Shown here one piece after another: positions 1 through 64,000 of a stretch of 64,000 nucleotides of DNA; the stretch's first letter is position 1; every line of letters starts with the position of its first letter. Position numbers and translations under genes: made by a program. The notes beneath the pieces are model-generated. The model was given only the letters and a program-made list of their open reading frames with translations, was not told the DNA's origin and ran no database searches. Source of the stretch: Clostridia bacterium (GTDB taxonomy: Bacteria; Bacillota; Clostridia; UMGS1840); assembly GCA_017936745.1 (NCBI GenBank), contig JAGBEY010000002.1, positions 57,949 to 121,948 of the forward strand. Reading direction: 5' to 3'.

Positions 1-290
1 TAAGAGCAACCCATTGCACCGCAAACCGTGAAAGCAAAGAATGCATTCAGCCCCATACCGGATGCCAGAGCCACCGGATAGTTTGCAAAAAATGCCATAC
101 AAATGGTAGCGATTGCTGCGGAAATTGCAGTTGCCATAAAGATAGCTGCCGGGGATGCACCCGGGATGTTGCCCAGATAGCTGGGGTTAACTGCCAGAAT
201 GTAAGCCATTGCCAGGAAAGTGGTAATCCCTGCAAGAATTTCAGTTCTGACAGAAGTGCCGTGTTCTTTCAATTTGAACAGTTTTTCCAT
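1..290 (-). CDS. NCS2/AzgA-family purine permease, N-terminal part (gene continues past the left edge)
   Basis: Not in the ORF track because no stop lies in the window. Minus-strand translation from ATG 290..288 gives MEKLFKLKEHGTSVRTEILAGITTFLAMAYILAVNPSYLGNIPG..., the typical N-terminus of PbuG/PbuO-type permeases. GGAGAGG Shine-Dalgarno at 299..305. Confidence 0.8.
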   Translation of the reverse strand, partial: MEKLFKLKEHGTSVRTEILAGITTFLAMAYILAVNPSYLGNIPGASPAAIFMATAISAAIATICMAFFANYPVALASGMGLNAFFAFTVCGAMGCS

Positions 291-329
291 TTTGAATTCC
301 TCTCCTTTTACAAGAAATATTTCAATAAT

Positions 330-358
330 ATTATACAAAAAACGACGATTTTTTTCAA
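330..358 (-). promoter_or_regulatory. sigma-A-type promoter for the permease gene
   Basis: Minus strand reads TTGAAA (358..353), 17-nt spacer, TATAAT (335..330), about 40 nt upstream of the start codon. Confidence 0.5.
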
Positions 359-440
359 TAGTTTACTGTGAATTCTTTACAAATTGTCACTTTTACCAAA
401 AAAATTCAATGGCAATTATTAAATTTACCAGTAGCTTGTT

Positions 441-986
441 TTAAAAAATCTCTTTTTGTGTTGCAATAAAGGATAATTTCACATCATACACATCAGGCAA
501 CACCGATTCCGTCAGCAATTCCTCACGGCATAGCCCAACCGTAATACCGCTGTAATCCGAAAGATAACGGTCATAATACCCTGCCCCGTATCCGATGCGA
601 TATTTTCTTTTGTCAAAGCCCAGACCGGGTACTATAATCAAATCAATCTGCTCTTTCGGATAAGAAACATCGGAAATCGGCTCAAAAATGCCGTATCTGC
701 CTTCCTGAAAGTCTCCGGAGCTATCCGCTTTTACGGCTATCATTTCCGTTTTGGAAATGCATTTGGGAAACAGACAAATTTTCCCTGCTTCCATACATTT
801 TTGCCATAAATAATCGGTTATCACTTCGCTTCTTGCCGAGCGGTAGAGCATAACGGAAACCGCCTCCCCAAAAAAGGGGGCATGGAGAATTTTCTCTGCA
901 ATTTTTCGGGATTCTGCTTCGTTATCCAGAAGAAGGTCTCGTTTTTTTTGTAACTGAATTCGCAATTCCTCTTTTGTCATAGTCAT
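441..986 (-). CDS. 5-formyltetrahydrofolate cyclo-ligase
   Basis: ORF 441..1121 trimmed to MTMTKEEL (ATG at 986, GAGG upstream). The protein has the family-typical C-terminus ...PGLGFDKRKYRIGYGAGYYDRYL. Confidence 0.8.
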   Translation of the reverse strand: MTMTKEELRIQLQKKRDLLLDNEAESRKIAEKILHAPFFGEAVSVMLYRSARSEVITDYLWQKCMEAGKICLFPKCISKTEMIAVKADSSGDFQEGRYGIFEPISDVSYPKEQIDLIIVPGLGFDKRKYRIGYGAGYYDRYLSDYSGITVGLCREELLTESVLPDVYDVKLSFIATQKEIF

Positions 987-1041
987 TTCCTCTGTATGAA
1001 AAAAGACGGGAAAAACCCGTCTTTTACTCAAGCTTATTTTC

Positions 1042-1182
1042 TTATTTCTGTTCGCATTTCTGGTTTGCAACGGTGCAGGAAGTCTTACAAGCGGACTGGC
1101 AAGAAGTCTGACATTCGCCACAACCTTTTTTTGCTAAGTTTTCTGCTAAATTTTTGGTGGTTAAGGTTTTAATCTGTTTCAT
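1042..1182 (-). CDS. scfA: six-cysteine ranthipeptide precursor SCIFF (46 aa)
   Basis: Below the ORF-track size cutoff, so translated by hand: MKQIKTLTTKNLAENLAKKGCGECQTSCQSACKTSCTVANQKCEQK. The GCGECQTSCQSACKTSC core matches the SCIFF family signature. AAGGA RBS upstream. The ATG overlaps the stop of the upstream gene (ATGA). Confidence 0.85.
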   Translation of the reverse strand: MKQIKTLTTKNLAENLAKKGCGECQTSCQSACKTSCTVANQKCEQK

Positions 1183-1589
1183 CGTCTTAAAATTCCTTTC
1201 TTACTTTTTGCTTTTGTTTTCTGATTGATTCCCACAATGCCTCCAAACACAGAAAGCACAAGCAGGATAATTGTATTCCAGATTTTAACCTGTGACTGCA
1301 TCAAAAGTGCCACAATCAAATAAACAACAACAAACAACACACCTGCCCAAAGCCCTTTTAAAAAGCCTTTTTGCTTTACACCCTTTGCAGCAAGATAGCC
1401 GCTGAGAAATGCTGCTATGTAGCAGAGAATGGCACTCACCCAGGGAATCGCTCCCTCCGGCAGTGAAAAAATATGGAACACAAACGCCGACAGAAGAACT
1501 CCGGCAAATAAAAACAACCAGCCGACTATAACAGCACCTAAAATTCGTTTACTCACCGAAGATACACCTTCTTTTTCGGGTTGATTCAT
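1179..1589 (-). CDS. small polytopic membrane protein (resembles the TIGR04086/YrzE-like family)
   Basis: ORF 1179..1625 trimmed to MNQPEKEG (ATG 1589) behind GAGGGAGGGA. It has three to four hydrophobic helices and a Lys-rich tail. Confidence 0.6.
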   Translation of the reverse strand: MNQPEKEGVSSVSKRILGAVIVGWLFLFAGVLLSAFVFHIFSLPEGAIPWVSAILCYIAAFLSGYLAAKGVKQKGFLKGLWAGVLFVVVYLIVALLMQSQVKIWNTIILLVLSVFGGIVGINQKTKAKSKKGILRR

Positions 1590-1646
1590 GTTTGTTCCCT
1601 CCCTCTGACAGTATGATACTATCATTATAGGAGGAAGCTCTCATTT

Positions 1647-1937
1647 TTATGCTTTTTCTTTTTGCATAACATCTTTAATTGCCCATTTGTGGAATACGAT
1701 TTTGGTGTTATCTGCACCTACTTCTAAGGTAATGGTAGTATCTTTAATCTGAGACACCTTACCCTCAATTCCCCCAATGGTGATAACGGTATCGCCTTTT
1801 TCCAAAGCGGCAACCATTGCTTTAAACTTTTTATCTTTCTTTTTCTGAGGCATAATAATCAGAAAATAGAATACCACAATCATAATAATCAGCGGTAAAA
1901 AAGAGCTGAGCATTGCTCCCATATCCTGAGCCGGCAT
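1647..1937 (-). CDS. yajC: preprotein translocase subunit YajC
   Basis: Single TM helix followed by PQKKKDKKFKAMVAALEKGDTVITIGGIEGKV, the YajC signature. Start moved to ATG 1937 behind AGGTGA. Confidence 0.85.
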   Translation of the reverse strand: MPAQDMGAMLSSFLPLIIMIVVFYFLIIMPQKKKDKKFKAMVAALEKGDTVITIGGIEGKVSQIKDTTITLEVGADNTKIVFHKWAIKDVMQKEKA

Positions 1938-2058
1938 TTGATTCACCTACTTTCTGTTTATAGCTTTGATTCTATCAGGAAACATTATACACTATTTCCC
2001 GAAACTTTTCAAGTGATTTTATGAAAATTCTTACATTTTTTAAATCACAATGGCAGAT

Positions 2059-3453
2059 TTAGTCTGCTTTATGCCATTTTACCCCCTCACGGGTATCTTC
2101 AATCACAATGCCCATTGCAAGAAGCTCTGCACGGATTTCATCAGCTCTTGCAAAATTTTTCTCTTTTTTCGCGGCGGTACGCTCCTGAATTTTTGCTTCA
2201 ACAAGTGCCACATCCACATCGGATTCTTCTTCCTGACGGGCAATATTTAAAACACCGGTCAGCTCTTTTAACACACTGTAGGCAGCATCCACATAGCCCT
2301 TAGTGGCATTTTCTTTGGTTTCGGTGTTTATGTCACGAACCAATTCAAAAATAATGCCGATAGCTTCCGCGGTATTCAAATCGTCATCCATAGCGTCAAT
2401 AAATTTCTGACGATATCCGTTCAGCGCTGCGGTCTGTTCCTCTGTTACTGCCGCGTCTGCCACTTTATCTTTTAAAAATTCCAGATTGTTAATGCAGGTA
2501 ACAATTCTGTTCAAGCCTGTTTTTGCCTGCTCTAAAAGGTCATCGGAGAAGTTGATGGGACTTCTGTAATGAGCGGAAAGCATAAAGAAACGCAGCACAT
2601 CATAAGGGAATTTTTCTGCCAAATCGCGAACAGTGAAGAAATTGCCCAAGGATTTTGACATCTTGCGGTTGTCAATATTGATATACCCGTTGTGCATCCA
2701 GTAATTAGCAAAAGGAACACCATTTGCCGCTTCGGACTGAGCGATTTCATTTTCATGATGCGGGAAAGATAAATCCTTACCGCCGCAATGAATATCAATG
2801 GTTTTTCCTAAATATTCATTGACCATGGCGCTACATTCGATATGCCAGCCGGGACGGCCTTCGCCCCAGGGACATTCCCATGCCGGTTCCCCCTCTTTTT
2901 TGGATTTCCAGATTGCAAAATCCATGGGGTCTTTTTTATCCTCATTCACATTGATACGTGCCCCAGCTTCCAAATCCTCCAAAGGCTGATGAGACAATTT
3001 CCCATAGGGCTTGAATTTTTTGGTTTCAAAATAAACATCTCCGTTTTTCTCATAGGCATAGCCCTTTTCAATGAGAGTTTCGCACATTTTGATAATCTGA
3101 GGAATCACATCGGTTGCTCTGGGATGAACATCCGCTTCTTTTACTCCCAAGCCCTTGGCATCGGTATAATATTCCTTGATAAAACGGTCAGCCAGCTCCC
3201 GAACGGTAATTCCCTCTTCGTTAGCACGTTTAATCATTTTATCGTCAATATCGGTGAAATTTTGCACAAATTTCACTTCGTAGCCACGATATTCAAAATA
3301 TCTTCTCAAAGTGTCAAAAATGATAAACGGACGAGCATTCCCCAAATGGAAATAGTTGTATACGGTAGGGCCGCAGGCGTAAATTTTAACTTTATTTTCC
3401 TCCAGCGGCTTAAATTCTTCTTTCTGCATGGTTAATGTATTAAAAATTTTCAT
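2059..3453 (-). CDS. cysS: cysteine--tRNA ligase
   Basis: 464 aa with a class I HIGH-type motif (HLGNARP), KMSKS, and CysRS-typical WHIECS. Confidence 0.95.
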
Positions 3454-3456
3454 AGC

Positions 3457-4104
3457 TTACTCTCCTTTATTCATATTCTGTGCTGCCTCAATTTTTTCAA
3501 TGCGGGCAAGCATTCTGCAAAGCTCCTGAGATAAGGGGTCCGGAATGTGAGTCTGGTCCATCTGCCAATCGGTGGCAGAAACCTTTACATTATTCCGCAC
3601 CACAATTCTTGCCGGAACGCCCACACAAGTGCTGTTTTCCGGAACCTCCCGAAGCACCACCGCATTGGCAGCAATTTTGGAATTATCTCCAACGGTAAAG
3701 GGGCCAAGCACCTTTGCACCGCTTCCAATCATAACATTTTTTCCGATGGTGGGGTGACGCTTTCCGGTGTCCTTCCCTGTACCGCCTAAGGTTACATTCT
3801 GATAAATGGTACATCCGTCACCAACCTCAGCAGTTTCTCCAATCACGACTCCCATCCCATGGTCAATCATCACGCCGTGTCCGATTTTTGCACCCGGATG
3901 AATTTCAATGCCCGTAAACAGTCGCACCGTCTGAGAAATCCATCTTGCGATAAAGAACAACCGCCACTGATACAGCCGATGAGCTGCCCGATGCCAGAAC
4001 AGCGCATGAATGCCCGGACAAAGCAAAAACACCTCTATTACATTTTTAGCGGCAGGGTCTTTCTCCATCACCGCTCTGATATCTTCCCGAAGTCGCTTGA
4101 ACAA
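3457..4104 (-). CDS. cysE: serine O-acetyltransferase
   Basis: MFKRLREDIRAVMEKDPAA N-terminus plus hexapeptide-repeat C-terminal half. Sits 3 nt upstream of cysS. Confidence 0.9.
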   Translation of the reverse strand: MFKRLREDIRAVMEKDPAAKNVIEVFLLCPGIHALFWHRAAHRLYQWRLFFIARWISQTVRLFTGIEIHPGAKIGHGVMIDHGMGVVIGETAEVGDGCTIYQNVTLGGTGKDTGKRHPTIGKNVMIGSGAKVLGPFTVGDNSKIAANAVVLREVPENSTCVGVPARIVVRNNVKVSATDWQMDQTHIPDPLSQELCRMLARIEKIEAAQNMNKGE

Positions 4105-5512
4105 AGAGCTTCGCCCCCTTTTCGTAACATCTTGTTATGCCGTATGCCGCAACACACATCAAAAGTGCCAGAGCAGGATAAGAATACCGTTCCTGCACTT
4201 CGGCAATCAAATGCTGTGCCGTAAGCCCCAGCACAAATAATACAATAAAAAACACTCCCGTGTTATATGATTTTCTTTTGGGTACGCTTCCCATTAAAAC
4301 ACTCAGCAATAAAAACCAGTGGAATCCATTGGCAACGTTTTTGGTGTGAAAAACTGCATCCACCCGGGCAAACTCTCCGGAACGGTTCAAATAATCGCAG
4401 GGAAGCATTTCACTGCCCCATAGCACGGAAAATTTCTGCAAAAACAGCTCCAGATTTTTACGGATGCCGTTTTTTTGATATCGTAAAACCGCCTCCCTCT
4501 GCAAGGTTTGATGAAAGACATCAGGAGGAAGATTTTCCCTATAGATCAGCTCATTTGCGTGAGCATAATCCGTCGGATTCCACTTTCCCGAGTATTCATA
4601 GTTTGAGCCGATATAAAGATTGTATCCCACAGGTGCTTTTGCAATCTCCTGCCCGTTGACAAAAGAAATGCCGTGCCAAAGACTTTCCCACACAATGAGA
4701 TAACAAATAATAGTTGCAGAAACTGCGAAAAATCGCCGTTTTCCGCTAAGAAAGCATATACTGTATAACCCAAACACCAATAGCAACAAAAACCCCATAG
4801 GGCGAATGGCATTTCCCACGGCGGCAAGAACGCCGAACAACACCGCATACCGCATTTTTTGCTTCTTGGTATACAAAATTATAAGATACAAAAGTAACGA
4901 AAGGAGAAGCGTAAAGGGAATCTCTGTTGCGCTCAATTCGGAATAAAAAATAAACGCAGGAGAAATTCCGTATAAAAACGAAGTCAGAATCCCGACTCTG
5001 TTTCCAAAAAGCTCATTGCAAGACAGGTATAAAAGGTATGCCGTCAGCGTTTCTGCCAACACATTGAAAAGTTGTATAAAAATCGGATGTTCTCCAAATA
5101 GCCGGTACACCAGGCTAATCACCCAGGAAAACCCAACGGTATGAGGAAACACCGCTCCGTACTGAGAAAAAAGCGGTTGCCCGTTTGCTATCGCCGATGC
5201 CATCCCGTGATACAGCCGGAAGTCTGAAAAGGGTTCCAGCTTCATCACAAATACAAAAACAAGACGAAGCACAAAGCAAAGAACCAAACTAAGAAACAAG
5301 CCATAGCATTTTGTGGTAAACCAGCGGTAGAACAACAAAGAAGCACCGAAAAACAAGAGTGCATACACCGCCGTTACCGTCATAGAAACATTCCCATCGT
5401 GCAATGCTGCAATACCGCATACCACCAAGGATGCCACGGTGGCACAAAGGGAACCCATCAAAAAAACAAACTGAAAAAAAAGAGCAGACCGTTCTTGCAG
5501 CTTATTTTTCAA
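4046..5512 (-). CDS. polytopic membrane protein, probable GT39/ArnT-like glycosyltransferase
   Basis: 488 aa with more than 10 predicted TM helices and overall PMT_2-like architecture. Family assignment is tentative. The 3' end overlaps cysE by 59 nt. Confidence 0.55.
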   Translation of the reverse strand: MKNKLQERSALFFQFVFLMGSLCATVASLVVCGIAALHDGNVSMTVTAVYALLFFGASLLFYRWFTTKCYGLFLSLVLCFVLRLVFVFVMKLEPFSDFRLYHGMASAIANGQPLFSQYGAVFPHTVGFSWVISLVYRLFGEHPIFIQLFNVLAETLTAYLLYLSCNELFGNRVGILTSFLYGISPAFIFYSELSATEIPFTLLLSLLLYLIILYTKKQKMRYAVLFGVLAAVGNAIRPMGFLLLLVFGLYSICFLSGKRRFFAVSATIICYLIVWESLWHGISFVNGQEIAKAPVGYNLYIGSNYEYSGKWNPTDYAHANELIYRENLPPDVFHQTLQREAVLRYQKNGIRKNLELFLQKFSVLWGSEMLPCDYLNRSGEFARVDAVFHTKNVANGFHWFLLLSVLMGSVPKRKSYNTGVFFIVLFVLGLTAQHLIAEVQERYSYPALALLMCVAAYGITRCYEKGAKLFVQATSGRYQSGDGERPCR

Positions 5513-5623
5513 AAAATCATCATCCTTTTGATATCTCGTTATTCATTATATTGTATATGATAATTCCAAAAAAGTCAATCTTTTTGGAAGATGTTGCCTT
5601 GTTTTACGGGCAAAAACTTTAAT

Positions 5624-7672
5624 TTATAACTGACTCACATAAGAATGCCGGTCAAACATTTTTTTAACCCCCTGGGCAATCTGTTTGTTTTGGGGCAAGA
5701 TAAGCTCCGCATCCTCCAAAAGTATCGCTTCTGCCGCTTCTTTTGCAAGACGAACCGTTTCCATAGAGTAAGTCAGGTTAGAAAGCTTGGTGGAAGGAAG
5801 CCCGTGCTGACGAGTACCAAAAAATTCTCCCGGTCCCCGGTGCTTCAAATCAAACTCACTGATTTGAAAGCCGTCAGTGGTTTTTTCCATAATTTCCAAC
5901 CGCTTTCGTGCTTTTTGGTCGGCAAGGTTCAAAAAGCAGTAAGACTTTTTCTGCCCTCTGCCCACACGGCCACGAAGCTGATGGAGGCTTGCCAAACCAA
6001 ACCGTTCTGCATTTTCTATCACCATTACCGTGGCATTGGGAACGTTTACCCCAACCTCCACCACGGTAGTGGACACCAAAACATCGTAGTCACCTGTTAC
6101 AAAGCGATTCATCACATCATCTTTTTCGTCCGCTTTCATTTTTCCGTGTAACAGCCCAATTCGATAGTCTTTTAAGTAGGTTTTCTGTAGTTCCTCCTGC
6201 ACGCGGATGGCGTTTTCAGCATCCAGTGCATCACTTTCTTCAATAAGAGGACAAACCACAAATGCCTGATTTCCCTGCGACAGTTCTTTTGCCACAAATT
6301 CATACACCAGACCACGCTGATTTTCGTTTGCGATTTTTGTCTTGATGGGGATTCTTCCTTTCGGAAGCTCATCAATCACCGAAACGTCTAAATCTCCGTA
6401 GATAATCAATGCTAAAGTTCTGGGAATCGGTGTTGCCGTCATAACCAGACAATGGGGATTTTCTCCTTTTTCGGTAAGACGGGAACGGGCTTTTACCCCA
6501 AAACGATGTTGTTCATCGGTGATAACCAGCCCCAGCTTTTGAAACTCCACGGTATCGTAAATCAGGGCGTGTGTACCAATCACGAGAGAAATTTCTCCCG
6601 ATTGGAGTCCTGTCTGCACGGCCGTTTTTTCTTTCTTTTTCATAGAAGAAACCAGCAATTCCACTGATATTCCAAACTCGTCAAAATAAGGTTTTAATCC
6701 TTCATAATGCTGTCGGGCGAGTATCTCGGTGGGAGCCATCAGCACTGCCTGATAGCCGCTTTTGGCACAAATGAGCATTGCCATTGCAGCAACCATGGTT
6801 TTTCCGCTTCCTACATCTCCCTGCACGAGACGGTTCATCTGATACCCTTGTTTAAAATCATTGCAGATTTCACGGGTGACTCTCTTTTGTGCATCGGTTA
6901 AGGGAAAGGGTAGTTTGTCTGCAAATTCTTCTGCAATTTTATAGTTTACAAGCTTGGGGCCCGCCACTTTTTTCTGCTGTAACTTCAGTTTTCCCAACCC
7001 CAGCATCAAATAAAACAATTCCTCAAAGGCAAGTCGTTTTTTTGCCGCAGAAAGTTCCTGTTCTCCGGTGGGAAAATGGATATTCTGGAGGGCATAAAGC
7101 AGTTCACAGAGGTGATATTTTTTGCGGATATCCATGGAAAGGGTTTCTCCGATGTGTTCTTTCGCCACAGTCAATGCATCGGCAACCGCTTTTTGCACAA
7201 CTCCTTGCGTTAATCCCTTGGTCAGCGGATATTTCGGAATATAATTTTCTGAAAAATTGCCGCCCTTTGTAGATTTTTGAATAGAGGGATTTGTCATCTC
7301 AAAATAGCCGATACGGCGGCTGACTTTCCCGAACACCGTAATCTCTTGCCCTGCCTTTAAACTGTTGATTAAATATTTCTGATTGAAAAAGGTGAGCTTT
7401 AAACTCCCCGTTTCATCCTCTGCCATCACAGAAATCAAGGTAAGATTCTGCCGTACTCTACGGGAAGAAACCTCTAAAATCCGAACAGTAACCGTAGCGG
7501 TTTCCTCGTCTGAAAGCTCGGCAATATATTTCTGATTCATTCGGTTTTCGTAACTTTTCGGAAAAAAATAAAGCAAATCCCCAACCGAAAAAATGCCAAG
7601 CTTCTGAAAATACATCAGCCTGGCATTGGAAACTCCTGATAAATTGGAAATCGGCATCTGAAACAAATCCAT
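5624..7672 (-). CDS. recG: ATP-dependent DNA helicase RecG
   Basis: 682 aa with an OB wedge region, Walker A GDVGSGKT, DEQHRFGV, and the TRG-like C-terminus. Confidence 0.95.
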   Translation of the reverse strand: MDLFQMPISNLSGVSNARLMYFQKLGIFSVGDLLYFFPKSYENRMNQKYIAELSDEETATVTVRILEVSSRRVRQNLTLISVMAEDETGSLKLTFFNQKYLINSLKAGQEITVFGKVSRRIGYFEMTNPSIQKSTKGGNFSENYIPKYPLTKGLTQGVVQKAVADALTVAKEHIGETLSMDIRKKYHLCELLYALQNIHFPTGEQELSAAKKRLAFEELFYLMLGLGKLKLQQKKVAGPKLVNYKIAEEFADKLPFPLTDAQKRVTREICNDFKQGYQMNRLVQGDVGSGKTMVAAMAMLICAKSGYQAVLMAPTEILARQHYEGLKPYFDEFGISVELLVSSMKKKEKTAVQTGLQSGEISLVIGTHALIYDTVEFQKLGLVITDEQHRFGVKARSRLTEKGENPHCLVMTATPIPRTLALIIYGDLDVSVIDELPKGRIPIKTKIANENQRGLVYEFVAKELSQGNQAFVVCPLIEESDALDAENAIRVQEELQKTYLKDYRIGLLHGKMKADEKDDVMNRFVTGDYDVLVSTTVVEVGVNVPNATVMVIENAERFGLASLHQLRGRVGRGQKKSYCFLNLADQKARKRLEIMEKTTDGFQISEFDLKHRGPGEFFGTRQHGLPSTKLSNLTYSMETVRLAKEAAEAILLEDAELILPQNKQIAQGVKKMFDRHSYVSQL

Positions 7673-7725
7673 TGTGTCACCTTTTCCTACCTTGTTTCCC
7701 CTATTTTAAAATAAGCTTTCAAAGA

Positions 7726-9321
7726 TTATTCCAAAGATACGAAATAGTAGTATACCGGCTGGTCTCCACGATAGAAAGAAAAGTCGATATTTTTGTACTT
7801 TTTGGTCAGCATTTTTTCCAGTTCATCCATTTCTTCACCGTTGATATCTGCACCGGCATAAACAGTAACCATAGAAACGCTGTCATCATTCAATTTATCA
7901 ATCACTGCAGCACAAACCTTATTGGCATCCTTGCCCTTGGTCAGAATCGCACTGCCGCTTAAACCCATAATTTCGCCCTCTTTGATTTCGATACTATCAA
8001 ACACAGAATCTCTTACCGCATAGGTAATCTGTGCAGATTTCAAAGACGAAATAATATCTTTCATAGTGGCTAAGTTATCCTCAGGAGATGCTCCCTCATC
8101 AAAGCCTACCATACACGGCAATACATCCGACATATTCTTGGTGGGAATTACCACCATTTTACCATCGTAAAGCTCTGCCGCCTGCTCTGCCGCCAAAATG
8201 ATATTTTTATTGTTGGGGAACACATAAACCACATCGGCATTGGTGCGGTTTGCCGCATTTAAAATATCATCGGAGGACGGATTCATAGACTGGCCGCCGG
8301 ACACGATATGTTCAATTCCAAGCTCTTTATAGATATTGGAAAATCCTTCTCCTGCCGCAACAGCAACAAAGGAATAGGGCTGGCGTTCCTTGGGAATAAC
8401 ACTTTGAATCTTTTCATTCTGATATTTCATATTGTCAATTTTAATATCAATGAGGCTACCGATTTTCAGTGCTTCGGAAATCACAATCCCGGGGTCATTG
8501 GTGTGGATATGCACCTTGATGATATCCTCCATCGCAACCACAACGATGCTGTCACCTAAGCCCTCATAGCGCTTGGTCAGCTCATTCTTTTTCCGTTCGG
8601 GATTCTGAATAATAAACTCCGTACAATACTGGAAGGTTACATTTTCGTGATTGTCTACAAATACTTCCGCAGTTTTTTCTGCTTCAAAAACAGTTTCTTC
8701 CGGCATAACACCGGTTTTATAGTACTCTGCCATACCTTCAATGATATAGCAGATTCCCTTTCCGCCGGAGTCTACTACCCCTGCCTGCTTCAGCTTGGGC
8801 AGCATTTCAGGAGTCTGCGCCAATGCATCAAAAGCGGCTGTTACAGCTTCGGTAAAGAGCATATCCAAATCGGTAATTTCTTCCTGTTTTTCTTCCAGAT
8901 GCTCTGCAGTCATACGAATGACGGTAAGAATAGTTCCCTCAGTGGGCTTCATAATCGCTTCGTAAGCGGTTTTTGCTCCCAAACGGAATGCATTCACCAT
9001 ATCAGAGACATCCAGCTCGTCTTTTCCTTTTGCAGCTTTTGCCATACCACGTAAAATCTGAGACAAAATAACACCGGAGTTTCCTCTTGCACCACGAAGT
9101 GCCGCCATAGAAACCCCATCCAATACGCTGCCGGCAGATTCTTTTCTGCTGTGTGCAGCAGATGCCGCAGAAGTGAACGTCATAGACATATTGGTTCCGG
9201 TATCGCCATCCGGCACCGGAAATACATTCAATGCATTGAGTTCTTCCTTGTTGTTGCATAAATGGATTTTTGCTGCCTGAAGCATATTGGCAAGCAATTC
9301 TCCACCAATCAATTTATTCAT
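7726..9321 (-). CDS. DAK2 domain-containing protein (YloV family)
   Basis: 531 aa with N-terminal FPVPDGDTGTNM (DAK2 motif). Sits in the conserved asp23-yloV-recG context. Confidence 0.85.
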   Translation of the reverse strand: MNKLIGGELLANMLQAAKIHLCNNKEELNALNVFPVPDGDTGTNMSMTFTSAASAAHSRKESAGSVLDGVSMAALRGARGNSGVILSQILRGMAKAAKGKDELDVSDMVNAFRLGAKTAYEAIMKPTEGTILTVIRMTAEHLEEKQEEITDLDMLFTEAVTAAFDALAQTPEMLPKLKQAGVVDSGGKGICYIIEGMAEYYKTGVMPEETVFEAEKTAEVFVDNHENVTFQYCTEFIIQNPERKKNELTKRYEGLGDSIVVVAMEDIIKVHIHTNDPGIVISEALKIGSLIDIKIDNMKYQNEKIQSVIPKERQPYSFVAVAAGEGFSNIYKELGIEHIVSGGQSMNPSSDDILNAANRTNADVVYVFPNNKNIILAAEQAAELYDGKMVVIPTKNMSDVLPCMVGFDEGASPEDNLATMKDIISSLKSAQITYAVRDSVFDSIEIKEGEIMGLSGSAILTKGKDANKVCAAVIDKLNDDSVSMVTVYAGADINGEEMDELEKMLTKKYKNIDFSFYRGDQPVYYYFVSLE

Positions 9322-9359
9322 GAAATGTTTCTCCTCTTTAAAAAAGTTGATACCGGCTG

Positions 9360-9716
9360 TTATTTGTTAACCACGATATCGTCAACACAAACGGTAACAT
9401 TCTTTACTTTGGTCTGTGTCATTGTTTCCACAGCATAAGTGATATCGGTTTTTACATTTTCACACAGTGCTTTGATGTTCACACCATAGCTGACTTTAAT
9501 GTGAATTTCGATGCTCACCGCACCGTCACGGCAAGAGACCTTAATTCCTTTTCTTAAGCTTTCTCCGCCGAATACTCGTTTTAATACTTCTGCTTTGCTT
9601 TTTTCACACATACCAACCACGCCATAGCAATGAGTTGCCGCATAGCCGGCAATTTCCTCAATGGCTTTCTCGGTAATTGTAATATCGCCTACGTCTGTTA
9701 ATTTTTTTAACGGCAT
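9360..9716 (-). CDS. Asp23/Gls24-family envelope stress protein (YloU-like)
   Basis: ORF 9360..9935 trimmed to MPLKKLTDVGDITITEKAIEEIAG (ATG 9716), an Asp23-type sequence. The upstream part of the listed ORF overlaps the ABC ATPase gene and is unlikely to be real. Confidence 0.8.
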   Translation of the reverse strand: MPLKKLTDVGDITITEKAIEEIAGYAATHCYGVVGMCEKSKAEVLKRVFGGESLRKGIKVSCRDGAVSIEIHIKVSYGVNIKALCENVKTDITYAVETMTQTKVKNVTVCVDDIVVNK

Positions 9717-9804
9717 AATTTTACCATCCTTTCTGTCACATTTTTTTATCGAACAACTTCTCCCTGCTTTCTTGGTGCAGGCATCAGTTACAGAATATGC
9801 AAAT

Positions 9805-10548
9805 TTATAAGACTTTATTGAGAAATGCTTTGGTTCTTTCATTCTGAGGGTTGTTAAAAATTTCTTCCGGAGTGCCCTGCTCCATAATGACACCCTCATC
9901 CATAAAGATAACCCGGTCGGCAACCTCGCGGGCAAAGCCCATTTCGTGAGTTACCACAAGCATTGTCATACCCTCGGACGCCAGTTTTTTCATAACATCC
10001 AGCACTTCGCCTACCATTTCAGGGTCTAATGCCGAGGTAGGTTCATCAAACAGCATAACCTCCGGCTCCATACAAAGAGCACGCACAATGGCAACACGCT
10101 GTTTCTGTCCGCCGGAAAGCTGATTGGGATAAGCTTCCGCTCTGTCCTCCAGGCCTACCACACGAAGAAGCTCCATAGCTTTTTTCTGTGCTTCTTCTTT
10201 GGTTGCTTTTTTCAGCTGAACCGGTGCTAAGGTCATATTTTGTAAAATCGTCATATTGGGGAACAGATTGAAGTGCTGAAACACCATTCCCACCTTTTGT
10301 CTGTGATAATTGATATTCACCTTACGGTCGGTAATATCGGTATCTTCCAGATAAATATGCCCGCCGTTGGGAATTTCCAGTAAATTCAAGGAACGGAGAA
10401 AGGTGGATTTTCCGCATCCGGAAGGGCCGATAATTACAATCACTTCCCCTTTGGACACTTCCAAATCTACTCCGTTCAATGCTTTGATTGTTCCGTCTTT
10501 ATAGTGCTTTTTCAAGCCGGAAACGCGAATCAGCTTTTTATCGTTCAC
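9805..10548 (-). CDS. amino-acid ABC transporter ATP-binding protein
   Basis: Walker [10 protein letters not shown], signature LSGGQKQR, Walker [15 protein letters not shown] start overlaps the permease gene. Confidence 0.9.
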
Positions 10549-11266
10549 TCTTTCTCAATCTCCTTTCCAAAAGCTCTACCAGCCAGGTAAAGAACATTAC
10601 CATCACAAGGTATATCACTGCAATTGCCAACAGAGGGAACAAGCTCTGATATGTAATTCCGCGGATGATGTTAGCTCCACGGGTTAAATCTGTTACCCCA
10701 ACGTAGCCGGCGATTGCAGTTTCCTTAAGCAACACGATAAATTCATTTGCCAGTGCAGGTAAGATGTTTTTAAAGGTTTGAGGAAGCACGATAAACCACA
10801 TGGTCTGCACATAATTGAGACCAAGAGAGCGACCGGCTTCGGTCTGCCCGTCATCAATACTCATAATACCGCCGCGAATGATTTCTGCAACATAAGCACC
10901 GGAATTGATACCAAATGCGATAATTCCGCACAGCATCTTATTATCCGAGCTTGCCATAATGACGAAAAAGATAATGAGAATCTGCACCATAGCGGGAGTT
11001 CCGCGAATGACAGTGAGATACACCTTACAAAACCAATTGCCCACTGCCAAAAAAAATCTTCCCACAGGGTTCTTAAGCTCGTCATACTGTTTATCATATG
11101 TGGTTCTGACCGCCGCAATTACAACCCCCAGCACAACCCCTAAAATCAAGGCGAAAAATGTGAGGATTATAGTATTTTGAATCCCTTCCACCAGATATTT
11201 CCAGCGGTTGTCTTCAATAAATGCGGTGATAAAATCCTTTTGCAGTTTTAGAATCCATTCCGGCAT
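10538..11266 (-). CDS. amino-acid ABC transporter permease (HisMQ-type)
   Basis: 242 aa polytopic protein with the EAA-like loop ...[22 protein letters not shown]. Confidence 0.9.
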
Positions 11267-11297
11267 AGCGTCTGTTTCCTTTCAAGAAAAGGACAAT

Positions 11298-11330
11298 CGT
11301 CAACCGCAGGGAGCTTCCCCGCGATTGACG
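11298..11330 (-). other. intercistronic stem-loop between the binding-protein and permease genes
   Basis: CGTCAACCGCAGGGA/TCCCCGCGATTGACG forms a 15-bp stem with 2 mismatches and a 3-nt loop. A partly T-rich run follows on the minus strand. Confidence 0.45.
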
Positions 11331-11367
11331 TTGTCTTACTGTAAATACTTGTTTTTTTCGCTGAAAA

Positions 11368-12126
11368 TTATTCAGCAGGAATGTATTTTTCGATAATGGT
11401 TTTTACAGTACCGTCTGCAATCAGTTCGCCCAGAGCTTTGTCGATGTCAGCTTTCAATTCGGGCTGGTCTTTGGAAACTGCTGCTGCATAATCTTCGGTA
11501 ATGTATTCGGTGTCTAAGATTTTTAAGCCGGGGTTGTTCTGAACAAACACTTTTGCAGGTTCATTATCAATAACCACACAGTCAACCTTGCCGGAGGTCA
11601 GTGCCATAACCGCATCTGCACCTTTGTTGTATCTTTCCACAGTGCCTAAGCCTTCATCTTCGATATCCCAGGTGCAGTATAAATCACCGGTGGTAGCCAG
11701 CTGAACACCGATTTTGTTGTTTGCACCATCTTTAAACAGATCATCAGCAGTGGTAATAGCAGAGCCATCTTTTACGATGATAACCTGAACGCCGGTTGCA
11801 TAGGTCTGAGTGAAGTCAACCTGTTCTTTTCTTTCGTCGGTTACAGTCATACCAGCCATAACGAAGTCGTATTTACCGGTCTGAACACCGGGGATTAAAG
11901 AATCAAAATCAACATTTTCAATTTTTAATTCCTTGCCCAGTTTGGTTGCGATTGCCTGTGCGATTTCCGCATCAATTCCAACGATTTTTCCATCTTCCAT
12001 ATATTCATAGGGCGGAAATTCTGCGTTGGTTGCCATAGTCAGAGTGTTTTTTTCGCCGCCGGTACAGCCTGCGAACATAGACAGCACCATAACTGCTGCC
12101 AGAACAAATAGTAATGCCTTTTTCAT
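11368..12126 (-). CDS. amino-acid ABC transporter substrate-binding lipoprotein
   Basis: Start trimmed to MKKALLFVLAAVMVLSMFAGC (lipobox) behind AAGGAGGA. The fold is periplasmic binding protein family 3-like. Confidence 0.9.
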   Translation of the reverse strand: MKKALLFVLAAVMVLSMFAGCTGGEKNTLTMATNAEFPPYEYMEDGKIVGIDAEIAQAIATKLGKELKIENVDFDSLIPGVQTGKYDFVMAGMTVTDERKEQVDFTQTYATGVQVIIVKDGSAITTADDLFKDGANNKIGVQLATTGDLYCTWDIEDEGLGTVERYNKGADAVMALTSGKVDCVVIDNEPAKVFVQNNPGLKILDTEYITEDYAAAVSKDQPELKADIDKALGELIADGTVKTIIEKYIPAE

Positions 12127-12257
12127 AATAATTCCTCCTTGCACTTTCGTGCGCTCATATGTATTCCGTTATATTATACTATACGTATCCGAAATTTTCA
12201 ATAGATTTTGGAAAATTTATTCTTCTTTTTTTCATTTGTATTACAACAACTGCAAGA

Positions 12258-13154
12258 CTACTGCAACACGATTTTCACCGAGGATGCATACTCAGACGGC
12301 GTCATTTGTGTGATTTTTTTAAATTGCTTGGAAAAATAGTGAATACTGTCGTAACCTAAAATACCTGCAATTTGTGTAAAATTATAATTATCCTCCCGGA
12401 TGAGCATTTTGGCACGGTCAATTTTCAAAAGATTAAAGTACTGCATAACTCCCATTCCCGTTTTCTCTTTAAAGAGCATTTTCAAGCCTGTTCCGCTGGT
12501 TTTGGAGTATCTTAAAACATCGTCAAAGCACAAGGGATTTCCGATATTTTCGTTTAAAAATTCAATGACATCCTCTACAATGTCGTTATCCATTCTCTCC
12601 TTTAAAACAGAAAGAGAATCCTTTCTTGCTCCCGAAATAGCATTACTGCGGTATAAGGACAGCAAAAACTGCTGAAGCCCCAGAAGAATCATCTGCTCTG
12701 CCCCGAAAAAGGCATCTTCTCTTCGGGTCAGGCTGCCTGCGTAAGGGTCGTTGAGGTCGGTTGAAAAGGCTTTTGCTCCCTCTTTAATAATGGAGGAAAG
12801 CAAATTTTTTTCTTCCTTTGTGACATGAAATACCTTGTTTTTAAAAAACTGCATCGCTTTCGATTTGCACTCAAAGGAAACGATGGCAATATTGGGTGCA
12901 ATCACTCCGTTTGAAAATACATTATGGTATTCATTCGGCTGATGGAACACCACCTCCCCTTTTTGCAAACGGTGGGTGGTATCCCCTGCAATCACATTGA
13001 TTTCTCCTTTATCTACATATAAGAATTCCCAAAAATCGTGCGCTTCTCCCGTAAATTTAAAATCCTTTGTGTATTCCAGATAGTGAATGGTAAAGATGTT
13101 TTTTATGACAAATTCTTCCTTCAGCTTTGTTTTGTGATAAGAAATAAAATCCAA
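12258..13154 (-). CDS. AraC-family transcriptional regulator
   Basis: N-terminal cupin-like sensor plus a C-terminal double HTH (...FTQIAGILGYDSIHYFSKQFKKITQMTPSEY). TTG start behind a GGGGGG run. Confidence 0.85.
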   Translation of the reverse strand: MDFISYHKTKLKEEFVIKNIFTIHYLEYTKDFKFTGEAHDFWEFLYVDKGEINVIAGDTTHRLQKGEVVFHQPNEYHNVFSNGVIAPNIAIVSFECKSKAMQFFKNKVFHVTKEEKNLLSSIIKEGAKAFSTDLNDPYAGSLTRREDAFFGAEQMILLGLQQFLLSLYRSNAISGARKDSLSVLKERMDNDIVEDVIEFLNENIGNPLCFDDVLRYSKTSGTGLKMLFKEKTGMGVMQYFNLLKIDRAKMLIREDNYNFTQIAGILGYDSIHYFSKQFKKITQMTPSEYASSVKIVLQ

Positions 13155-13172
13155 AAAAAGCCCCCCTTTTTT

Positions 13173-13757
13173 TTAATTTTGCACTTCTCTGATAAAAGGT
13201 AAAATTTCTCCCACAGGGAGCCCGACAACATTATCGAAATCTCCCTCAATTTTCTCCACAAATTCAGAAGCAATCCCCTGAATAGCATAACTTCCGGCTT
13301 TATCGAATGGCTCTTTTGTTGCAATATACTCCCGGATTTTCGATTCGGTTAATGGTTTGAAATACACCTTGGTTTCACAAACCATTTTCCGATATATTGG
13401 TTCCCCTTGGGTAACTGTTGCCAGGGTAACCCCCGTGAACACACTGTGTGCCTTACCGCTCAGCTTGGAAAGCATCAAAAAAGCATCCTGCTCATCTTTG
13501 GGTTTTCCGAAAATTTCATTTTCCAGTGCAACTACGGTATCTGCAGCAATCACAAACACATTCTGAGTCTGAAACTGTCTCGCTGCACTTTCTGCCTTAC
13601 GGTAAGATAATTCTGCCACCAATTCTGACGGCGACATAGGTTCTGTCACAGTTTCATCCGCATCAGTAACAAACACGCGAAACGAAATGTCGTGCTTTTC
13701 CAGCAATTCTTTTCGTCTGGGGGATTGGGATGCCAAGATAATTTCAAACGATTTCAT
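13173..13757 (-). CDS. maf: Maf-like nucleoside triphosphate pyrophosphatase
   Basis: 194 aa: ILASQSPRRKELL..., ...AGSYAIQG. Confidence 0.9.
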   Translation of the reverse strand: MKSFEIILASQSPRRKELLEKHDISFRVFVTDADETVTEPMSPSELVAELSYRKAESAARQFQTQNVFVIAADTVVALENEIFGKPKDEQDAFLMLSKLSGKAHSVFTGVTLATVTQGEPIYRKMVCETKVYFKPLTESKIREYIATKEPFDKAGSYAIQGIASEFVEKIEGDFDNVVGLPVGEILPFIREVQN

Positions 13758-13819
13758 TCTTTTCTCCTTTTTCTTTTATACATACAACGAAATGCATCAG
13801 CAATAAATATTCATCTTGC

Positions 13820-13848
13820 ATTATACTATAATTTGTAAAAAAAGTCAA
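13820..13848 (-). promoter_or_regulatory. sigma-A-type promoter for maf
   Basis: Minus strand reads TTGACT (13848..13843), 17-nt spacer, TATAAT (13825..13820). Confidence 0.5.
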
Positions 13849-13891
13849 TTCTCTTTGACTTTTTTTCATAAAAAGAAAGAGAGACAATCTG

Positions 13892-13920
13892 TCATAAGTA
13901 CGGACAGCCTCACATATAGT
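13892..13920 (+). promoter_or_regulatory. possible sigma-E-type promoter of the spoIIIA operon
   Basis: TCATAAG, 14-nt spacer, CATATAGT, compared with the B. subtilis sigma-E consensus kmATATT-N14-CATACAnT. This is a partial match only. Confidence 0.3.
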
Positions 13921-13941
13921 GATAAAAAAAGGAGGATGTGT

Positions 13942-14808
13942 ATGATAAACGAAGAAATCAAAGCCTACCTGCCGGAAATTCTGCATCCCTACTTTGCCTC
14001 CGACACTGAGGAAATCCGTTTTCGACGGAATCAAAAAGTAATGTTTTTATCTGCAACCGAAGAAACCATTTCTCCCGTTTTGTGTGACAAGCTTTTCTTA
14101 GAAGAATTGCTGGACAGACTGACCAAAAGCTCTCCGTACACGTATTTTGACGAAATGAAAAACGGATATTTCACTTTAGAAGGCGGTCATCGTGTGGGAG
14201 TTTGCGGAACAGGGGTGTACCAGAATGGTACCCTGTCGGATATAAGAGAAATTTCTTCTTTAAATTTCCGTATTGCCAAAGAAATCAACGGCTGTGCAGA
14301 CCCTCTATTTCCTTTGTTACAGCAGGAAAAGCTACCCGGAATCCTGCTGATATCACCGCCGGGATGCGGAAAAACCACGTTGCTCCGCGACCTGACGCGT
14401 CAGGCTTCTGATTCCAGGGCAGGCAGTAAGGTTGCCGTCATTGATGAACGCAGTGAGCTGGGCGGTGTATACCGAGGGGCATCTCAAAAGGATTTGGGAA
14501 TGCGGACAGATATTTTAAACGGATATCACAAGCCGGACGGCATACAACGGGCAGTAAGAAGCTTATCCCCCAATTTAATTGTGGTGGATGAAATTGGTTC
14601 CGCGGAGGATATAGAGGCACTGCTTTGTGCTGCCTATGCCGGGATAACAATTTTTGCCACCGTACACGGAGACATCCAGGGAGACTTTAAAAAAAAGATT
14701 AAAAAGCTGGAAGAAGAACAGGTGTTTGACTATTATATTTATTTATCTGCAAAAAATCCCAAAAACCGAATTGAGGTAATCAGAACCCGGGAGGAGGAAA
14801 CCCAGTGA
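13942..14808 (+). CDS. spoIIIAA: stage III sporulation protein AA (ATPase)
   Basis: Start moved to ATG 13942 behind AGGAGG. Walker A SPPGCGKTTLLRD, and first gene of an eight-gene spoIIIA-type array. Confidence 0.9.
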   Translation: MINEEIKAYLPEILHPYFASDTEEIRFRRNQKVMFLSATEETISPVLCDKLFLEELLDRLTKSSPYTYFDEMKNGYFTLEGGHRVGVCGTGVYQNGTLSDIREISSLNFRIAKEINGCADPLFPLLQQEKLPGILLISPPGCGKTTLLRDLTRQASDSRAGSKVAVIDERSELGGVYRGASQKDLGMRTDILNGYHKPDGIQRAVRSLSPNLIVVDEIGSAEDIEALLCAAYAGITIFATVHGDIQGDFKKKIKKLEEEQVFDYYIYLSAKNPKNRIEVIRTREEETQ

Positions 14809-15302
14809 ACAAGATTTTTGGTGTTATTCTCATGCTTTGCGGCACTGTTTCCCTGATTTTGTTACTCAACCGACAAAAGAAAAAACGGTTGGAAACCCTC
14901 TCTGCTCTGATGGAATTTTTGCGGAATCTGACGTATGATGTTACCGATTGGAAGCTGCCTCTGGAGGAAGCTGTGCTTCGCCGTTTAAAAGGCCTTTTCC
15001 CGCTTCACGACATAAGAACCCGGTTTCTCACCGAAAAAGACAGGCTGGGAATCAGAAAAGCACTTCTTTTCGCCATCGAAGCCGAAGCCTCTGTTGAAAC
15101 AGCACCCAAAGAATTGGTTGTAAGCTATCTGTCTGAGCTGGGACTGGAAAAACGAACCCCCACGGAAGAGCTGTATCATCGGGTACAAACCCGTCTGGAA
15201 GAATACTATATCGAAGAAAAAGAAGAATGTAAAGCCCACCGTCAGCTGACAGTGGGAACGGTTGGCGGCATCAGTGCCGCCGCAATGATTTTGTTATTAT
15301 AA
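14805..15302 (+). CDS. spoIIIAB: stage III sporulation protein AB
   Basis: 165 aa. GTG start overlaps the spoIIIAA stop. N-terminal TM helix, and position in the operon. Confidence 0.8.
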   Translation: MNKIFGVILMLCGTVSLILLLNRQKKKRLETLSALMEFLRNLTYDVTDWKLPLEEAVLRRLKGLFPLHDIRTRFLTEKDRLGIRKALLFAIEAEASVETAPKELVVSYLSELGLEKRTPTEELYHRVQTRLEEYYIEEKEECKAHRQLTVGTVGGISAAAMILLL

Positions 15303-15315
15303 GAGGGATGTTTCC

Positions 15316-15510
15316 ATGAATGTAGAACTGATTTTTAAAATTGCCGCCATCGGCATCATTGTTGCAATTCTCAATCAACTGCTGACCAAATCAGGACGGG
15401 ACGAGCAAGCCACCATGGTAACACTGGCAGGTCTGGTTGTGGTTTTGATTGTAATTGTGCAGGAAATTGCCTATTTGTTTGATACCATCAAAAATCTTTT
15501 TGGATTTTAA
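15316..15510 (+). CDS. spoIIIAC: stage III sporulation protein AC
   Basis: 64 aa two-TM protein: MNVELIFKIAAIGIIVAILNQLL... Confidence 0.85.
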   Translation: MNVELIFKIAAIGIIVAILNQLLTKSGRDEQATMVTLAGLVVVLIVIVQEIAYLFDTIKNLFGF

Positions 15511-15532
15511 AAAAAACGAAAGGAGACCGTAT

Positions 15533-15919
15533 ATGGATACGATTGCAAAAATTCTGGGAATTGCACTCATTGGTGCAATCATCGCGGTCTTCTTAAAAGA
15601 ACGAACACCGCAGTTTTCCATTTTAGTATCTCTTGCCACGGGAATTTTAATATTTCTTTTGGTTTCGGACAACATTCGGGAAGTGATTTTTCAGGTGAAA
15701 TCCATTGTCTCCTCCACGGGGATGGATTCTGAATCTGTAAAATTGGTATTAAAAATCTGCGGTATCGGAATATTGGCAGAATATTTCACCAACGTGATTG
15801 CCGATGCCGGCGAAACCGCCATTGCAAAAAAAGCAGAATTTGCCGCTAAAATTATCATTTTTGTAATGATTTTACCATTGGTGGGAAAGGTGGTGGACAC
15901 TGTATGGGCACTGTTTTAA
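15533..15919 (+). CDS. spoIIIAD: stage III sporulation protein AD
   Basis: ORF trimmed to MDTIAKILGIALIGAIIAVFLKE behind AGGAGA. 128 aa membrane protein. Confidence 0.85.
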   Translation: MDTIAKILGIALIGAIIAVFLKERTPQFSILVSLATGILIFLLVSDNIREVIFQVKSIVSSTGMDSESVKLVLKICGIGILAEYFTNVIADAGETAIAKKAEFAAKIIIFVMILPLVGKVVDTVWALF

Positions 15920-16968
15920 AAACAGGTGTTCTCCTGATTTTATTGCTATCACTATGTGTTTGCTCCGTATACGGACAAGAAATTCATAACCCTACCGAGG
16001 AAATTTTAGAGCTGGCACAGGACGATGCCGATACCCTCCGACAGGAAATGAAGGAAGGGTTTTCTCTCAAACGGATTCTTTCCAATATCTGGGGTGTGTT
16101 TTTTAACGAACTGAAAACCATGGCAACCGGGTTCCCTCTGCTATTCTTCGTGCTGATTCTTCAGGGTATGAAAAACTGCATGGAATTTCCACACAGTCTG
16201 GACAGAACCGTATCGCTGGGATGCTTTTCGGTGACTGCCGTTACGGCAGGCGGTATTTTTTCCGAGCTGGCACAAGCAGCAGAGGATATGATTACCCATT
16301 TGTCAGAATTTAACTATCTCACCATCCCGGCACTGACGGGACTTGTTGCCAACGGCGGCCGGGTGTTAACAGCAGCAAAAAGCACTTACTTTATTCTGGG
16401 CTTTATCAATCTTCTTACCTTTGCCATTCAAAAATTCTTTTTTCCCGGAATTTTGTTATACTTTTTGTTTTCTGTGATTTCCGCACTTTTGGAAAAAGAT
16501 TATTTTTCTGCCTTAAAATCCACCCTCTCCACTTTGATTAAAACCGCGCTGCCTCTGCTGGTTGGCATCTTTATTACAGTCTTAGGCGTGATTACCTCAG
16601 TGTCAAAATCTGCAGATGATTTAACCATCAAGACCGCAAAAATGGCACTGGGAAATTGTATTCCGTTTTTAGGCGGCGTGATTGCAGACTCCGGAGAATA
16701 TCTCATTCAGACTGTCTCCCAAATCAAAGCCCAGGCAGGCCTGGCCGGCATTTTGGTACTTTGCTACACGTTTTTAGTGCCGATTCTAAAAATTCTTGCA
16801 GGATTTTTACTGTTTCAACTGCTGTGTGTCTTATCCTGCCTGTTAAGCGACCAAAAAACTACCGGATTTTATGAAAATGCAAGCACCACATTGGGAATGC
16901 TATGCGGAATTTTAGGAACAGTCTCTATGCTTTCTATCCTGGGTATTATGATTTTAATGGGACTGTAG
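15904..16968 (+). CDS. spoIIIAE: stage III sporulation protein AE
   Basis: 354 aa with a signal peptide plus a polytopic domain. Operon position supports the call. Confidence 0.85.
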   Translation: MGTVLKTGVLLILLLSLCVCSVYGQEIHNPTEEILELAQDDADTLRQEMKEGFSLKRILSNIWGVFFNELKTMATGFPLLFFVLILQGMKNCMEFPHSLDRTVSLGCFSVTAVTAGGIFSELAQAAEDMITHLSEFNYLTIPALTGLVANGGRVLTAAKSTYFILGFINLLTFAIQKFFFPGILLYFLFSVISALLEKDYFSALKSTLSTLIKTALPLLVGIFITVLGVITSVSKSADDLTIKTAKMALGNCIPFLGGVIADSGEYLIQTVSQIKAQAGLAGILVLCYTFLVPILKILAGFLLFQLLCVLSCLLSDQKTTGFYENASTTLGMLCGILGTVSMLSILGIMILMGL

Positions 16969-16982
16969 AAGGGAACAAAGCT

Positions 16983-17408
16983 ATGGGACAACTGATGACA
17001 CCGCTGAAAGCGATGGTGCTGATTATTTTAGTCAGCGAATTTTTAAAAGAGCTTCTTATCGGAGAAGCTTACAAAAAATATATTCAATTTGCCGTGAGTC
17101 TTTTTGTATTTGGGTTTTTATTATCGGGCTTACTCCATACAGATGTCTCACTGCCCGATTTTCCGGAGGAAGCGGTAACAACAAGCGGAGAAAACCTGTT
17201 GCTTTCAAGATACGAAACCGATATTGAAACGGAAGTAGGCAGAATGCTTTCGGAAAAGAATGTGTCCTATGAGTCGGTTACAGCTGTGCTTTCTCCCACA
17301 TACGAAATCGAAACAGTCCGCATCCAGACCAAAGAAAGTCCCGAAACAATCCATACCATTCTGAAAGGAGCATTCCCTTATGAAGTGGCTCAACCAACTG
17401 CAGAGTAA
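16983..17408 (+). CDS. spoIIIAF: stage III sporulation protein AF
   Basis: ORF trimmed to MGQLMTPLKAMVLIILVSEFLKELL behind GAAGGGA. Operon position supports the call. Confidence 0.75.
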   Translation: MGQLMTPLKAMVLIILVSEFLKELLIGEAYKKYIQFAVSLFVFGFLLSGLLHTDVSLPDFPEEAVTTSGENLLLSRYETDIETEVGRMLSEKNVSYESVTAVLSPTYEIETVRIQTKESPETIHTILKGAFPYEVAQPTAE

Positions 17409-17895
17409 GCTGAACCTGAAGGTGAAAAACAAGTCTGCTTTCATTGTATTATTATTTCTGGCAGGTGCCATCTTACTGCTTTTGCCATCCCCTGAAAAAA
17501 AGCAGGCATTTTCCGACCCGCAGGTGAATATGATAAATCAGACAGACCAAACAAAAAAAGAGCTGGAAAAGCTTCTCACCAAGCTGGTTGGCTGCAAGGT
17601 TCGGGTATTGATTACTTATGCCGACAGCGGAGAAATTGAAGTGATACAAGAAGAAAACATTTCTACCCAGACACAAAAGGATATCACACAATCTCAAAAA
17701 GAAACAAAGCCTACCTTAGACAGCAATAAAAACATCCTTGTAAAAAAAAGGAGTCAACCAAACATTAAAGGCGTCAGTGTGTTTTGCTTCTCCCCTTATC
17801 AAGCATCACTGGCAGATACCCTGTGCCGCGGGGCAGCACAAGCATTGGGTGCTCCCCTCCACACGGTAGAGGTAGTTTTTCAGCCAATCACCTAA
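17380..17895 (+). CDS. spoIIIAG: stage III sporulation protein AG
   Basis: 171 aa with an N-terminal TM helix and a C-terminal ring-building-motif-like domain (...VKGVSVFC...). Operon position supports the call. Confidence 0.8.
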   Translation: MKWLNQLQSKLNLKVKNKSAFIVLLFLAGAILLLLPSPEKKQAFSDPQVNMINQTDQTKKELEKLLTKLVGCKVRVLITYADSGEIEVIQEENISTQTQKDITQSQKETKPTLDSNKNILVKKRSQPNIKGVSVFCFSPYQASLADTLCRGAAQALGAPLHTVEVVFQPIT

Positions 17896-17914
17896 AACAG
17901 AAAGGAGGTATCTT

Positions 17915-18421
17915 ATGGTACTTTTACACAAGCGAAAGGTCGCTGCTGTTATCTGCACTGCACTGTTAGCGACAGCAGGTGTTGTAAACTACATTAACCA
18001 CACCGAATCCCAAACAGTTTCCCTGGAATTGCCCCAGGCAAACGAAAGCTATGACGAAACCACCAATTACGGAGAAGCAAAGTATGTTTCCTCCGATTTA
18101 TCGTTAGAAAAAAGCCGCAGCGAAGCTGTGTCTCTGCTGCAATCTGTGTCCGAAAATGTAGATGCCGACCCTGCAAAAAAAGCAGAAGCACAGGGAGAAC
18201 TCATTCGCATTGCAAAGGATATCGAGAAAGAAGCATTGGCAGAACAAATCCTCACAGAAAAAGGATTTCAGGAGGTTAGTGTATTTTTAAATTCTCCTCA
18301 GGCAACCGTACGATTGAAATCTGACGGTCTCACAACTCAGGAATTGGCACAAATCCGTGACACCATGAAAAACGATGCGAAAATTGAACCCCAGAATCTG
18401 AAAATAATTGAAGCAAAATAA
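17915..18421 (+). CDS. spoIIIAH: stage III sporulation protein AH
   Basis: 168 aa with an N-terminal TM helix and a C-terminal YscJ/FliF-like region. AAAGGAGG RBS. Last gene of the array. Confidence 0.8.
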   Translation: MVLLHKRKVAAVICTALLATAGVVNYINHTESQTVSLELPQANESYDETTNYGEAKYVSSDLSLEKSRSEAVSLLQSVSENVDADPAKKAEAQGELIRIAKDIEKEALAEQILTEKGFQEVSVFLNSPQATVRLKSDGLTTQELAQIRDTMKNDAKIEPQNLKIIEAK

Positions 18422-18426
18422 TGAAC

Positions 18427-18455
18427 TTGTGAACTGCTTTGGAATTTGCTACAAT
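18427..18455 (+). promoter_or_regulatory. sigma-A-type promoter with extended -10, immediately after spoIIIAH
   Basis: TTGTGA (18427..18432), 17-nt spacer ending in TGc, TACAAT (18450..18455). Confidence 0.5.
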
Positions 18456-18494
18456 TTTTACGAGTAGATCGGAAAATACTTATCCGAGGTGAAA

Positions 18495-18746
18495 ATGATG
18501 AGCATAACCAACGAACAAAAACAGAAGTATTTAGAGCAAAGAAGATACTTCTATGCAGCAAGCCCCAACTATTACGGCGACAAAAACGCTGCAAAGAGCC
18601 AGACAGAAAAGCAAGAAGCTGAAAAAAAACGTCGCAACAAGCTTTTGGCCTACTTAAACGACGCCAAGAAATCAGCCATTAAACGCGGAATGTATAACCA
18701 GAAAACCTATACAAAAACCGTATCGGAGGCTGGTAAAAATGTCTGA
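18495..18746 (+). CDS. hypothetical Lys/Gln-rich 83-aa protein
   Basis: ATG 18495 behind GAGGTGA. I recognise no family. The 3' end overlaps the next ORF by 8 nt. Confidence 0.5.
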   Translation: MMSITNEQKQKYLEQRRYFYAASPNYYGDKNAAKSQTEKQEAEKKRRNKLLAYLNDAKKSAIKRGMYNQKTYTKTVSEAGKNV

Positions 18747-20610
18747 GGCAAAGGCAGAATTTGTCTGTAGGGAATTTACAGAACGTGCCCGAAAGCGAAA
18801 TCAGCAGGAACTCAAATGGAACTTAAATCTCAATTTCTTAAACGGAAATCAGTATTGTGATGCCGATTATAACGGCAAAAAGATTTTTTCCATTGAAAAG
18901 CTGTACGACTATCAGGAGCGAGCAGTTTACAACAATATTGCACCGATTGTGGAAACACGCATTTCCAAGCTTTCCTGTGTGATTCCTCAAATCGGTGCAA
19001 TCACAGACAGCACGGATGCAGACCATATCGCCAATGCAAAAATTTCAACTGCCGTTATCAGAAATGTCAACAAACGTCTGAATTTCTCCGAAAAAATTGC
19101 CCAGGCAGTTGCCATCTCCGAAATGCTGGGAACCGTTTTTTACAAAACTGTGTGGCAAAAAGAACACGGAGACCTTCTGTTTCGGGGCGAATCCGGAGCA
19201 GTTTATACCGGTGAAGTAGACACCCTTGTCTGCTCCCCTTATGAAATTTATCCGGAAAGCTTGTATACCGAATCAATCAGCGAACAACGAAGCATCATTC
19301 ACGCCCATCCTTATCATATCGACGAAATTAAGGATAACTGGGGCGTGGAGGTAACACCCCACCGTGTGAATTTGTTTTCTATGACAAATATCACCAATGT
19401 GACCGGTGGCTTAGGATGGACAAGCACGGCAGAAAGTGTCGGTCAGGAAATCAAAGACGGCTACGATATTGTATTGGAGTATTACGAAAAGCCCTCCAAA
19501 AAATATCCTGACGGCAGATTGCTCATTGTAGCATACTACAATCAGATGCTTTTATACGAGGGAGTACTCCCCTACATCAACCAAACCTATCAGAAACGGG
19601 GATACCCATTTGTAAAGCAGGTTTCCATTGCCCGCCCGGGTTGCTTTTTCGGTATCAGTGTCATTGAACGGCTGATTCCCATTCAAAGAGATTATAATGC
19701 CATTCAGAACCGCATCAACGAATATTTAAACCGCGCCGCCTTAGGAATCCCTGTTGTGGAGGACGGAAGTGTGGATGTGGACAGTCTGGAATACTACGGA
19801 ATGCCTCCCGGGATGCCCATCGTGTATGGCAGAGGAAGCGAACCGCCCCGATTTATGGATACTCCTGCTCTCCCCTACAGCTTCTTATCCAAGCAGGACC
19901 GTCTGGAGGAGGCATTTGTGTCGATTTCCGGCATTTCGGAACTTTCTCAATATTCCAGAGTACCGGGAACCGTAACCTCCGGAACTGCACTGGGCATTTT
20001 AGCACAACAAGACGACAACCGTCTTGCCTCCGGTGCAGAAAATATTCGCAATGCCGTGTTGGAGGTGGCAAAACAGTGGCTTCGTTTGTACCGCCAATTT
20101 GCCTTATTTGAGCGAATGCTGACCTTAGGCGGCGACGATATGGATAATGCGGTAATCCGCTGGAATACCACGAATCTATTGCCTGAGAATCTGGAGCTTA
20201 CCACGCAGAACGAAATTGAAAATTCTTTGGCAGTTAAACGTGAGCTGATTCGTGAATTATATCAGATGGGGCTGTTCACCGACTCGAAAACCGGAAAAAT
20301 CACCCCTGCCGCAAAATCAAAAATCCTTTCGTTGCTGAAAATGGGTGACTGGGAAAATAAAATGGAGCTGGAAACACTGCATTCAGCCCGTGCAGCCAGA
20401 GAAAATCTAAAAATGCGACAAGGCGTTTTCTGCGAGGTCAACTCCAGAGACCAGCATGAAATTCACATTGAAGAGCATACCAAATATATTCTCACAAGAG
20501 AATTTGAAGACCTATCCAACGAAAACGACGGCTTATCCGCTTTGTTTGAAGCCCATCTTGGGCATCACGAAGCAATGCTTTGCAAAAAAACAGAACCGGC
20601 AAAAGAATAA
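18739..20610 (+). CDS. phage-portal-like protein (623 aa), orphan
   Basis: GGAGG RBS and an intact ORF. The N-terminal pattern RKRNQQELKWNLNLNFLNGNQY...YNNIAPIVETRISKL and the overall size and acidic helical C-terminus resemble tailed-phage portal proteins. Assignment is by eye only. Confidence 0.5.
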   Translation: MSEAKAEFVCREFTERARKRNQQELKWNLNLNFLNGNQYCDADYNGKKIFSIEKLYDYQERAVYNNIAPIVETRISKLSCVIPQIGAITDSTDADHIANAKISTAVIRNVNKRLNFSEKIAQAVAISEMLGTVFYKTVWQKEHGDLLFRGESGAVYTGEVDTLVCSPYEIYPESLYTESISEQRSIIHAHPYHIDEIKDNWGVEVTPHRVNLFSMTNITNVTGGLGWTSTAESVGQEIKDGYDIVLEYYEKPSKKYPDGRLLIVAYYNQMLLYEGVLPYINQTYQKRGYPFVKQVSIARPGCFFGISVIERLIPIQRDYNAIQNRINEYLNRAALGIPVVEDGSVDVDSLEYYGMPPGMPIVYGRGSEPPRFMDTPALPYSFLSKQDRLEEAFVSISGISELSQYSRVPGTVTSGTALGILAQQDDNRLASGAENIRNAVLEVAKQWLRLYRQFALFERMLTLGGDDMDNAVIRWNTTNLLPENLELTTQNEIENSLAVKRELIRELYQMGLFTDSKTGKITPAAKSKILSLLKMGDWENKMELETLHSARAARENLKMRQGVFCEVNSRDQHEIHIEEHTKYILTREFEDLSNENDGLSALFEAHLGHHEAMLCKKTEPAKE

Positions 20611-20692
20611 AAATTTATTTAAAAAGTATAATTGGATTTTTTTCCGAATATACTAAAGTATACCAACCACAAAGAAGAAAGGCGGTCAACCT

Positions 20693-20923
20693 ATGGAACA
20701 TTTACTCAAAAAAATTTCTGCACTCTTTTCCCGTCCCGAAGCTGACCCGGATATGGATGCACTGTTAGAAGCCAAGCAGGAAGTGGAAATTGCCTGGCGC
20801 AACTTTAATGAGGTAACACAGGAAGAATATATTGATATTGCCATTATGAACTTAAACCTCGCAAAAAAACGGCTGGATGTTGCTATAAAGGAGTCCAAGG
20901 AAGCAAGGGCCGTCAATCTTTAA
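20693..20923 (+). CDS. DUF2508 (YaaL-like) protein
   Basis: 76 aa: ...LLEAKQEVEIAWRNFNEVTQEEYIDIAIMNLNLAKKRL..., typical of the Firmicute YaaL family. Confidence 0.75.
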   Translation: MEHLLKKISALFSRPEADPDMDALLEAKQEVEIAWRNFNEVTQEEYIDIAIMNLNLAKKRLDVAIKESKEARAVNL

Positions 20924-20964
20924 ACAAGCCATTCACTCTCATTTTTTGAAATCCTCTCTAAAAG

Positions 20965-20999
20965 AAAAAAGGAACTGTCCTCGCGACAGTTCCTTTTTT
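20965..20999. terminator. bidirectional rho-independent terminator
   Basis: AAAAAAGGAACTGTC ctcgc GACAGTTCCTTTTTT, with A and T runs on either side. Lies between the convergent DUF2508 and mgtC genes. Confidence 0.85.
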
Positions 21000-21002
21000 C
21001 TT

Positions 21003-21644
21003 TTAGAGTTCACTTTTTAATGCACAATCGTACGGAATGGAGCAAAGAAATGCTTCTTCGTTTAAATCACTGGGGATTTCTATGTAAAACACATAGGTAA
21101 ACAATCCGTTTTTCTTCATGATATTGGTATCGTAAACCGTAATTTTACTTTCTGCAAACCGTTCTTTGATTATGCTGGAATTCTCAATATTTTTAACTGT
21201 GAGAATTTTACTTTTCGGCTTGGCAGTAAATCTGCCTCTGAAATGCAGAATGGTTTGTGCCAAAAGAATCAGCAGTGTACCGGCAACGCCTACCACATAC
21301 ATGCCGCAGCCGATTGCCATACCAATTCCGGCAGTTGCCCAGATGCCTGCCGCGGTGGTGAGACCGCTGATCATCTGATGCTTTACAAACACCATACCTG
21401 CTCCCAAGAAACCGATTCCGCTAACAATCTGCGCCGCAATACGGGCAGGGTCGCGATTGGTAACATTGGGGATATTTATAAACCCATAAATGGAAACCAA
21501 CATCATAAGGCAGGATGCAATCGCAACAATACAATGAGTCCGCAAGCCTGCTTCTTTTGCACGGTTGGTTCGCTCGAACCCAATCACAACACCGCACACA
21601 CCGGCAACCACCAGCCGAAGGAGACACATGATATGCAGTTCCAT
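21003..21644 (-). CDS. MgtC/SapB-family membrane protein
   Basis: LRLVVAGVCGVVIGFERTNRAKEAGLRTH signature and a C-terminal soluble domain. Confidence 0.9.
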   Translation of the reverse strand: MELHIMCLLRLVVAGVCGVVIGFERTNRAKEAGLRTHCIVAIASCLMMLVSIYGFINIPNVTNRDPARIAAQIVSGIGFLGAGMVFVKHQMISGLTTAAGIWATAGIGMAIGCGMYVVGVAGTLLILLAQTILHFRGRFTAKPKSKILTVKNIENSSIIKERFAESKITVYDTNIMKKNGLFTYVFYIEIPSDLNEEAFLCSIPYDCALKSEL

Positions 21645-21672
21645 CTTTTCCCTCCTCTCATTACAGACAAAT

Positions 21673-21702
21673 ATTATAGCACATTTCGACCTGTTCTGTC
21701 AA
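21673..21702 (-). promoter_or_regulatory. sigma-A-type promoter for mgtC-family gene
   Basis: Minus strand reads TTGACA (21702..21697), 18-nt spacer, TATAAT (21678..21673). Confidence 0.5.
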
Positions 21703-21775
21703 TTTTTTTTGAATAAAACCGGAAAGCATCGCACTTTTCCGATTTACTGCTATCAATATGCAAATCTATCCGATT

Positions 21776-23224
21776 TTATGAATTGTGTTCCTGCAGCATT
21801 TTATCACGGATATTCCATAGCTCCTGAGATAAATCCACATAGTAGGTATGGGGATTTTCAAAACGGGTTACCTCATCCCAAAGGGTATTCACTTCTTCTT
21901 TACAATATTCCTTTAATTCCTTTAATGTGGGGGAGGTATAAACCTGCTTTCCGTTTTCAAAAATGGGAACTAAAAGCTTTCTTGCAGTAAAATTGGTAAC
22001 CTTCTGCCGCTTCCAGGTATACTGTGGGTCAAACAGTTCATATTCGGTCACCCCATCAAATGTCTCGTTGTGGAGCGTAATCACATCGGCAATGGCTTTT
22101 CCCGTCTCATTGGAATACAGACGATACAGGCTTTTAAAGCCCGGGATGGTTATTTTGGAAACATTTTCCGAAAGCTTGATTTTGGGGATTTCTTTTTCCC
22201 CGTCAAACACGGATACCAGCTTATACACACCGCCAAACACCGGCTCGGATTTGGAGGTGATTAACCGCTCGCCCACGCCGAAGGTATCCACCTTTGCCCC
22301 TTGATTGAGCATATCCCGGATAATGTATTCATCCAAGGAATTGGAGGCAACTATTTTCACATCGGGATAGCCGGCATCATCCAGCATTTTCCGTGCTTTT
22401 TTGGAAAGATACGTGATATCCCCGCTGTCAATCCGAATCCCTTTGGGACGAAAGCCTCTTGGAACAACTTCCGTATCAAACGCTTTAATCGCATTGGGGA
22501 TTCCCGATTTCAACACGTTATAGGTATCCACCAATAGGGTACAATCCTCAGGATAGTTTCTGGCGTAGGTTAAAAACGCCTCCAGCTCTGTATCAAACAT
22601 CTGCACCCAGCTATGTGCCATCGTGCCAAGAGCAGGAATGTCAAACAACTGGTCGGTCACGGTGCAGGCAGTGCCGGCACAGCCACCGATATATGCCGCT
22701 CTTGCTCCATATATCGCACCGTCATACCCCTGCGCACGGCGGGAGCCGAATTCCATCACCGCTCTCCCCTCTGCCGCCTGCACAATCCGATTGGCTTTGG
22801 TGGCAATCAAGGATTGATGGTTTACGGTCAAAAGAAGCATGGTTTCCATCAGCTGAGCTTCGATAACAGGACCTTTTACACACACAACCGGCTCCATGGG
22901 AAAAATGGGAGTTCCCTCAGGAATTGCCCACACGGAAGAAGAAAATTTAAAATCACGAAGATACTCTAAAAATTCTTCACAAAAAATATTTTTCGTTCGG
23001 AGATATGCGATATCTTCTTCGGAAAAGTGCAGATTTTTAATATATTCAATCATCTGCTCCAAACCAGCCATAATGGCATAGCCCCCATCATTTGGGATTT
23101 TACGAAAAAACAAATCAAATGCCACTTCGGTATCTTTCATTCCACTTTTAAAATAGCCGTTTGACATGGTAAATTCGTAAAAATCTGTGAGCATGGATAA
23201 GTTGATATGGGAATTAAATTTCAT
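21776..23224 (-). CDS. pncB: nicotinate phosphoribosyltransferase
   Basis: 482 aa: LTDFYEFTMSNGYF..., EFGSRRAQG, GTMAHSWVQ motifs. Confidence 0.9.
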   Translation of the reverse strand: MKFNSHINLSMLTDFYEFTMSNGYFKSGMKDTEVAFDLFFRKIPNDGGYAIMAGLEQMIEYIKNLHFSEEDIAYLRTKNIFCEEFLEYLRDFKFSSSVWAIPEGTPIFPMEPVVCVKGPVIEAQLMETMLLLTVNHQSLIATKANRIVQAAEGRAVMEFGSRRAQGYDGAIYGARAAYIGGCAGTACTVTDQLFDIPALGTMAHSWVQMFDTELEAFLTYARNYPEDCTLLVDTYNVLKSGIPNAIKAFDTEVVPRGFRPKGIRIDSGDITYLSKKARKMLDDAGYPDVKIVASNSLDEYIIRDMLNQGAKVDTFGVGERLITSKSEPVFGGVYKLVSVFDGEKEIPKIKLSENVSKITIPGFKSLYRLYSNETGKAIADVITLHNETFDGVTEYELFDPQYTWKRQKVTNFTARKLLVPIFENGKQVYTSPTLKELKEYCKEEVNTLWDEVTRFENPHTYYVDLSQELWNIRDKMLQEHNS

Positions 23225-23247
23225 AAGACAGCCTTCTTTCTAAAGAT

Positions 23248-24522
23248 TTACTCCACCACTTCATCTGCCTCTGTTACATCGGGCAGGATTCTTACCGTTT
23301 CTTCTTCAGACAAGGAAGAAACACTGTTTAATTTCCGCACTATGGCACGGGTTCTTACCCCCACCAGCTTTTCCAGTTCTCCGTGTGCCTGGTCCAGCCG
23401 CTGCTGAGCAGACTGAATCACATCGGAGAATTTTTGAAACTCGGTTTTCACTGCACCCAGCACATTCCACACTTCGCCGGAGCGTTTCTGGATTGCCAGA
23501 GTTTTAAAGCCCATCTGCAAGCTCTGTAAAAAGGCACAGATGGTGGTAGGACCCGCCAGATTCACTTTATATTCCCGCTGAAGCACCTCTACCATACCGT
23601 GGCGCACTACCTCAGCATATAAGCCCTCCACGGGCAAAAACATAATGGCAAAATCTGTGGTTTCCGGCGGAGAAATATATTTATCACTGATATCCTTTGC
23701 AAATTGCTTGATACGACGGTCCAACGCGGTTTTTGCCGCTTCGATTTGTGCCACATCACCGGTATCGTAAGCATCGGTCAGCTGAGCATAAGCATCCACG
23801 GGGAATTTTGCATCAATCGGAAGATACACGGGAGCGTTTCCGTCCCCGGGTAACCGGATGGCAAATTCCACCACGTTGGAGCTTCCTTTTTTCACTGCCA
23901 CATTCGTATCATACTGGTCGGGAGAAAACATCTGCTCTAAAATAGCACCAAGCTGAATTTCTCCCAAAATGCCACGGGTTTTCACATTGGAAAGAACCTT
24001 TTTCAAGTCACCCACGCCGGATGCAAGGGTTTTCATTTCGCCAAGTCCTTTGTAAACCTCCTCCAATCGTTCGGATACCAGTTTAAAGGATTGCCCGATA
24101 CGGTCCTCCAAGGTTTTTTGCAGTTTTTCATCCACGGTTTCCCGCATTTTTTCCAGTTTTTTATTGTTATCCTCTTGCATACGGGTCAGTTTGTTTTCCA
24201 CCGTTTCCCGAATTTGCTCCAGCTTTTTTTCGTTGTTCAGTGAAAACTGATTGAGCCGTTCCTCCGAGGATTTCAACCGTTCGGAAACCTCTTTCTGAAA
24301 GGATTCAAAACGGGTGTTCAAATCCCCCATTCTCACATCCTGCTGATGTGCTGTCTGCTTTTGGGTATCCGACAGCATATCCGACATATTTTTCAGCTGA
24401 TTGGTCAGCTCCATCCGTAGCGCCGAAAAATCATTCTGATTGTTTTTCGTGGTTAAAACAAGAATGAGGAGCACCACAATGACAACAGACAATGCCAGAA
24501 GAATATAACTGATTACTTCCAC
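23248..24522 (-). CDS. rmuC: DNA recombination protein RmuC
   Basis: N-terminal TM helix, a long coiled coil, and a C-terminal RmuC nuclease-like domain (...FAIMFLPVEGLYAE...). GTG start behind GGAGG. Confidence 0.85.
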   Translation of the reverse strand: MEVISYILLALSVVIVVLLILVLTTKNNQNDFSALRMELTNQLKNMSDMLSDTQKQTAHQQDVRMGDLNTRFESFQKEVSERLKSSEERLNQFSLNNEKKLEQIRETVENKLTRMQEDNNKKLEKMRETVDEKLQKTLEDRIGQSFKLVSERLEEVYKGLGEMKTLASGVGDLKKVLSNVKTRGILGEIQLGAILEQMFSPDQYDTNVAVKKGSSNVVEFAIRLPGDGNAPVYLPIDAKFPVDAYAQLTDAYDTGDVAQIEAAKTALDRRIKQFAKDISDKYISPPETTDFAIMFLPVEGLYAEVVRHGMVEVLQREYKVNLAGPTTICAFLQSLQMGFKTLAIQKRSGEVWNVLGAVKTEFQKFSDVIQSAQQRLDQAHGELEKLVGVRTRAIVRKLNSVSSLSEEETVRILPDVTEADEVVE

Positions 24523-24539
24523 TTGGGAATCCTCCTTTG

Positions 24540-25637
24540 TTATCGGTATTCTCTTTGAATGGCAGAGTCAATCAACAAGGGATTGCAATCTACCTTTACT
24601 CTGTCGTTTGGGCTAAGTCCTCCGTCGTTTTTCACGATGGCACAATACATTCCCACACGACCTAAAATTTCATACTTTCCCTGATATAAGTATGGTTTTT
24701 TTCCAAAGCTTCGGACATCCGCATACAAATATCGCAAAATGTCAATCAATCGGAATGCATCGTTTTGCTTGGTGGTGTAAAAGCCGTCTTTATAGCCGAT
24801 TCCAATCACTGCGGTTTGCATATCCTGCTTGGCTTTGTATACATTCCCGTAAGCAATGTTGTCTCCTTTTTTCACAAAATTGGTATCCAACACTCTGGTT
24901 TCCAAGTAGGCAATCCGATGAAGCTTAACAGGTGATACCATCGGCAACCGCCCCAAAAATGCAGAACCAATCCGAACCGCATTCCGTTTTTTGTTGGGAT
25001 AAAGCAGTGCACCGCAGGAATTGGCACTATGAATGAGGATATGCTCCAACAGCTCCGGATTTTTCTCTTTCACCTTTCCCAACACGCTATCAAAGCGCTC
25101 ATCCTGCTTTTTGGTAATCTGATATTTTGGTTCAAAGGAGCAGGAATAATGGGTAAAAACACCTGTAACCCTCACGGTTTCTCCATTTTTTTCAAAGGCA
25201 GACAGAATGTCTTCCTCATTTCTGTATGAAAAGCCGAATCTGCCAAACCCGGTGTCCACCTTAATATGAACCGATGCCACAAGCTCCTTTTCTTTGGAAA
25301 CCTGTTCAATCAAATCCAGATGCACCATACTCCCCACGGTTAAGGCGACACCCTTTTGAAGAAGCTGTTCCACCGTTTTCTTGTTATTTTGGGGTGTCAT
25401 AAGAAGTACGGTAGCATTTAAAAATGATTCTGTTTCTTTTAATTTTAAGGCTTCATTTGCTTCAGACACAGCAAAATGGGTAATCCCCTTTTCCAAAAGA
25501 AAGGAAGCATAGGGTACAAGAGACAAGCCGTAGCCATCCCCTTTTACCACTGCGATGATGGTATTATCCTTGCAAAAAGCTTTAATATTTTCGATATTTT
25601 CTTCTAATTGTTTGGTTTCAATGACTAACGATTTCAT
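24540..25637 (-). CDS. alanine-racemase-family PLP-dependent enzyme
   Basis: 365 aa. AVVKGDGYGLS corresponds to the PLP-lysine motif (VVKANAYGHG in Alr). The sequence is divergent, so substrate is uncertain. Confidence 0.7.
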   Translation of the reverse strand: MKSLVIETKQLEENIENIKAFCKDNTIIAVVKGDGYGLSLVPYASFLLEKGITHFAVSEANEALKLKETESFLNATVLLMTPQNNKKTVEQLLQKGVALTVGSMVHLDLIEQVSKEKELVASVHIKVDTGFGRFGFSYRNEEDILSAFEKNGETVRVTGVFTHYSCSFEPKYQITKKQDERFDSVLGKVKEKNPELLEHILIHSANSCGALLYPNKKRNAVRIGSAFLGRLPMVSPVKLHRIAYLETRVLDTNFVKKGDNIAYGNVYKAKQDMQTAVIGIGYKDGFYTTKQNDAFRLIDILRYLYADVRSFGKKPYLYQGKYEILGRVGMYCAIVKNDGGLSPNDRVKVDCNPLLIDSAIQREYR

Positions 25638-25670
25638 TTTGTTTCATTCCTTTCCCAAAAGAATGATTTT

Positions 25671-27515
25671 TTAGATTCTGTTATGACAAACGCTGTTACA
25701 CTGATAACGGTTTGCACCGCAGCCGGCACACTTGTCACGGCAGTTGGGTGTGGTCAATACCTCTTTAGCGGCTGCCAGTTCCCGTTTGAAAAATTCCTTG
25801 GTGACACCGCAGCTTACAATCTCCCAGGGAAGCACTTCGTCCAACGAACGCTCCCGCTCATTGTAAAAAGTCATATCCACACCGGCATTCCGGAAGGCTT
25901 TCTGCCATTTTTCAAATGAGAAATATTCGTTCCAGCCATCCAGCTTGCAACCCAGCTTATGAGCTTCCAGAAGCACCTGACCCAATTTTCTGTCTCCACG
26001 GGAGAACGCCCCCTCCAGAACAGAGGTTTCGGCATCGTGCCAGTTTAAGCGGATATGTTTGGAACGCAAATTTTCTTTCAATAGGTTTTGTTTTCGCAAA
26101 ATGGTGTCAAAAGAATCCTGAGGTGCCCACTGGAAGGGAGTGTGCGGTTTTGGTACAAAGGTAGATACAGACACGGTAATACCAAATCGTTTGCCTCTTT
26201 TTTCTTTGGGAACACTGTAATAAATATCTTCAATTTTTTTCACCAGCTCACAGATACCCAAAACATCTTCATCGGTTTCAAAAGGCAGACCAATCATAAA
26301 ATATAATTTTACGGTTGACCAGCCGTTTTCATAAGCGAACTGCATGGTGTTTAAAATGGTTTCTTCCGAAATATTTTTATTGATAATATCCCGCATCCGC
26401 TGAGTTCCGGCTTCGGGTGCAAAGGTCAGAGAGCTTTTGCGAACCTCCGACAAGCTTTCCAGCGCTTCTTCGTGGAAATTGTCAATACGCAGTGACGGCA
26501 AAGCCAGATTGATCATATTTTCTTTGGTAAAGCTGTTGAGCTTTGCTTTCAACTCTTTTAACTGAAGATAATCACTGGTGCTTAAGGAGGAAAGGGAAAT
26601 TTCCTCATAACCGGTGCTGCAAAAAGACAGCTTTGCCAGCTCCGACAGCTTGTCTGCATCTTTTTCCCGTTTGGGACGGTAGATATAACCTGCCTGACAG
26701 AAACGGCAACCTCTCATACAGCCCCGCATTACCTCAAGGGTAATACGGTCATGCACCGCTTCGGTAAAAGGCACAACTAATTTTGTGGGAAATACTGCAT
26801 TGGATAAATCGGTAACCACAGTTTTTTCCACCGTTTTGGAAATAGATTTCACAGTTCCGTCCGGGTGATATTCCACCTCCACCAAGGAGGGAACATACAC
26901 GCCCTGCAGTTCGGACAGTTTTGCTAAAATCTGAGCTTTTGTCCAACCCTGTTTTTTGCCTTCTAAAATGATATCCGAAACAAGAAGAATCACGTCCTCT
27001 CCTTCTCCAATCATAAAGAAGTCGATAAAATCTGCTAACGGCTCGGGATTAAATGCGCAAGGGCCACCGGCACACACCAGAGGGAAGGTATTGTCTCGCT
27101 CGGCTGATAAAAGCGGAATTTCTGCCAGAGAAAGCATAGATAAAATGGAAGAATACGAAAGCTCATACTGGAGGGTAAACCCAATCACATCGTGAGCTTT
27201 TAAGGGCATCTTACTTTCCAGAGAATAAAGGGGAATCCCTTTTTCTTTCATCAGGTCTTCCATATCCTGAGCTACCATAAAGGCACGCTCCGCCCAGATA
27301 TCCTCCCGGTGGTTTAAGATGTCATATAAAATCTTAATGCCCAGGTGAGACATCCCGATTTCATACAAATCGGGAAAGCAAAAGGTAAAATGCAAGTCGG
27401 TTTTGTCCCAATCCTTTACCACACTGTTGTATTCTCCCCCTGCATAACGGGCAGGTCTTAAAACCTCGCATAAAATCTCGTCTAATTTCGACTCTAAATT
27501 TTTCGTCTGTGCCAT
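25671..27515 (-). CDS. B12-binding-domain radical SAM protein (TIGR03960-like)
   Basis: 614 aa with CMRGCRFCQAG (CxxxCxxC) and a Cys-rich C-terminus CRDKCAGCGANRYQC. Confidence 0.8.
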   Translation of the reverse strand: MAQTKNLESKLDEILCEVLRPARYAGGEYNSVVKDWDKTDLHFTFCFPDLYEIGMSHLGIKILYDILNHREDIWAERAFMVAQDMEDLMKEKGIPLYSLESKMPLKAHDVIGFTLQYELSYSSILSMLSLAEIPLLSAERDNTFPLVCAGGPCAFNPEPLADFIDFFMIGEGEDVILLVSDIILEGKKQGWTKAQILAKLSELQGVYVPSLVEVEYHPDGTVKSISKTVEKTVVTDLSNAVFPTKLVVPFTEAVHDRITLEVMRGCMRGCRFCQAGYIYRPKREKDADKLSELAKLSFCSTGYEEISLSSLSTSDYLQLKELKAKLNSFTKENMINLALPSLRIDNFHEEALESLSEVRKSSLTFAPEAGTQRMRDIINKNISEETILNTMQFAYENGWSTVKLYFMIGLPFETDEDVLGICELVKKIEDIYYSVPKEKRGKRFGITVSVSTFVPKPHTPFQWAPQDSFDTILRKQNLLKENLRSKHIRLNWHDAETSVLEGAFSRGDRKLGQVLLEAHKLGCKLDGWNEYFSFEKWQKAFRNAGVDMTFYNERERSLDEVLPWEIVSCGVTKEFFKRELAAAKEVLTTPNCRDKCAGCGANRYQCNSVCHNRI

Positions 27516-28847
27516 TTATTGTTCCCCTTTTAAAATTTGGTTTGCCTCAATAAATTCATTCAGCTTTTCCAAAGCGATGCCGGCAATTTTTTCATACCGT
27601 TCCTGCTTGGATCTGATTCGTTCATTCAGCTTCGGTAAAATGCCGAAGTTCATATTCATAGGTTGAAAATTTTCAATGGTTTCATCAGTAATATAACTGA
27701 GCAATGCCCCCAGTGCCGTTTCTTTCGGAAACGTCAAAAGCTCTTTTCCACCGGCATAAAGGTAAGCATTTACTCCTGCTAAAAGCCCGGATGCCATAGA
27801 TTCCACATACCCCTCAACCCCGGTCATCTGCCCTGCTAAAAAGATGTTTTTATGTTCTTTTAACTGGTTGGTGGGCAGAAGATTTTTCGGTGCATTGATG
27901 TAAGTATTACGATGCATCACTCCGTAACGCAGAAATTCTGCATTCTGCAGTCCGGGAATCATAGAAAATACCCGCTTTTGTTCCCCGAATGTGAGATTGG
28001 TCTGAAAACCGACCAGATTATACATGGTATCTTCTGTGTTTTCCTGACGGAGCTGAACTACTGCATAATATTCTTTTCCGGTAACAGGATCCGGAAGCCC
28101 TACCGGCTTCATCGGACCAAACAAGAGTGTTTTCTCCCCTCGCTTTGCCATCACCTCAACGGGCATACATCCCTCAAACACCTTGATTTTCTTTTCTTCC
28201 TCCAGGTGGAGAGGTGCCAGTCTGGCATTGATGAGTTCCCGGTAAAACGCCTCATATTGCTCCTTGGTAAAGGGGCAGTTAATATAATCTGCTGTGCCCT
28301 TCCCGTAACGGGCCATTTTATAGCAGATAGACATATCAATGCTGTCTTTCGCCACAACGGGGGCTGCTGCATCAAAAAAGTATAGGCTTTCTTCTCCCAA
28401 AAGCTTGGCAATTTCTCCGGCAAGAGGCTCCGAAGTGAGAGGCCCCGTTGCCAGAATGCAAATACCGTCCGGGATTTTGGTTACTTCGCCTGATATCACT
28501 TCAATATTCGGATGATTTTTAATGGTTTCGGTAATATAACGGGAAAACTTGTCTCTGTCTACCGCTAAAGCATCACCGGCAGGCACTTTGGACTGTTCTG
28601 CACTTTCCATACAGATGGAACCAAGACGCCGAAGTTCTTCTTTTAACAGTCCGCAAGCATTGGAAATGCGATTGCCTTTTAAGGAGTTGGAGCAGACAAG
28701 CTCTGCCAAATCGTCACTGTGATGTGCAGGAGATTTTTTATGGGGCTTCATTTCATAAAGCTTGACCTTACCGCCAAGTTTCGCCACCTGATAAGCGGCT
28801 TCCACACCGGCAAGTCCCCCACCCACAATATGAATGGTCTGATTCAT
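27516..28847 (-). CDS. trmFO: methylenetetrahydrofolate--tRNA-(uracil-5-)-methyltransferase TrmFO
   Basis: 443 aa with the FAD motif IVGGGLAGVEAA and ...ELVCSNS.... Conserved topA-trmFO context. Confidence 0.9.
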   Translation of the reverse strand: MNQTIHIVGGGLAGVEAAYQVAKLGGKVKLYEMKPHKKSPAHHSDDLAELVCSNSLKGNRISNACGLLKEELRRLGSICMESAEQSKVPAGDALAVDRDKFSRYITETIKNHPNIEVISGEVTKIPDGICILATGPLTSEPLAGEIAKLLGEESLYFFDAAAPVVAKDSIDMSICYKMARYGKGTADYINCPFTKEQYEAFYRELINARLAPLHLEEEKKIKVFEGCMPVEVMAKRGEKTLLFGPMKPVGLPDPVTGKEYYAVVQLRQENTEDTMYNLVGFQTNLTFGEQKRVFSMIPGLQNAEFLRYGVMHRNTYINAPKNLLPTNQLKEHKNIFLAGQMTGVEGYVESMASGLLAGVNAYLYAGGKELLTFPKETALGALLSYITDETIENFQPMNMNFGILPKLNERIRSKQERYEKIAGIALEKLNEFIEANQILKGEQ

Positions 28848-28850
28848 AAT

Positions 28851-30995
28851 TTATTCCTTTGTTGATTTTTTCTTGGTTGTTTTCTTTGCTGTTGATTTTT
28901 TTGCGGCAGCTTTTGCTTTTGGCTTTGGTGCGCTCAGCTCACAGGCTTCATTGGAGCAATATTCTTTTCCGCCCCGCTGATATTTTTTCACCACCATATA
29001 GCTGCCGCATTTTTCACAATGTTTTCCGGTTGGCTTATCCCAGGAGGCAAAATCACACTCGGGATATTTTTCACAGCCGTAAAAGATTTTTCCGGTGCGG
29101 GATTTTCGCTCTAATATTTTATTTCCGCATTTGGGACAAGGGATATCTTCAATTTCTTTTACCAGCGGCTTGGTGGTTTTACATTCGGGATAATTGGGAC
29201 AAGCTAAAAACTTGCCGAATTTTCCACTCTTGATAATCATATTGGCACCGCATTTTTCACAAATCACATCGGTAACCTCAGGAGTTTTTTCCACAGTTTC
29301 ATCTGCTTTGGAAAGCTCCTCCTGAAATCCCTTGTAAAACTCACCCAAAACCTCTTTCCAGGCTTTGCCCGACTCAATGCTGTCCAAATCTTCTTCCATA
29401 TTAGCGGTAAAGGTTTCGTCTACAATATTTTGGAAGCTTTTTTTCATTACATCGGTTACCAATGCGCCAAGCTGAGTGGGTTTTAAAACCTTGCCGTCTT
29501 TTTCGATATACTCACGGCTCAAAATGGTGAAAATGGTGGGTGCGTAGGTAGACGGGCGGCCGATGCCCTTTTCTTCCAGTGCTTTAATTAAGCTTGCTTC
29601 CGTATAACGGCTGGGAGGTGTGGTGAAATTCTGCTTATCGTTCACCTCGGAAAGAGTCAGAGGGTCTCCGTCGGATACCGGAGGAATTTTCACCTTATCG
29701 TCCTCTTCTTCATCGGGAGACAAATAAAATTTCATACAACCGTCAAATTTCATATTCTGTGCAGAAGTACGGAAATTATACACTGCAGTTTCTCCTGCCG
29801 CCTCCACTTCTACCGTAAGCACATCAAACAGTGCCGGCTTCAACTGGGAGGACAAAAACCGGTTCCAGATCAGCTTATAGAGCTTATACTGGTCGTTGGT
29901 TAACGACGACTTAATCTTATCTGGCTCCAAATCAATATAGGTGGGACGGATTGCTTCGTGTGCATCCTGGGTGGCTGCCCCTTTTTTCTTATACACATTG
30001 GGTTTATCGGGATAATACTCCTTGCCGATGTTTTGAAGCGTGTAATCTTTTGCAGCCTGCACCGCCTCCTGAGAAACCCGCAAGCTGTCAGTTCTCATAT
30101 AGGTAATCAGCCCCAACAGCCCTTTGCCCTCAATTTCTACCCCCTCGTATAATGCCTGTGCCACAGACATGGTTTTCCGGGAGGTGAAATTCAGCTTTCT
30201 GGAAGCATCCTGCTGGAGGGTACTGGTGCTGTAAGGCGGATAAGCATACCGCTTCTTCACGGATTTCTTCACACTTTTTACCGAAATATCAGAATTTTTC
30301 AACTCGCTGAGGATGTTTCCTGCCGTTTCTCCGTCGTGAATTTCCAGCTTCTTTCCGTTTTTTCCATACAGTCTGGAAACAAACTTCTTTTTCTCTTCAG
30401 TCATAAATTCTGCATCAATGGTCCAGTATTCTTCGGGGTTGAATGCATTGATTTCGTCTTCTCTGTCGCAAATCATTTTTACAGTCACCGACTGCACTCT
30501 GCCGGCAGATAATCCCTTACGGATTTTTTTCCAGAGAAAAGGACTCAGCTTGTAGCCCACAATCCGGTCTAAAATACGACGCGCCTGCTGAGCATCCACC
30601 AAATCCAAATCAATGGCACGAGGTGCTTTCATTGCCTGAGTAACCGCGTTTTTGGTAATTTCGTTAAAAGTAACACGGCAAGGCTCCGTTTCGTCTATTT
30701 TTAAAATATTGGCGATATGCCAGCTGATGGCTTCTCCCTCGCGGTCAGGGTCAGTTGCAAGATAAATACGGTCTGCCGTTTTGGAAAGCTGGGTCAGCTT
30801 TTTCACCAGCTCTTTCCGCTCCGGCATAATCTGATATTTGGGTTCAAAATTATTTTCAATGTCAACTCCCATGGTCTTTTTGGGCAAATCTCTTAAATGC
30901 CCCATGGAAGCAATCACCTCATATCCCGCACCAAGATATTTTTCAATGGTCTTGGCCTTTGCAGGGGATTCCACAATGATTAAGTTCTGTGCCAT
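28851..30995 (-). CDS. topA: DNA topoisomerase I
   Basis: 714 aa with a TOPRIM N-terminus (LIIVESPAKAKTI), the active-site region YMRTDS, and C-terminal Zn-ribbon repeats. Confidence 0.95.
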   Translation of the reverse strand: MAQNLIIVESPAKAKTIEKYLGAGYEVIASMGHLRDLPKKTMGVDIENNFEPKYQIMPERKELVKKLTQLSKTADRIYLATDPDREGEAISWHIANILKIDETEPCRVTFNEITKNAVTQAMKAPRAIDLDLVDAQQARRILDRIVGYKLSPFLWKKIRKGLSAGRVQSVTVKMICDREDEINAFNPEEYWTIDAEFMTEEKKKFVSRLYGKNGKKLEIHDGETAGNILSELKNSDISVKSVKKSVKKRYAYPPYSTSTLQQDASRKLNFTSRKTMSVAQALYEGVEIEGKGLLGLITYMRTDSLRVSQEAVQAAKDYTLQNIGKEYYPDKPNVYKKKGAATQDAHEAIRPTYIDLEPDKIKSSLTNDQYKLYKLIWNRFLSSQLKPALFDVLTVEVEAAGETAVYNFRTSAQNMKFDGCMKFYLSPDEEEDDKVKIPPVSDGDPLTLSEVNDKQNFTTPPSRYTEASLIKALEEKGIGRPSTYAPTIFTILSREYIEKDGKVLKPTQLGALVTDVMKKSFQNIVDETFTANMEEDLDSIESGKAWKEVLGEFYKGFQEELSKADETVEKTPEVTDVICEKCGANMIIKSGKFGKFLACPNYPECKTTKPLVKEIEDIPCPKCGNKILERKSRTGKIFYGCEKYPECDFASWDKPTGKHCEKCGSYMVVKKYQRGGKEYCSNEACELSAPKPKAKAAAKKSTAKKTTKKKSTKE

Positions 30996-31036
30996 AATTG
31001 TTCTCCTTTATCTAAACGGTTGTTCAGCATAATGTA

Positions 31037-32173
31037 CTACAGTTTCAATGCATAGGCGTTGCCCGGTACACAATATATAATATCCTTCATCATAAGCAGG
31101 GTTAAAAGCCCGTTCACCTTTCCTACGGGTAAGCCGGAACGTCGCACCAAATCGTCAACATAGCGCGGCTTTTCCGTGATTTGCTCTAAAAGGATTTTTT
31201 CTTCATCGGAAAGCTCTTTTAGCGCCTTGAGATATTGCTCATGGCTAACCTTATGCTCTTTTGCTTCCTGATATAAGTATTCAGGAAAATGCTCAATGTA
31301 GCGCTCCACAATATCATTGGGACAAACGGCAACCAAAGCAAATTCCTTAAGTAACTGGTTGGTTCCGCGGCTGTTTTCCGCATATATATTATTGGGAATG
31401 ACAAATACATCCTTCCCCTGATTGTTGGCGTGGTCAGCAGTGATTAAAGAACCGCTGTCCAGATTCCCCTCTACCACCAGCGTTCCCATAGAAATGGCGC
31501 TGATAATCCGGTTTCTTTGCGGAAAGCTGTATCGGGTGGCTTTTGTTCCGGGAGGATATTCACTCAAAACGGCTCCGTAGCTGCAGATATAGTCATAAAG
31601 CTCACGATTTTTCGCCGGATATACCACATCCACTCCCGTACCCAACACGGCAACAGTTGGCTGCCCGGATTTCAAAGCACCAAGATGTGCCTGGGAATCG
31701 CAGCCATCTGCCATTCCGCTGACGATAATCATACCGCTTTTAGAAAGGTCCTTGGCAAAGTCGTACGATGTCCGTCTGCCGTATTCTGTTAAACTTCTTG
31801 TTCCCACAATGGCAAAGGTCGGAGCCGTGTCATAATCGTAATGATGCCCTTTTTCATATAACACCGTAGGCGGAGCATAAATGACCGACAAGCAATCAGG
31901 ATACCCTTCCTCCCCATAGCAATATACAGAAACGTTCAGATGCTCGCAATCATGTATCACACCGTTGGCATAATCCAGATTTTTATTTCGAAGTGCCGCC
32001 TTCTGCTGTTGGGTTAAATAAGAAATTTGCTCAACCTGAGCAGTTTTTAAATCAAAAACGCCCCGTGCAGAGCCGTACGTATTGATCAGTTGCTTGCTTT
32101 TTTGATTCCCGTAGCCCATAATCTGTGTTAGCCAGATGGCGTACACGGCATCCTTTGCAATTGTCATCGCCAT
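31037..32173 (-). CDS. dprA: DNA-processing protein DprA
   Basis: 378 aa: ...AIVGTRSLTEYG..., GMADGCDSQAH, Rossmann-like DprA core. Confidence 0.9.
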   Translation of the reverse strand: MAMTIAKDAVYAIWLTQIMGYGNQKSKQLINTYGSARGVFDLKTAQVEQISYLTQQQKAALRNKNLDYANGVIHDCEHLNVSVYCYGEEGYPDCLSVIYAPPTVLYEKGHHYDYDTAPTFAIVGTRSLTEYGRRTSYDFAKDLSKSGMIIVSGMADGCDSQAHLGALKSGQPTVAVLGTGVDVVYPAKNRELYDYICSYGAVLSEYPPGTKATRYSFPQRNRIISAISMGTLVVEGNLDSGSLITADHANNQGKDVFVIPNNIYAENSRGTNQLLKEFALVAVCPNDIVERYIEHFPEYLYQEAKEHKVSHEQYLKALKELSDEEKILLEQITEKPRYVDDLVRRSGLPVGKVNGLLTLLMMKDIIYCVPGNAYALKL

Positions 32174-32181
32174 TGTTCTCC

Positions 32182-33138
32182 TTACCCTTTGATTTCTTTA
32201 TCAACTACTTCGTTGGTTTCCTGATTGTTCACTTCCCCGGATGCTTTTTCCAAAGCATTCGGATATTCTTCTTTTGATTCATTTTCTTCCGCTGTTTTAT
32301 CCTTGGTTGATTCACAAACCGGCTTTTTATGCAAATAAATCAGCATACCGACACCGGCTGCAACTGTGAGCAATGCCACAATCTGAGAAATACGAAACGA
32401 GAAGAAATACAAGCTGTCCGTTCTGAGTCCCTCAATAAAAAATCTTCCAATGCCGTACCACACAAGATACAAAAAGAAAATCTGCCCGTGGTGCTTTTTC
32501 TTTTTATAAAATAACCCCAGCACCACTGCCCCAACAAGATTCCAAGCCGATTCGTACAAAAAGGTGGGATGCACCCCCATATTGGGGTCAACTGCCATTC
32601 CTGCCCGTTGCATATCCATCAACTCGGAGCGTATCAGATTCCCTGTCATAGCAAAAAGAGAATCGGTATTCGTGCCGAATGCCTCCTGATTGACGAAATT
32701 ACCCCAGCGCCCCACAGCCTGCCCCACTATCAAGCCGAATGCACCCATATCGAAGAGTTGAAGCACGGGAAGCTTTTTTGCCTTGGCATATATGTAGGTG
32801 GAAATCACCGCGGCAATCACTGCACCGTAAATGGCGATTCCCCCCTGCCAGATTTTAAAGATGTCCCAGGGGCGGTCTGCATATTCTGAAAAATTAAACA
32901 ACACATAGTATATTCTCGCACCCACAATGGCACTGGGCAGCCCCCAGAGCAACACATCGTAGAGGGTATCTGTTTCCAGCTTTTCTTTTTTTGCAAAATA
33001 AGTGGCATAAAGAAAGCCGAGAACCACACCGAAAAGGATAATCAAAGCATACCAGTGAACTTTCAGACCGCCAAGCTGAAACGCAAGGCGACTCATCTGA
33101 AAATGAAGTCCCAGATTTTCAAATGCAACCGTATTCAA
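32182..33138 (-). CDS. lgt: prolipoprotein diacylglyceryl transferase
   Basis: HWYALIILFGVVLGF..., GRWGNFVNQEAFG, and GLRTDSLY motifs, plus an acidic tail. Confidence 0.9.
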   Translation of the reverse strand: MNTVAFENLGLHFQMSRLAFQLGGLKVHWYALIILFGVVLGFLYATYFAKKEKLETDTLYDVLLWGLPSAIVGARIYYVLFNFSEYADRPWDIFKIWQGGIAIYGAVIAAVISTYIYAKAKKLPVLQLFDMGAFGLIVGQAVGRWGNFVNQEAFGTNTDSLFAMTGNLIRSELMDMQRAGMAVDPNMGVHPTFLYESAWNLVGAVVLGLFYKKKKHHGQIFFLYLVWYGIGRFFIEGLRTDSLYFFSFRISQIVALLTVAAGVGMLIYLHKKPVCESTKDKTAEENESKEEYPNALEKASGEVNNQETNEVVDKEIKG

Positions 33139-33162
33139 AGCAGGTTCCTCCTCTGTGATTTT

Positions 33163-34446
33163 CTATTTGGAAAGCGGCTTCATTTCCGAAACGGCATAAT
33201 GCTCGTTAAACACTTCATGCAACCGTTTCATCAGGCTTTCTTCGTTAATTTCGGGATAAACATTAACAAAATCAAATGCACCGATACCGTAAAAATAATT
33301 GGACGCAAATCCGTTGGAAACTGCTTCCAGCGAATCAAAAGCCCGAATCTGACGGCCCAGCGATGCTTTTTTATACCGCTCCACTTCCTCTTTGGTAAAG
33401 CCGGTATTTTTTGCTTTCTCAATGCCGGAAAGCATGGCTTCCACTGTACGGTCAATCTCTTTTGCTTCACTGTTTAAGAATGTGGCAAAATAGGAATCGG
33501 AGCTGATGCAATCAAACCCAAAGGTATCATTAATCAACCCTTTTTTATACAGCTCATTATAAAGGGATGCAGAGGGAGAAAACAGCATCTTTAAAAGCAG
33601 CCCTGTTTCCATATTCTTTTTGAGCAGCTCTCTGCCCGTGAGACCGGGATGATTTTCTTTAAAGCCTAAAATAAAGCTGGGCTGAGACACGCTCATTTCT
33701 TTTACAATCCGTTTTTGTTTTACTTCGTCTGGCTCCCGGTAGAGTTTACGTTCCACCAAAAAGCCATGTTCTCTTTTTTTCACATTTTTATCTACCAGAC
33801 GGGCAACCTCATCGGGGTCTACATCTCCTGCCACAAACAGCACCATATTTTCAGGGTGATAGAAGGTGTCATAAATCTGATATAAAAAGTCCTTCGTGAT
33901 GTGAGAAATCGACTCCACCGTGCCGGCAATATCATTCCGCACGGGATTTTCAAAATAAAGCGCCTCCAGTGCATTGTTAAACAGTCTCCACTCCGGGTCA
34001 TCATCATACATTTTGATTTCCTGAGCGATAATCCCCTGCTCCTTTGCCACGTTTTCCACAGTAAAGTAAGGGTCATTCACATAGGAAAGCAAGATGTCCA
34101 GATTTTCGCTGAAATAGTCGCTGCAGGAGAACAGATATCCCGTCATATCGTGAGAGGTGAATGCATTGGCGTTGCCTCCCGTTTTGGAAAACAAGTCAAA
34201 GGCATTTCCGCCGCCGGGCAGCTCAAAAAGCTTATGCTCCAGGAAATGAGCGATGCCCATAGGGTCATTCACTTCTCTTCCTTTTACCAGATACGAGGTA
34301 TCAACGGAGCCGTATTTTACCGAATAAATGGCATATTTTTTGGAAAATCCTTTTTTGGTAAGCACAAACACGTCCAACCCGCTTTCGTGCTTACCGCTAT
34401 AAAGAGTTTCTCCTAATTTTTCTTCATAGAGTTTTGAGAAATTCAC
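33163..34446 (-). CDS. M16-family (pitrilysin/insulinase) peptidase, active-type subunit
   Basis: 427 aa with the inverted zinc motif HFLEH (GIAHFLEHKLFE). Confidence 0.85.
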   Translation of the reverse strand: MNFSKLYEEKLGETLYSGKHESGLDVFVLTKKGFSKKYAIYSVKYGSVDTSYLVKGREVNDPMGIAHFLEHKLFELPGGGNAFDLFSKTGGNANAFTSHDMTGYLFSCSDYFSENLDILLSYVNDPYFTVENVAKEQGIIAQEIKMYDDDPEWRLFNNALEALYFENPVRNDIAGTVESISHITKDFLYQIYDTFYHPENMVLFVAGDVDPDEVARLVDKNVKKREHGFLVERKLYREPDEVKQKRIVKEMSVSQPSFILGFKENHPGLTGRELLKKNMETGLLLKMLFSPSASLYNELYKKGLINDTFGFDCISSDSYFATFLNSEAKEIDRTVEAMLSGIEKAKNTGFTKEEVERYKKASLGRQIRAFDSLEAVSNGFASNYFYGIGAFDFVNVYPEINEESLMKRLHEVFNEHYAVSEMKPLSK

Positions 34447-34461
34447 AAAGATGCTCCTTTC

Positions 34462-35697
34462 TTACGACAGATAATACTCGGTTTGCAAGGTGATGTTATT
34501 TGCAACCCGAACAATATCTTCCTTGGTTAAGCCCTCGATTTTCTCGATATATTCTTCCGGAGAAAGAGGTCTGCCGGCTAAAATTCCGCTGATATAAAAA
34601 TCGGTCAGGGTGTGCTGGTTATCTCCGGTCTGCTTTAAAATACCGATAATGAATTTTTTAGAAAAGTCAATTTCTTCTTCGGTAATTTCTCCTTTTTTAC
34701 AAAGCTCCAGCTGTTCTAAAATGGCTTCATAGGCTTTTTGAAAGTTTTCCTTATCTGTTCCGATTCCCACAAACATAGTGCCTTTCATTCGGTTCAAGCG
34801 GGAATACACATAATAGCAAAGAGACATTTTTTCCCGCACATTCATAAATAATTTGGAATGTGGACCGGAGCCAAACACACTGTTTAACAGGTTCAAAGCA
34901 TAATAATCCTCGTGAGACGGTTCAATGCCTGTTTCAAATCCCAGTGCAAATTTGCCCTGCACCAGATTCTGATTTTCTTCCACCTTATGGGGATTGGAAA
35001 GATGCTTCGCGTAAATGGTGTTTTGGGGTAACGGCTTTCTTGTTTTCTCAAATAAATCGGAAAAAATATCCATAAATTTATTTTCTTCCACATCACCGGA
35101 AATAAACACGGTCAGAGGTGCGGTATTTATAATATCCAGATAGCTTTCGTATAAATCAACGGCAGAAATTTCTTCCAAATCCTTCACACTGCCGTATTCA
35201 TACAGGGCATACTGTTCTCCCTGAAACATTTCCTCGGTGAGACGAATGTTGGTATATTCCCGCTTATCGTTGATAATACCGTTAATATAGTCGGTAAGAT
35301 TTTCTTTTTCCCGTTTGACAAAGGCTTCCGAAAATCCGCCGTTCTCAGTCAGAGGATTCATCAGAACCTCTTTCATAAACAAGAGACAATTTTCCATCTG
35401 CTGTTCATCAGAAAACCGGGGGTCTAAAAATTCAAACACAAAGCTTACTGCATGCAAATCTCCCCGTTTTGCCACACGGCAATCAAACATACCGCCGTAT
35501 AGCTCCTGAAGTCTTTGATTGATGGAAAGCATATCGGGATACGCCTTACTTCCCAGTTTTAGAAGAAAGGGAAACAACGCGTTTTTGGTTACACTTTCCT
35601 TGGTAAGCTCAGTAAAAAAATGAAAGCTTACCGAAAAGGTTTTAAACTGATCTGCCGGCAAAATATAAAGGTCGGCATTTTGAGAAATTTTTTTCAT
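34462..35697 (-). CDS. M16-family peptidase-like protein, no HxxEH motif seen
   Basis: 411 aa with insulinase-fold-like sequence. Paired with the downstream M16 gene, as in ymfF/ymfH-type pairs. Confidence 0.75.
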   Translation of the reverse strand: MKKISQNADLYILPADQFKTFSVSFHFFTELTKESVTKNALFPFLLKLGSKAYPDMLSINQRLQELYGGMFDCRVAKRGDLHAVSFVFEFLDPRFSDEQQMENCLLFMKEVLMNPLTENGGFSEAFVKREKENLTDYINGIINDKREYTNIRLTEEMFQGEQYALYEYGSVKDLEEISAVDLYESYLDIINTAPLTVFISGDVEENKFMDIFSDLFEKTRKPLPQNTIYAKHLSNPHKVEENQNLVQGKFALGFETGIEPSHEDYYALNLLNSVFGSGPHSKLFMNVREKMSLCYYVYSRLNRMKGTMFVGIGTDKENFQKAYEAILEQLELCKKGEITEEEIDFSKKFIIGILKQTGDNQHTLTDFYISGILAGRPLSPEEYIEKIEGLTKEDIVRVANNITLQTEYYLS

Positions 35698-35717
35698 TTT
35701 GATACAATCGGTTAAAT

Positions 35718-36806
35718 TTACCGATATTCCTCCTCGATACTAAGATAGGGAATCGCATTCAGCGAAGTATCCCGGAACAGTTCTTTTTCGTATTTAAAAT
35801 AAGCAAGGCTGCCAATCATTGCGGCATTGTCTCCGCAAAGAGAAATGTGAGGGCAAACTGTTTTTAACCCCAACTTTTCTCCCCGGTCAAAAAATTCTTT
35901 CCGAAGAAAGGAATTGGCACTGACCCCTCCAGCCATACAAACCTGACGGATTCCTTTTTCCTTTGCCAGTTTGAAAAAGGGGTCTAAGAGCATTTTGGTT
36001 ACCGTTTTGGAAAAAGATGCCGCCACATCATTTTTCGTGATGCCGCCCTCCTGCACCTTAAGTCCCAGCCCGGAAAATCCCTCCTCAGTTAAAAATTCGT
36101 TATCCTGATATTCTGTAATGGGTTTTTCTATGATTTTCTTAATATAACAATTTACAGCAGTTTTTATACCGCTGAATGAAAAATCATCAGTATCGCCTAA
36201 TTTTGGTTTGGTAAAGGTGATTTTATCAGGATTGCCCTGCTGCCCCATTTTATCCACCTTCACACCACCGGGATAAGGAAGCCCCAACACTCTCGCCACC
36301 TTATCATAAGCTTCTCCAATGGCATCGTCACGGGTTTTTGCTAAAATTTCAAAGGTGAGATAATCTTTTACATGCACAATCTGTGTATGTCCACCCGAAA
36401 CCACCAGACATAAAAAAGGGGGTTGCAACGTGATATCCTCCAGATAATTTGCTGCAATATGCCCCTTAATATGATGCACGGAAATCAGCGGCAGCTTGCT
36501 TGCATAGCTCAACGCCTTTGCATAAGAAACCCCCGTCAGAAGCGCTCCTACAAGCCCGGGGCATGAAGTCACAGCGACGGCATCCAAATCGGAAAAGGTA
36601 TTTCCGGATTGCGAGAGTGCCTCATCTACCACCTTGTCAATTGCTTCGATATGTTTACGGGAGGCAATCTCCGGCACAACGCCGCCGAATTTTGCATGTA
36701 ACTCTGCCTGAGAATATATGATATTGGAAAGAACCTTTCTGCCGTTTTCCACCACAGCTGCGGCGGTTTCATCACAGGAGGTTTCAATTGCCAGTATTTT
36801 TGCCAT
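35718..36806 (-). CDS. tsaD: tRNA N6-adenosine threonylcarbamoyltransferase TsaD
   Basis: MAKILAIETSCDETAAAVV..., HHIKGH motif. Confidence 0.95.
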   Translation of the reverse strand: MAKILAIETSCDETAAAVVENGRKVLSNIIYSQAELHAKFGGVVPEIASRKHIEAIDKVVDEALSQSGNTFSDLDAVAVTSCPGLVGALLTGVSYAKALSYASKLPLISVHHIKGHIAANYLEDITLQPPFLCLVVSGGHTQIVHVKDYLTFEILAKTRDDAIGEAYDKVARVLGLPYPGGVKVDKMGQQGNPDKITFTKPKLGDTDDFSFSGIKTAVNCYIKKIIEKPITEYQDNEFLTEEGFSGLGLKVQEGGITKNDVAASFSKTVTKMLLDPFFKLAKEKGIRQVCMAGGVSANSFLRKEFFDRGEKLGLKTVCPHISLCGDNAAMIGSLAYFKYEKELFRDTSLNAIPYLSIEEEYR

Positions 36807-36823
36807 AAAAATCTTCCTCGTTT

Positions 36824-37258
36824 TTAAAAAGTCAATGTCATTAAAATTGCATCTTCTGTTCGTTCATAGTATTTTTTGCGGATACCAACTTCCGAAAATC
36901 CCATGGAACGGTACAAAGCAATCGCCCCGGAATTGGAGGCTCTTACCTCCAGTGTAAGAAAGGAAAGTCCGTTTTCCTTACCATAGGTGATAAGGTTCTG
37001 AAGCAATAGCTTTGCGTAACCGTTTCTCCGATACTCGGGCAAAACCGCAATATTATTGATATTGCCCTCACCTGAAATATTCCACATTCCTACATAGCCG
37101 ATTACCTTGCCGTTCTCCTCAATACAGAAATAAACGGCGTTTTCATTGGTTAAATCTGCCCAAAATGCTTCCTTACTCCAGGGAACGGAAAAACAGACTT
37201 CCTCTACCAGCGCTACCCCATCTACATTTTCGGGAGTGAGAGACGTAACGGTAATCAC
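36824..37258 (-). CDS. rimI: ribosomal-protein-alanine N-acetyltransferase (GNAT)
   Basis: 144 aa GNAT with RRNGYAKLLL, in the tsa gene context. Confidence 0.8.
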   Translation of the reverse strand: MITVTSLTPENVDGVALVEEVCFSVPWSKEAFWADLTNENAVYFCIEENGKVIGYVGMWNISGEGNINNIAVLPEYRRNGYAKLLLQNLITYGKENGLSFLTLEVRASNSGAIALYRSMGFSEVGIRKKYYERTEDAILMTLTF

Positions 37259-38262
37259 AGATACATCGCCTTCCCTCCACTGGATTTTTTGAGACGGTTC
37301 ATCACAGCTAAACCAACACCGGTTTCCTCCACGGCAGGAATATACACCCGTTCAAATTCCAGTAAATCCACCTGCTTCAGCCGTTTAAAAATCCGCCGTG
37401 CCATATCGTTTAAATCAGAAGCGCTGCCTAAGCTCAGTTTATTTTTGGAAAAGCTCTGAAATTCCTCACGAAATAACAATATGCATTCCTCGGATTGTAA
37501 ATGCTCTTCAAAATAAGCGGCAATTTTTTTCCGGTCTCCATACACCAGAATCACTTCTGCCTTGGGAGTATAATGAAGATATTTCATACCGGGAGAAGCC
37601 GGCTTCTCCACTGCGGCATCACTCAGTAAAGAAGGATGCAAGCTCGCATCGGGAAACACACTCTGAAGCATTTCCAGTGTGATGCTGCCCGGGCGCAAAA
37701 TCACGGGGGCAGCTTTTGTCACATCCACAACAGTGGACTCAATCCCAAATTCGCAATCTTCCCCCTCAATCATTCCCCCAACTCTGCCGGAAAGCTCCCG
37801 CTTGACATCCGCGTATGTGGTTGCGGAAACCGTGCCGGAAATATTGGCAGAGGGTGCTGCAATGGGTGTGTTCGCCAGGGAAATGAATTTTCTTGCAATT
37901 TCGTTTTTTGGAAATCTGACTCCCACAGTAGACAGCCCTGCAGTAACCGCATCGGGAACTCCCGGCTTTTTGTTTAAAATCAAAGTGATAGGGCCGGGCA
38001 TAAATACTTCTGCCAGTTTTTGTGCCATGGGGTTAAAATCCGAAGTCAGAGAATCAATCATATCCAAGGAAGAAATATGTGCAATCAGCGGATTGTCTGC
38101 CGGGCGGTTCTTTGCTTTGAAAATTTTCAGCACTGCATCAGGGTTAAACGCATCTGCACCCAAGCCGTAAACCGTTTCGGTGGGAAACACAACCGTTTCT
38201 CCCATTTGAATGAGCTTAGCGGCTGTTTCCATTTCAGCCGGGGAAATAAATATTGTTTCCAC
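37255..38262 (-). CDS. tsaC: L-threonylcarbamoyladenylate synthase (Sua5/YwlC type)
   Basis: VVFPTETVYGLGADA motif plus a Sua5 C-terminal domain. GTG start behind GGAGG. Confidence 0.9.
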   Translation of the reverse strand: METIFISPAEMETAAKLIQMGETVVFPTETVYGLGADAFNPDAVLKIFKAKNRPADNPLIAHISSLDMIDSLTSDFNPMAQKLAEVFMPGPITLILNKKPGVPDAVTAGLSTVGVRFPKNEIARKFISLANTPIAAPSANISGTVSATTYADVKRELSGRVGGMIEGEDCEFGIESTVVDVTKAAPVILRPGSITLEMLQSVFPDASLHPSLLSDAAVEKPASPGMKYLHYTPKAEVILVYGDRKKIAAYFEEHLQSEECILLFREEFQSFSKNKLSLGSASDLNDMARRIFKRLKQVDLLEFERVYIPAVEETGVGLAVMNRLKKSSGGKAMYL

Positions 38263-38485
38263 TGTGATTTCCTCCTTTTCTAAATCAAAATTTTCTTGCC
38301 ATATAATAGTATATAATCTCTCAATATACTATTGTACCACATTTTTAAAAAATGTCCAGTAAAAATTAACATATTTTCAGATTTTTTTCATATGATGAAC
38401 CAACAGGACAAGAAAACGACGCTTCAAATCATATAACGAAGCAGAAAGGAAGCTCTGCTGCACCGGCAAGAGCAACAAAAAAGAC

Positions 38486-39085
38486 TTGAAACGAACCAAA
38501 CAAACCAAAAATGAGCCGCAAAAACATCCCGCCGGATGCCTGCCAATTCTCCTTCTTTTGGCAGCAATTCTCATCATTTTTGCCTCCGGCCATAAAACCG
38601 TACGAAAAAATGCAGATTATTTTATGCGTGGAGAAGCTGATATCGGGCAGTTTCTAAAGGATGTAACGGCTTCCTACCAGAAAAATCTCACCTATCCCGA
38701 CTTTATTTATCCGTTAGATGGTACGATAACCTCTCCTTTCGGAGAGCGAATGAATCCCATCACAAACCAGCCGGAGGAACATACTGGAATTGATATTGAT
38801 GTAAACCAGGGAACCAATGTAAAAGCTGCCGCAGACGGAACAATTTTGAAAGTCGGCGTTGACGAACGGTTTGGTAATTACATCATTATTTCTCATAACG
38901 AGGTGTTCACCACCTGCTATGCCCATTTAGAGCAAGCAAGCCGTCAAGAGGGAGAAGCAGTGCTCCAAGGGGATATGATTGGAATTGCAGGGCAAACGGG
39001 AAATTCTACCGGTCCTCACCTGCATTTTGAAATCAGAAAAGAAGAAAAACGAATGAATCCCGTTCCCTTTTTGCCGAAAAAATGA
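38486..39085 (+). CDS. M23-family metallopeptidase with N-terminal TM anchor (sits in the SpoIVFA position)
   Basis: HTGIDI and GPHLHFEI motifs (catalytic M23 residues present). TTG start without a clear RBS, so the start is uncertain. Overlaps the following site-2 protease gene by 4 nt. Confidence 0.75.
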   Translation: MKRTKQTKNEPQKHPAGCLPILLLLAAILIIFASGHKTVRKNADYFMRGEADIGQFLKDVTASYQKNLTYPDFIYPLDGTITSPFGERMNPITNQPEEHTGIDIDVNQGTNVKAAADGTILKVGVDERFGNYIIISHNEVFTTCYAHLEQASRQEGEAVLQGDMIGIAGQTGNSTGPHLHFEIRKEEKRMNPVPFLPKK

Positions 39086-39906
39086 AACACCTGAAAATTC
39101 ATCCTCTGTTGCCTGTTGCAATATTTTTTTCCTATCTCAGCGGCAGCCTGTATCTGTTTTTCGCCACATACCTCTCTTTATTGTTTCACGAATGTGTGCA
39201 TCTTTTTTTCTTATGTAAGAACAAAATCCTCTTACGACGAATTGTGCTGGAGCCCTTTGGAGTTTGCATTGAAACCGAAAATCAGCCTCCCGACTCCCTG
39301 ACAGTTTACTTATCTGCTCCCATATCCAATCTGCTGATTGCAGGACTAATCTGGCTGATTTATCAATACCGACCGTTCCCGCACGCCTCTGACTGGTTCT
39401 TCTCCAATTTGTGTCTTGGATGCTGTAATCTCATTCCCTGCCTGCCCTTAGACGGCGGAAGAGCGCTGGAGCTGATACTGAAAAAAAAATATGGGGAAAG
39501 CGATGCAAAAAAGAAAATGGGGCTTGTGTCTCTCAGTTTGTCCTCTGCCATCATTGCATCAGGATTATGGCTTCTTTGGTATACCAAATATCAGATATCT
39601 CTTATTATCATCGGTATATTTTTACTGTATTGCAGTCTTTGCCGGAACAAGCTGACCTTGTATCACCATTTAAGCGAAACGGCAACCCGTCAGACAAACG
39701 GATTTTCAGACCAAAGCCGCAAGGTGTGCTATCTTAGTGCCCCGTGGGATTTGCCTGCACGAAAGCTGATTTCCGACTTTCGGGGAGATTCCTATTATGT
39801 AATCCATGTCATCAAAAACGGCGAAATTATAAAAACCGTCACAGAAACAAGAATTTTAAATAAACTCCTGCACTGCGACGGAACAATCAAATTATGCGAA
39901 TGTTAA
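39082..39906 (+). CDS. spoIVFB: site-2 intramembrane metalloprotease, SpoIVFB-like
   Basis: HECVH (HExxH) in TM helix 2 and NLIPCLPLDGG (NxxPxxxLDG), with a C-terminal soluble domain. Confidence 0.75.
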   Translation: MKHLKIHPLLPVAIFFSYLSGSLYLFFATYLSLLFHECVHLFFLCKNKILLRRIVLEPFGVCIETENQPPDSLTVYLSAPISNLLIAGLIWLIYQYRPFPHASDWFFSNLCLGCCNLIPCLPLDGGRALELILKKKYGESDAKKKMGLVSLSLSSAIIASGLWLLWYTKYQISLIIIGIFLLYCSLCRNKLTLYHHLSETATRQTNGFSDQSRKVCYLSAPWDLPARKLISDFRGDSYYVIHVIKNGEIIKTVTETRILNKLLHCDGTIKLCEC

Positions 39907-39945
39907 AAATCCGCAAACGGCAGAGAAAGCCGTCTGCGGATTTTG
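39905..39945. terminator. bidirectional terminator
   Basis: AATCCGCAAACGGC agagaaa GCCGTCTGCGGATT (one mismatch), flanked by A and T runs. Lies between convergent genes. Confidence 0.75.
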
Positions 39946-39949
39946 TTTG

Positions 39950-40228
39950 CTACAAATTCGGGATAAAAAGTCTGGTTCCCACCTGCAGGGAGTCGGAAGA
40001 AACACCGTTTAATTTTTCAATTTCATAAACGGTCTTGCGGATGTCATTATCATTACCGTATTTTGCCGCAATACTCCAAAGTGAATCGTTGGGACGAACA
40101 ATGTACGAAATGTAATCTGCTGCTTCCTTATCTGCAGAAACATTGATCTGACTCAACAACACCACACTCAGCAATACAATCACCGAAACAAAAAGCAAAC
40201 ATCTTTTTCCTTTTTTTGTTAATTTCAT
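39950..40228 (-). CDS. TM + LysM protein, YneA-like SOS cell-division inhibitor candidate
   Basis: 92 aa with an N-terminal TM helix and then a LysM domain (YIVRPNDSLWSIAAKY...LQVGTRLFIP). Divergent from lexA, with LexA boxes in its promoter, as for B. subtilis yneA. Confidence 0.7.
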   Translation of the reverse strand: MKLTKKGKRCLLFVSVIVLLSVVLLSQINVSADKEAADYISYIVRPNDSLWSIAAKYGNDNDIRKTVYEIEKLNGVSSDSLQVGTRLFIPNL

Positions 40229-40247
40229 CTATTTCTCCTCCTAAAAG

Positions 40248-40261
40248 CGAACATTTGTTTC
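40248..40261. promoter_or_regulatory. LexA (Cheo/SOS) box 1
   Basis: CGAACATTTGTTTC compared with the Firmicute consensus CGAACnnnnGTTCG. Lies in the 5' leader of the yneA-like gene. Confidence 0.7.
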
Positions 40262-40273
40262 TTTCTTGATGCC

Positions 40274-40302
40274 ATTGTAACACAAACATTTGTTCTTGTC
40301 AA
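40274..40302 (-). promoter_or_regulatory. sigma-A promoter of the yneA-like gene
   Basis: Minus strand reads TTGACA (40302..40297), 17-nt spacer, TACAAT (40279..40274). LexA box 2 lies in the spacer. Confidence 0.65.
40283..40296. promoter_or_regulatory. LexA box 2
   Basis: CAAACATTTGTTCT, which has a GAAC/GTTC-type half-site on one side only. Confidence 0.55.
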
Positions 40303-40321
40303 TAGTTTTTTTTAAAAAATA

Positions 40322-40335
40322 CAAACAAATGTTTG
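40322..40335. promoter_or_regulatory. LexA box 3 (degenerate), overlapping the lexA -35
   Basis: CAAACAAATGTTTG, a perfect palindrome of AAAC-N4-GTTT type. Confidence 0.5.
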
Positions 40336-40361
40336 ACAAATGGATTTTTATATGTTATACT
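40333..40361 (+). promoter_or_regulatory. sigma-A promoter of lexA
   Basis: TTGACA (40333..40338), 17-nt spacer, TATACT (40356..40361). Confidence 0.65.
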
Positions 40362-40454
40362 GTGAATAACAAAAAGAAAAAATACCGAAAAAACCTGAAA
40401 AAATACGTCGTATTACGGGATTTTTCGACAAAAGCTAAAAAAGGAGTTCCCCTT

Positions 40455-41096
40455 ATGACTGCGGAATTAACAAAAAAACAAAAACTGATTTTAGATTTTA
40501 TCAATGATTTTCAAGGGAAAAACGGGTTCCCCCCTACAGTTCGTGACATTTGTCTGGGAGTCGGGCTACGCTCCACTGCAACCGTTTTCACGCACCTTAA
40601 GAATTTAGAAGAAAAAGGCTTTTTAAATAAAAGCTCTTCCAAAAACCGTGCCATCTCAGTTGTAAAGAATCAGGAGCCTGCACCGCAACCCAAGCTCACA
40701 GCGACAAATTCCAATGCCGTTGAAGTTCCCATTCTGGGCAATGTTGCTGCCGGTGAACCAATCTGGGCGAATGAAAATTTTGACAATACTATGACAATTC
40801 CGGTTGAGCTGACCAATCACAAGCAGGTGTTTATGGTAGTAGTTCAAGGAACAAGTATGATTCAAAAAGGAATTTTGCCCGGTGATTATCTTAGTGTTTC
40901 CCGTCAGAGCACAGCAGAAAACGGAGAAATCGTGGTTGCTTTATTAGGAGATAGCGTTACCGTAAAAACTTTTTACAAAGAAGATGGTTATGTCCGCCTC
41001 CAGCCGGAAAACGACACAATGGAGCCGATTATCATTGCTGACCCTACCGAACTGAAAATTTTAGGGAAAGTAATTGGCTTAATCCGAAAATTTTAA
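40455..41096 (+). CDS. lexA: SOS repressor LexA
   Basis: ORF trimmed to MTAELTKKQKLILDFI behind AAGGAG. Winged HTH, an AG cleavage site in NVAAGEPI, and the S24 Ser/Lys region (GTSM...TVK). Confidence 0.95.
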   Translation: MTAELTKKQKLILDFINDFQGKNGFPPTVRDICLGVGLRSTATVFTHLKNLEEKGFLNKSSSKNRAISVVKNQEPAPQPKLTATNSNAVEVPILGNVAAGEPIWANENFDNTMTIPVELTNHKQVFMVVVQGTSMIQKGILPGDYLSVSRQSTAENGEIVVALLGDSVTVKTFYKEDGYVRLQPENDTMEPIIIADPTELKILGKVIGLIRKF

Positions 41097-41103
41097 ACAA
41101 AAC

Positions 41104-41134
41104 AAAAAAGAGACTGTGAACAGCCTCTTTTTTT
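41104..41134. terminator. bidirectional terminator
   Basis: AAAAAAGAGACTG tgaa CAGCCTCTTTTTT (one mismatch/wobble). Confidence 0.7.
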
Positions 41135-41136
41135 GA

Positions 41137-42405
41137 TTATTCCAGCATTCGTTCCAACAAGCTGTCATAAATAGGCTTGTTACCGATTCTTTTGGTCACG
41201 ATGTAACTTACAATACACACCACACACATCGGCAGAATATGACTAAAGGTTCCCGTCATTTCGCAAAGAAGAATGATGCCGGTCAGCGGAGCATGCACAA
41301 TGGCGGTAAAGTAGCCTGCCATCGCCAGCACCGTGAACTGATACAGCATATCCCCATTCAATCCGAAAGCACCAATAGAAACACTGCCCGTAATTGTTCC
41401 GATATAAGCTCCCAATACCAACAGCGGGAAAAAAATTCCACCCGGTGCTCCGGAGCCGAAGCTGATGACGGAAAACAGGAATTTTATCACAAGAAGTAAA
41501 ATCCCGGTAGAGATGATAAATTGAGGCTCCAACAGCCGTTCAATCATAGAATGACCGCCCCCCAACACCTCCGGAACACATATCCCGAGGATGCCTGCCA
41601 ACAGAAACGGTATCAGCAGTCTGAAAAATGGTTTCTTAATTTTTTTAAACTGCTTTTGCGAAAACAAAAGAGTTTTGTTATATCCCCATCCCAATATGCC
41701 AATCAAAATGCCCATTAAAATCAGCAACCAGTAGTGCTCCAGAGGAATTTGAGCTGTCAGAGGAAAGGAAAAAACAGGCTCCACTCCAAAAAACAGCTTG
41801 GACAAATAATCGGCACTGACAGAGGATACCATCACAGAAAATAACAAAGACGGAGAAACAGTTTTATAAATTTCCTCCACGGCAAACAAAACACCGGCAA
41901 GCGGTGCATTGAATGCAGCAGAAAGCCCTGCAGCTGCACCACACAAAAGTAAAAACCGTCTTTCTTCCCCGTCCCGACGAAAGCGGTCGGATACCAAAAG
42001 TCCTCCCATTCCGCCAAGCTGGATGGACGGACCTTCCCGCCCCAGGGAAAGACCACCTAAAATAGATAAGCTGCCTCCCAGAATTTTAAACACCAGAACC
42101 TTGATGGGATGTTGTTTCAGTTTATCGTGGAATTCCCCCTCAATCTGAGGAATCCCGCTGCCGGAAATCATCGGTTCTTTTTTCAAAAGCACCGATACCA
42201 CCCAGGCAATCCCGACAAGAATCAAAAACCAGAGTGCAAGTCCCTTTATTTCCTGTCCAAAAAAGGAAATAAGCTGCCCCCGTCCGCTTTCACAAATTCC
42301 AAGGAGCCAACGGTAAAAAATTGTAACGCCCCCGGATAAAACACCAATGAAAATTCCCTCCCAAATCAAGCGGTATTCAGGAGGAGCAAGGGTTTTATGT
42401 TTCAT
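41137..42405 (-). CDS. ClC-family chloride channel / H+-Cl- antiporter
   Basis: 422 aa: GSGIPQ, GREGP, and GIFFP (GxFxP) selectivity-filter motifs. Confidence 0.9.
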   Translation of the reverse strand: MKHKTLAPPEYRLIWEGIFIGVLSGGVTIFYRWLLGICESGRGQLISFFGQEIKGLALWFLILVGIAWVVSVLLKKEPMISGSGIPQIEGEFHDKLKQHPIKVLVFKILGGSLSILGGLSLGREGPSIQLGGMGGLLVSDRFRRDGEERRFLLLCGAAAGLSAAFNAPLAGVLFAVEEIYKTVSPSLLFSVMVSSVSADYLSKLFFGVEPVFSFPLTAQIPLEHYWLLILMGILIGILGWGYNKTLLFSQKQFKKIKKPFFRLLIPFLLAGILGICVPEVLGGGHSMIERLLEPQFIISTGILLLVIKFLFSVISFGSGAPGGIFFPLLVLGAYIGTITGSVSIGAFGLNGDMLYQFTVLAMAGYFTAIVHAPLTGIILLCEMTGTFSHILPMCVVCIVSYIVTKRIGNKPIYDSLLERMLE

Positions 42406-42447
42406 ATTCTTTCACCTGATTTCTATCTATCATACCCAAAAACCCAC

Positions 42448-42478
42448 AAAAAAGCTGTATCATACGATACAGCTTTTT
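42448..42478 (-). terminator. rho-independent terminator of the rplU-prp-rpmA operon
   Basis: AGCTGTATC atac GATACAGCT, followed by a T-run on the minus strand. Confidence 0.8.
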
Positions 42479-42496
42479 CTTATTTGACTTTTACAA

Positions 42497-42772
42497 TTAG
42501 ATTGCGTAAACGCTAACCTGTTTCTTATCTCTTTTGGTTTCAAATTTTACTTTACCGTCGATTAAAGCATACAGGGTATCGTCAGAGCCTTTTCCAACAT
42601 TCGCACCGGGATTGATTTTGGTACCTCTCTGTCTAACCAGAATGTTACCAGCTAAAACAAACTGACCGTCTGCTCTTTTCGCACCCAGTCTCTTGGATTC
42701 ACTGTCTCTGCCGTTTTTGGTGCTACCTACACCTTTTTTATGTGCAAATAACTGGAAATTAATTTTGAACAT
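42497..42772 (-). CDS. rpmA: 50S ribosomal protein L27 (with N-terminal propeptide)
   Basis: [24 protein letters not shown]..., the Firmicute pro-L27 form with an FA/HKK cleavage site. Confidence 0.95.
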
Positions 42773-42776
42773 AATT

Positions 42777-43109
42777 TTATTCCTCCACTTCTAACATTTT
42801 TACATAATCCGGATATTCCGATGCCATCTGATACAAGGTCAACACCATTGTTTCCAACAAAAAGTTCACCTTTTCCAGCACCAGCTGGTCGGAAATTTCA
42901 GGAATTTCGCATTCAAGATGCCCGTCATCAATGATAATGTTCAACCGGATGCCCAAAATTTCAGACATCCCGAGTACAACAGACTGGGTAGCCGTGGAAA
43001 CGCTGGCACAGATAATATCCTTACCGCTTTCCTCATAGCCGGAATGACCATCCACCGTGAACCGGTTTACATTACCGATGTAATTCCTGTTAATCTCAAT
43101 GTTTATCAT
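42777..43109 (-). CDS. ribosomal-processing cysteine protease Prp
   Basis: 110 aa lying between rplU and rpmA: [18 protein letters not shown] (His/Cys dyad). Confidence 0.9.
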
Positions 43110-43114
43110 AAAAA

Positions 43115-43426
43115 TTAACCGTTGATTTTTTCAATCTGTACTTTGGTATAAGCCTGTCTGTGGCCCTGTTTTTTGTGATAACCTTTTTTCGGTTTGTATT
43201 TGTAAACAATCACTTTCTTGCTTCTGCCTTCTTTGATTGCTTTTGCGGTTACAGTGGCACCGTCAACATAAGGAGCACCAACTTTGATGCCGTCATCAGA
43301 ACCGATTGCCAACACTTCGTTAAAGGTGTAGGTTTCGTTTTCTGCCAGACCTAATTTTTCGATGTAGATTACATCTCCTTCTGCTACTTTGTACTGCTTT
43401 CCGCCGGTTTTCAAAACTGCGTACAT
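43115..43426 (-). CDS. rplU: 50S ribosomal protein L21
   Basis: Trimmed to [14 protein letters not shown] behind GGGAGGTG. Confidence 0.95.
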
Positions 43427-43542
43427 AAAAGCACCTCCCAATTAAATTTTTTGCACCCGTTTTCCGGATGGTTATTTAGGACACGCCCGGATGATGGTGA
43501 CCCCAAAAACCTCAGGATACTTATGCCACTCCAGAGCGGTTA
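43427..43542 (-). ncRNA. candidate L21 ribosomal-protein leader (5' UTR of rplU)
   Basis: About 115-nt GC-rich leader between a perfect promoter and rplU. Firmicutes carry an L21 leader at this position. The structure was not verified against a covariance model. Confidence 0.4.
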
Positions 43543-43549
43543 CCACAGT

Positions 43550-43578
43550 ATTATACAACCCTTTTTTCAAAATGTCAA
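43550..43578 (-). promoter_or_regulatory. sigma-A promoter of rplU operon
   Basis: Minus strand reads TTGACA (43578..43573), 17-nt spacer, TATAAT (43555..43550). Confidence 0.7.
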
Positions 43579-43637
43579 GTGTTTTCTTTCATTTTTTTAA
43601 TTTTTGTTCACAGATATCCATTTTTCTGCACGAAGCC

Positions 43638-44678
43638 TTATTCTCCTAAGATATCTTCCACAAAATAAGCATTGGTATCAGCAGGCTTACCGTCCATACC
43701 AAACACAGTGACACGGACATAAATATCGTCAGGGCTTACTTCAAATTCGGCCTCGTTGATATGGTCGCCCTCGGTGGGAAATGCGGTGTAGCTATGGCGG
43801 ACACCGGTGGCACACACAATCCGTTTTGCATCGGAGGTTTTGATGTGAAGCTTATTGCCTTCCATATATAAGCTGTAAATTTCCGGTCCCATGGAAGCAT
43901 AGAAGTTTCCTTTTACCAATGCATCAGTGATGGCACGGTATTCCAACTTTTCCGCTTTAATCATAGTGAAGCCACCAAAGGAATCGCAACGCTGGCTGTC
44001 AAAAGGATAGTGGTTGTGATTGTCGTCTGTTGCAATGCAAAAGATTTTTTTGCCGGCGGAAAGCATTTCATCGTACTGTGCGGAATTATACTCGTCGTAG
44101 CCCTCGGTAACGCAACCGTAGTTGCAGATTTCCATGGCGTTCATTCCTTCGTATTTGCCGTAAATTTCAAACCGCTCCAGCGACCAGGTGGGATGGTTAT
44201 AGGTTACAAAAAAGCCTTTTTCACGGGCGTGCTTCATAATACTGTTGATATTTTCCGAAGTGTATTCTCTGGTCCATAAGGGTTCGGATTCATCATAAGT
44301 TACCTTGTAGCGAGGGTCGTTTAACGCCATAATTCTGTCATAGTTTGCATTGGGAAGAGCAAAACAGGGCTGAACCACGTTGTCGGGGTCCAATGCAATC
44401 AGACAAATGTGACAAACCGGAATCACGTGATAGGGATTTTCTTCGGTCTCATTATCAAAATCGTATTCTGTGCCGGTCAAGGCAACAAAGTTTTCGTCAG
44501 TTAAATCCGGATGTGGAACCATAACCTTATGGTCGGTATAGGCAATAACGGAATAGCCTCGTTTCTGATATTCCGCTTTCATTTCTTCCGGAGACAGTTT
44601 CCCGTCGGACATAGTGGAATGGCAATGCAGGTTTGCCTTGTAAAAAGTGCCGTTTTCCGGCAATAAATATTTTCTCAT
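43638..44678 (-). CDS. PHP-domain metal-dependent phosphoesterase-like protein, paralogue 1
   Basis: ORF trimmed to MRKYLLPENGTFYKANLHCHSTMSDG (HxH of the PHP fold) behind GGGGGAGA. 346 aa. Confidence 0.8.
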   Translation of the reverse strand: MRKYLLPENGTFYKANLHCHSTMSDGKLSPEEMKAEYQKRGYSVIAYTDHKVMVPHPDLTDENFVALTGTEYDFDNETEENPYHVIPVCHICLIALDPDNVVQPCFALPNANYDRIMALNDPRYKVTYDESEPLWTREYTSENINSIMKHAREKGFFVTYNHPTWSLERFEIYGKYEGMNAMEICNYGCVTEGYDEYNSAQYDEMLSAGKKIFCIATDDNHNHYPFDSQRCDSFGGFTMIKAEKLEYRAITDALVKGNFYASMGPEIYSLYMEGNKLHIKTSDAKRIVCATGVRHSYTAFPTEGDHINEAEFEVSPDDIYVRVTVFGMDGKPADTNAYFVEDILGE

Positions 44679-44695
44679 ATCAAAATCTCCCCCGT

Positions 44696-45733
44696 TTATT
44701 TCACATAATCTTCCACAAAGTAGGCATTGGAAGTTGCACGTCTGCCCTCTTTGTCGCACACGGTTACCCGGAAGAAAATATCCTGAGTCCACACATCAAA
44801 AATAACCTCATTCAGCTTGCCGCCCTCCGGACAATATTCGTTATAGCAATGACGAATACCGGACGTAAAATTGATAATTGCAGCATCAGAAGTTTTCACA
44901 TGCAGCTTATTACCCTCCAGATACATACTGTAGATTTCGGGGCCCATAGAAGCATAGAAATGCCCTTTCTTAAGAGCATCGGTGATAGAACGGTAATCTA
45001 AATTTTCCGCTTTAATCATGGTAAAAGCACCAAAGGAATCGTTACGAGGGCTGTCAAACGGGTCAAAATTATGATTATCATCGGCAGAAATTCCAAAGAT
45101 TTTTTCGCCGTTATGCAGCTTTTCTTCATACACCTTGGTATTGTACTCATGAAATCCTTTCACATAGGAGTTGTAGTTACAGATTTCGATGGCGTGCATT
45201 CCCTTATATTTGCTGTAGGTTTCATACCCCTCTTTCGACCATTTAGGATGGTTGTAGGTTACAAAAAATCCTTTTTCACGAGCGGTTTTGATTACATCAT
45301 TTACACCGTCGGCAGTGAACACTCTTTCATAATTGGGTTCATTGGGATCTAAAGTCACCTTGTAACGGGGATCGTTTTGTTCCAGCAGTCTGTCATAAAA
45401 CCAGTTTGGTTGATAAAAGCAAGGCTGAATCACATTTTCAGGGTCCAATGCAATCAAACATAAATGCGTGGTTCTTGATTGCTCCCAGGACTGACCGGGA
45501 ATCTCCTCGGAAAAATAGTATTCCATTCCGTATAATGCCACGAAATCGTCACTTTGAAGCTCCGGATGTGGTACTAAGATATTGTGGTCGGTATATGCCA
45601 CAACGGAATAGCCGCGCTGTTTGTACGCCTCTTTGATTTCGTCAGGCGTCAGATTCCCATCGGAAATGGTGGTATGGCAATGTAAGTTTGCTTTATAAAA
45701 CTGTCCGTTTTCCGGTAATAAATAGGTTCTCAT
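44696..45733 (-). CDS. PHP-domain protein, paralogue 2
   Basis: Trimmed to MRTYLLPENGQFYKANLHCHTTISDG. 345 aa and colinear with paralogues 1 and 3. Confidence 0.8.
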   Translation of the reverse strand: MRTYLLPENGQFYKANLHCHTTISDGNLTPDEIKEAYKQRGYSVVAYTDHNILVPHPELQSDDFVALYGMEYYFSEEIPGQSWEQSRTTHLCLIALDPENVIQPCFYQPNWFYDRLLEQNDPRYKVTLDPNEPNYERVFTADGVNDVIKTAREKGFFVTYNHPKWSKEGYETYSKYKGMHAIEICNYNSYVKGFHEYNTKVYEEKLHNGEKIFGISADDNHNFDPFDSPRNDSFGAFTMIKAENLDYRSITDALKKGHFYASMGPEIYSMYLEGNKLHVKTSDAAIINFTSGIRHCYNEYCPEGGKLNEVIFDVWTQDIFFRVTVCDKEGRRATSNAYFVEDYVK

Positions 45734-45746
45734 AGTGAGGTCTCCT

Positions 45747-46769
45747 TTATAAAATATCTTCCATAAAATATGCGTTGGTATCAGCCGGTTTTCCGCTCTT
45801 GTCAAACACGGTTACCCGCACATAAATATCGTCGGGGCGAAGCTCAAATTCTGCTTCGTTTACCGTGTCCCCTCCCGACGGATACTGGCACATTCCATGC
45901 CGGACACCGGTGGTGAACACGATTCTTGCCGCATCCGAGGTTTTAATATGTAATTTATTGTCTTCCACATATAAGCTGTGAATTTCAGGCCCCATAGAGG
46001 CATAGAAATGACCGTTTTTAAGAGCATTGGTAATGCTGTGGTATTCCAGTTTGTCTGCTTTAATCATGGTAAAGCCGCCAAAGGAATCACAGTGTGAGCT
46101 ATCCATAGGATGACCGTTGTGATTATCATCGGTTGCAATACAGTAGAGCTTTTTGCCCTGACGAAGCAACTCGTCATACACATGAGGATTATAATCGTGA
46201 TAGCCCTCGGTAATACAGCCATAGTTGCAGATTTCCATGGCGTTCATTCCCTCGTATTTGCTGTAAATCTCATATCCCTCCTGAGACCATGCAGGGTGAT
46301 TGTAGGTTACAAAGCAACCCTTTTCACGGGAGGTTTTTATCATATCGTTGATATAATCTGCATTATATTGAAACTCATAGGGCGGAATAGATTCATCACG
46401 TTGCACAACAGATTTATCCTCCAGATGCTCATACAGCCAGGAATTACGGAAGCAGGGTTGCACCGTGTAATCCGGGTCGGTGGCAATCAGGCAGATATGA
46501 CAGGTTTTGAGGGCATGAAAGGGTTCTCCGTTTTTTGCTTCCTCGGTGATATCATATTCCACACCATGTAATGCCAGAAAGTCATCTTCTGTCAGTTCAG
46601 GATGAGGTACTAAAATATTATGATCGGTATAAGCAATGATGGAGTAACCTCTTTTTTTGTATTCTTCCTTCATTTCCGCCGGTGACAGTCTGCCGTCTGA
46701 TACATTGGTATGACAGTGCAGATTTGCTTTGTAAAACTGACCGCCCTCGGGTAATAAATACTTTCTCAT
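45747..46769 (-). CDS. PHP-domain protein, paralogue 3
   Basis: MRKYLLPEGGQFYKANLHCHTNVSDG behind AAGGAGAA. 340 aa. Confidence 0.8.
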   Translation of the reverse strand: MRKYLLPEGGQFYKANLHCHTNVSDGRLSPAEMKEEYKKRGYSIIAYTDHNILVPHPELTEDDFLALHGVEYDITEEAKNGEPFHALKTCHICLIATDPDYTVQPCFRNSWLYEHLEDKSVVQRDESIPPYEFQYNADYINDMIKTSREKGCFVTYNHPAWSQEGYEIYSKYEGMNAMEICNYGCITEGYHDYNPHVYDELLRQGKKLYCIATDDNHNGHPMDSSHCDSFGGFTMIKADKLEYHSITNALKNGHFYASMGPEIHSLYVEDNKLHIKTSDAARIVFTTGVRHGMCQYPSGGDTVNEAEFELRPDDIYVRVTVFDKSGKPADTNAYFMEDIL

Positions 46770-46807
46770 AGTGAGTGTTCTCCTTTATATAAAATTACTT
46801 TTTAAAC

Positions 46808-47911
46808 TCATTTTATGCTATCTCCCAATAGCTTTATGGTTTCTCTGATAGAGATTTTCTGCGGGCAAAGCTCCTCGCAAACACCGCAGCCGAGACATTG
46901 GGTTAAATTACCGCCGTCACGGATAAGCGCCTCTTTCGCCTCACTCCAGGAGGTTTGTGCGGCTAAATGCTTGTTATAAATCGTAAAAATGTCCGGAATC
47001 GGAATTTCTTTCGGGCATTTTTCGGTGCAGTAGCGGCAGCCCGTGCAGGGAATCTGACGAACAGTACGAATCAGAGCACGAAGCTCATTTGCCAGAGAAA
47101 ATTCCTCCTTTGTGAACGGGATAAACGCCTTCATTGCGGAAAGATTTTCCCGAACCATATCCATATTCCCCATTCCCGAAAGCACCATTTCCACCTCGGG
47201 AAAGCTTGCTGCATACCGGATAGCAAAAACTGCCTCACTGTCTTTTGAATTGGCAGAAAGCAGCTCCTTTGCCTGTGCGGGCAGATTCACAAGATTTCCA
47301 CCCTTTACCGGCTCCATCACCAACACTTTTTTTCCGTGTTTTAAACAAACATCGTAACAAGCCTTGCTCTGTATTCCGGGGTCATCATAATCCAGATAAT
47401 TAAACTGGAGCTGCACATATTCAATCTGAGGATGTTTGGAAAGAACTTCATCCAAAAACTCTGCACTGTCGTGAAATGACATAGCAATATGCTTGATTTT
47501 CCCCTCTGCCTTCAGTTCGTCCACAACAGAAAAGGCATCATTCTTTATATGCTTGGCGTAAATCTCTTTGTTGATGCAATGAAAAAGATAAACATCAAAA
47601 TAGTCTACTCCGCATGCCGCCAATTGTTTTTCAAATAACGGTCGAATTTCTTCCTTGGTCTGATAATACCAGACAGAAAGCTTATTTGCCAGCACAAAGC
47701 TTTCCCGCGGATGCCGTTTCACCAGGCACTCCCGAATAGCAATTTCACTTTTTCCGTCTAAATAGCCGTGGGCAGTATCAAAATAGTTAAACCCCTCTGT
47801 CAAAAAGGTGTCTACCATTTCGTTCACTTGTTTATAGTCAACCTATTCTCCGTTCATCGGAAGCCGCATAAACCCAAAGCCGAAATTCTTTTTTACTGTT
47901 TCAAACAACAC
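46808..47911 (-). pseudogene. aldo/keto reductase fused to a 2x[4Fe-4S] ferredoxin domain, interrupted by one in-frame TAG (47845..47843)
   Basis: GTG 47911 behind AGAGGAGG opens VLFETVKKNFGFGFMRLPMNGE-TAG-VDYKQVNEMVDTFLTEGFNYFDTAHGY... in a single frame. The ORF track only lists the part from ATG 47827. The C-terminus has CTGCRYCTEKCP and CLGCGVCEELCP. Confidence 0.7.
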
Positions 47912-47938
47912 AGGGAACGCCTCCTCTTTCATGCATAC

Positions 47939-48219
47939 AAAAATATGGTACAATGCATTTTGTTCATTGTAAAATTAGTGAACAATTTAGATGACACTAA
48001 TGTTTTGTCGATATGCAAACTAAAGTTTGCTCGATATATTTACTCCGTAAATTCGATATGTTTTTCGTTTCACTCAAAACTCGATATGATATAAATCTCG
48101 TTGCGTCAGCAACATATCGAGCCGTAAGGCATATCGAGTGCGATAGCACATATCGAAAATCTCGTCAGAGATTTATATCGTTGATTTCATCTTCGATGAA
48201 ATCATTGTACCATATTTTT
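47939..48219. repeat. 281-bp quasi-palindromic element: 17-bp terminal inverted repeats enclosing 4 direct + 4 inverted TCGATATG octamers, each followed by a private hairpin
   Basis: The terminal inverted repeats are AAAAATATGGTACAATG at 47939..47955 and its exact complement at 48203..48219. Forward octamers start at 48008, 48031, 48053 and 48081. Reverse-orientation (CATATCGA) copies lie at 48113, 48130, 48149 and, degenerate, 48175. Confidence 0.9.
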
Positions 48220-48232
48220 TCAGAAGTTGCAA
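48204..48232 (-). promoter_or_regulatory. sigma-A promoter with extended -10 for the AKR/PHP operon
   Basis: Minus strand reads TTGCAA (48232..48227), 17-nt spacer ending TGg, TACAAT (48209..48204). This leaves a leader of roughly 285 nt before GTG 47911. Confidence 0.55.
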
Positions 48233-48237
48233 GTCTT

Positions 48238-48252
48238 TGTGACAATGTCACA
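48238..48252. promoter_or_regulatory. perfect 7-1-7 palindrome, candidate operator upstream of the -35
   Basis: TGTGACA-A-TGTCACA, centred about 16 bp upstream of the -35 centre. Confidence 0.4.
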
Positions 48253-48310
48253 GTCATTTTCTATTTTTAGTCAAATTTTCCCTGATTCAAAAATCACTTT
48301 TTCCAACCAG

Positions 48311-50914
48311 TCAGGACTTACTGCGCTGAAATAACCGGGACAACTGAATGAAAGCAGTAGGAATCAACGCCAGGAGCGCAACAATTCCAATTTGGCTACC
48401 GCTTAGTGCTGTCACCTCAAACAAACGGTTTAAGAACGGAACAAACAAAACCAAGCCCAACAACACAATTCCCGCCGCAAATGCACCAAGACTTGCCGGA
48501 TTGGAGAACAGACCTATTTTAAAAATCGACTGCTCGCTTCGGCAGTTCAGTCCGTGAAACAGACGTGCCAGCGTAAGGGTGGAAAATGCCATGGTACTTG
48601 CCAGTGCTGCACTTCCTTCATGTAACCCAAGATAGAACGCCGCCATTGTACAAACAGCGATAGCACCCCCCTGCACCAATAGCTGTAACATAAAAGATTT
48701 GGTTAAAATCCCCTCCTTGGGATTTCTGGGTTTTTGAGATAACAGATTTCCCTCTGCCCGTTCCAGTCCAATGGCAATAGCAGGTAAGGAATCGGTTAAT
48801 AAATTCATAAACAGCAGATGCACCGGTGCAAAGGGAACGGGCAACCCCATAACAGAGGTATAAAGCACCGCCAAAATTCCTGCCATATTTCCGGATAACA
48901 AAAACTTAATGGCATTTTTAATATTGCGGTATACATTTCTGCCGTTTGCCACCGCTTGAATAATGGTGGCAAAATTATCATCGGTTAAAATCATAGCGGA
49001 AGCATCTTTGGAAACCTCTGTTCCCGTAATTCCCATAGCAACCCCGATATCAGCTTTCTTTAAAGCCGGAGCATCGTTAACACCGTCTCCCGTCATCGCA
49101 ACAATATGCCCCTTGGACTGCCAGGCGTTAACAATCTGAATTTTATTCTCCGGCGACACCCGGGCGTAAACCGAAATTTTGTCGATGCTTTCAGCCAGTT
49201 CCTCCTGACTCATGGCATCCAATTCCGCGCCGGTTACCGCCAAATCTCCCTCCTTGAAAATGCCAATCTGAGAGGCAATAGCGGTTGCTGTTACCTTATG
49301 GTCACCGGTAATCATTACCGGCTTAATTCCGGCACGAATAGCATCCGAAACCGCCTCTTTGGACTCTGCTCTGGGCGGGTCCATCATAGAAATCAACCCA
49401 AGAAAGATATAACCAGATTCCTCGGAAAGCTCCATCACGGGTGTTTCATCCGATTCTTTATAGGCAAATGCCAGTACACGAAGCCCGTTTTCGGAAAATT
49501 CCATATTCTTTGCCAGAATTTCCGCTTTGTCTGCCGGGGTAATCGGACGAATCCCATCTTCGGTACGAATCTGTTCGATACGGTCTAACAAAACATCCAC
49601 CGCACCCTTGGTTAAAATGGTAGGAACACCGTGAATCCGATACTTTGCCGACATCAGCTTTCTGTCAGAATCAAAGGGAATTTCCGCAATTCTGGGCATT
49701 ACTTCACGGAAAAATTCTTCGTTCATATCAATGGAACGAGTCATTTCCAGCAAACAATATTCGGTAGGGTCGCCAATGCCTTTGCCATCTACAATGGCTG
49801 AATCGTTGGTAAGCATCGCATTGTATAACAAGTAGCGGTGAAGCTGGCTCCGAAGATTCAATTCTTTCACCGATAAGGTTTTTTTGTCAATATAAATTTG
49901 CTGAACCGTCATTTTGTTTTGTGTCAGAGTCCCGGTTTTATCCGAACAAATAACCGAAACACAGCCTAAGCTTTCCACTGCCTTTAATTCCTTAATGATG
50001 GCATTCTCTTTTGCCATTCGCTGTGTTCCCATCGCCTGCACAATGGTTACAATCGAGCTTAATGCCTCCGGAATGGCAGCTACAGCCAAGGCAACCGCAA
50101 ACATCATGGCATCCAGAACCGGCATCCGGCGATATAACCCCAACCCAAACACAATTGCGGAGATAATCATTATCACGATTGCAAGACGGCTGCTGAACTG
50201 GTCCAGACTAATTTGCAACGGTGTTTTCTTTTCCCGGGTGGCGTTCATCAGGGAAGCAATTTTCCCGATTTCAGTATGCATCCCCGTTCCTGTTACCACC
50301 ACGGTAGCACGGCCATATGTCACCAAGCTGCCGGAATACACCATATTCAAACGGTCACCTAAAGGCACTTCATCGGTAATATCCGTCACCTTTTTTTCTA
50401 CATTGGCAGACTCTCCCGTTAAGGAGCTTTCATTCACCTGTATGGAAAAGTTTTCTAAAATTCTGCCGTCTGCCACTACCATATCACCGGCTTCTAACAG
50501 CATAATATCTCCGGGCACCACCATACGGGACGGAACCTCGATTTTCTTGCCGTCACGAAGAACCTTAGCATTGGGAGAGGAAAGGGATTTCAAGCTATCC
50601 AGCGATTTTTCCGCCTTTTTGTGCTGCACGGTCCCTAAAACGGCATTCATAATAATAACCGCAAAAATAACCAGGGTACTTTCTGTGTTTCCCGACACCA
50701 TCGAAATGATTGCTGCAACCATCAGAATGATAACCAGCAAATCCGCAAACTGAGAAAAGAACACTTCCAAAGTGCTTTTCCGTTTCCCTTCCTGCAACAC
50801 ATTGGGCCCATTTTCCTCCAGCACCTTGGCAGCCTGCTGTGAAGAATACCCCTGCACTGTAGCATCCAGTTCCTCTAAAATCTCAGAAACTTGTTTACGA
50901 TAAACTTCTTTCAT
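48311..50914 (-). CDS. P-type cation-transporting ATPase (P2-type, Ca2+/Mn2+ class)
   Basis: Trimmed to MKEVYRKQVSEILEEL behind AAGGAGAAGG. DKTGTLT phosphorylation site, TGES, and GDGVNDAPALK motifs. 867 aa. Confidence 0.9.
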   Translation of the reverse strand: MKEVYRKQVSEILEELDATVQGYSSQQAAKVLEENGPNVLQEGKRKSTLEVFFSQFADLLVIILMVAAIISMVSGNTESTLVIFAVIIMNAVLGTVQHKKAEKSLDSLKSLSSPNAKVLRDGKKIEVPSRMVVPGDIMLLEAGDMVVADGRILENFSIQVNESSLTGESANVEKKVTDITDEVPLGDRLNMVYSGSLVTYGRATVVVTGTGMHTEIGKIASLMNATREKKTPLQISLDQFSSRLAIVIMIISAIVFGLGLYRRMPVLDAMMFAVALAVAAIPEALSSIVTIVQAMGTQRMAKENAIIKELKAVESLGCVSVICSDKTGTLTQNKMTVQQIYIDKKTLSVKELNLRSQLHRYLLYNAMLTNDSAIVDGKGIGDPTEYCLLEMTRSIDMNEEFFREVMPRIAEIPFDSDRKLMSAKYRIHGVPTILTKGAVDVLLDRIEQIRTEDGIRPITPADKAEILAKNMEFSENGLRVLAFAYKESDETPVMELSEESGYIFLGLISMMDPPRAESKEAVSDAIRAGIKPVMITGDHKVTATAIASQIGIFKEGDLAVTGAELDAMSQEELAESIDKISVYARVSPENKIQIVNAWQSKGHIVAMTGDGVNDAPALKKADIGVAMGITGTEVSKDASAMILTDDNFATIIQAVANGRNVYRNIKNAIKFLLSGNMAGILAVLYTSVMGLPVPFAPVHLLFMNLLTDSLPAIAIGLERAEGNLLSQKPRNPKEGILTKSFMLQLLVQGGAIAVCTMAAFYLGLHEGSAALASTMAFSTLTLARLFHGLNCRSEQSIFKIGLFSNPASLGAFAAGIVLLGLVLFVPFLNRLFEVTALSGSQIGIVALLALIPTAFIQLSRLFQRSKS

Positions 50915-50946
50915 AACCTTCTCCTTTTCTGAATGAATCACCAATA

Positions 50947-50989
50947 ATAAAAAAAGACTTTTGTGCAATGCTTTATTGCACAAAAGTCT
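50947..50989 (-). terminator. leader (attenuator) terminator upstream of the ATPase start codon
   Basis: Perfect 15-bp stem AGACTTTTGTGCAAT / ATTGCACAAAAGTCT (50955..50989) followed on the minus strand by TTTTTTTATT. It lies 30-40 nt before the RBS. Confidence 0.75.
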
Positions 50990-51075
50990 CGTAACCGAAA
51001 TCCGGCATACGCCACCAAGTTGCACAAAAAACAACTGCGATTGTTGATAGCGTATTAAAACTACTCCCTTTTGAA
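50981..51075 (-). ncRNA. candidate yybP-ykoY (Mn2+) riboswitch aptamer
   Basis: The minus-strand RNA reads CAAAAGGGAGUAG...CGUAUGCCGGAUUUCGGUUACGAGACUUUUG. It has a GGGAGUAG L1-like element, a 3' GAGAC element, and a P1 helix CAAAAG/CUUUUG. The 3' P1 strand is shared with the terminator stem, giving ON-switch logic. Not checked with a covariance model. Confidence 0.55.
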
Positions 51076-51098
51076 AGATTTCATATTTAGTTTCTTGC

Positions 51099-51127
51099 AG
51101 TATATCATTTTATCAAGAAATTGTCAA
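51099..51127 (-). promoter_or_regulatory. sigma-A promoter of the riboswitch-ATPase unit
   Basis: Minus strand reads TTGACA (51127..51122), 17-nt spacer, TATACT (51104..51099). Confidence 0.65.
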
Positions 51128-51241
51128 GACTTTTTTAAGGTAAAAATATACATTCTGCTAAAAACATATTATTCAAAGACCACCCGGTGATAGTACAACA
51201 AACAAAATCTGTTACAATTTCGGATAACATAATTTCCGCAT

Positions 51242-51273
51242 AAAAATACCCGTCAGCAAACCCTGACGGGTAT
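51242..51273 (-). terminator. rho-independent terminator of spoIVB
   Basis: ATACCCGTCAG caaacc CTGACGGGTAT, with a T-run on the minus strand. Confidence 0.85.
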
Positions 51274-51276
51274 TCC

Positions 51277-52302
51277 TCAGTTATTTTCCGCTAACATATT
51301 TTCAATGAAAATTCCATACCCTCTGGTTGGATCGTTTACGAAAACATGCGTAACGGCACCAACTAATTTCCCATTCTGAATTATCGGCGACCCAGACATT
51401 CCCTGTACAATTCCACCCGTCTGAGACAGCAATGCTTCATCAGTGACTTTAATCACAAAATCCTTATTGTCTCCGTTGTCCAACACCCGAAGAATTTCAA
51501 TTTCGTATTCCTTTGTTCCCTCCGGGGATACTGTGGACAGAATGGATGCTTTTCCGGTCTTTACCTCATGTTTTTTGCAAATGGGAATTTTTTCTCCCGA
51601 AACAATGGCTTCATTTTTCACATTGCCTTGAATTCCGGTTTGCGTATTGGTCCGAATTCTGCCCACCGTTTCCCCCGAAAGAACTCCCACAAGCTCACCC
51701 GGTCTGCCGTTTTGTGCTGTTTTTGCACCCTTGATATCTACCAGCTCCAGATATCCCAACCGAACCGAATAGGTGAGGTCGGTATCCATATCATTTACGG
51801 GATGTCCCAACGCCATAAAGGTGGTTTTATCCTCCGTAAAAAAGGTTACCGTTCCGATTCCCGCTGCGCTGTCACGAAGCCAGAATCCACACACGTACTG
51901 GTTACTTTGATTCAGCGAAGGAGTCAGCGACACTTTTAGCTTTTTTTCGCCCCGGCAAATGGAAAGAGTCAGCGTTTCTGTTTTTGCTGTTTCCAGTATT
52001 TTTTCAAAATGCTTTGTATTTTGCAAGGGGACATCGTTTACCTTTTCGATAATGTCTCCGTTTTTAATTCCCGCTTTTTTCGCCGGCAGATGTCCGTGCT
52101 GTTCCACCCCAACCACCATTACACCCATTGTTTTCAGCTTCATTCCCACGGCTTTTCCCGAGGGAATGAGATACACCTCTTCACTCTGACTGTTGACAGG
52201 AATTTCACTTGGCATCCCCAAACGAATAAAGCACATCAAAACAAGAGATACTATACTAAAAAAATAAATCTGTTTGATTGTTTTTTTTGATAAAATTTCC
52301 AA
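51277..52302 (-). CDS. spoIVB: SpoIVB peptidase (S55, PDZ-containing)
   Basis: A PDZ segment (...AGIKNGDIIEKVND...) and the catalytic region GMSGSPIIQNGKLVGAVTHVFVNDPTRGYGIFIENML. TTG start is uncertain. Confidence 0.85.
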   Translation of the reverse strand: MEILSKKTIKQIYFFSIVSLVLMCFIRLGMPSEIPVNSQSEEVYLIPSGKAVGMKLKTMGVMVVGVEQHGHLPAKKAGIKNGDIIEKVNDVPLQNTKHFEKILETAKTETLTLSICRGEKKLKVSLTPSLNQSNQYVCGFWLRDSAAGIGTVTFFTEDKTTFMALGHPVNDMDTDLTYSVRLGYLELVDIKGAKTAQNGRPGELVGVLSGETVGRIRTNTQTGIQGNVKNEAIVSGEKIPICKKHEVKTGKASILSTVSPEGTKEYEIEILRVLDNGDNKDFVIKVTDEALLSQTGGIVQGMSGSPIIQNGKLVGAVTHVFVNDPTRGYGIFIENMLAENN

Positions 52303-52451
52303 TCACATCCATAGTTCATTTTTGTCCCGGGACAGTTATTATTGTTTCCCAAGCCGAAACAATTTAAAAATGTAATTTTTATCGCAACTGTCAAGAATTT
52401 TTTATTATAAAAAATACCGACCGAAATCATTCCAGCCGGTATTTCCCATTT

Positions 52452-53402
52452 TTAATACACACCGTCATCCGCTAAAATTTCATCAATGTAATTTCGCACA
52501 TCAGCCAGTGTAAGGAGATTTGCTACCTTTAACTTGTAAGGCTTTGCATTATGAAATCCTTTTAAATACCATAAAATGTGACATCTTGCTTCCTTGATGG
52601 CGTTTTTCTTCGTGGCACACATTTTTTCTGTCTGACGGTACAGCACTTCCATTTTTTCTTCTTTTGTGATAATGCGATTGGGATTTTTTATCAAATCGAA
52701 CACAAAGGGATTCCCCAGAGCCGCTCTGCCAACCATAACACCATCACATCCGGTGATTTCTTTCATCCGAAGATAGCTTTGGCGGTCGCAGACATCCCCA
52801 TTCCCGATTACCGGAATGGAAACGGCAGCCTTAACCTGCTTGATATAAGACAAATCTGCCACTCCGGCATACTGCATTTCCCGGGTTCTGCCATGAACGG
52901 TGAGAAAATCCGCTCCCGCTTCTTCGCAAAGCTTGGCACATTCCACCACGTTTTTCTGTTCCCCGTCAAAGCCGATACGAAGCTTTACACTCAAGGGCAA
53001 GGCTGTGGCTTTTCGCATTGCTGATACAATATCATACAAAAGCTTCGGTTCTCGCATCAAAGCAGAACCGTCACTGTTTTTTACAATTTTTGGTGCAGGG
53101 CATCCGCAATTTAGGTCAATCATCGAAAAGCCCATCTCTTCAATCTGCTTCACAGCCTCAGACAACACGTTTGGCTCATGCCCGAATAACTGCACCGAAA
53201 GAGGAGTGTCCTCCGATGAAGTTTTCAGCAGGTCATAAGTGTGCTTATCCCGATAGGTTAAAGCTTTGGCACTAACCATCTCAGAAACACAAAGAAAAGC
53301 CCCCTGCTCTCTTGCAATTTCACGAAATGCTAAATCCGTAACGCCTGCCATAGGTGCTAAAATAACATCATTTTGTTTGAGATATTTTAAAATTTCGCTC
53401 AT
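52452..53402 (-). CDS. dus: tRNA-dihydrouridine synthase
   Basis: LAPMAGVTDLAFR, DLNCGCP, and HGRTR motifs. Confidence 0.9.
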   Translation of the reverse strand: MSEILKYLKQNDVILAPMAGVTDLAFREIAREQGAFLCVSEMVSAKALTYRDKHTYDLLKTSSEDTPLSVQLFGHEPNVLSEAVKQIEEMGFSMIDLNCGCPAPKIVKNSDGSALMREPKLLYDIVSAMRKATALPLSVKLRIGFDGEQKNVVECAKLCEEAGADFLTVHGRTREMQYAGVADLSYIKQVKAAVSIPVIGNGDVCDRQSYLRMKEITGCDGVMVGRAALGNPFVFDLIKNPNRIITKEEKMEVLYRQTEKMCATKKNAIKEARCHILWYLKGFHNAKPYKLKVANLLTLADVRNYIDEILADDGVY

Positions 53403-53405
53403 AAG

Positions 53406-53579
53406 TTAACTCACCATAACAACAACCAGACCGATTGCCGCAACCAACAATCCCACCAGCTTGCTGTGTAAAATTTCTTTCTCCGTAGCGTCTCTCTTTT
53501 TCATGCGGGACACGAAAAGCGAAGCTCCAAAGGAAATCAATGCTCCTGCTGCCAGGATAACCAATCCAACAATTTTCAT
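53406..53579 (-). CDS. hypothetical 57-aa two-TM membrane protein
   Basis: Below the ORF-track cutoff. MKIVGLVILAAGALISFGASLFVSRMKKRDATEKEILHSKLVGLLVAAIGLVVVMVS behind GGGAG. The stop lies 3 nt before the dus start. Confidence 0.5.
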   Translation of the reverse strand: MKIVGLVILAAGALISFGASLFVSRMKKRDATEKEILHSKLVGLLVAAIGLVVVMVS

Positions 53580-53713
53580 ATATTTCTCCCTTATCGATAT
53601 CTGTGGAATTTCTTAGACAAGCTTCATTATATTCTATTTTTCCTTACAATGCAAGTGATTTTCCCTCTTTTTCCTAAAATGATAAAAAATTTGGAGTTTT
53701 TTTCAAAAATCAC

Positions 53714-53742
53714 TTGACATTTCGCAATTTATTCATTATAAT
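53714..53742 (+). promoter_or_regulatory. sigma-A promoter of rpsT
   Basis: TTGACA (53714..53719), 17-nt spacer, TATAAT (53737..53742). Confidence 0.7.
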
Positions 53743-53859
53743 ATCAAAGGTTATATTGGTAATACTATTTGAGTGCAATGCCAAGTCGTTCTTGGCTGCA
53801 ACCTCTGACTCAAATAATACTTATAAAAACTTAATTTTAAGAAAAGGAGTATTTTTGAA

Positions 53860-54129
53860 ATGCCGAATATCAAATCCGCTGAAAAAAGAGTAAAAGTTAT
53901 TGCAACCAAAACTCTGCAGAACCAGATGATCAAATCTAACTTAAAAACCACTTTAAAAACTTTTGAAGCAGCTTGTGAAAAAGAAGATAAAGCAAACTTA
54001 GCTGAAATCTTCCAGAACACTGTAAAAACCATTGATATGGCTTGCACCAAAGGCGTTCTGAAGAAAAACACCGCTTCCAGAAAGAAATCCAGCGTTGCAA
54101 AAAAATACAACGCAGCAATCAAAGGTTAA
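53860..54129 (+). CDS. rpsT: 30S ribosomal protein S20
   Basis: MPNIKSAEKRVKVIATKTLQNQ... behind AAGGAG. Confidence 0.95.
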   Translation: MPNIKSAEKRVKVIATKTLQNQMIKSNLKTTLKTFEAACEKEDKANLAEIFQNTVKTIDMACTKGVLKKNTASRKKSSVAKKYNAAIKG

Positions 54130-54143
54130 TTCTCATAAGTCCC

Positions 54144-54180
54144 AAAAATCCCGTATGGAATTTCCATACGGGATTTTTTT
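54144..54180. terminator. bidirectional terminator
   Basis: AAAAATCCCGTATGGA att TCCATACGGGATTTTTTT. Confidence 0.9.
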
Positions 54181-54203
54181 CGTGAAACGGTAAATACAAG
54201 GTA

Positions 54204-55139
54204 TCAGATACGGTTAATAAATTCCAACGGGATATCAGGTGCAATCAAAATATCTGCCCCGTTCATAGAATCTGCAATCTGAGAAGCATTTCTTCCGCCG
54301 ATAATCGGAAACACCTCTACCTCCGAAATGGAGCAAAGGATTCCGCAAACTACCGATGCAACACTGCAATTCAATTCCGCAGACAGCTGTTTGATAATCT
54401 CCAACCGTCTTAAATTTTCTTCACACAGGTATCGTTTTTTTGCTTTCTCAGACAAAGCACCTTCTCCGGATTCCGCCATTTTTGAGAAAAAGCCCTTTGC
54501 CTGCGAAGAATAGGCAACCACCGGCATAGGATTGTTTTTATAAAATTCAAATTCCCGTTCATCCATTCCCACCAGTCCACCCCGTTCCCCGAGACAGTAG
54601 GCAGGATTGAATCGTATCTGACTTGCCGCAAAACCAAACAGATTATTTTCTTTGGCGTACTGATTTGCCTGTCTGATTCGTTCCGACCGCCAGTTTGATG
54701 CTCCGAATCGTTTGATTTTCCCTTCTTTAACCAATCGGTTCATAAACTCAATGATTTCGCTTACGGGAGTGTTTTCATCATCACGGTGAAGCCAGTAAAA
54801 CTCAATACAATCTAACCCCAATGCGGTAAGACTTTTTTCTAAATCAGAGCGGATATCTGCCTCGTTAATCCGGGGAGATTCTCCCCCGTCCATATCATAA
54901 TATCCGCCCTTGGTGGAAACGAAAATATCGTCAGGCTTTCTGTCAGCCAACCACTTTCCTACCACCTTTTCCGCCTCCCCGTCTGCATAAAGGCGGGCGG
55001 TGTCAATGTGACGGCCTCCCATTTCATAATAGGTGTCCATAATCTGAAAGGACTCTGCCTCGGAAATGGTATCGCCGAAATAGGCAGTCCCCAAAAGTAT
55101 TTTGGAGCTTCTTTTTCCAAAACTATCCGAATATTTCAT
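54204..55139 (-). CDS. aldo/keto reductase
   Basis: 311 aa: ...HIDTARLYADGEAEKVVGKWL... (Asp/Tyr region), and a WLHRDD element. Confidence 0.85.
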   Translation of the reverse strand: MKYSDSFGKRSSKILLGTAYFGDTISEAESFQIMDTYYEMGGRHIDTARLYADGEAEKVVGKWLADRKPDDIFVSTKGGYYDMDGGESPRINEADIRSDLEKSLTALGLDCIEFYWLHRDDENTPVSEIIEFMNRLVKEGKIKRFGASNWRSERIRQANQYAKENNLFGFAASQIRFNPAYCLGERGGLVGMDEREFEFYKNNPMPVVAYSSQAKGFFSKMAESGEGALSEKAKKRYLCEENLRRLEIIKQLSAELNCSVASVVCGILCSISEVEVFPIIGGRNASQIADSMNGADILIAPDIPLEFINRI

Positions 55140-55195
55140 ATTATCTCCCCTTAAAAATTACGATGAGTTCTTGAAAAGACAGAAACATGAAGTTA

Positions 55196-55918
55196 TCATG
55201 ATCCCTCAATGGCATTTATGATATCTTCTGCAAATTTTCTTTGCATTTCCAAAGTCAAATCACAATGTCCTCGTCCCTCCACAACATCGAATGTAAAATC
55301 ATACCGTCTTTTACAGAGTTCGGAAACGAACTTTTTTGAATGAGCATCCATATTGACATCCATATCTTTCTCACAATGAAAAATATGATATTTCACTTTT
55401 GGCATTTTATCAATCAGGTGTAACGGTGATATGCTTTTCAGTGCATCTTCCATTATTCCGGACTCATGAAATAACGAGCTGTATAATGTTCTTGGCAAAT
55501 CTTCTCTTTCTGTATAGTGATATACAACATCGCACACCGGACAATTTGCCACGCAAGCAACGGGAGTGTACTTAGCTTTTGCAGTATAAACAAGAGCTGA
55601 CTGACCGCCCATACTCCCGCCTGTTGATACAATCGGAATCGTTTTATTCAAATTATATTTTTCCATCAATACGTCAATGATTTCATCGGTGTATGCCACT
55701 GCCTGATGATTCATCCAAGCCCAGGGATTATGATATGGTACTACATACAAGATTCCTTTTTCTGCATAAAACTCTCCCTGTGTAAAATCATTCTGATACA
55801 TTGCCATTTGACCCAGACCAAAAAACGAAATAACAATTCCTTTTATCGGCTTTTTACAAAGATGGTCGTTAACGTAACAAAAGCTTCTTAAATTCTCATA
55901 ATTCATAATTTTTTCCAA
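55196..55918 (-). CDS. alpha/beta hydrolase (esterase/peptidase S9-like)
   Basis: GGSMGG nucleophile elbow and a C-terminal GRGHCD (His). The start is ambiguous between TTG 55918 and ATG 55906. Confidence 0.75.
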   Translation of the reverse strand: MEKIMNYENLRSFCYVNDHLCKKPIKGIVISFFGLGQMAMYQNDFTQGEFYAEKGILYVVPYHNPWAWMNHQAVAYTDEIIDVLMEKYNLNKTIPIVSTGGSMGGQSALVYTAKAKYTPVACVANCPVCDVVYHYTEREDLPRTLYSSLFHESGIMEDALKSISPLHLIDKMPKVKYHIFHCEKDMDVNMDAHSKKFVSELCKRRYDFTFDVVEGRGHCDLTLEMQRKFAEDIINAIEGS

Positions 55919-56012
55919 TATGTATTACCCCTTTTCAAAAGCATCCAACACTGAGTTTACTTTGCAAACTCATTATATCACTCTTTTTTTCAAAATGCAA
56001 CCATATCCAAAC

Positions 56013-56049
56013 AAAAAGGGTTCAACCTCTTTGGTTGAACCCTTTTTTT
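56013..56049. terminator. bidirectional terminator (ends the PFOR transcript)
   Basis: AAAAAGGGTTCAACC tcttt GGTTGAACCCTTTTTTT. Confidence 0.9.
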
Positions 56050-56187
56050 ATGATTCTGTATGACAGGCGCAGAGAAAATGATGCAGAATGAAGAAATCGA
56101 ATCAAAGCTCCGCTTTGACAAGCCCGAAGCTGTATTTTGTGTACAGCGAGTGGTGAGATTCATTGATTCTGCGCGTTTTATCCGGCC

Positions 56188-59100
56188 TTATTGATTTGCC
56201 TTGGCAAGATAAGACTGATATCTGTCTTTTGCTGCCTGCTCTGCCGCTTCAAACAATTCTTTTGCTTCTTCGGGGAATGCTCTCTGTAAAGAGGTGTAAC
56301 GAACCTCAGTCTGGAGGAAATCCTGGAAGGAAGCAGTCGGTTCTTTGGAATCCAAGGTGAAGGGGTTTTTCCCTTCCTCTTTTAATGCCGGATTGAAACG
56401 GTATAAGTGCCAGTAGCCACATTCAACCGCTTTCTTTTCCTGAATCTGTGCACCGGATAAGCCACCTTTGATACCGTGATTGATACAAGGAGCATACGCG
56501 ATGATGATAGATGGACCTTTATGCTTTTCAGCTTCTCTGAATGCTTTTAAGGTCTGTGCCTGATTTGCACCCATAGCGACCTGAGCAACATAGACATAGC
56601 CGTAGCTCATAGCAATCATGCCCAAATCCTTTTTCTTCACTTTCTTACCGGATGCCGCAAACTGTGCCACTGCACCAATGGGAGTCGATTTGGATGCCTG
56701 ACCGCCGGTGTTGGAATACACTTCGGTATCAAACACCAAAACATTGATATCTTTGCCGGAAGCCAGCACGTGGTCTAAGCCGCCGAAGCCGATATCGTAA
56801 GCCCAACCGTCACCGCCTAAAATCCACTGGGATCTCTTAATGAGGTCGCGTTTATTTTCCAAGATATATTTCTTGTTTTCACAGTCGCAATCACAAGCTT
56901 CTAATGCTTTCACCAACGCGTCAGACAATGCTCTGGTGTTTTCCCCATCGTCAAAGCCATCTACCCAAGCCTGAGCAGCAGCTTTTACCTCGTCATTTTT
57001 CGCATTTGCAATGACGTCTTTTACCTTTTCCAAAATAGCTGCTCTTGCAGTTTCACAAGCGGTATACATACCAAATCCGAATTCCGCATTATCCTCAAAT
57101 AAGGAGTTTGCCCAAGCCGGCCCCTGACCCTTCTGGTTGGTGGTGTAGGGCATTGCCGGAGCAGAACCCGCCCAGATGGAAGAACAGCCGGTAGCATTGG
57201 CAATCATCATTCTGTCGCCATACAGCTGAGTCATCAGTTTTGCATAGGGAGTTTCACCACAGCCTGCACAAGCACCGGAGAATTCCAGATACGGAACTTC
57301 AAACTGAGAACCTTTTACAGTGTCTTTGTTCATGGGATTTTTCTTTTCCGGTAAGGAAATTGCATATTCCCAATTGGGAACTTCTTTTTCCACCTGAGTT
57401 TCCAGCGGCTTCATAACCAATGCTTTTTCTTTTGCGGGACAGGTATTAGCACAAACACCGCAGCCGGTACAATCCAAGGTAGTCACCTGAATCTTAAATT
57501 CGTAATTGTCGTAGGGCTTTAACCCTTTTTTGGTAACAAAACCTGCGGGAGCTTTTTCCTTTTCCTCCGGAGTTAACAAGAACGGTCTGATTACCGCATG
57601 AGGACAAACATAAGAACATTGGTTACACTGGATACAATTTTCGGGAATCCATTCAGGAACATCTATTGCAATTCCTCGTTTTTCATATTTGGAAGTGCCC
57701 TGGGGGAAGGTACCGTCCTCTCTGCCCTTGAATGCAGAAACAGGTAATTTATCTCCCTCCTGATTGTTGATTACTTCCACCACATCTTTCACGAATGCGG
57801 GAGTATCCGAACCTTTGTCAGCTTTTGCAGTATCCTGTGCATTTGCCCAGTCGGCAGGAACGGCAATTTCTCTTACTTTCTGAACCCCGGCATCTACTGC
57901 TGCGTTGTTCATATTAACAATATCGTCACCTTTTTTGCCGTAAGATTTTTTAATTGCTTCTTTCATATAAGAAACGGCATCGTCAATGTTCATTACATTT
58001 GCCAATTTAAAGAAAGCCGCCTGCATAATGGTGTTGATTCTGCCTCCCAAACCAATTTCTTTGGCTAAAGAAACCGCATCAATTACATAGAATTTAATCT
58101 TCTTCTGTGCTAAATGTCTCTTTACATTTGCAGGAAGATTAGCCATAATTTCTTCATCGGTCCAGTGAGTGTTCAGTAAGAACGTGCCATTTTCTTTTAC
58201 ATCAGCCAGCATATCGTACTGGTTAATATAAGAGGCTTTATGACAAGCCAAAAAGTCCGCTTTCTTAATGAGATAAGTGGAACGGATGGGGGTGTGACCG
58301 AATCGCAAATGAGAAACGGTAATACCTCCGGATTTTTTAGAATCGTAGGAGAAGTATGCCTGAGCATACATATCGGTATGGTCACCAATAATTTTGATGG
58401 AGTTTTTGTTTGCACCAACTGTACCGTCTGCACCCAATCCCCAGAATTTACAGCTGATGGTTCCTTTGGGAGCAACATCAACGGAAGCTGCATCGGGTAA
58501 AGACAGATGGGTAACATCGTCGTTAATCCCGATGGTGAAGTTGTTTTTGGGTTCTGCCTGATTTAAGTTATCATAAACTGCGAGAATCTGTTCGGGATAG
58601 GTATCTTTAGAACCGAGACCGTATCTTCCGCCAACGATTACGGGTTTGTTTTCCACACCGGAATATGCAGCACAAACATCCAGGTATAGGGGTTCTCCCA
58701 AAGAACCGGGTTCTTTGGTTCTGTCTAATACTGCAATTTTCCGAACAGTTTTCGGGATGGCATCTAAGAAATGCTTTACAGAGAAGGGTCTATACAGTCT
58801 GACCTTCAGCAAGCCGACCTTTTCACCTTTAGCGGTTAAATAGTCGATTACTTCTTCTGCCGTTTCGCAAACAGAACCCATCGCAATAACGATTCTTTCT
58901 GCATCTGCAGCACCATAGTAGTTAAATAAATCGTAATTTCTGCCGGTTAATTTGGAAATTTCTTTCATATAGCTCCGGCAGATTTCGGGAACCGCATCGT
59001 AATAACCGTTGCAAGCCTCTCTTGCCTGGAAGAAGATATCCGGATTCTGTGCAGTACCGCGGAGAACAGGAGAATCAGGATTCAAGCTTCTTTCCTTAAA

Positions 59101-59706
59101 TGCTTTTACGGCATCTAAATCGGTTAATTGTTTCAAATCTTCATAATCAATGACTTCTATTTTCTGAATTTCGTGAGAGGTACGGAAGCCATCAAAGAAA
59201 TGGAGGAACGGAACCCTGGATTTGATGGTGGTTAAATGAGCCACACAGCCCAAATCCATAACCTCCTGAACACTGTTTGCAGAAAGCATCGCAAACCCGG
59301 TCTGACGGCAAGCCATTACGTCAGAATGGTCACCGAAGATAGACAATGCGTGAGAAGCCAATGCTCTCGCAGAAACATGGAACACACAGGGAAGCAATTC
59401 CCCTGCTATTTTATACATATTGGGAATCATCAGAAGAAGCCCCTGAGAAGCAGTATACGTGGTAGTTAAAGCCCCTGCCTGCAAAGAACCGTGAACAGTG
59501 CCGGCAGCACCGGCTTCAGACTGAAGTTCTACAACCTTTACTTCATTTCCGAAAATGTTTTTCTGCCCTTTTGCAGACCACTGATCAACATTTTCTGCCA
59601 TCGGAGAGGACGGGGTAATCGGATAAATTCCTGCAACTTCCGTAAATGCATACGAAGCATAAGCAGCAGCCTGGTTACCGTCCATAGTCATCATTTTTTT
59701 TGCCAT
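56188..59706 (-). CDS. nifJ: pyruvate:ferredoxin (flavodoxin) oxidoreductase
   Basis: 1172 aa single-chain PFOR with two CxxCxxCxxxCP ferredoxin motifs (CIQCNQCSYVCP, CTGCGVCANTCP) and the TPP domain GGDGWAYDIG. Confidence 0.95.
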   Translation of the reverse strand: MAKKMMTMDGNQAAAYASYAFTEVAGIYPITPSSPMAENVDQWSAKGQKNIFGNEVKVVELQSEAGAAGTVHGSLQAGALTTTYTASQGLLLMIPNMYKIAGELLPCVFHVSARALASHALSIFGDHSDVMACRQTGFAMLSANSVQEVMDLGCVAHLTTIKSRVPFLHFFDGFRTSHEIQKIEVIDYEDLKQLTDLDAVKAFKERSLNPDSPVLRGTAQNPDIFFQAREACNGYYDAVPEICRSYMKEISKLTGRNYDLFNYYGAADAERIVIAMGSVCETAEEVIDYLTAKGEKVGLLKVRLYRPFSVKHFLDAIPKTVRKIAVLDRTKEPGSLGEPLYLDVCAAYSGVENKPVIVGGRYGLGSKDTYPEQILAVYDNLNQAEPKNNFTIGINDDVTHLSLPDAASVDVAPKGTISCKFWGLGADGTVGANKNSIKIIGDHTDMYAQAYFSYDSKKSGGITVSHLRFGHTPIRSTYLIKKADFLACHKASYINQYDMLADVKENGTFLLNTHWTDEEIMANLPANVKRHLAQKKIKFYVIDAVSLAKEIGLGGRINTIMQAAFFKLANVMNIDDAVSYMKEAIKKSYGKKGDDIVNMNNAAVDAGVQKVREIAVPADWANAQDTAKADKGSDTPAFVKDVVEVINNQEGDKLPVSAFKGREDGTFPQGTSKYEKRGIAIDVPEWIPENCIQCNQCSYVCPHAVIRPFLLTPEEKEKAPAGFVTKKGLKPYDNYEFKIQVTTLDCTGCGVCANTCPAKEKALVMKPLETQVEKEVPNWEYAISLPEKKNPMNKDTVKGSQFEVPYLEFSGACAGCGETPYAKLMTQLYGDRMMIANATGCSSIWAGSAPAMPYTTNQKGQGPAWANSLFEDNAEFGFGMYTACETARAAILEKVKDVIANAKNDEVKAAAQAWVDGFDDGENTRALSDALVKALEACDCDCENKKYILENKRDLIKRSQWILGGDGWAYDIGFGGLDHVLASGKDINVLVFDTEVYSNTGGQASKSTPIGAVAQFAASGKKVKKKDLGMIAMSYGYVYVAQVAMGANQAQTLKAFREAEKHKGPSIIIAYAPCINHGIKGGLSGAQIQEKKAVECGYWHLYRFNPALKEEGKNPFTLDSKEPTASFQDFLQTEVRYTSLQRAFPEEAKELFEAAEQAAKDRYQSYLAKANQ

Positions 59707-59852
59707 AGTGTAACTTGTCTCCTTTTCCGTTTTTTTGTATCAGGTTTCTCTTTCAAACTGCCCTGCCTGACCGCCTAAAAGTCCCCCGACACAAAACTCT
59801 ATTTAATATTTTTTTAAAAACCATCCATCGTGCACCTCTGCACGATACAATT

Positions 59853-59881
59853 ATCATAACATTTTCTCAATACTTTGTCAA
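59853..59881 (-). promoter_or_regulatory. sigma-A promoter of nifJ
   Basis: Minus strand reads TTGACA (59881..59876), 17-nt spacer, TATGAT (59858..59853). Confidence 0.6.
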
Positions 59882-59915
59882 TATAAAACAAATTTTTTCG
59901 TAAAAAACAACATCT

Positions 59916-61616
59916 TTAGTGCAATTTTCCATATCCGGCAAGCTCCACACACGCCTGACCTGCCTCACTGAGCATAAATTCTGCCATTTTTCTGGCAGGG
60001 TGACCCTCGGGAGTTTCTTTTCGTAGTACGATATAGGTGTTGTTGGATAAGGGGTAGCTTCCGTCTGCAATGGTTTCGTCAGTAGGATACACCCCGTCAA
60101 TTGCCAGAAGCTTCAGATTTTCTTTGGTGTCATAAAACAGATCCATATTATGAAAATAATAATAAATGCTGTAACCGAGTCCGTAAGCAGTTTCATCCCG
60201 GGCAGGCACAGCCATCACATCGGTCAGAATGTTGGACATCGTCTCAGAAATCGTTTCCGCTTGAATTTTCGGATGAATCTCTTTTCCGTTTAAGAAATGT
60301 TTTTCCATCTGAGCGTGACTGCCTGAATCATTGTTGCGACAATAGGGATAAAGGGTAAAATCGTTCCCCCCCAGTTCTTTCCAGGTTTCGTAACTGTTAT
60401 TCACATAAATTTCGGTAATCTGCTCTTTGGTCAGTCCATTTACAGGATTTTGTGGATTGGTGAAGAAAATCATGGCATCATATGCAATGGGAATGAGTTC
60501 CAATTCCACTCCTTTTTCTTCAGCCAATGCTAAAATGTCTGCAGCAGGGTACACCGATGCAAAGAGCATATCCACTTCCCCGTTAATCAACCGCTCATAG
60601 GAAGCGTGACTCTTGGAATGCCTTTTCGGGTACTGAGGGTGTGTCGTTCCGTTGACAAACAAAGCACGGTACACCTGCTCGGTAAAGGGATAGGTGGAGG
60701 TAGAGCCGTCGATGACGGGCATAGCCTGATCAAAACCGTATTCCACCGCTAAATCGGTTGCAAAAAGCTGACAGTTTTTCAGAGTATTATCCAGAATATA
60801 AGCAATGTCATACCGGCTTGCCGCTTTTTTTGGATAGAGCATTCTGTAAGGGCGGTCGGCATTCTCCCCTTCGTAATCAGATACATAGTTCACTCCGATA
60901 TACTCATAGGCATCTTTTGCCCAATCCGAAACACTGTCCATATCAGAGATGTTTTCTTCCGTCCGGAACGGACACCGTAAATCGGCATATTGTAACGCCC
61001 TTACCACCATTACCGTGATTTCTTCTCTTGTCACATTCCGATGGGGAGAAAAGGTGATTTCGGAATCTCCCTTCACGATTCCCGCCTCATAAAGAGCACC
61101 CACATTCCCATAAAACCAATCCTCACGGGAAACATCGGAAAACAGCATTTCGGAATTGACGATGGGAGAAAGCCCCAAAAACCGCATTATCATTGCAGTA
61201 GCTTCTGCACGGGTGACATTGGCATAAGGAAGCGCTTCTCCTTTTTCATTTCCAAGAATAACCCCCACACGGGACAAATTTTCCATCACATAAAATTCGT
61301 AATCGGAGGCGGTGTTATCGGTAAAGGGAATTTTATCAGGCACAAAAGCTTCAATGGCTCTGTCTTTATTTTCATAGGGCACAATGGCATAGACATAGCC
61401 GCCGTAACAATCCGACAAGGGAATTGCCTGCCCCGAGTCCTGATATCTTGCTACCGTACGCCAGGAATCGTTTTCTTTCAGTTCTTCGGGAAATGGAATT
61501 TTGAGTGTTACAAACCGTTCCGGCTTCGGATATCCGTCGCACATCGTATCTTCCGCCAGAGCCGTTGTGCCTAAAAACAGAGTGAAAACAAAAAACAATG
61601 CTATCAATTTTTTCAT
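59916..61616 (-). CDS. secreted SLH-domain protein fused to a PstS-like (type 2 periplasmic binding) domain
   Basis: Trimmed to MKKLIALFFVFTLFLGTTALA behind AAGGAGG. SLH-like repeats (VTRAEATAMIMRFLGL, FSDVSREDWFYGNVGALYEAGIVKG, VTREEITVMVVRAL) followed by IDGSTSTYP..., a PBP-type domain. Confidence 0.75.
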   Translation of the reverse strand: MKKLIALFFVFTLFLGTTALAEDTMCDGYPKPERFVTLKIPFPEELKENDSWRTVARYQDSGQAIPLSDCYGGYVYAIVPYENKDRAIEAFVPDKIPFTDNTASDYEFYVMENLSRVGVILGNEKGEALPYANVTRAEATAMIMRFLGLSPIVNSEMLFSDVSREDWFYGNVGALYEAGIVKGDSEITFSPHRNVTREEITVMVVRALQYADLRCPFRTEENISDMDSVSDWAKDAYEYIGVNYVSDYEGENADRPYRMLYPKKAASRYDIAYILDNTLKNCQLFATDLAVEYGFDQAMPVIDGSTSTYPFTEQVYRALFVNGTTHPQYPKRHSKSHASYERLINGEVDMLFASVYPAADILALAEEKGVELELIPIAYDAMIFFTNPQNPVNGLTKEQITEIYVNNSYETWKELGGNDFTLYPYCRNNDSGSHAQMEKHFLNGKEIHPKIQAETISETMSNILTDVMAVPARDETAYGLGYSIYYYFHNMDLFYDTKENLKLLAIDGVYPTDETIADGSYPLSNNTYIVLRKETPEGHPARKMAEFMLSEAGQACVELAGYGKLH

Positions 61617-61635
61617 TTTATTGCCTCCTTTTTTC

Positions 61636-62583
61636 TTACACCAAACGGCTTCTTCTTCCTCCTTGCAGAAAGCTTTTAATGTTTTCTGCAATCTCGTCAA
61701 TACATCTTTGACGGGCATCATAAGCACCCCATGCCATATGAGGGGTAACAATCACATTATCACAATGCAACAGTTTTTGATAGGGACTATCTGATTGCAT
61801 CGGCTCAGTGGAATACACATCCACACCAAGACCGCCGATTTTTCCGTCAAGCACCGCATTGGTTACCGCTTCCTCATCAAACACCGCACCACGGGCAACA
61901 TTTACTAAAACAACGCCGTCTTTCATCTGTGTTAACCGTTTTTGGTCAATCAAATGATAGGTTCCTTCATTTAAAGGTGTATGCACAGTGATAATATCAC
62001 TTTCCCTTAACAGTGTATCCAAATCTACACAGGTAAATTCTTCCACGGGTGTTCTTTTATATGCAAGAACCCGACACCCCATCGCTTCTGCAACGCGGGC
62101 AACCTTTCCTCCGATTGTCCCCAACCCGATTACGCCCCAGGTGAGTGCAGATATCTCGCGGAACACCGGTTCGACCCGATTGAAAACACCGCTTTTGGTA
62201 TATGCTCCCGATTTCACAAATTTATCATAAGATAACAGATTGGTTGCCAGAGAAAACGCCATGGAGATGGTGAGCTGCACCACACTGTCGGTGGAATAGC
62301 CCACCACATTGCAAACGGCGATGCCGTGCTCCCGACAGTAGTCAATATCCACATTATCAAAGCCTGTTGCAGTAATACAAATCAGCTTGAGTTTTTTCGC
62401 ATAGGGAAGATTTTCTTTATGGAGTTTGACCTTATTTAAAATCAAAACTTCTGCATCCTGAATCCGTTCTATCACCTCATCCTGAGTGGTAAGGTCGTAA
62501 ACCGTAACCTCTCCCAATTGATAAATTTCCGAAAAATCCAGGTCATTTCCCAAAGTTTTTACATCCAATACCGATATTTTCAT
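61636..62583 (-). CDS. D-isomer-specific 2-hydroxyacid dehydrogenase (glycerate dehydrogenase-like)
   Basis: NAD motif GVIGLGTIGGKVA, with catalytic Arg/Glu/His in the region NVARG...TPHMAW. Confidence 0.85.
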   Translation of the reverse strand: MKISVLDVKTLGNDLDFSEIYQLGEVTVYDLTTQDEVIERIQDAEVLILNKVKLHKENLPYAKKLKLICITATGFDNVDIDYCREHGIAVCNVVGYSTDSVVQLTISMAFSLATNLLSYDKFVKSGAYTKSGVFNRVEPVFREISALTWGVIGLGTIGGKVARVAEAMGCRVLAYKRTPVEEFTCVDLDTLLRESDIITVHTPLNEGTYHLIDQKRLTQMKDGVVLVNVARGAVFDEEAVTNAVLDGKIGGLGVDVYSTEPMQSDSPYQKLLHCDNVIVTPHMAWGAYDARQRCIDEIAENIKSFLQGGRRSRLV

Positions 62584-62601
62584 AAAACCAGACTCCTTTT
62601 T

Positions 62602-63483
62602 TTACAAATCCACACCCAAAAACTGCTTCGCTAACAGACCAACCACAAAGGAAATTACCGCAACGCTCACACTGATTAAGGTCATTTCCCAAAATCTCGG
62701 CTTGAATTTTTCATCCTTGGCAACCGAAATATAATAGGTAAAGCCTGCAATAATCAGAACGACCACGCCAATCATCACAAACAGTGCGGTTAAATACTGA
62801 CTGTTATCCATCAGAAGATACGGCAATACCAGAAGTGCCACTGTAATGAGATACGCTATTCCCGTATAAGTGCAAGATTTCAGTGCATCGGTTCTGCCCT
62901 CACTTTTTGCTGCTAAAAATTCACTGGATGCCATAGAAAAGGTTGCAGAAATCCCCATAATAAGCCCCGACAATGCAACCAAGCGGGTATTTTGCATGGC
63001 AAAGGTAAACCCTGCCAGAGAACCGGTCAGCTCTACCAATGCATCGTTCATCCCCAATACCATACTGCCCACATACTGCAAGCTTTCTTCATCCAGCATA
63101 GCAAGAAGTGCCTGCTCGTGCTCCTCCTCCTGCTGTCGAATCATAGCACTTTCTGCCACTTCCCGAGTTAAAATTTCGTATTCCTTTTGTGCCCCTTCTT
63201 CCCCTTTTTCCATCAGCTTTACCGCAAAAGTGAAGCCGAAAATCCGTGCCAGCAGCTTAAAACGGAAGATTTTTCTTTTTTGCGGCTTCATTTCCACCCC
63301 GGTATAGCCCCTCCAGATTTCATAGTGGGCTTTTTCTTCCCGGGCAAGTCGCAAAAGTGTTTCCCGATTGGCGTCCCCTTTTGCAAATTTTGCAATTTCC
63401 TCGTAAATTACACTTTCTGTCAGCTCATTCTGCTGCATTTTTTTTACAATGACAAGTGCTTCATTTGTTAACTGCTTGTGCAT
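62602..63483 (-). CDS. VIT1/CCC1-family Fe/Mn transporter with N-terminal ferritin-like domain
   Basis: Start moved to ATG 63483 behind AGAGGTGA. N-terminal ESVIYEEIAKF...EEKAHYEIW (ferritin-like), and a C-terminal VIT membrane domain (GMNDALVELTG...). Confidence 0.8.
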   Translation of the reverse strand: MHKQLTNEALVIVKKMQQNELTESVIYEEIAKFAKGDANRETLLRLAREEKAHYEIWRGYTGVEMKPQKRKIFRFKLLARIFGFTFAVKLMEKGEEGAQKEYEILTREVAESAMIRQQEEEHEQALLAMLDEESLQYVGSMVLGMNDALVELTGSLAGFTFAMQNTRLVALSGLIMGISATFSMASSEFLAAKSEGRTDALKSCTYTGIAYLITVALLVLPYLLMDNSQYLTALFVMIGVVVLIIAGFTYYISVAKDEKFKPRFWEMTLISVSVAVISFVVGLLAKQFLGVDL

Positions 63484-63507
63484 CCTCAATCACCTCTGTT
63501 ATTTTTT

Positions 63508-64000
63508 TTACAATGTTATCGGTTCGTTTTGTTCCCACATAAAATCCTTGGGAAGCTCGGGATATTTCTTCTTAAGAAGATTGTAGATATATATCTTCTC
63601 CCACTGGTCGTCCAGCGACATTTTCCGAATGGTGGCAAAACAGTATACATACATCCCCAATAAAAAGATGACTAATCCCCACAGTGCCCATACATCACTG
63701 AGCACACACAAATAATCGTACAGACCGTGTGCCAGAACGGGGACAAGCAAACAACTCAACCGATTGTTCCGGCTGGAAATCATTCTTTTTGGGTGAATAA
63801 TCATTCCCGAAGTAATCAGCCGCTGTTCTGTTTTCAGGGTGTGGTCCTTCAAATGCCAGAAGCTATAGTGATATCCCATCAGAACCGCGAAAAACATATG
63901 CCCGGGGACTGCCGTTACTGCACGAAGCAGTGCCGTCTCCATCCCGTAGGAAAAGGAATACATCACATTTTCCAATGCAGCAAAGCCCAGCGAAATAAAC
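63508..64000 (-). CDS. PrsW-family intramembrane metalloprotease, C-terminal part (5' end beyond the right edge)
   Basis: The frame stays open to base 64000 (...FISLGFAALENVMYSF...). GFAALEN and the RAVTAVPGHMFFAV motifs are PrsW-like. The listed TTG start is an artefact of the window edge. Confidence 0.75.
   Translation of the reverse strand, partial: FISLGFAALENVMYSFSYGMETALLRAVTAVPGHMFFAVLMGYHYSFWHLKDHTLKTEQRLITSGMIIHPKRMISSRNNRLSCLLVPVLAHGLYDYLCVLSDVWALWGLVIFLLGMYVYCFATIRKMSLDDQWEKIYIYNLLKKKYPELPKDFMWEQNEPITL

Follow-up and report, generated by a model that had tools for sequence, protein, structure and literature searches.

An ornate intergenic inverted repeat of a Clostridia bacterium, best read as a solo heptamer-hairpin array related to Gut-1

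The best reading of the intergenic element at positions 47939 to 48219 of a 64-kb stretch of Clostridia DNA (64,000 nucleotides, referred to as the window in the rest of the text) is that of a modular heptamer-hairpin array of the TCGATAT class, related to the Gut-1 motif and present here as a solo, or orphan, copy. The element is made of two inverted half-arrays, each containing four copies of one heptamer together with short hairpins that lie flush with the heptamers. The hairpin sequences drift freely between copies yet remain Watson-Crick, and each half-array is polar, with stable GNA or GNNA loops on the strand reading ATATCGA. A pattern scan found the same module at more than 120 loci, mostly in MAGs of uncultured Clostridia from ruminant guts and several times per genome. 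The only specific recurrent neighbour of these arrays is a small gene coding for a PF05635 four-helix-bundle protein (23S rRNA IVS protein/Avd-like).

Results

Anatomy of the element

A preliminary description of this DNA had reported a 281-bp quasi-palindrome built of octamers and flush hairpins, and all of these parts are present, far beyond chance. On the plus strand, the forward word TCGATATG occurs exactly at 48008, 48053 and 48081 and in the form TCGATATA at 48031, while the reverse word CATATCGA is found at 48113, 48130 and 48149, with a degenerate ATATCGt at 48175. Exact matches to the word number 10 in the 64-kb window compared to 1.4 expected, a count that none of the shuffles reached, and six of them fall inside 150 bp, so that the clustering first noticed does exceed chance. 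A generic detector of repeated k-mers with flush hairpin spacers returned the element as its sole match in the 64-kb window and nothing in 20 shuffles. The features of the locus are given below; hp0, hpT, the promoter and the terminator-like hairpin were assigned from sequence, the left arm as an exact repeat, and the left half-array from sequence, word scan and loop polarity.

47909..47926, minus strand: start of the AKR/4Fe-4S gene, the first gene downstream on this strand, with RBS GAGGAGG (47926..47920) and GTG start codon (47911..47909)
47939..47955, no strand assigned: left arm of the 17-bp perfect inverted repeat, AAAAATATGGTACAATG
47975..48000, no strand assigned: outer hairpin hp0 (TTAGTG...CACTAA) with the conserved word TTTAGATG at 47986-47993
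48008..48088, minus strand: left half-array, four TCGATAT words (48008, 48031, 48053 and 48081)
48015-48030, 48038-48052 and 48060-48080: hairpins of the left half-array
48088..48113, no strand assigned: centre, GATATAAATCTC (48088-48099) followed by the central hairpin GTTGC-GTCA-GCAAC (48100-48113)
48114..48181, plus strand (sense): right half-array, ATATCGA at 48114, 48131 and 48150 and the degenerate ATATCGt at 48175, with hairpins GCC-GTAA-GGC, GTGC-GATA-GCAC and AAATCTC-GTCA-GAGATTT
48182..48204, no strand assigned: terminal hairpin or palindrome hpT, TGATTTCATC-TTC-GATGAAATCA
48203..48232, minus strand: promoter of sigma-A type, oriented through the element to the AKR gene
48237..48263, plus strand: terminator-like hairpin and T-run, just outside the element

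Every private hairpin directly abuts the words and is fully Watson-Crick. A further hairpin, with a conserved 2x2 internal loop, occupies the third spacer (48060-48080). The sense strand of the left half-array is the minus strand, which reads ATATCGA and displays GNA/GNNA loops and a tandem G.A motif: its loops are TTTA, GGA, and GAA flanked by tandem G.A, while those of the right half are GTCA, GTAA, GATA and GTCA on the plus strand. The window element thus combines N copies of a heptamer (H) with N reverse complements (H'), separated by Watson-Crick hairpins that leave no gap; in each half the G..A loops fall on the strand that reads H', and the centre carries a reverse-complement copy of the first heptamer plus the 5' arm of the first hairpin. 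At this centre, GATATAAATCTC (48088-48099) duplicates the 5' arm of the last hairpin and pairs 12 of 12 with 48168-48179; the mutually exclusive long-range pairing proposed earlier is therefore exact over 12 nt.

Complementarity between the two 17-nt arms, 47939-47955 and 48203-48219, is 100%, as first reported, but the closing repeat is not a feature of the family, since none of 19 other full-length members has a counterpart and flank complementarity there extends over only 5-9 nt. The right arm is the -10 region of the sigma-A-type promoter, and the left arm is an inverted copy of it. We infer that this terminal repeat, peculiar to the window copy, arose when the -10 region of the promoter was duplicated locally, and that it lies outside the machine.

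Promoters, terminators and transcripts

Both flanking genes are on the minus strand, with the ATPase stop codon at 48311. The sigma-A-type promoter combines a -35 box TTGCAA (48232..48227), a 17-nt spacer and an extended -10 box TGgTACAAT (48212..48204). A TATAAT or TACAAT box 1 nt from hpT, often TGn-extended, recurs at other loci (L021, L023, L034, L051, L073, L076, L078, L079, L093, L098, L099 and L113), and other members have at the position of hpT either another hairpin or the intrinsic terminator of a tRNA gene that lies upstream. At the opposite end, the hp0 word TTTAGATG lies at the same position in L054, L072, L075, L078 and L099, and CATCTAAA-N14-TATAAT is found in L078, L079 and L099. 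Past hp0, the minus strand of the window has a -10-like TACAAT at 47971..47966; a possible -10 box on the same strand is TACCAT (47950..47945), paired with TTTACA at 47973..47968. On the plus strand, the terminator-like hairpin could keep transcripts from continuing into the ATPase gene in antisense.

Metatranscriptome contigs cover 48008-48206 with 0-1 mismatch and none cover the ATPase flank; these contigs are unstranded and of low depth, so that coverage gives neither strand nor transcript ends, and much of the element-only RNA coverage is family-wide cross-mapping.

A dispersed family in gut Clostridia

The ++++---- layout and the spacings of the window element recur among its homologues. 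Word-to-word spacing is 17-33 bp across the family, and spacers are 9 to 21 nt long, a range that fits spacers that fold out; the irregular spacing does argue for this arrangement over phased duplex sites, in line with the RNA or ssDNA structure first proposed. The number of loci, with several per genome, answers the initial call for a search for dispersed copies, and is not that of a single-copy cis-regulator of the AKR/PHP operon. A dedicated leader of this operon, another role initially considered, is contradicted by the homologues, which stand in either orientation beside functionally unrelated genes rather than in the constant orientation and coherent gene context of a riboswitch or cis-acting leader. 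The 57 genes with starts facing arrays belong to 48 Pfam families, and PF05635 alone recurs, in three cases. Either sense of the array can be found directly upstream of a start codon.

PF05635 genes are associated with the arrays

In an independent metagenome set, the composite was located directly upstream of 44 of 63 PF05635 genes and downstream of 0 of 75; an earlier, stricter detector, since replaced, had scored 18 of the 63 upstream regions as positive. Among the closest homologues, 17 of 20 have a CGATAT-type word 20-44 nt from the start codon, and more distant PF05635 homologues have other words within the same architecture. The heptamer is constant within an element and differs between protein clades, with at least 15 classes, a match that could be simple co-inheritance of neighbours. 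At L092, the PF05635 ORF has an ATATCGA array on one side and a TCGATAT array on the other, and the two could pair with the ORF enclosed between them.

Whereas a four-helix-bundle-associated composite is defined by a PF05635 gene starting about 20-110 nt after the last H', the first gene downstream in the window codes for the AKR/4Fe-4S protein, and tblastn found no PF05635 homologue anywhere in the 64-kb window. The window element was therefore classed as a solo copy. Among the contigs of organism A (run X4), which share most of the words of the window locus, at least two contain the core of a four-helix-bundle ORF, and there are further copies of the array.

Most non-CGATAT classes have a promoter between array and gene and a terminator upstream of the array, and such arrays, between terminator and promoter, may not be transcribed, whereas CGATAT-class arrays must lie in the transcript. 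Because the array-promoter layout differs by class, no single RNA-level or DNA-level mechanism fits all members neatly.

The literature on PF05635 does not mention repeat arrays. PF05635 proteins have been described from rRNA intervening sequences and, under the name Avd, from diversity-generating retroelements; they have no established role elsewhere, and none is known to read a sequence. Avd itself is a non-specific binder of nucleic acid. The closest relatives with solved structures, 2RLD and 2GSC, each contain five chains per entry. Gene adjacency, the tracking of protein clade by heptamer and these five-chain relatives are circumstantial evidence for binding of a candidate ring oligomer to the repeated word.

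Relation to Gut-1 and to other known systems

Gut-1 (RF01706) was described by Weinberg et al. (2010) as a 77-nt single module restricted to the human gut, a candidate sRNA to which no function and no gene association were assigned (PMC2864571). It shares with the window family a gut habitat and the alternation of one heptamer, in four copies, with three short covarying hairpins, an arrangement seen at 48008-48088 and at 48114-48181. The heptamer itself differs, being (G)UGAAAU in Gut-1 and TCGATAT/ATATCGA in the window. The preliminary description had stated that the element matches no known family. This holds in so far as the Rfam model does not score the window copy, but the architecture is that of Gut-1 with another heptamer. 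Rfam searches gave no Gut-1 match at E up to 10 in window positions 47000-49000, and no match on the elements of 20 TCGATAT-class loci at gathering score. RsaD, the sole Rfam match in the window, was rejected as chance-level (23 bits, E = 0.25). As a positive control, RF01706 scored 50.8-68.7 bits on UGAAAU-class arrays (gathering threshold 50 bits). These matches fall on half-arrays of UGAAAU-class composites upstream of four-helix-bundle genes, and at L184 they fall on the two halves on opposite strands. The UGAAAU classes of the heptamer-hairpin composite are thus the uncharacterised Rfam Gut-1 motif, and the TCGATAT class sits in the same position upstream of four-helix-bundle genes. The description of Gut-1 mentions neither the composite inverted pair nor the duplication at the centre, and it includes nothing on the many heptamer classes, on solo copies or on a link to PF05635.

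Two of the roles first proposed, a REP/MITE-like repeat and a TRAP-like protein-bound repeat, come close to what the data now favour. Like TRAP and HutP leaders, the arrays repeat a short word four to five times with variable spacers, the gene for a small oligomeric protein is adjacent, and a site just upstream of the RBS allows control of expression. The word is however 7 nt long instead of 3, the spacers are obligatory hairpins, the arrays form inverted pairs and dispersed solo copies, and the partner is a predicted one of unrelated fold whose target may be DNA.

Like REP/BIME elements of enterobacteria and BOX elements of pneumococci, the arrays are intergenic, multi-copy, modular hairpin mosaics found in both orientations, often co-transcribed with neighbours and sometimes linked to one dedicated gene (as REP is to RAYT). 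In those repeats it is the palindrome that is conserved, whereas the present arrays have palindromes of free sequence and conserve the linker word; they lack the GTAG-type tetranucleotide, no RAYT recurs among the neighbours of 120 loci, and the associated gene codes for a non-enzymatic four-helix bundle. The elements also depart from MITEs: a terminal repeat exists in the window copy only, copies are diverged, and the flanks AAAAATA/TATTTTT are inverted rather than direct.

Intervening sequences of 23S and 16S rRNA likewise carry a PF05635 ORF in a small insertion with complementary ends forming a long stem, but the present elements lie outside rRNA genes and usually have both half-arrays upstream of the ORF. 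ROOL and GOLLD share the rumen or gut Firmicutes hosts, ornate predicted multi-junction folds, a frequent tRNA neighbourhood and the lack of an assigned function; these RNAs are 500-800 nt long and non-repetitive, whereas the window family is built of repeats and measures about 175-280 nt. Rfam scans detected no sequence or model similarity between them and the element family.

Discussion

A candidate protein-read array

The explanation that we favour, tentatively and from sequence comparisons, is that a cognate four-helix-bundle oligomer reads the heptamers of the window element, a solo array of the TCGATAT class, while the hairpins fold out as spacers. It draws on the recurrence of the layout, on the covarying Watson-Crick stems and the loop polarity described below, and on the PF05635 neighbour, the variable spacer length, the five-chain relatives, the RNA contigs and the promoter. 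The heptamers would be the recognition sites of this oligomer and would be read on a single strand, either as RNA or as unwound or extruded DNA. Folding of the spacers into mini-hairpins would bring four or five heptamers side by side whatever the spacer length, following a TRAP-like logic, while intramolecular pairing with the opposite half-array, or with the copy of the first stem arm at the centre, would compete with this. Since the array sits between the predicted sigma-A promoter (48232..48204, minus strand) and the AKR RBS, a four-helix-bundle protein whose gene lies elsewhere in the genome may, by occupying it, gate read-through or translation of the AKR/PHP operon; alternatively, the array's own fold may do so.

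The broader proposition, which we advance only as a possibility, is that PF05635 proteins are sequence-specific readers of single-stranded heptamer arrays, that their specificity has been reprogrammed clade by clade, that the hairpin spacers serve as length-independent hinges, and that Gut-1 RNAs and hundreds of solo arrays would be their targets.

Possible protein-independent folding

The element could instead be a protein-independent structured RNA acting through its own fold, either as a 5' leader of the AKR operon transcribed from the minus-strand promoter or as a Gut-1-like sRNA. Nested heptamer pairing would then form a rod of stacked four-way junctions, and the centre copy would provide a two-state switch. 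We consider this unlikely overall, even though the folding data agree with it in several respects. RNAalifold independently predicts exactly this nested word-to-word ladder of multi-way junctions, as had been anticipated from the order of the octamers, and the local stems covary, with 17 covarying pairs in 19 sequences. Fold stability relative to dinucleotide shuffles gives z-scores of -9.3 for the plus strand and -7.9 for the minus strand. The long-range complement of the centre is kept in 35 of 63 four-helix-bundle-linked elements with 29 different sequences, and covaries visibly within the window-type set too. Moreover, RNA contigs lie over the element and none over the flank, the promoter abuts the element, and Gut-1 was called 'certainly RNA' by its discoverers (PMC2864571).

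Against this fold stands the existence of lone half-arrays, for which the ladder is impossible. The pairing of forward with reverse words is thus predicted, as initially suggested, but cannot be the whole story. Pairing alone needs no shared helix sequence, yet all eight words share one sequence, and from clade to clade they change together. Many arrays lie between a terminator and a promoter, and arrays precede unrelated genes in either sense.

The stems themselves are genuine hairpins, as first described, with compensatory changes and 654 Watson-Crick pairs versus 2 G.U and 4 A.C in the window-type set; the independent four-helix-bundle set has 869 Watson-Crick pairs versus 5 G.U and 1 A.C. 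We dropped an attempt to choose the strand from G.U versus A.C pairs, as non-Watson-Crick pairs were too few (6 versus 15; 2 versus 4). Tri- and tetraloops, read on the ATATCGA strand, are of the G..A type in 90 of 155 cases and T..C in 2. Over all heptamer classes, 34 of 75 loops of the proximal half are G..A and 2 are T..C, while 49 of 73 in the distal half are T..C and none is G..A. The two halves are therefore of opposite loop polarity, which, like the near absence of G.U pairs, speaks against an RNA acting through its own fold. Together with the abundant GNA triloops, the scarcity of G.U pairs looks more like DNA than RNA hairpins.

Possible dispersal as a DNA repeat

Alternatively, the arrays may be a dispersed DNA repeat of selfish or neutral nature, comparable to REP/BIME, BOX or MITE elements and spread as folded single-stranded DNA, in which case the four-helix-bundle gene would be a passenger or helper and any effect on the AKR operon, for example through a carried-in promoter, would be incidental. 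In their loop spectrum, which includes GNA, GNNA, CTTG and TTTA, and in their purely Watson-Crick stems, the hairpins agree with stable mini-hairpins of DNA, such as those of the d(GCGAAGC) type, and PF05635 ORFs are already passengers of horizontally spread rRNA intervening sequences. Several diverged intergenic copies with unrelated neighbours exist per genome, and arrays of different heptamer classes are found clustered together. Lone half-arrays show no significant orientation bias relative to local genes (20 co-oriented and 33 anti-oriented, by a crude ORF proxy), and units often stand beside tRNA or tmRNA genes, 19 of 68 with a tRNA gene just upstream and the unit of L220 with an upstream tmRNA gene.

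We nevertheless regard this account as improbable. All-against-all clustering of the neighbours of 120 loci brought out no recurrent transposase, RAYT or recombinase; copies are not near-identical, and no target-site duplications were seen. At the orthologous loci L019, L085 and L118, which belong to different species, the element has been retained through compensatory changes, indicating long-term selection on structure. It is also almost absent from viral contigs, where 36 of 37 pattern matches lacked hairpin spacers and 1 was a true array (a negative control), and plasmid and phage collections gave no match.

Improbable alternatives: duplex operators and inversion

Far less plausible is a duplex-DNA operator array for a transcription or sigma factor, possibly a cluster of sigma-28 promoters or a decoy. 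Many arrays do abut the -35 box of a promoter, and TCGATAT is the predicted sigma-28 -10 box of Roseburia/Eubacterium flagellin genes (PMC3720852). We rejected this coincidence, the sole literature match to the word, because there is no -35 box (no TAAA occurs 15-17 nt upstream of the words, the only one, at 48021-48024, being 6 nt from the next word) and because sister classes carry unrelated heptamers instead. A spacing of 17 to 33 bp between words leaves the sites unphased on the helix, and operators would leave the obligatory flush palindromic spacers and the loop polarity unexplained.

Least credible of all is a phase-variable segment in which site-specific inversion at the 17-bp repeats would flip the leader of the AKR operon, another role initially listed: perfect inverted repeats do flank 247 bp beside a promoter, a size typical of gut invertons, but the repeat is unique to the window copy, where it amounts to the promoter -10 region present once in each orientation, no recombinase lies nearby or recurs among the neighbours of the family, and contigs of two other assemblies (X4 and X7) span the locus in the reference orientation with no strand-switch joints reported, on evidence from assembled contigs only, which rare variants would escape.

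Significance for gut Clostridia

Our data tie Gut-1-type arrays and PF05635 together as a unit of gene plus cognate array whose word varies by clade, with solo arrays scattered in front of ordinary genes such as those of the AKR/PHP operon. Gut-1, known since 2010 as a candidate sRNA, and PF05635 thereby become jointly testable. If the protein does not read the word, the arrays would still be a new class of structured dispersed repeat, one that carries promoters and disrupts metagenome assembly. If it does, they would constitute a compact and naturally reprogrammable system of single-strand recognition and would add a new layer of regulation to gut Clostridia that are abundant and uncultured, and reading of arrays by PF05635 proteins would represent an unrecognised protein-nucleic-acid recognition and regulatory (or mobility) system of these bacteria.

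Anatomy of the window element and its surroundings

Every feature listed in the preliminary description was found in the window sequence. The 17-nt terminal arms (47939-47955 and 48203-48219) are perfectly complementary, and the 12-nt segments that would give mutually exclusive pairings (48088-48099 and 48168-48179) match exactly. The 64-kb window contains 10 copies of the octamer TCGATATG compared to 1.4 expected, six of them lying within 48008-48156 and the other four being isolated words (2837, 19315, 32746 and 36646). The spacers between words are indeed private hairpins, flush with the word at both ends and free of mismatches. Both strands of the element fold with a stability far above that of shuffled sequences (z = -9.3 and -7.9). 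In the window, a generic search for repeated k-mers with flush hairpin spacers detected this element alone; 20 shuffles gave no match. The surrounding features are:

48311, minus strand: end of the P-type ATPase gene
48232..48204, minus strand: promoter TTGCAA-17-TACAAT, rated good
47911, minus strand: GTG start of the AKR/4Fe-4S gene, with a GAGGAGG RBS ahead of it
47843-47845, minus strand: in-frame TAG in the AKR/4Fe-4S gene, 22 codons past the GTG (…MRLPMNGE*VDYKQ…)
43638-46769, minus strand: downstream of the AKR gene, a row of three PHP-domain paralogues with partial overlaps (384, 369 and 340 aa), each a weak PF02811 match
38330-38346, minus strand: AAAAATGTGGTACAATA, the 17-nt promoter/repeat sequence with 2 mismatches, probably merely another extended -10 promoter

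Position 47845 is G in the related assemblies X4, X6 and X7, giving a CAG (Gln) codon; the TAG of this strain, in the gene immediately downstream of the element, is therefore due to nonsense mutation or to sequencing error.

A dispersed family of heptamer-hairpin arrays in Clostridia

A search for three CATATCGA words at short range, covering a single genome per species, retrieved at least 120 loci. Hosts among the matches listed are nearly all Clostridia MAGs from ruminant and other guts (Christensenellales, Oscillospiraceae, Acutalibacteraceae and others), and several loci per genome occur among them. The element belongs to a large family of dispersed copies, some sharing a genome and lying beside unrelated genes. 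About 30 listed loci have the full window layout (four TCGATAT, a centre and four ATATCGA at similar spacings), while variants comprise half-arrays on their own, pairs whose relative orientation is reversed and pairs with a longer centre. The runs holding the window locus also contain DNA contigs with additional copies in different flanks. The same word pattern gave 37 matches in 2.9 million viral contigs, only one of which has hairpin spacers, indicating that these are not a by-product of the search pattern. Searches of plasmid and phage collections for the element returned no match.

Distinct heptamer classes may occur no more than a few hundred bases apart (L021 2322-3640, L061 1930-2463 and L079 3317-4600), TCGATAT arrays adjoining GCTAAAT, TATGTAA or GCGATAT arrays, with two tandem units in L079. 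This clustering suggests insertion hot spots or nested spread. In five Christensenella-like MAG loci (L008, L025, L050, L062 and L107), ATTCCGCATTCC-type short tandem repeats occur in runs in the array flanks, along with other repeat blocks in common (gctccgtaggagc). The ends of several contigs, from metagenomes and isolates, fall inside arrays (window 48032 and 48075, runs X1 and X4). Since arrays break short-read assemblies, MAG copy numbers are probably underestimated.

The family's repeating unit consists of a heptamer and, behind it, a hairpin. The hairpins vary in sequence among copies, and among species at orthologous loci, with pairing retained: stems of the window-type set contain 654 Watson-Crick pairs compared to 2 G.U and 4 A.C. 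Applied to 19 members, RNAalifold found 17 pairs with compensatory changes and predicted, unprompted, the ladder of nested forward-to-reverse word pairings, in agreement with the nested pairing anticipated earlier. Tri- and tetraloops read on the ATATCGA strand are G..A in 90 of 155 cases and T..C in only 2; the G..A loops are GNA and GNNA, the third tetraloop position showing no purine preference. Each half-array therefore has a sense strand, plus for the right half of the window element and minus for the left. A conserved 2x2 internal loop interrupts the third left-half spacer and reads, on the ATATCGA strand, as tandem G.A beside a GAA loop. One arm of the outermost hairpin is present again in the centre, and both copies covary (AAATCTC, GAATTC and AAATCCC variants).

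The 17-bp closing repeat does not belong to this architecture. It is confined to the window copy among the 20 full-length members compared, the other 19 showing flank complementarity of just 5-9 nt, and an inversion switch, one of the roles first considered, was rated unlikely. The repeat is the extended -10 (TGgTACAAT) of the promoter at 48232..48204, with a second, inverted copy at the left end. A -10 box 1 nt off the terminal hairpin recurs in the subfamily having the GATTTCATC hairpin; remaining members have another hairpin or a tRNA-gene terminator at that position. A conserved TTTAGATG(C) word lies in the outer hairpin about 12 nt ahead of the first heptamer (window 47986-47993, L054, L072, L075, L078 and L099) and, on the opposite strand, is followed 14 nt downstream by a TATAAT box; the word could represent either a promoter element or what is left of another heptamer class (ATTTAGC-like).

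Arrays are linked to PF05635 genes

Among the matches listed, 57 genes have a start facing an array, and they represent 48 Pfam families (GerA, HisF, Pth, Lgt and UvrA-associated domains among them). Arrays precede start codons in both senses, and lone arrays showed no significant orientation bias. On these results the element is not a dedicated, riboswitch-like leader of the AKR/PHP genes. What had been observed is confirmed, and its interpretation holds in part. The sole specific recurrent neighbour encodes a PF05635 four-helix-bundle protein of ~115 aa (23S rRNA IVS protein, a homologue of the DGR protein Avd), found near arrays in 12 of 120 listed loci and directly adjacent in seven. Avd is a pentamer, and the PF05635 profile matches structural-genomics entries 2RLD and 2GSC, with five chains each.

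Reciprocally, an alignment of array-linked PF05635 proteins retrieved 80 metagenome loci. Seventeen of the 20 closest homologues have a [CGATAT x3-4][ATATCG x3-4] composite whose end lies 20-44 nt ahead of the start codon; farther homologues have the identical architecture and position with another heptamer. With a moderately strict detector, the composite was found upstream of 44/63 PF05635 genes and downstream of 0/75. The additional heptamers are:

Upstream of PF05635 genes: GCGATAT, ACGATAT, CGATGTA, ATGAAAT, GTGAAAT, TGAAATA, TGAAATC, GTGATAT, AGTTATA, GTGATGT, AATGATG, ATGATAT, AATGAAG, GTGATGC, GAGATAT
In L021 and L061: GCTAAAT, TATGTAA

Stems of this set contain 869 Watson-Crick and 6 other pairs, loop polarity is identical across all heptamer classes, and the centre copy of the first word plus first stem arm is retained in 29 different sequences. 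Non-CGATAT classes usually have a promoter (TRTGnTATAAT, often with TTTACA) between array and gene, and often a tRNA gene (19/68 loci) and/or a terminator-like T-run (17/68) just upstream of the array. The array-gene gap of CGATAT classes is too short for a promoter, and their arrays often lie downstream of a rumA-type methyltransferase gene. In L019 (6120-6160), L118 (500-545), L160, L163, L164, L167, L172 and L175, the array directly follows the stop of a rumA/rlmD-type RNA methyltransferase gene, whose final codons (…HVE.V…) form the hairpin at the terminal-hairpin position. Four-helix-bundle units frequently lie directly downstream of a tRNA gene and strong terminator (19/68 loci in L158-L237), and in L220 (28-378) a tmRNA gene lies upstream of the unit; such placement is typical of integrated elements.

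No four-helix-bundle gene was found in the 64-kb window, which makes the window element a solo composite. Contigs of X4 (organism A), which hold most (0.77-0.90) of the window locus's sampled words, carry at least two four-helix-bundle-like ORF cores and several further arrays. Lying between a promoter and the AKR RBS, the window element could gate the AKR/PHP operon or be a mere passenger that brought a promoter.

A putative reader of the heptamer

Within an element all eight words share one sequence and change jointly between protein clades, while the intervening hairpins drift freely. Pairing alone has no need for four helices of one sequence, and concerted duplication would have homogenised the hairpins too.

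The simplest reading of these sequences is that the word is read by a putative trans-acting factor, the adjacent four-helix-bundle protein being the candidate, whose specificity would travel with the element. Because spacer length is variable yet flush hairpins are obligatory, the heptamers would be read single-stranded, once the spacers fold out, on the strand given by loop polarity; the opposite half-array and the centre copy would supply competing intramolecular pairings.

The word may be read on RNA: CGATAT-class arrays must be within transcripts, metatranscriptome contigs (unstranded, low-depth, 0-1 mismatch) cover 48008-48206 with none on the ATPase flank, and the Gut-1 motif was classed as RNA (PMC2864571). 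It may also be read on DNA, as G.U pairs are nearly absent from stems, GNA triloops and GNNA/CTTG/TTTA loops are plentiful, many arrays have a terminator on one side and a promoter on the other, and lone arrays have no clear orientation preference.

Relation to Gut-1

The Gut-1 consensus (RF01706) comprises four (G)UGAAAU and three intervening hairpins, the same module as a half-array of the family. The RF01706 model matches half-arrays of UGAAAU classes, both halves on opposite strands in L184, and gave no match for the window copy or for the other members of the TCGATAT class examined. The window element is a further heptamer-class variant of a motif already catalogued, for which its discoverers recorded occurrence in human-gut metagenomes and a probable non-coding RNA nature, and nothing further (PMC2864571). 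Literature searches on the word, PF05635 and Gut-1 found no description of the composite, the heptamer classes or the gene link. The apparently undescribed link of a Gut-1-type motif to PF05635 genes opens both the motif and the protein family to experiment.
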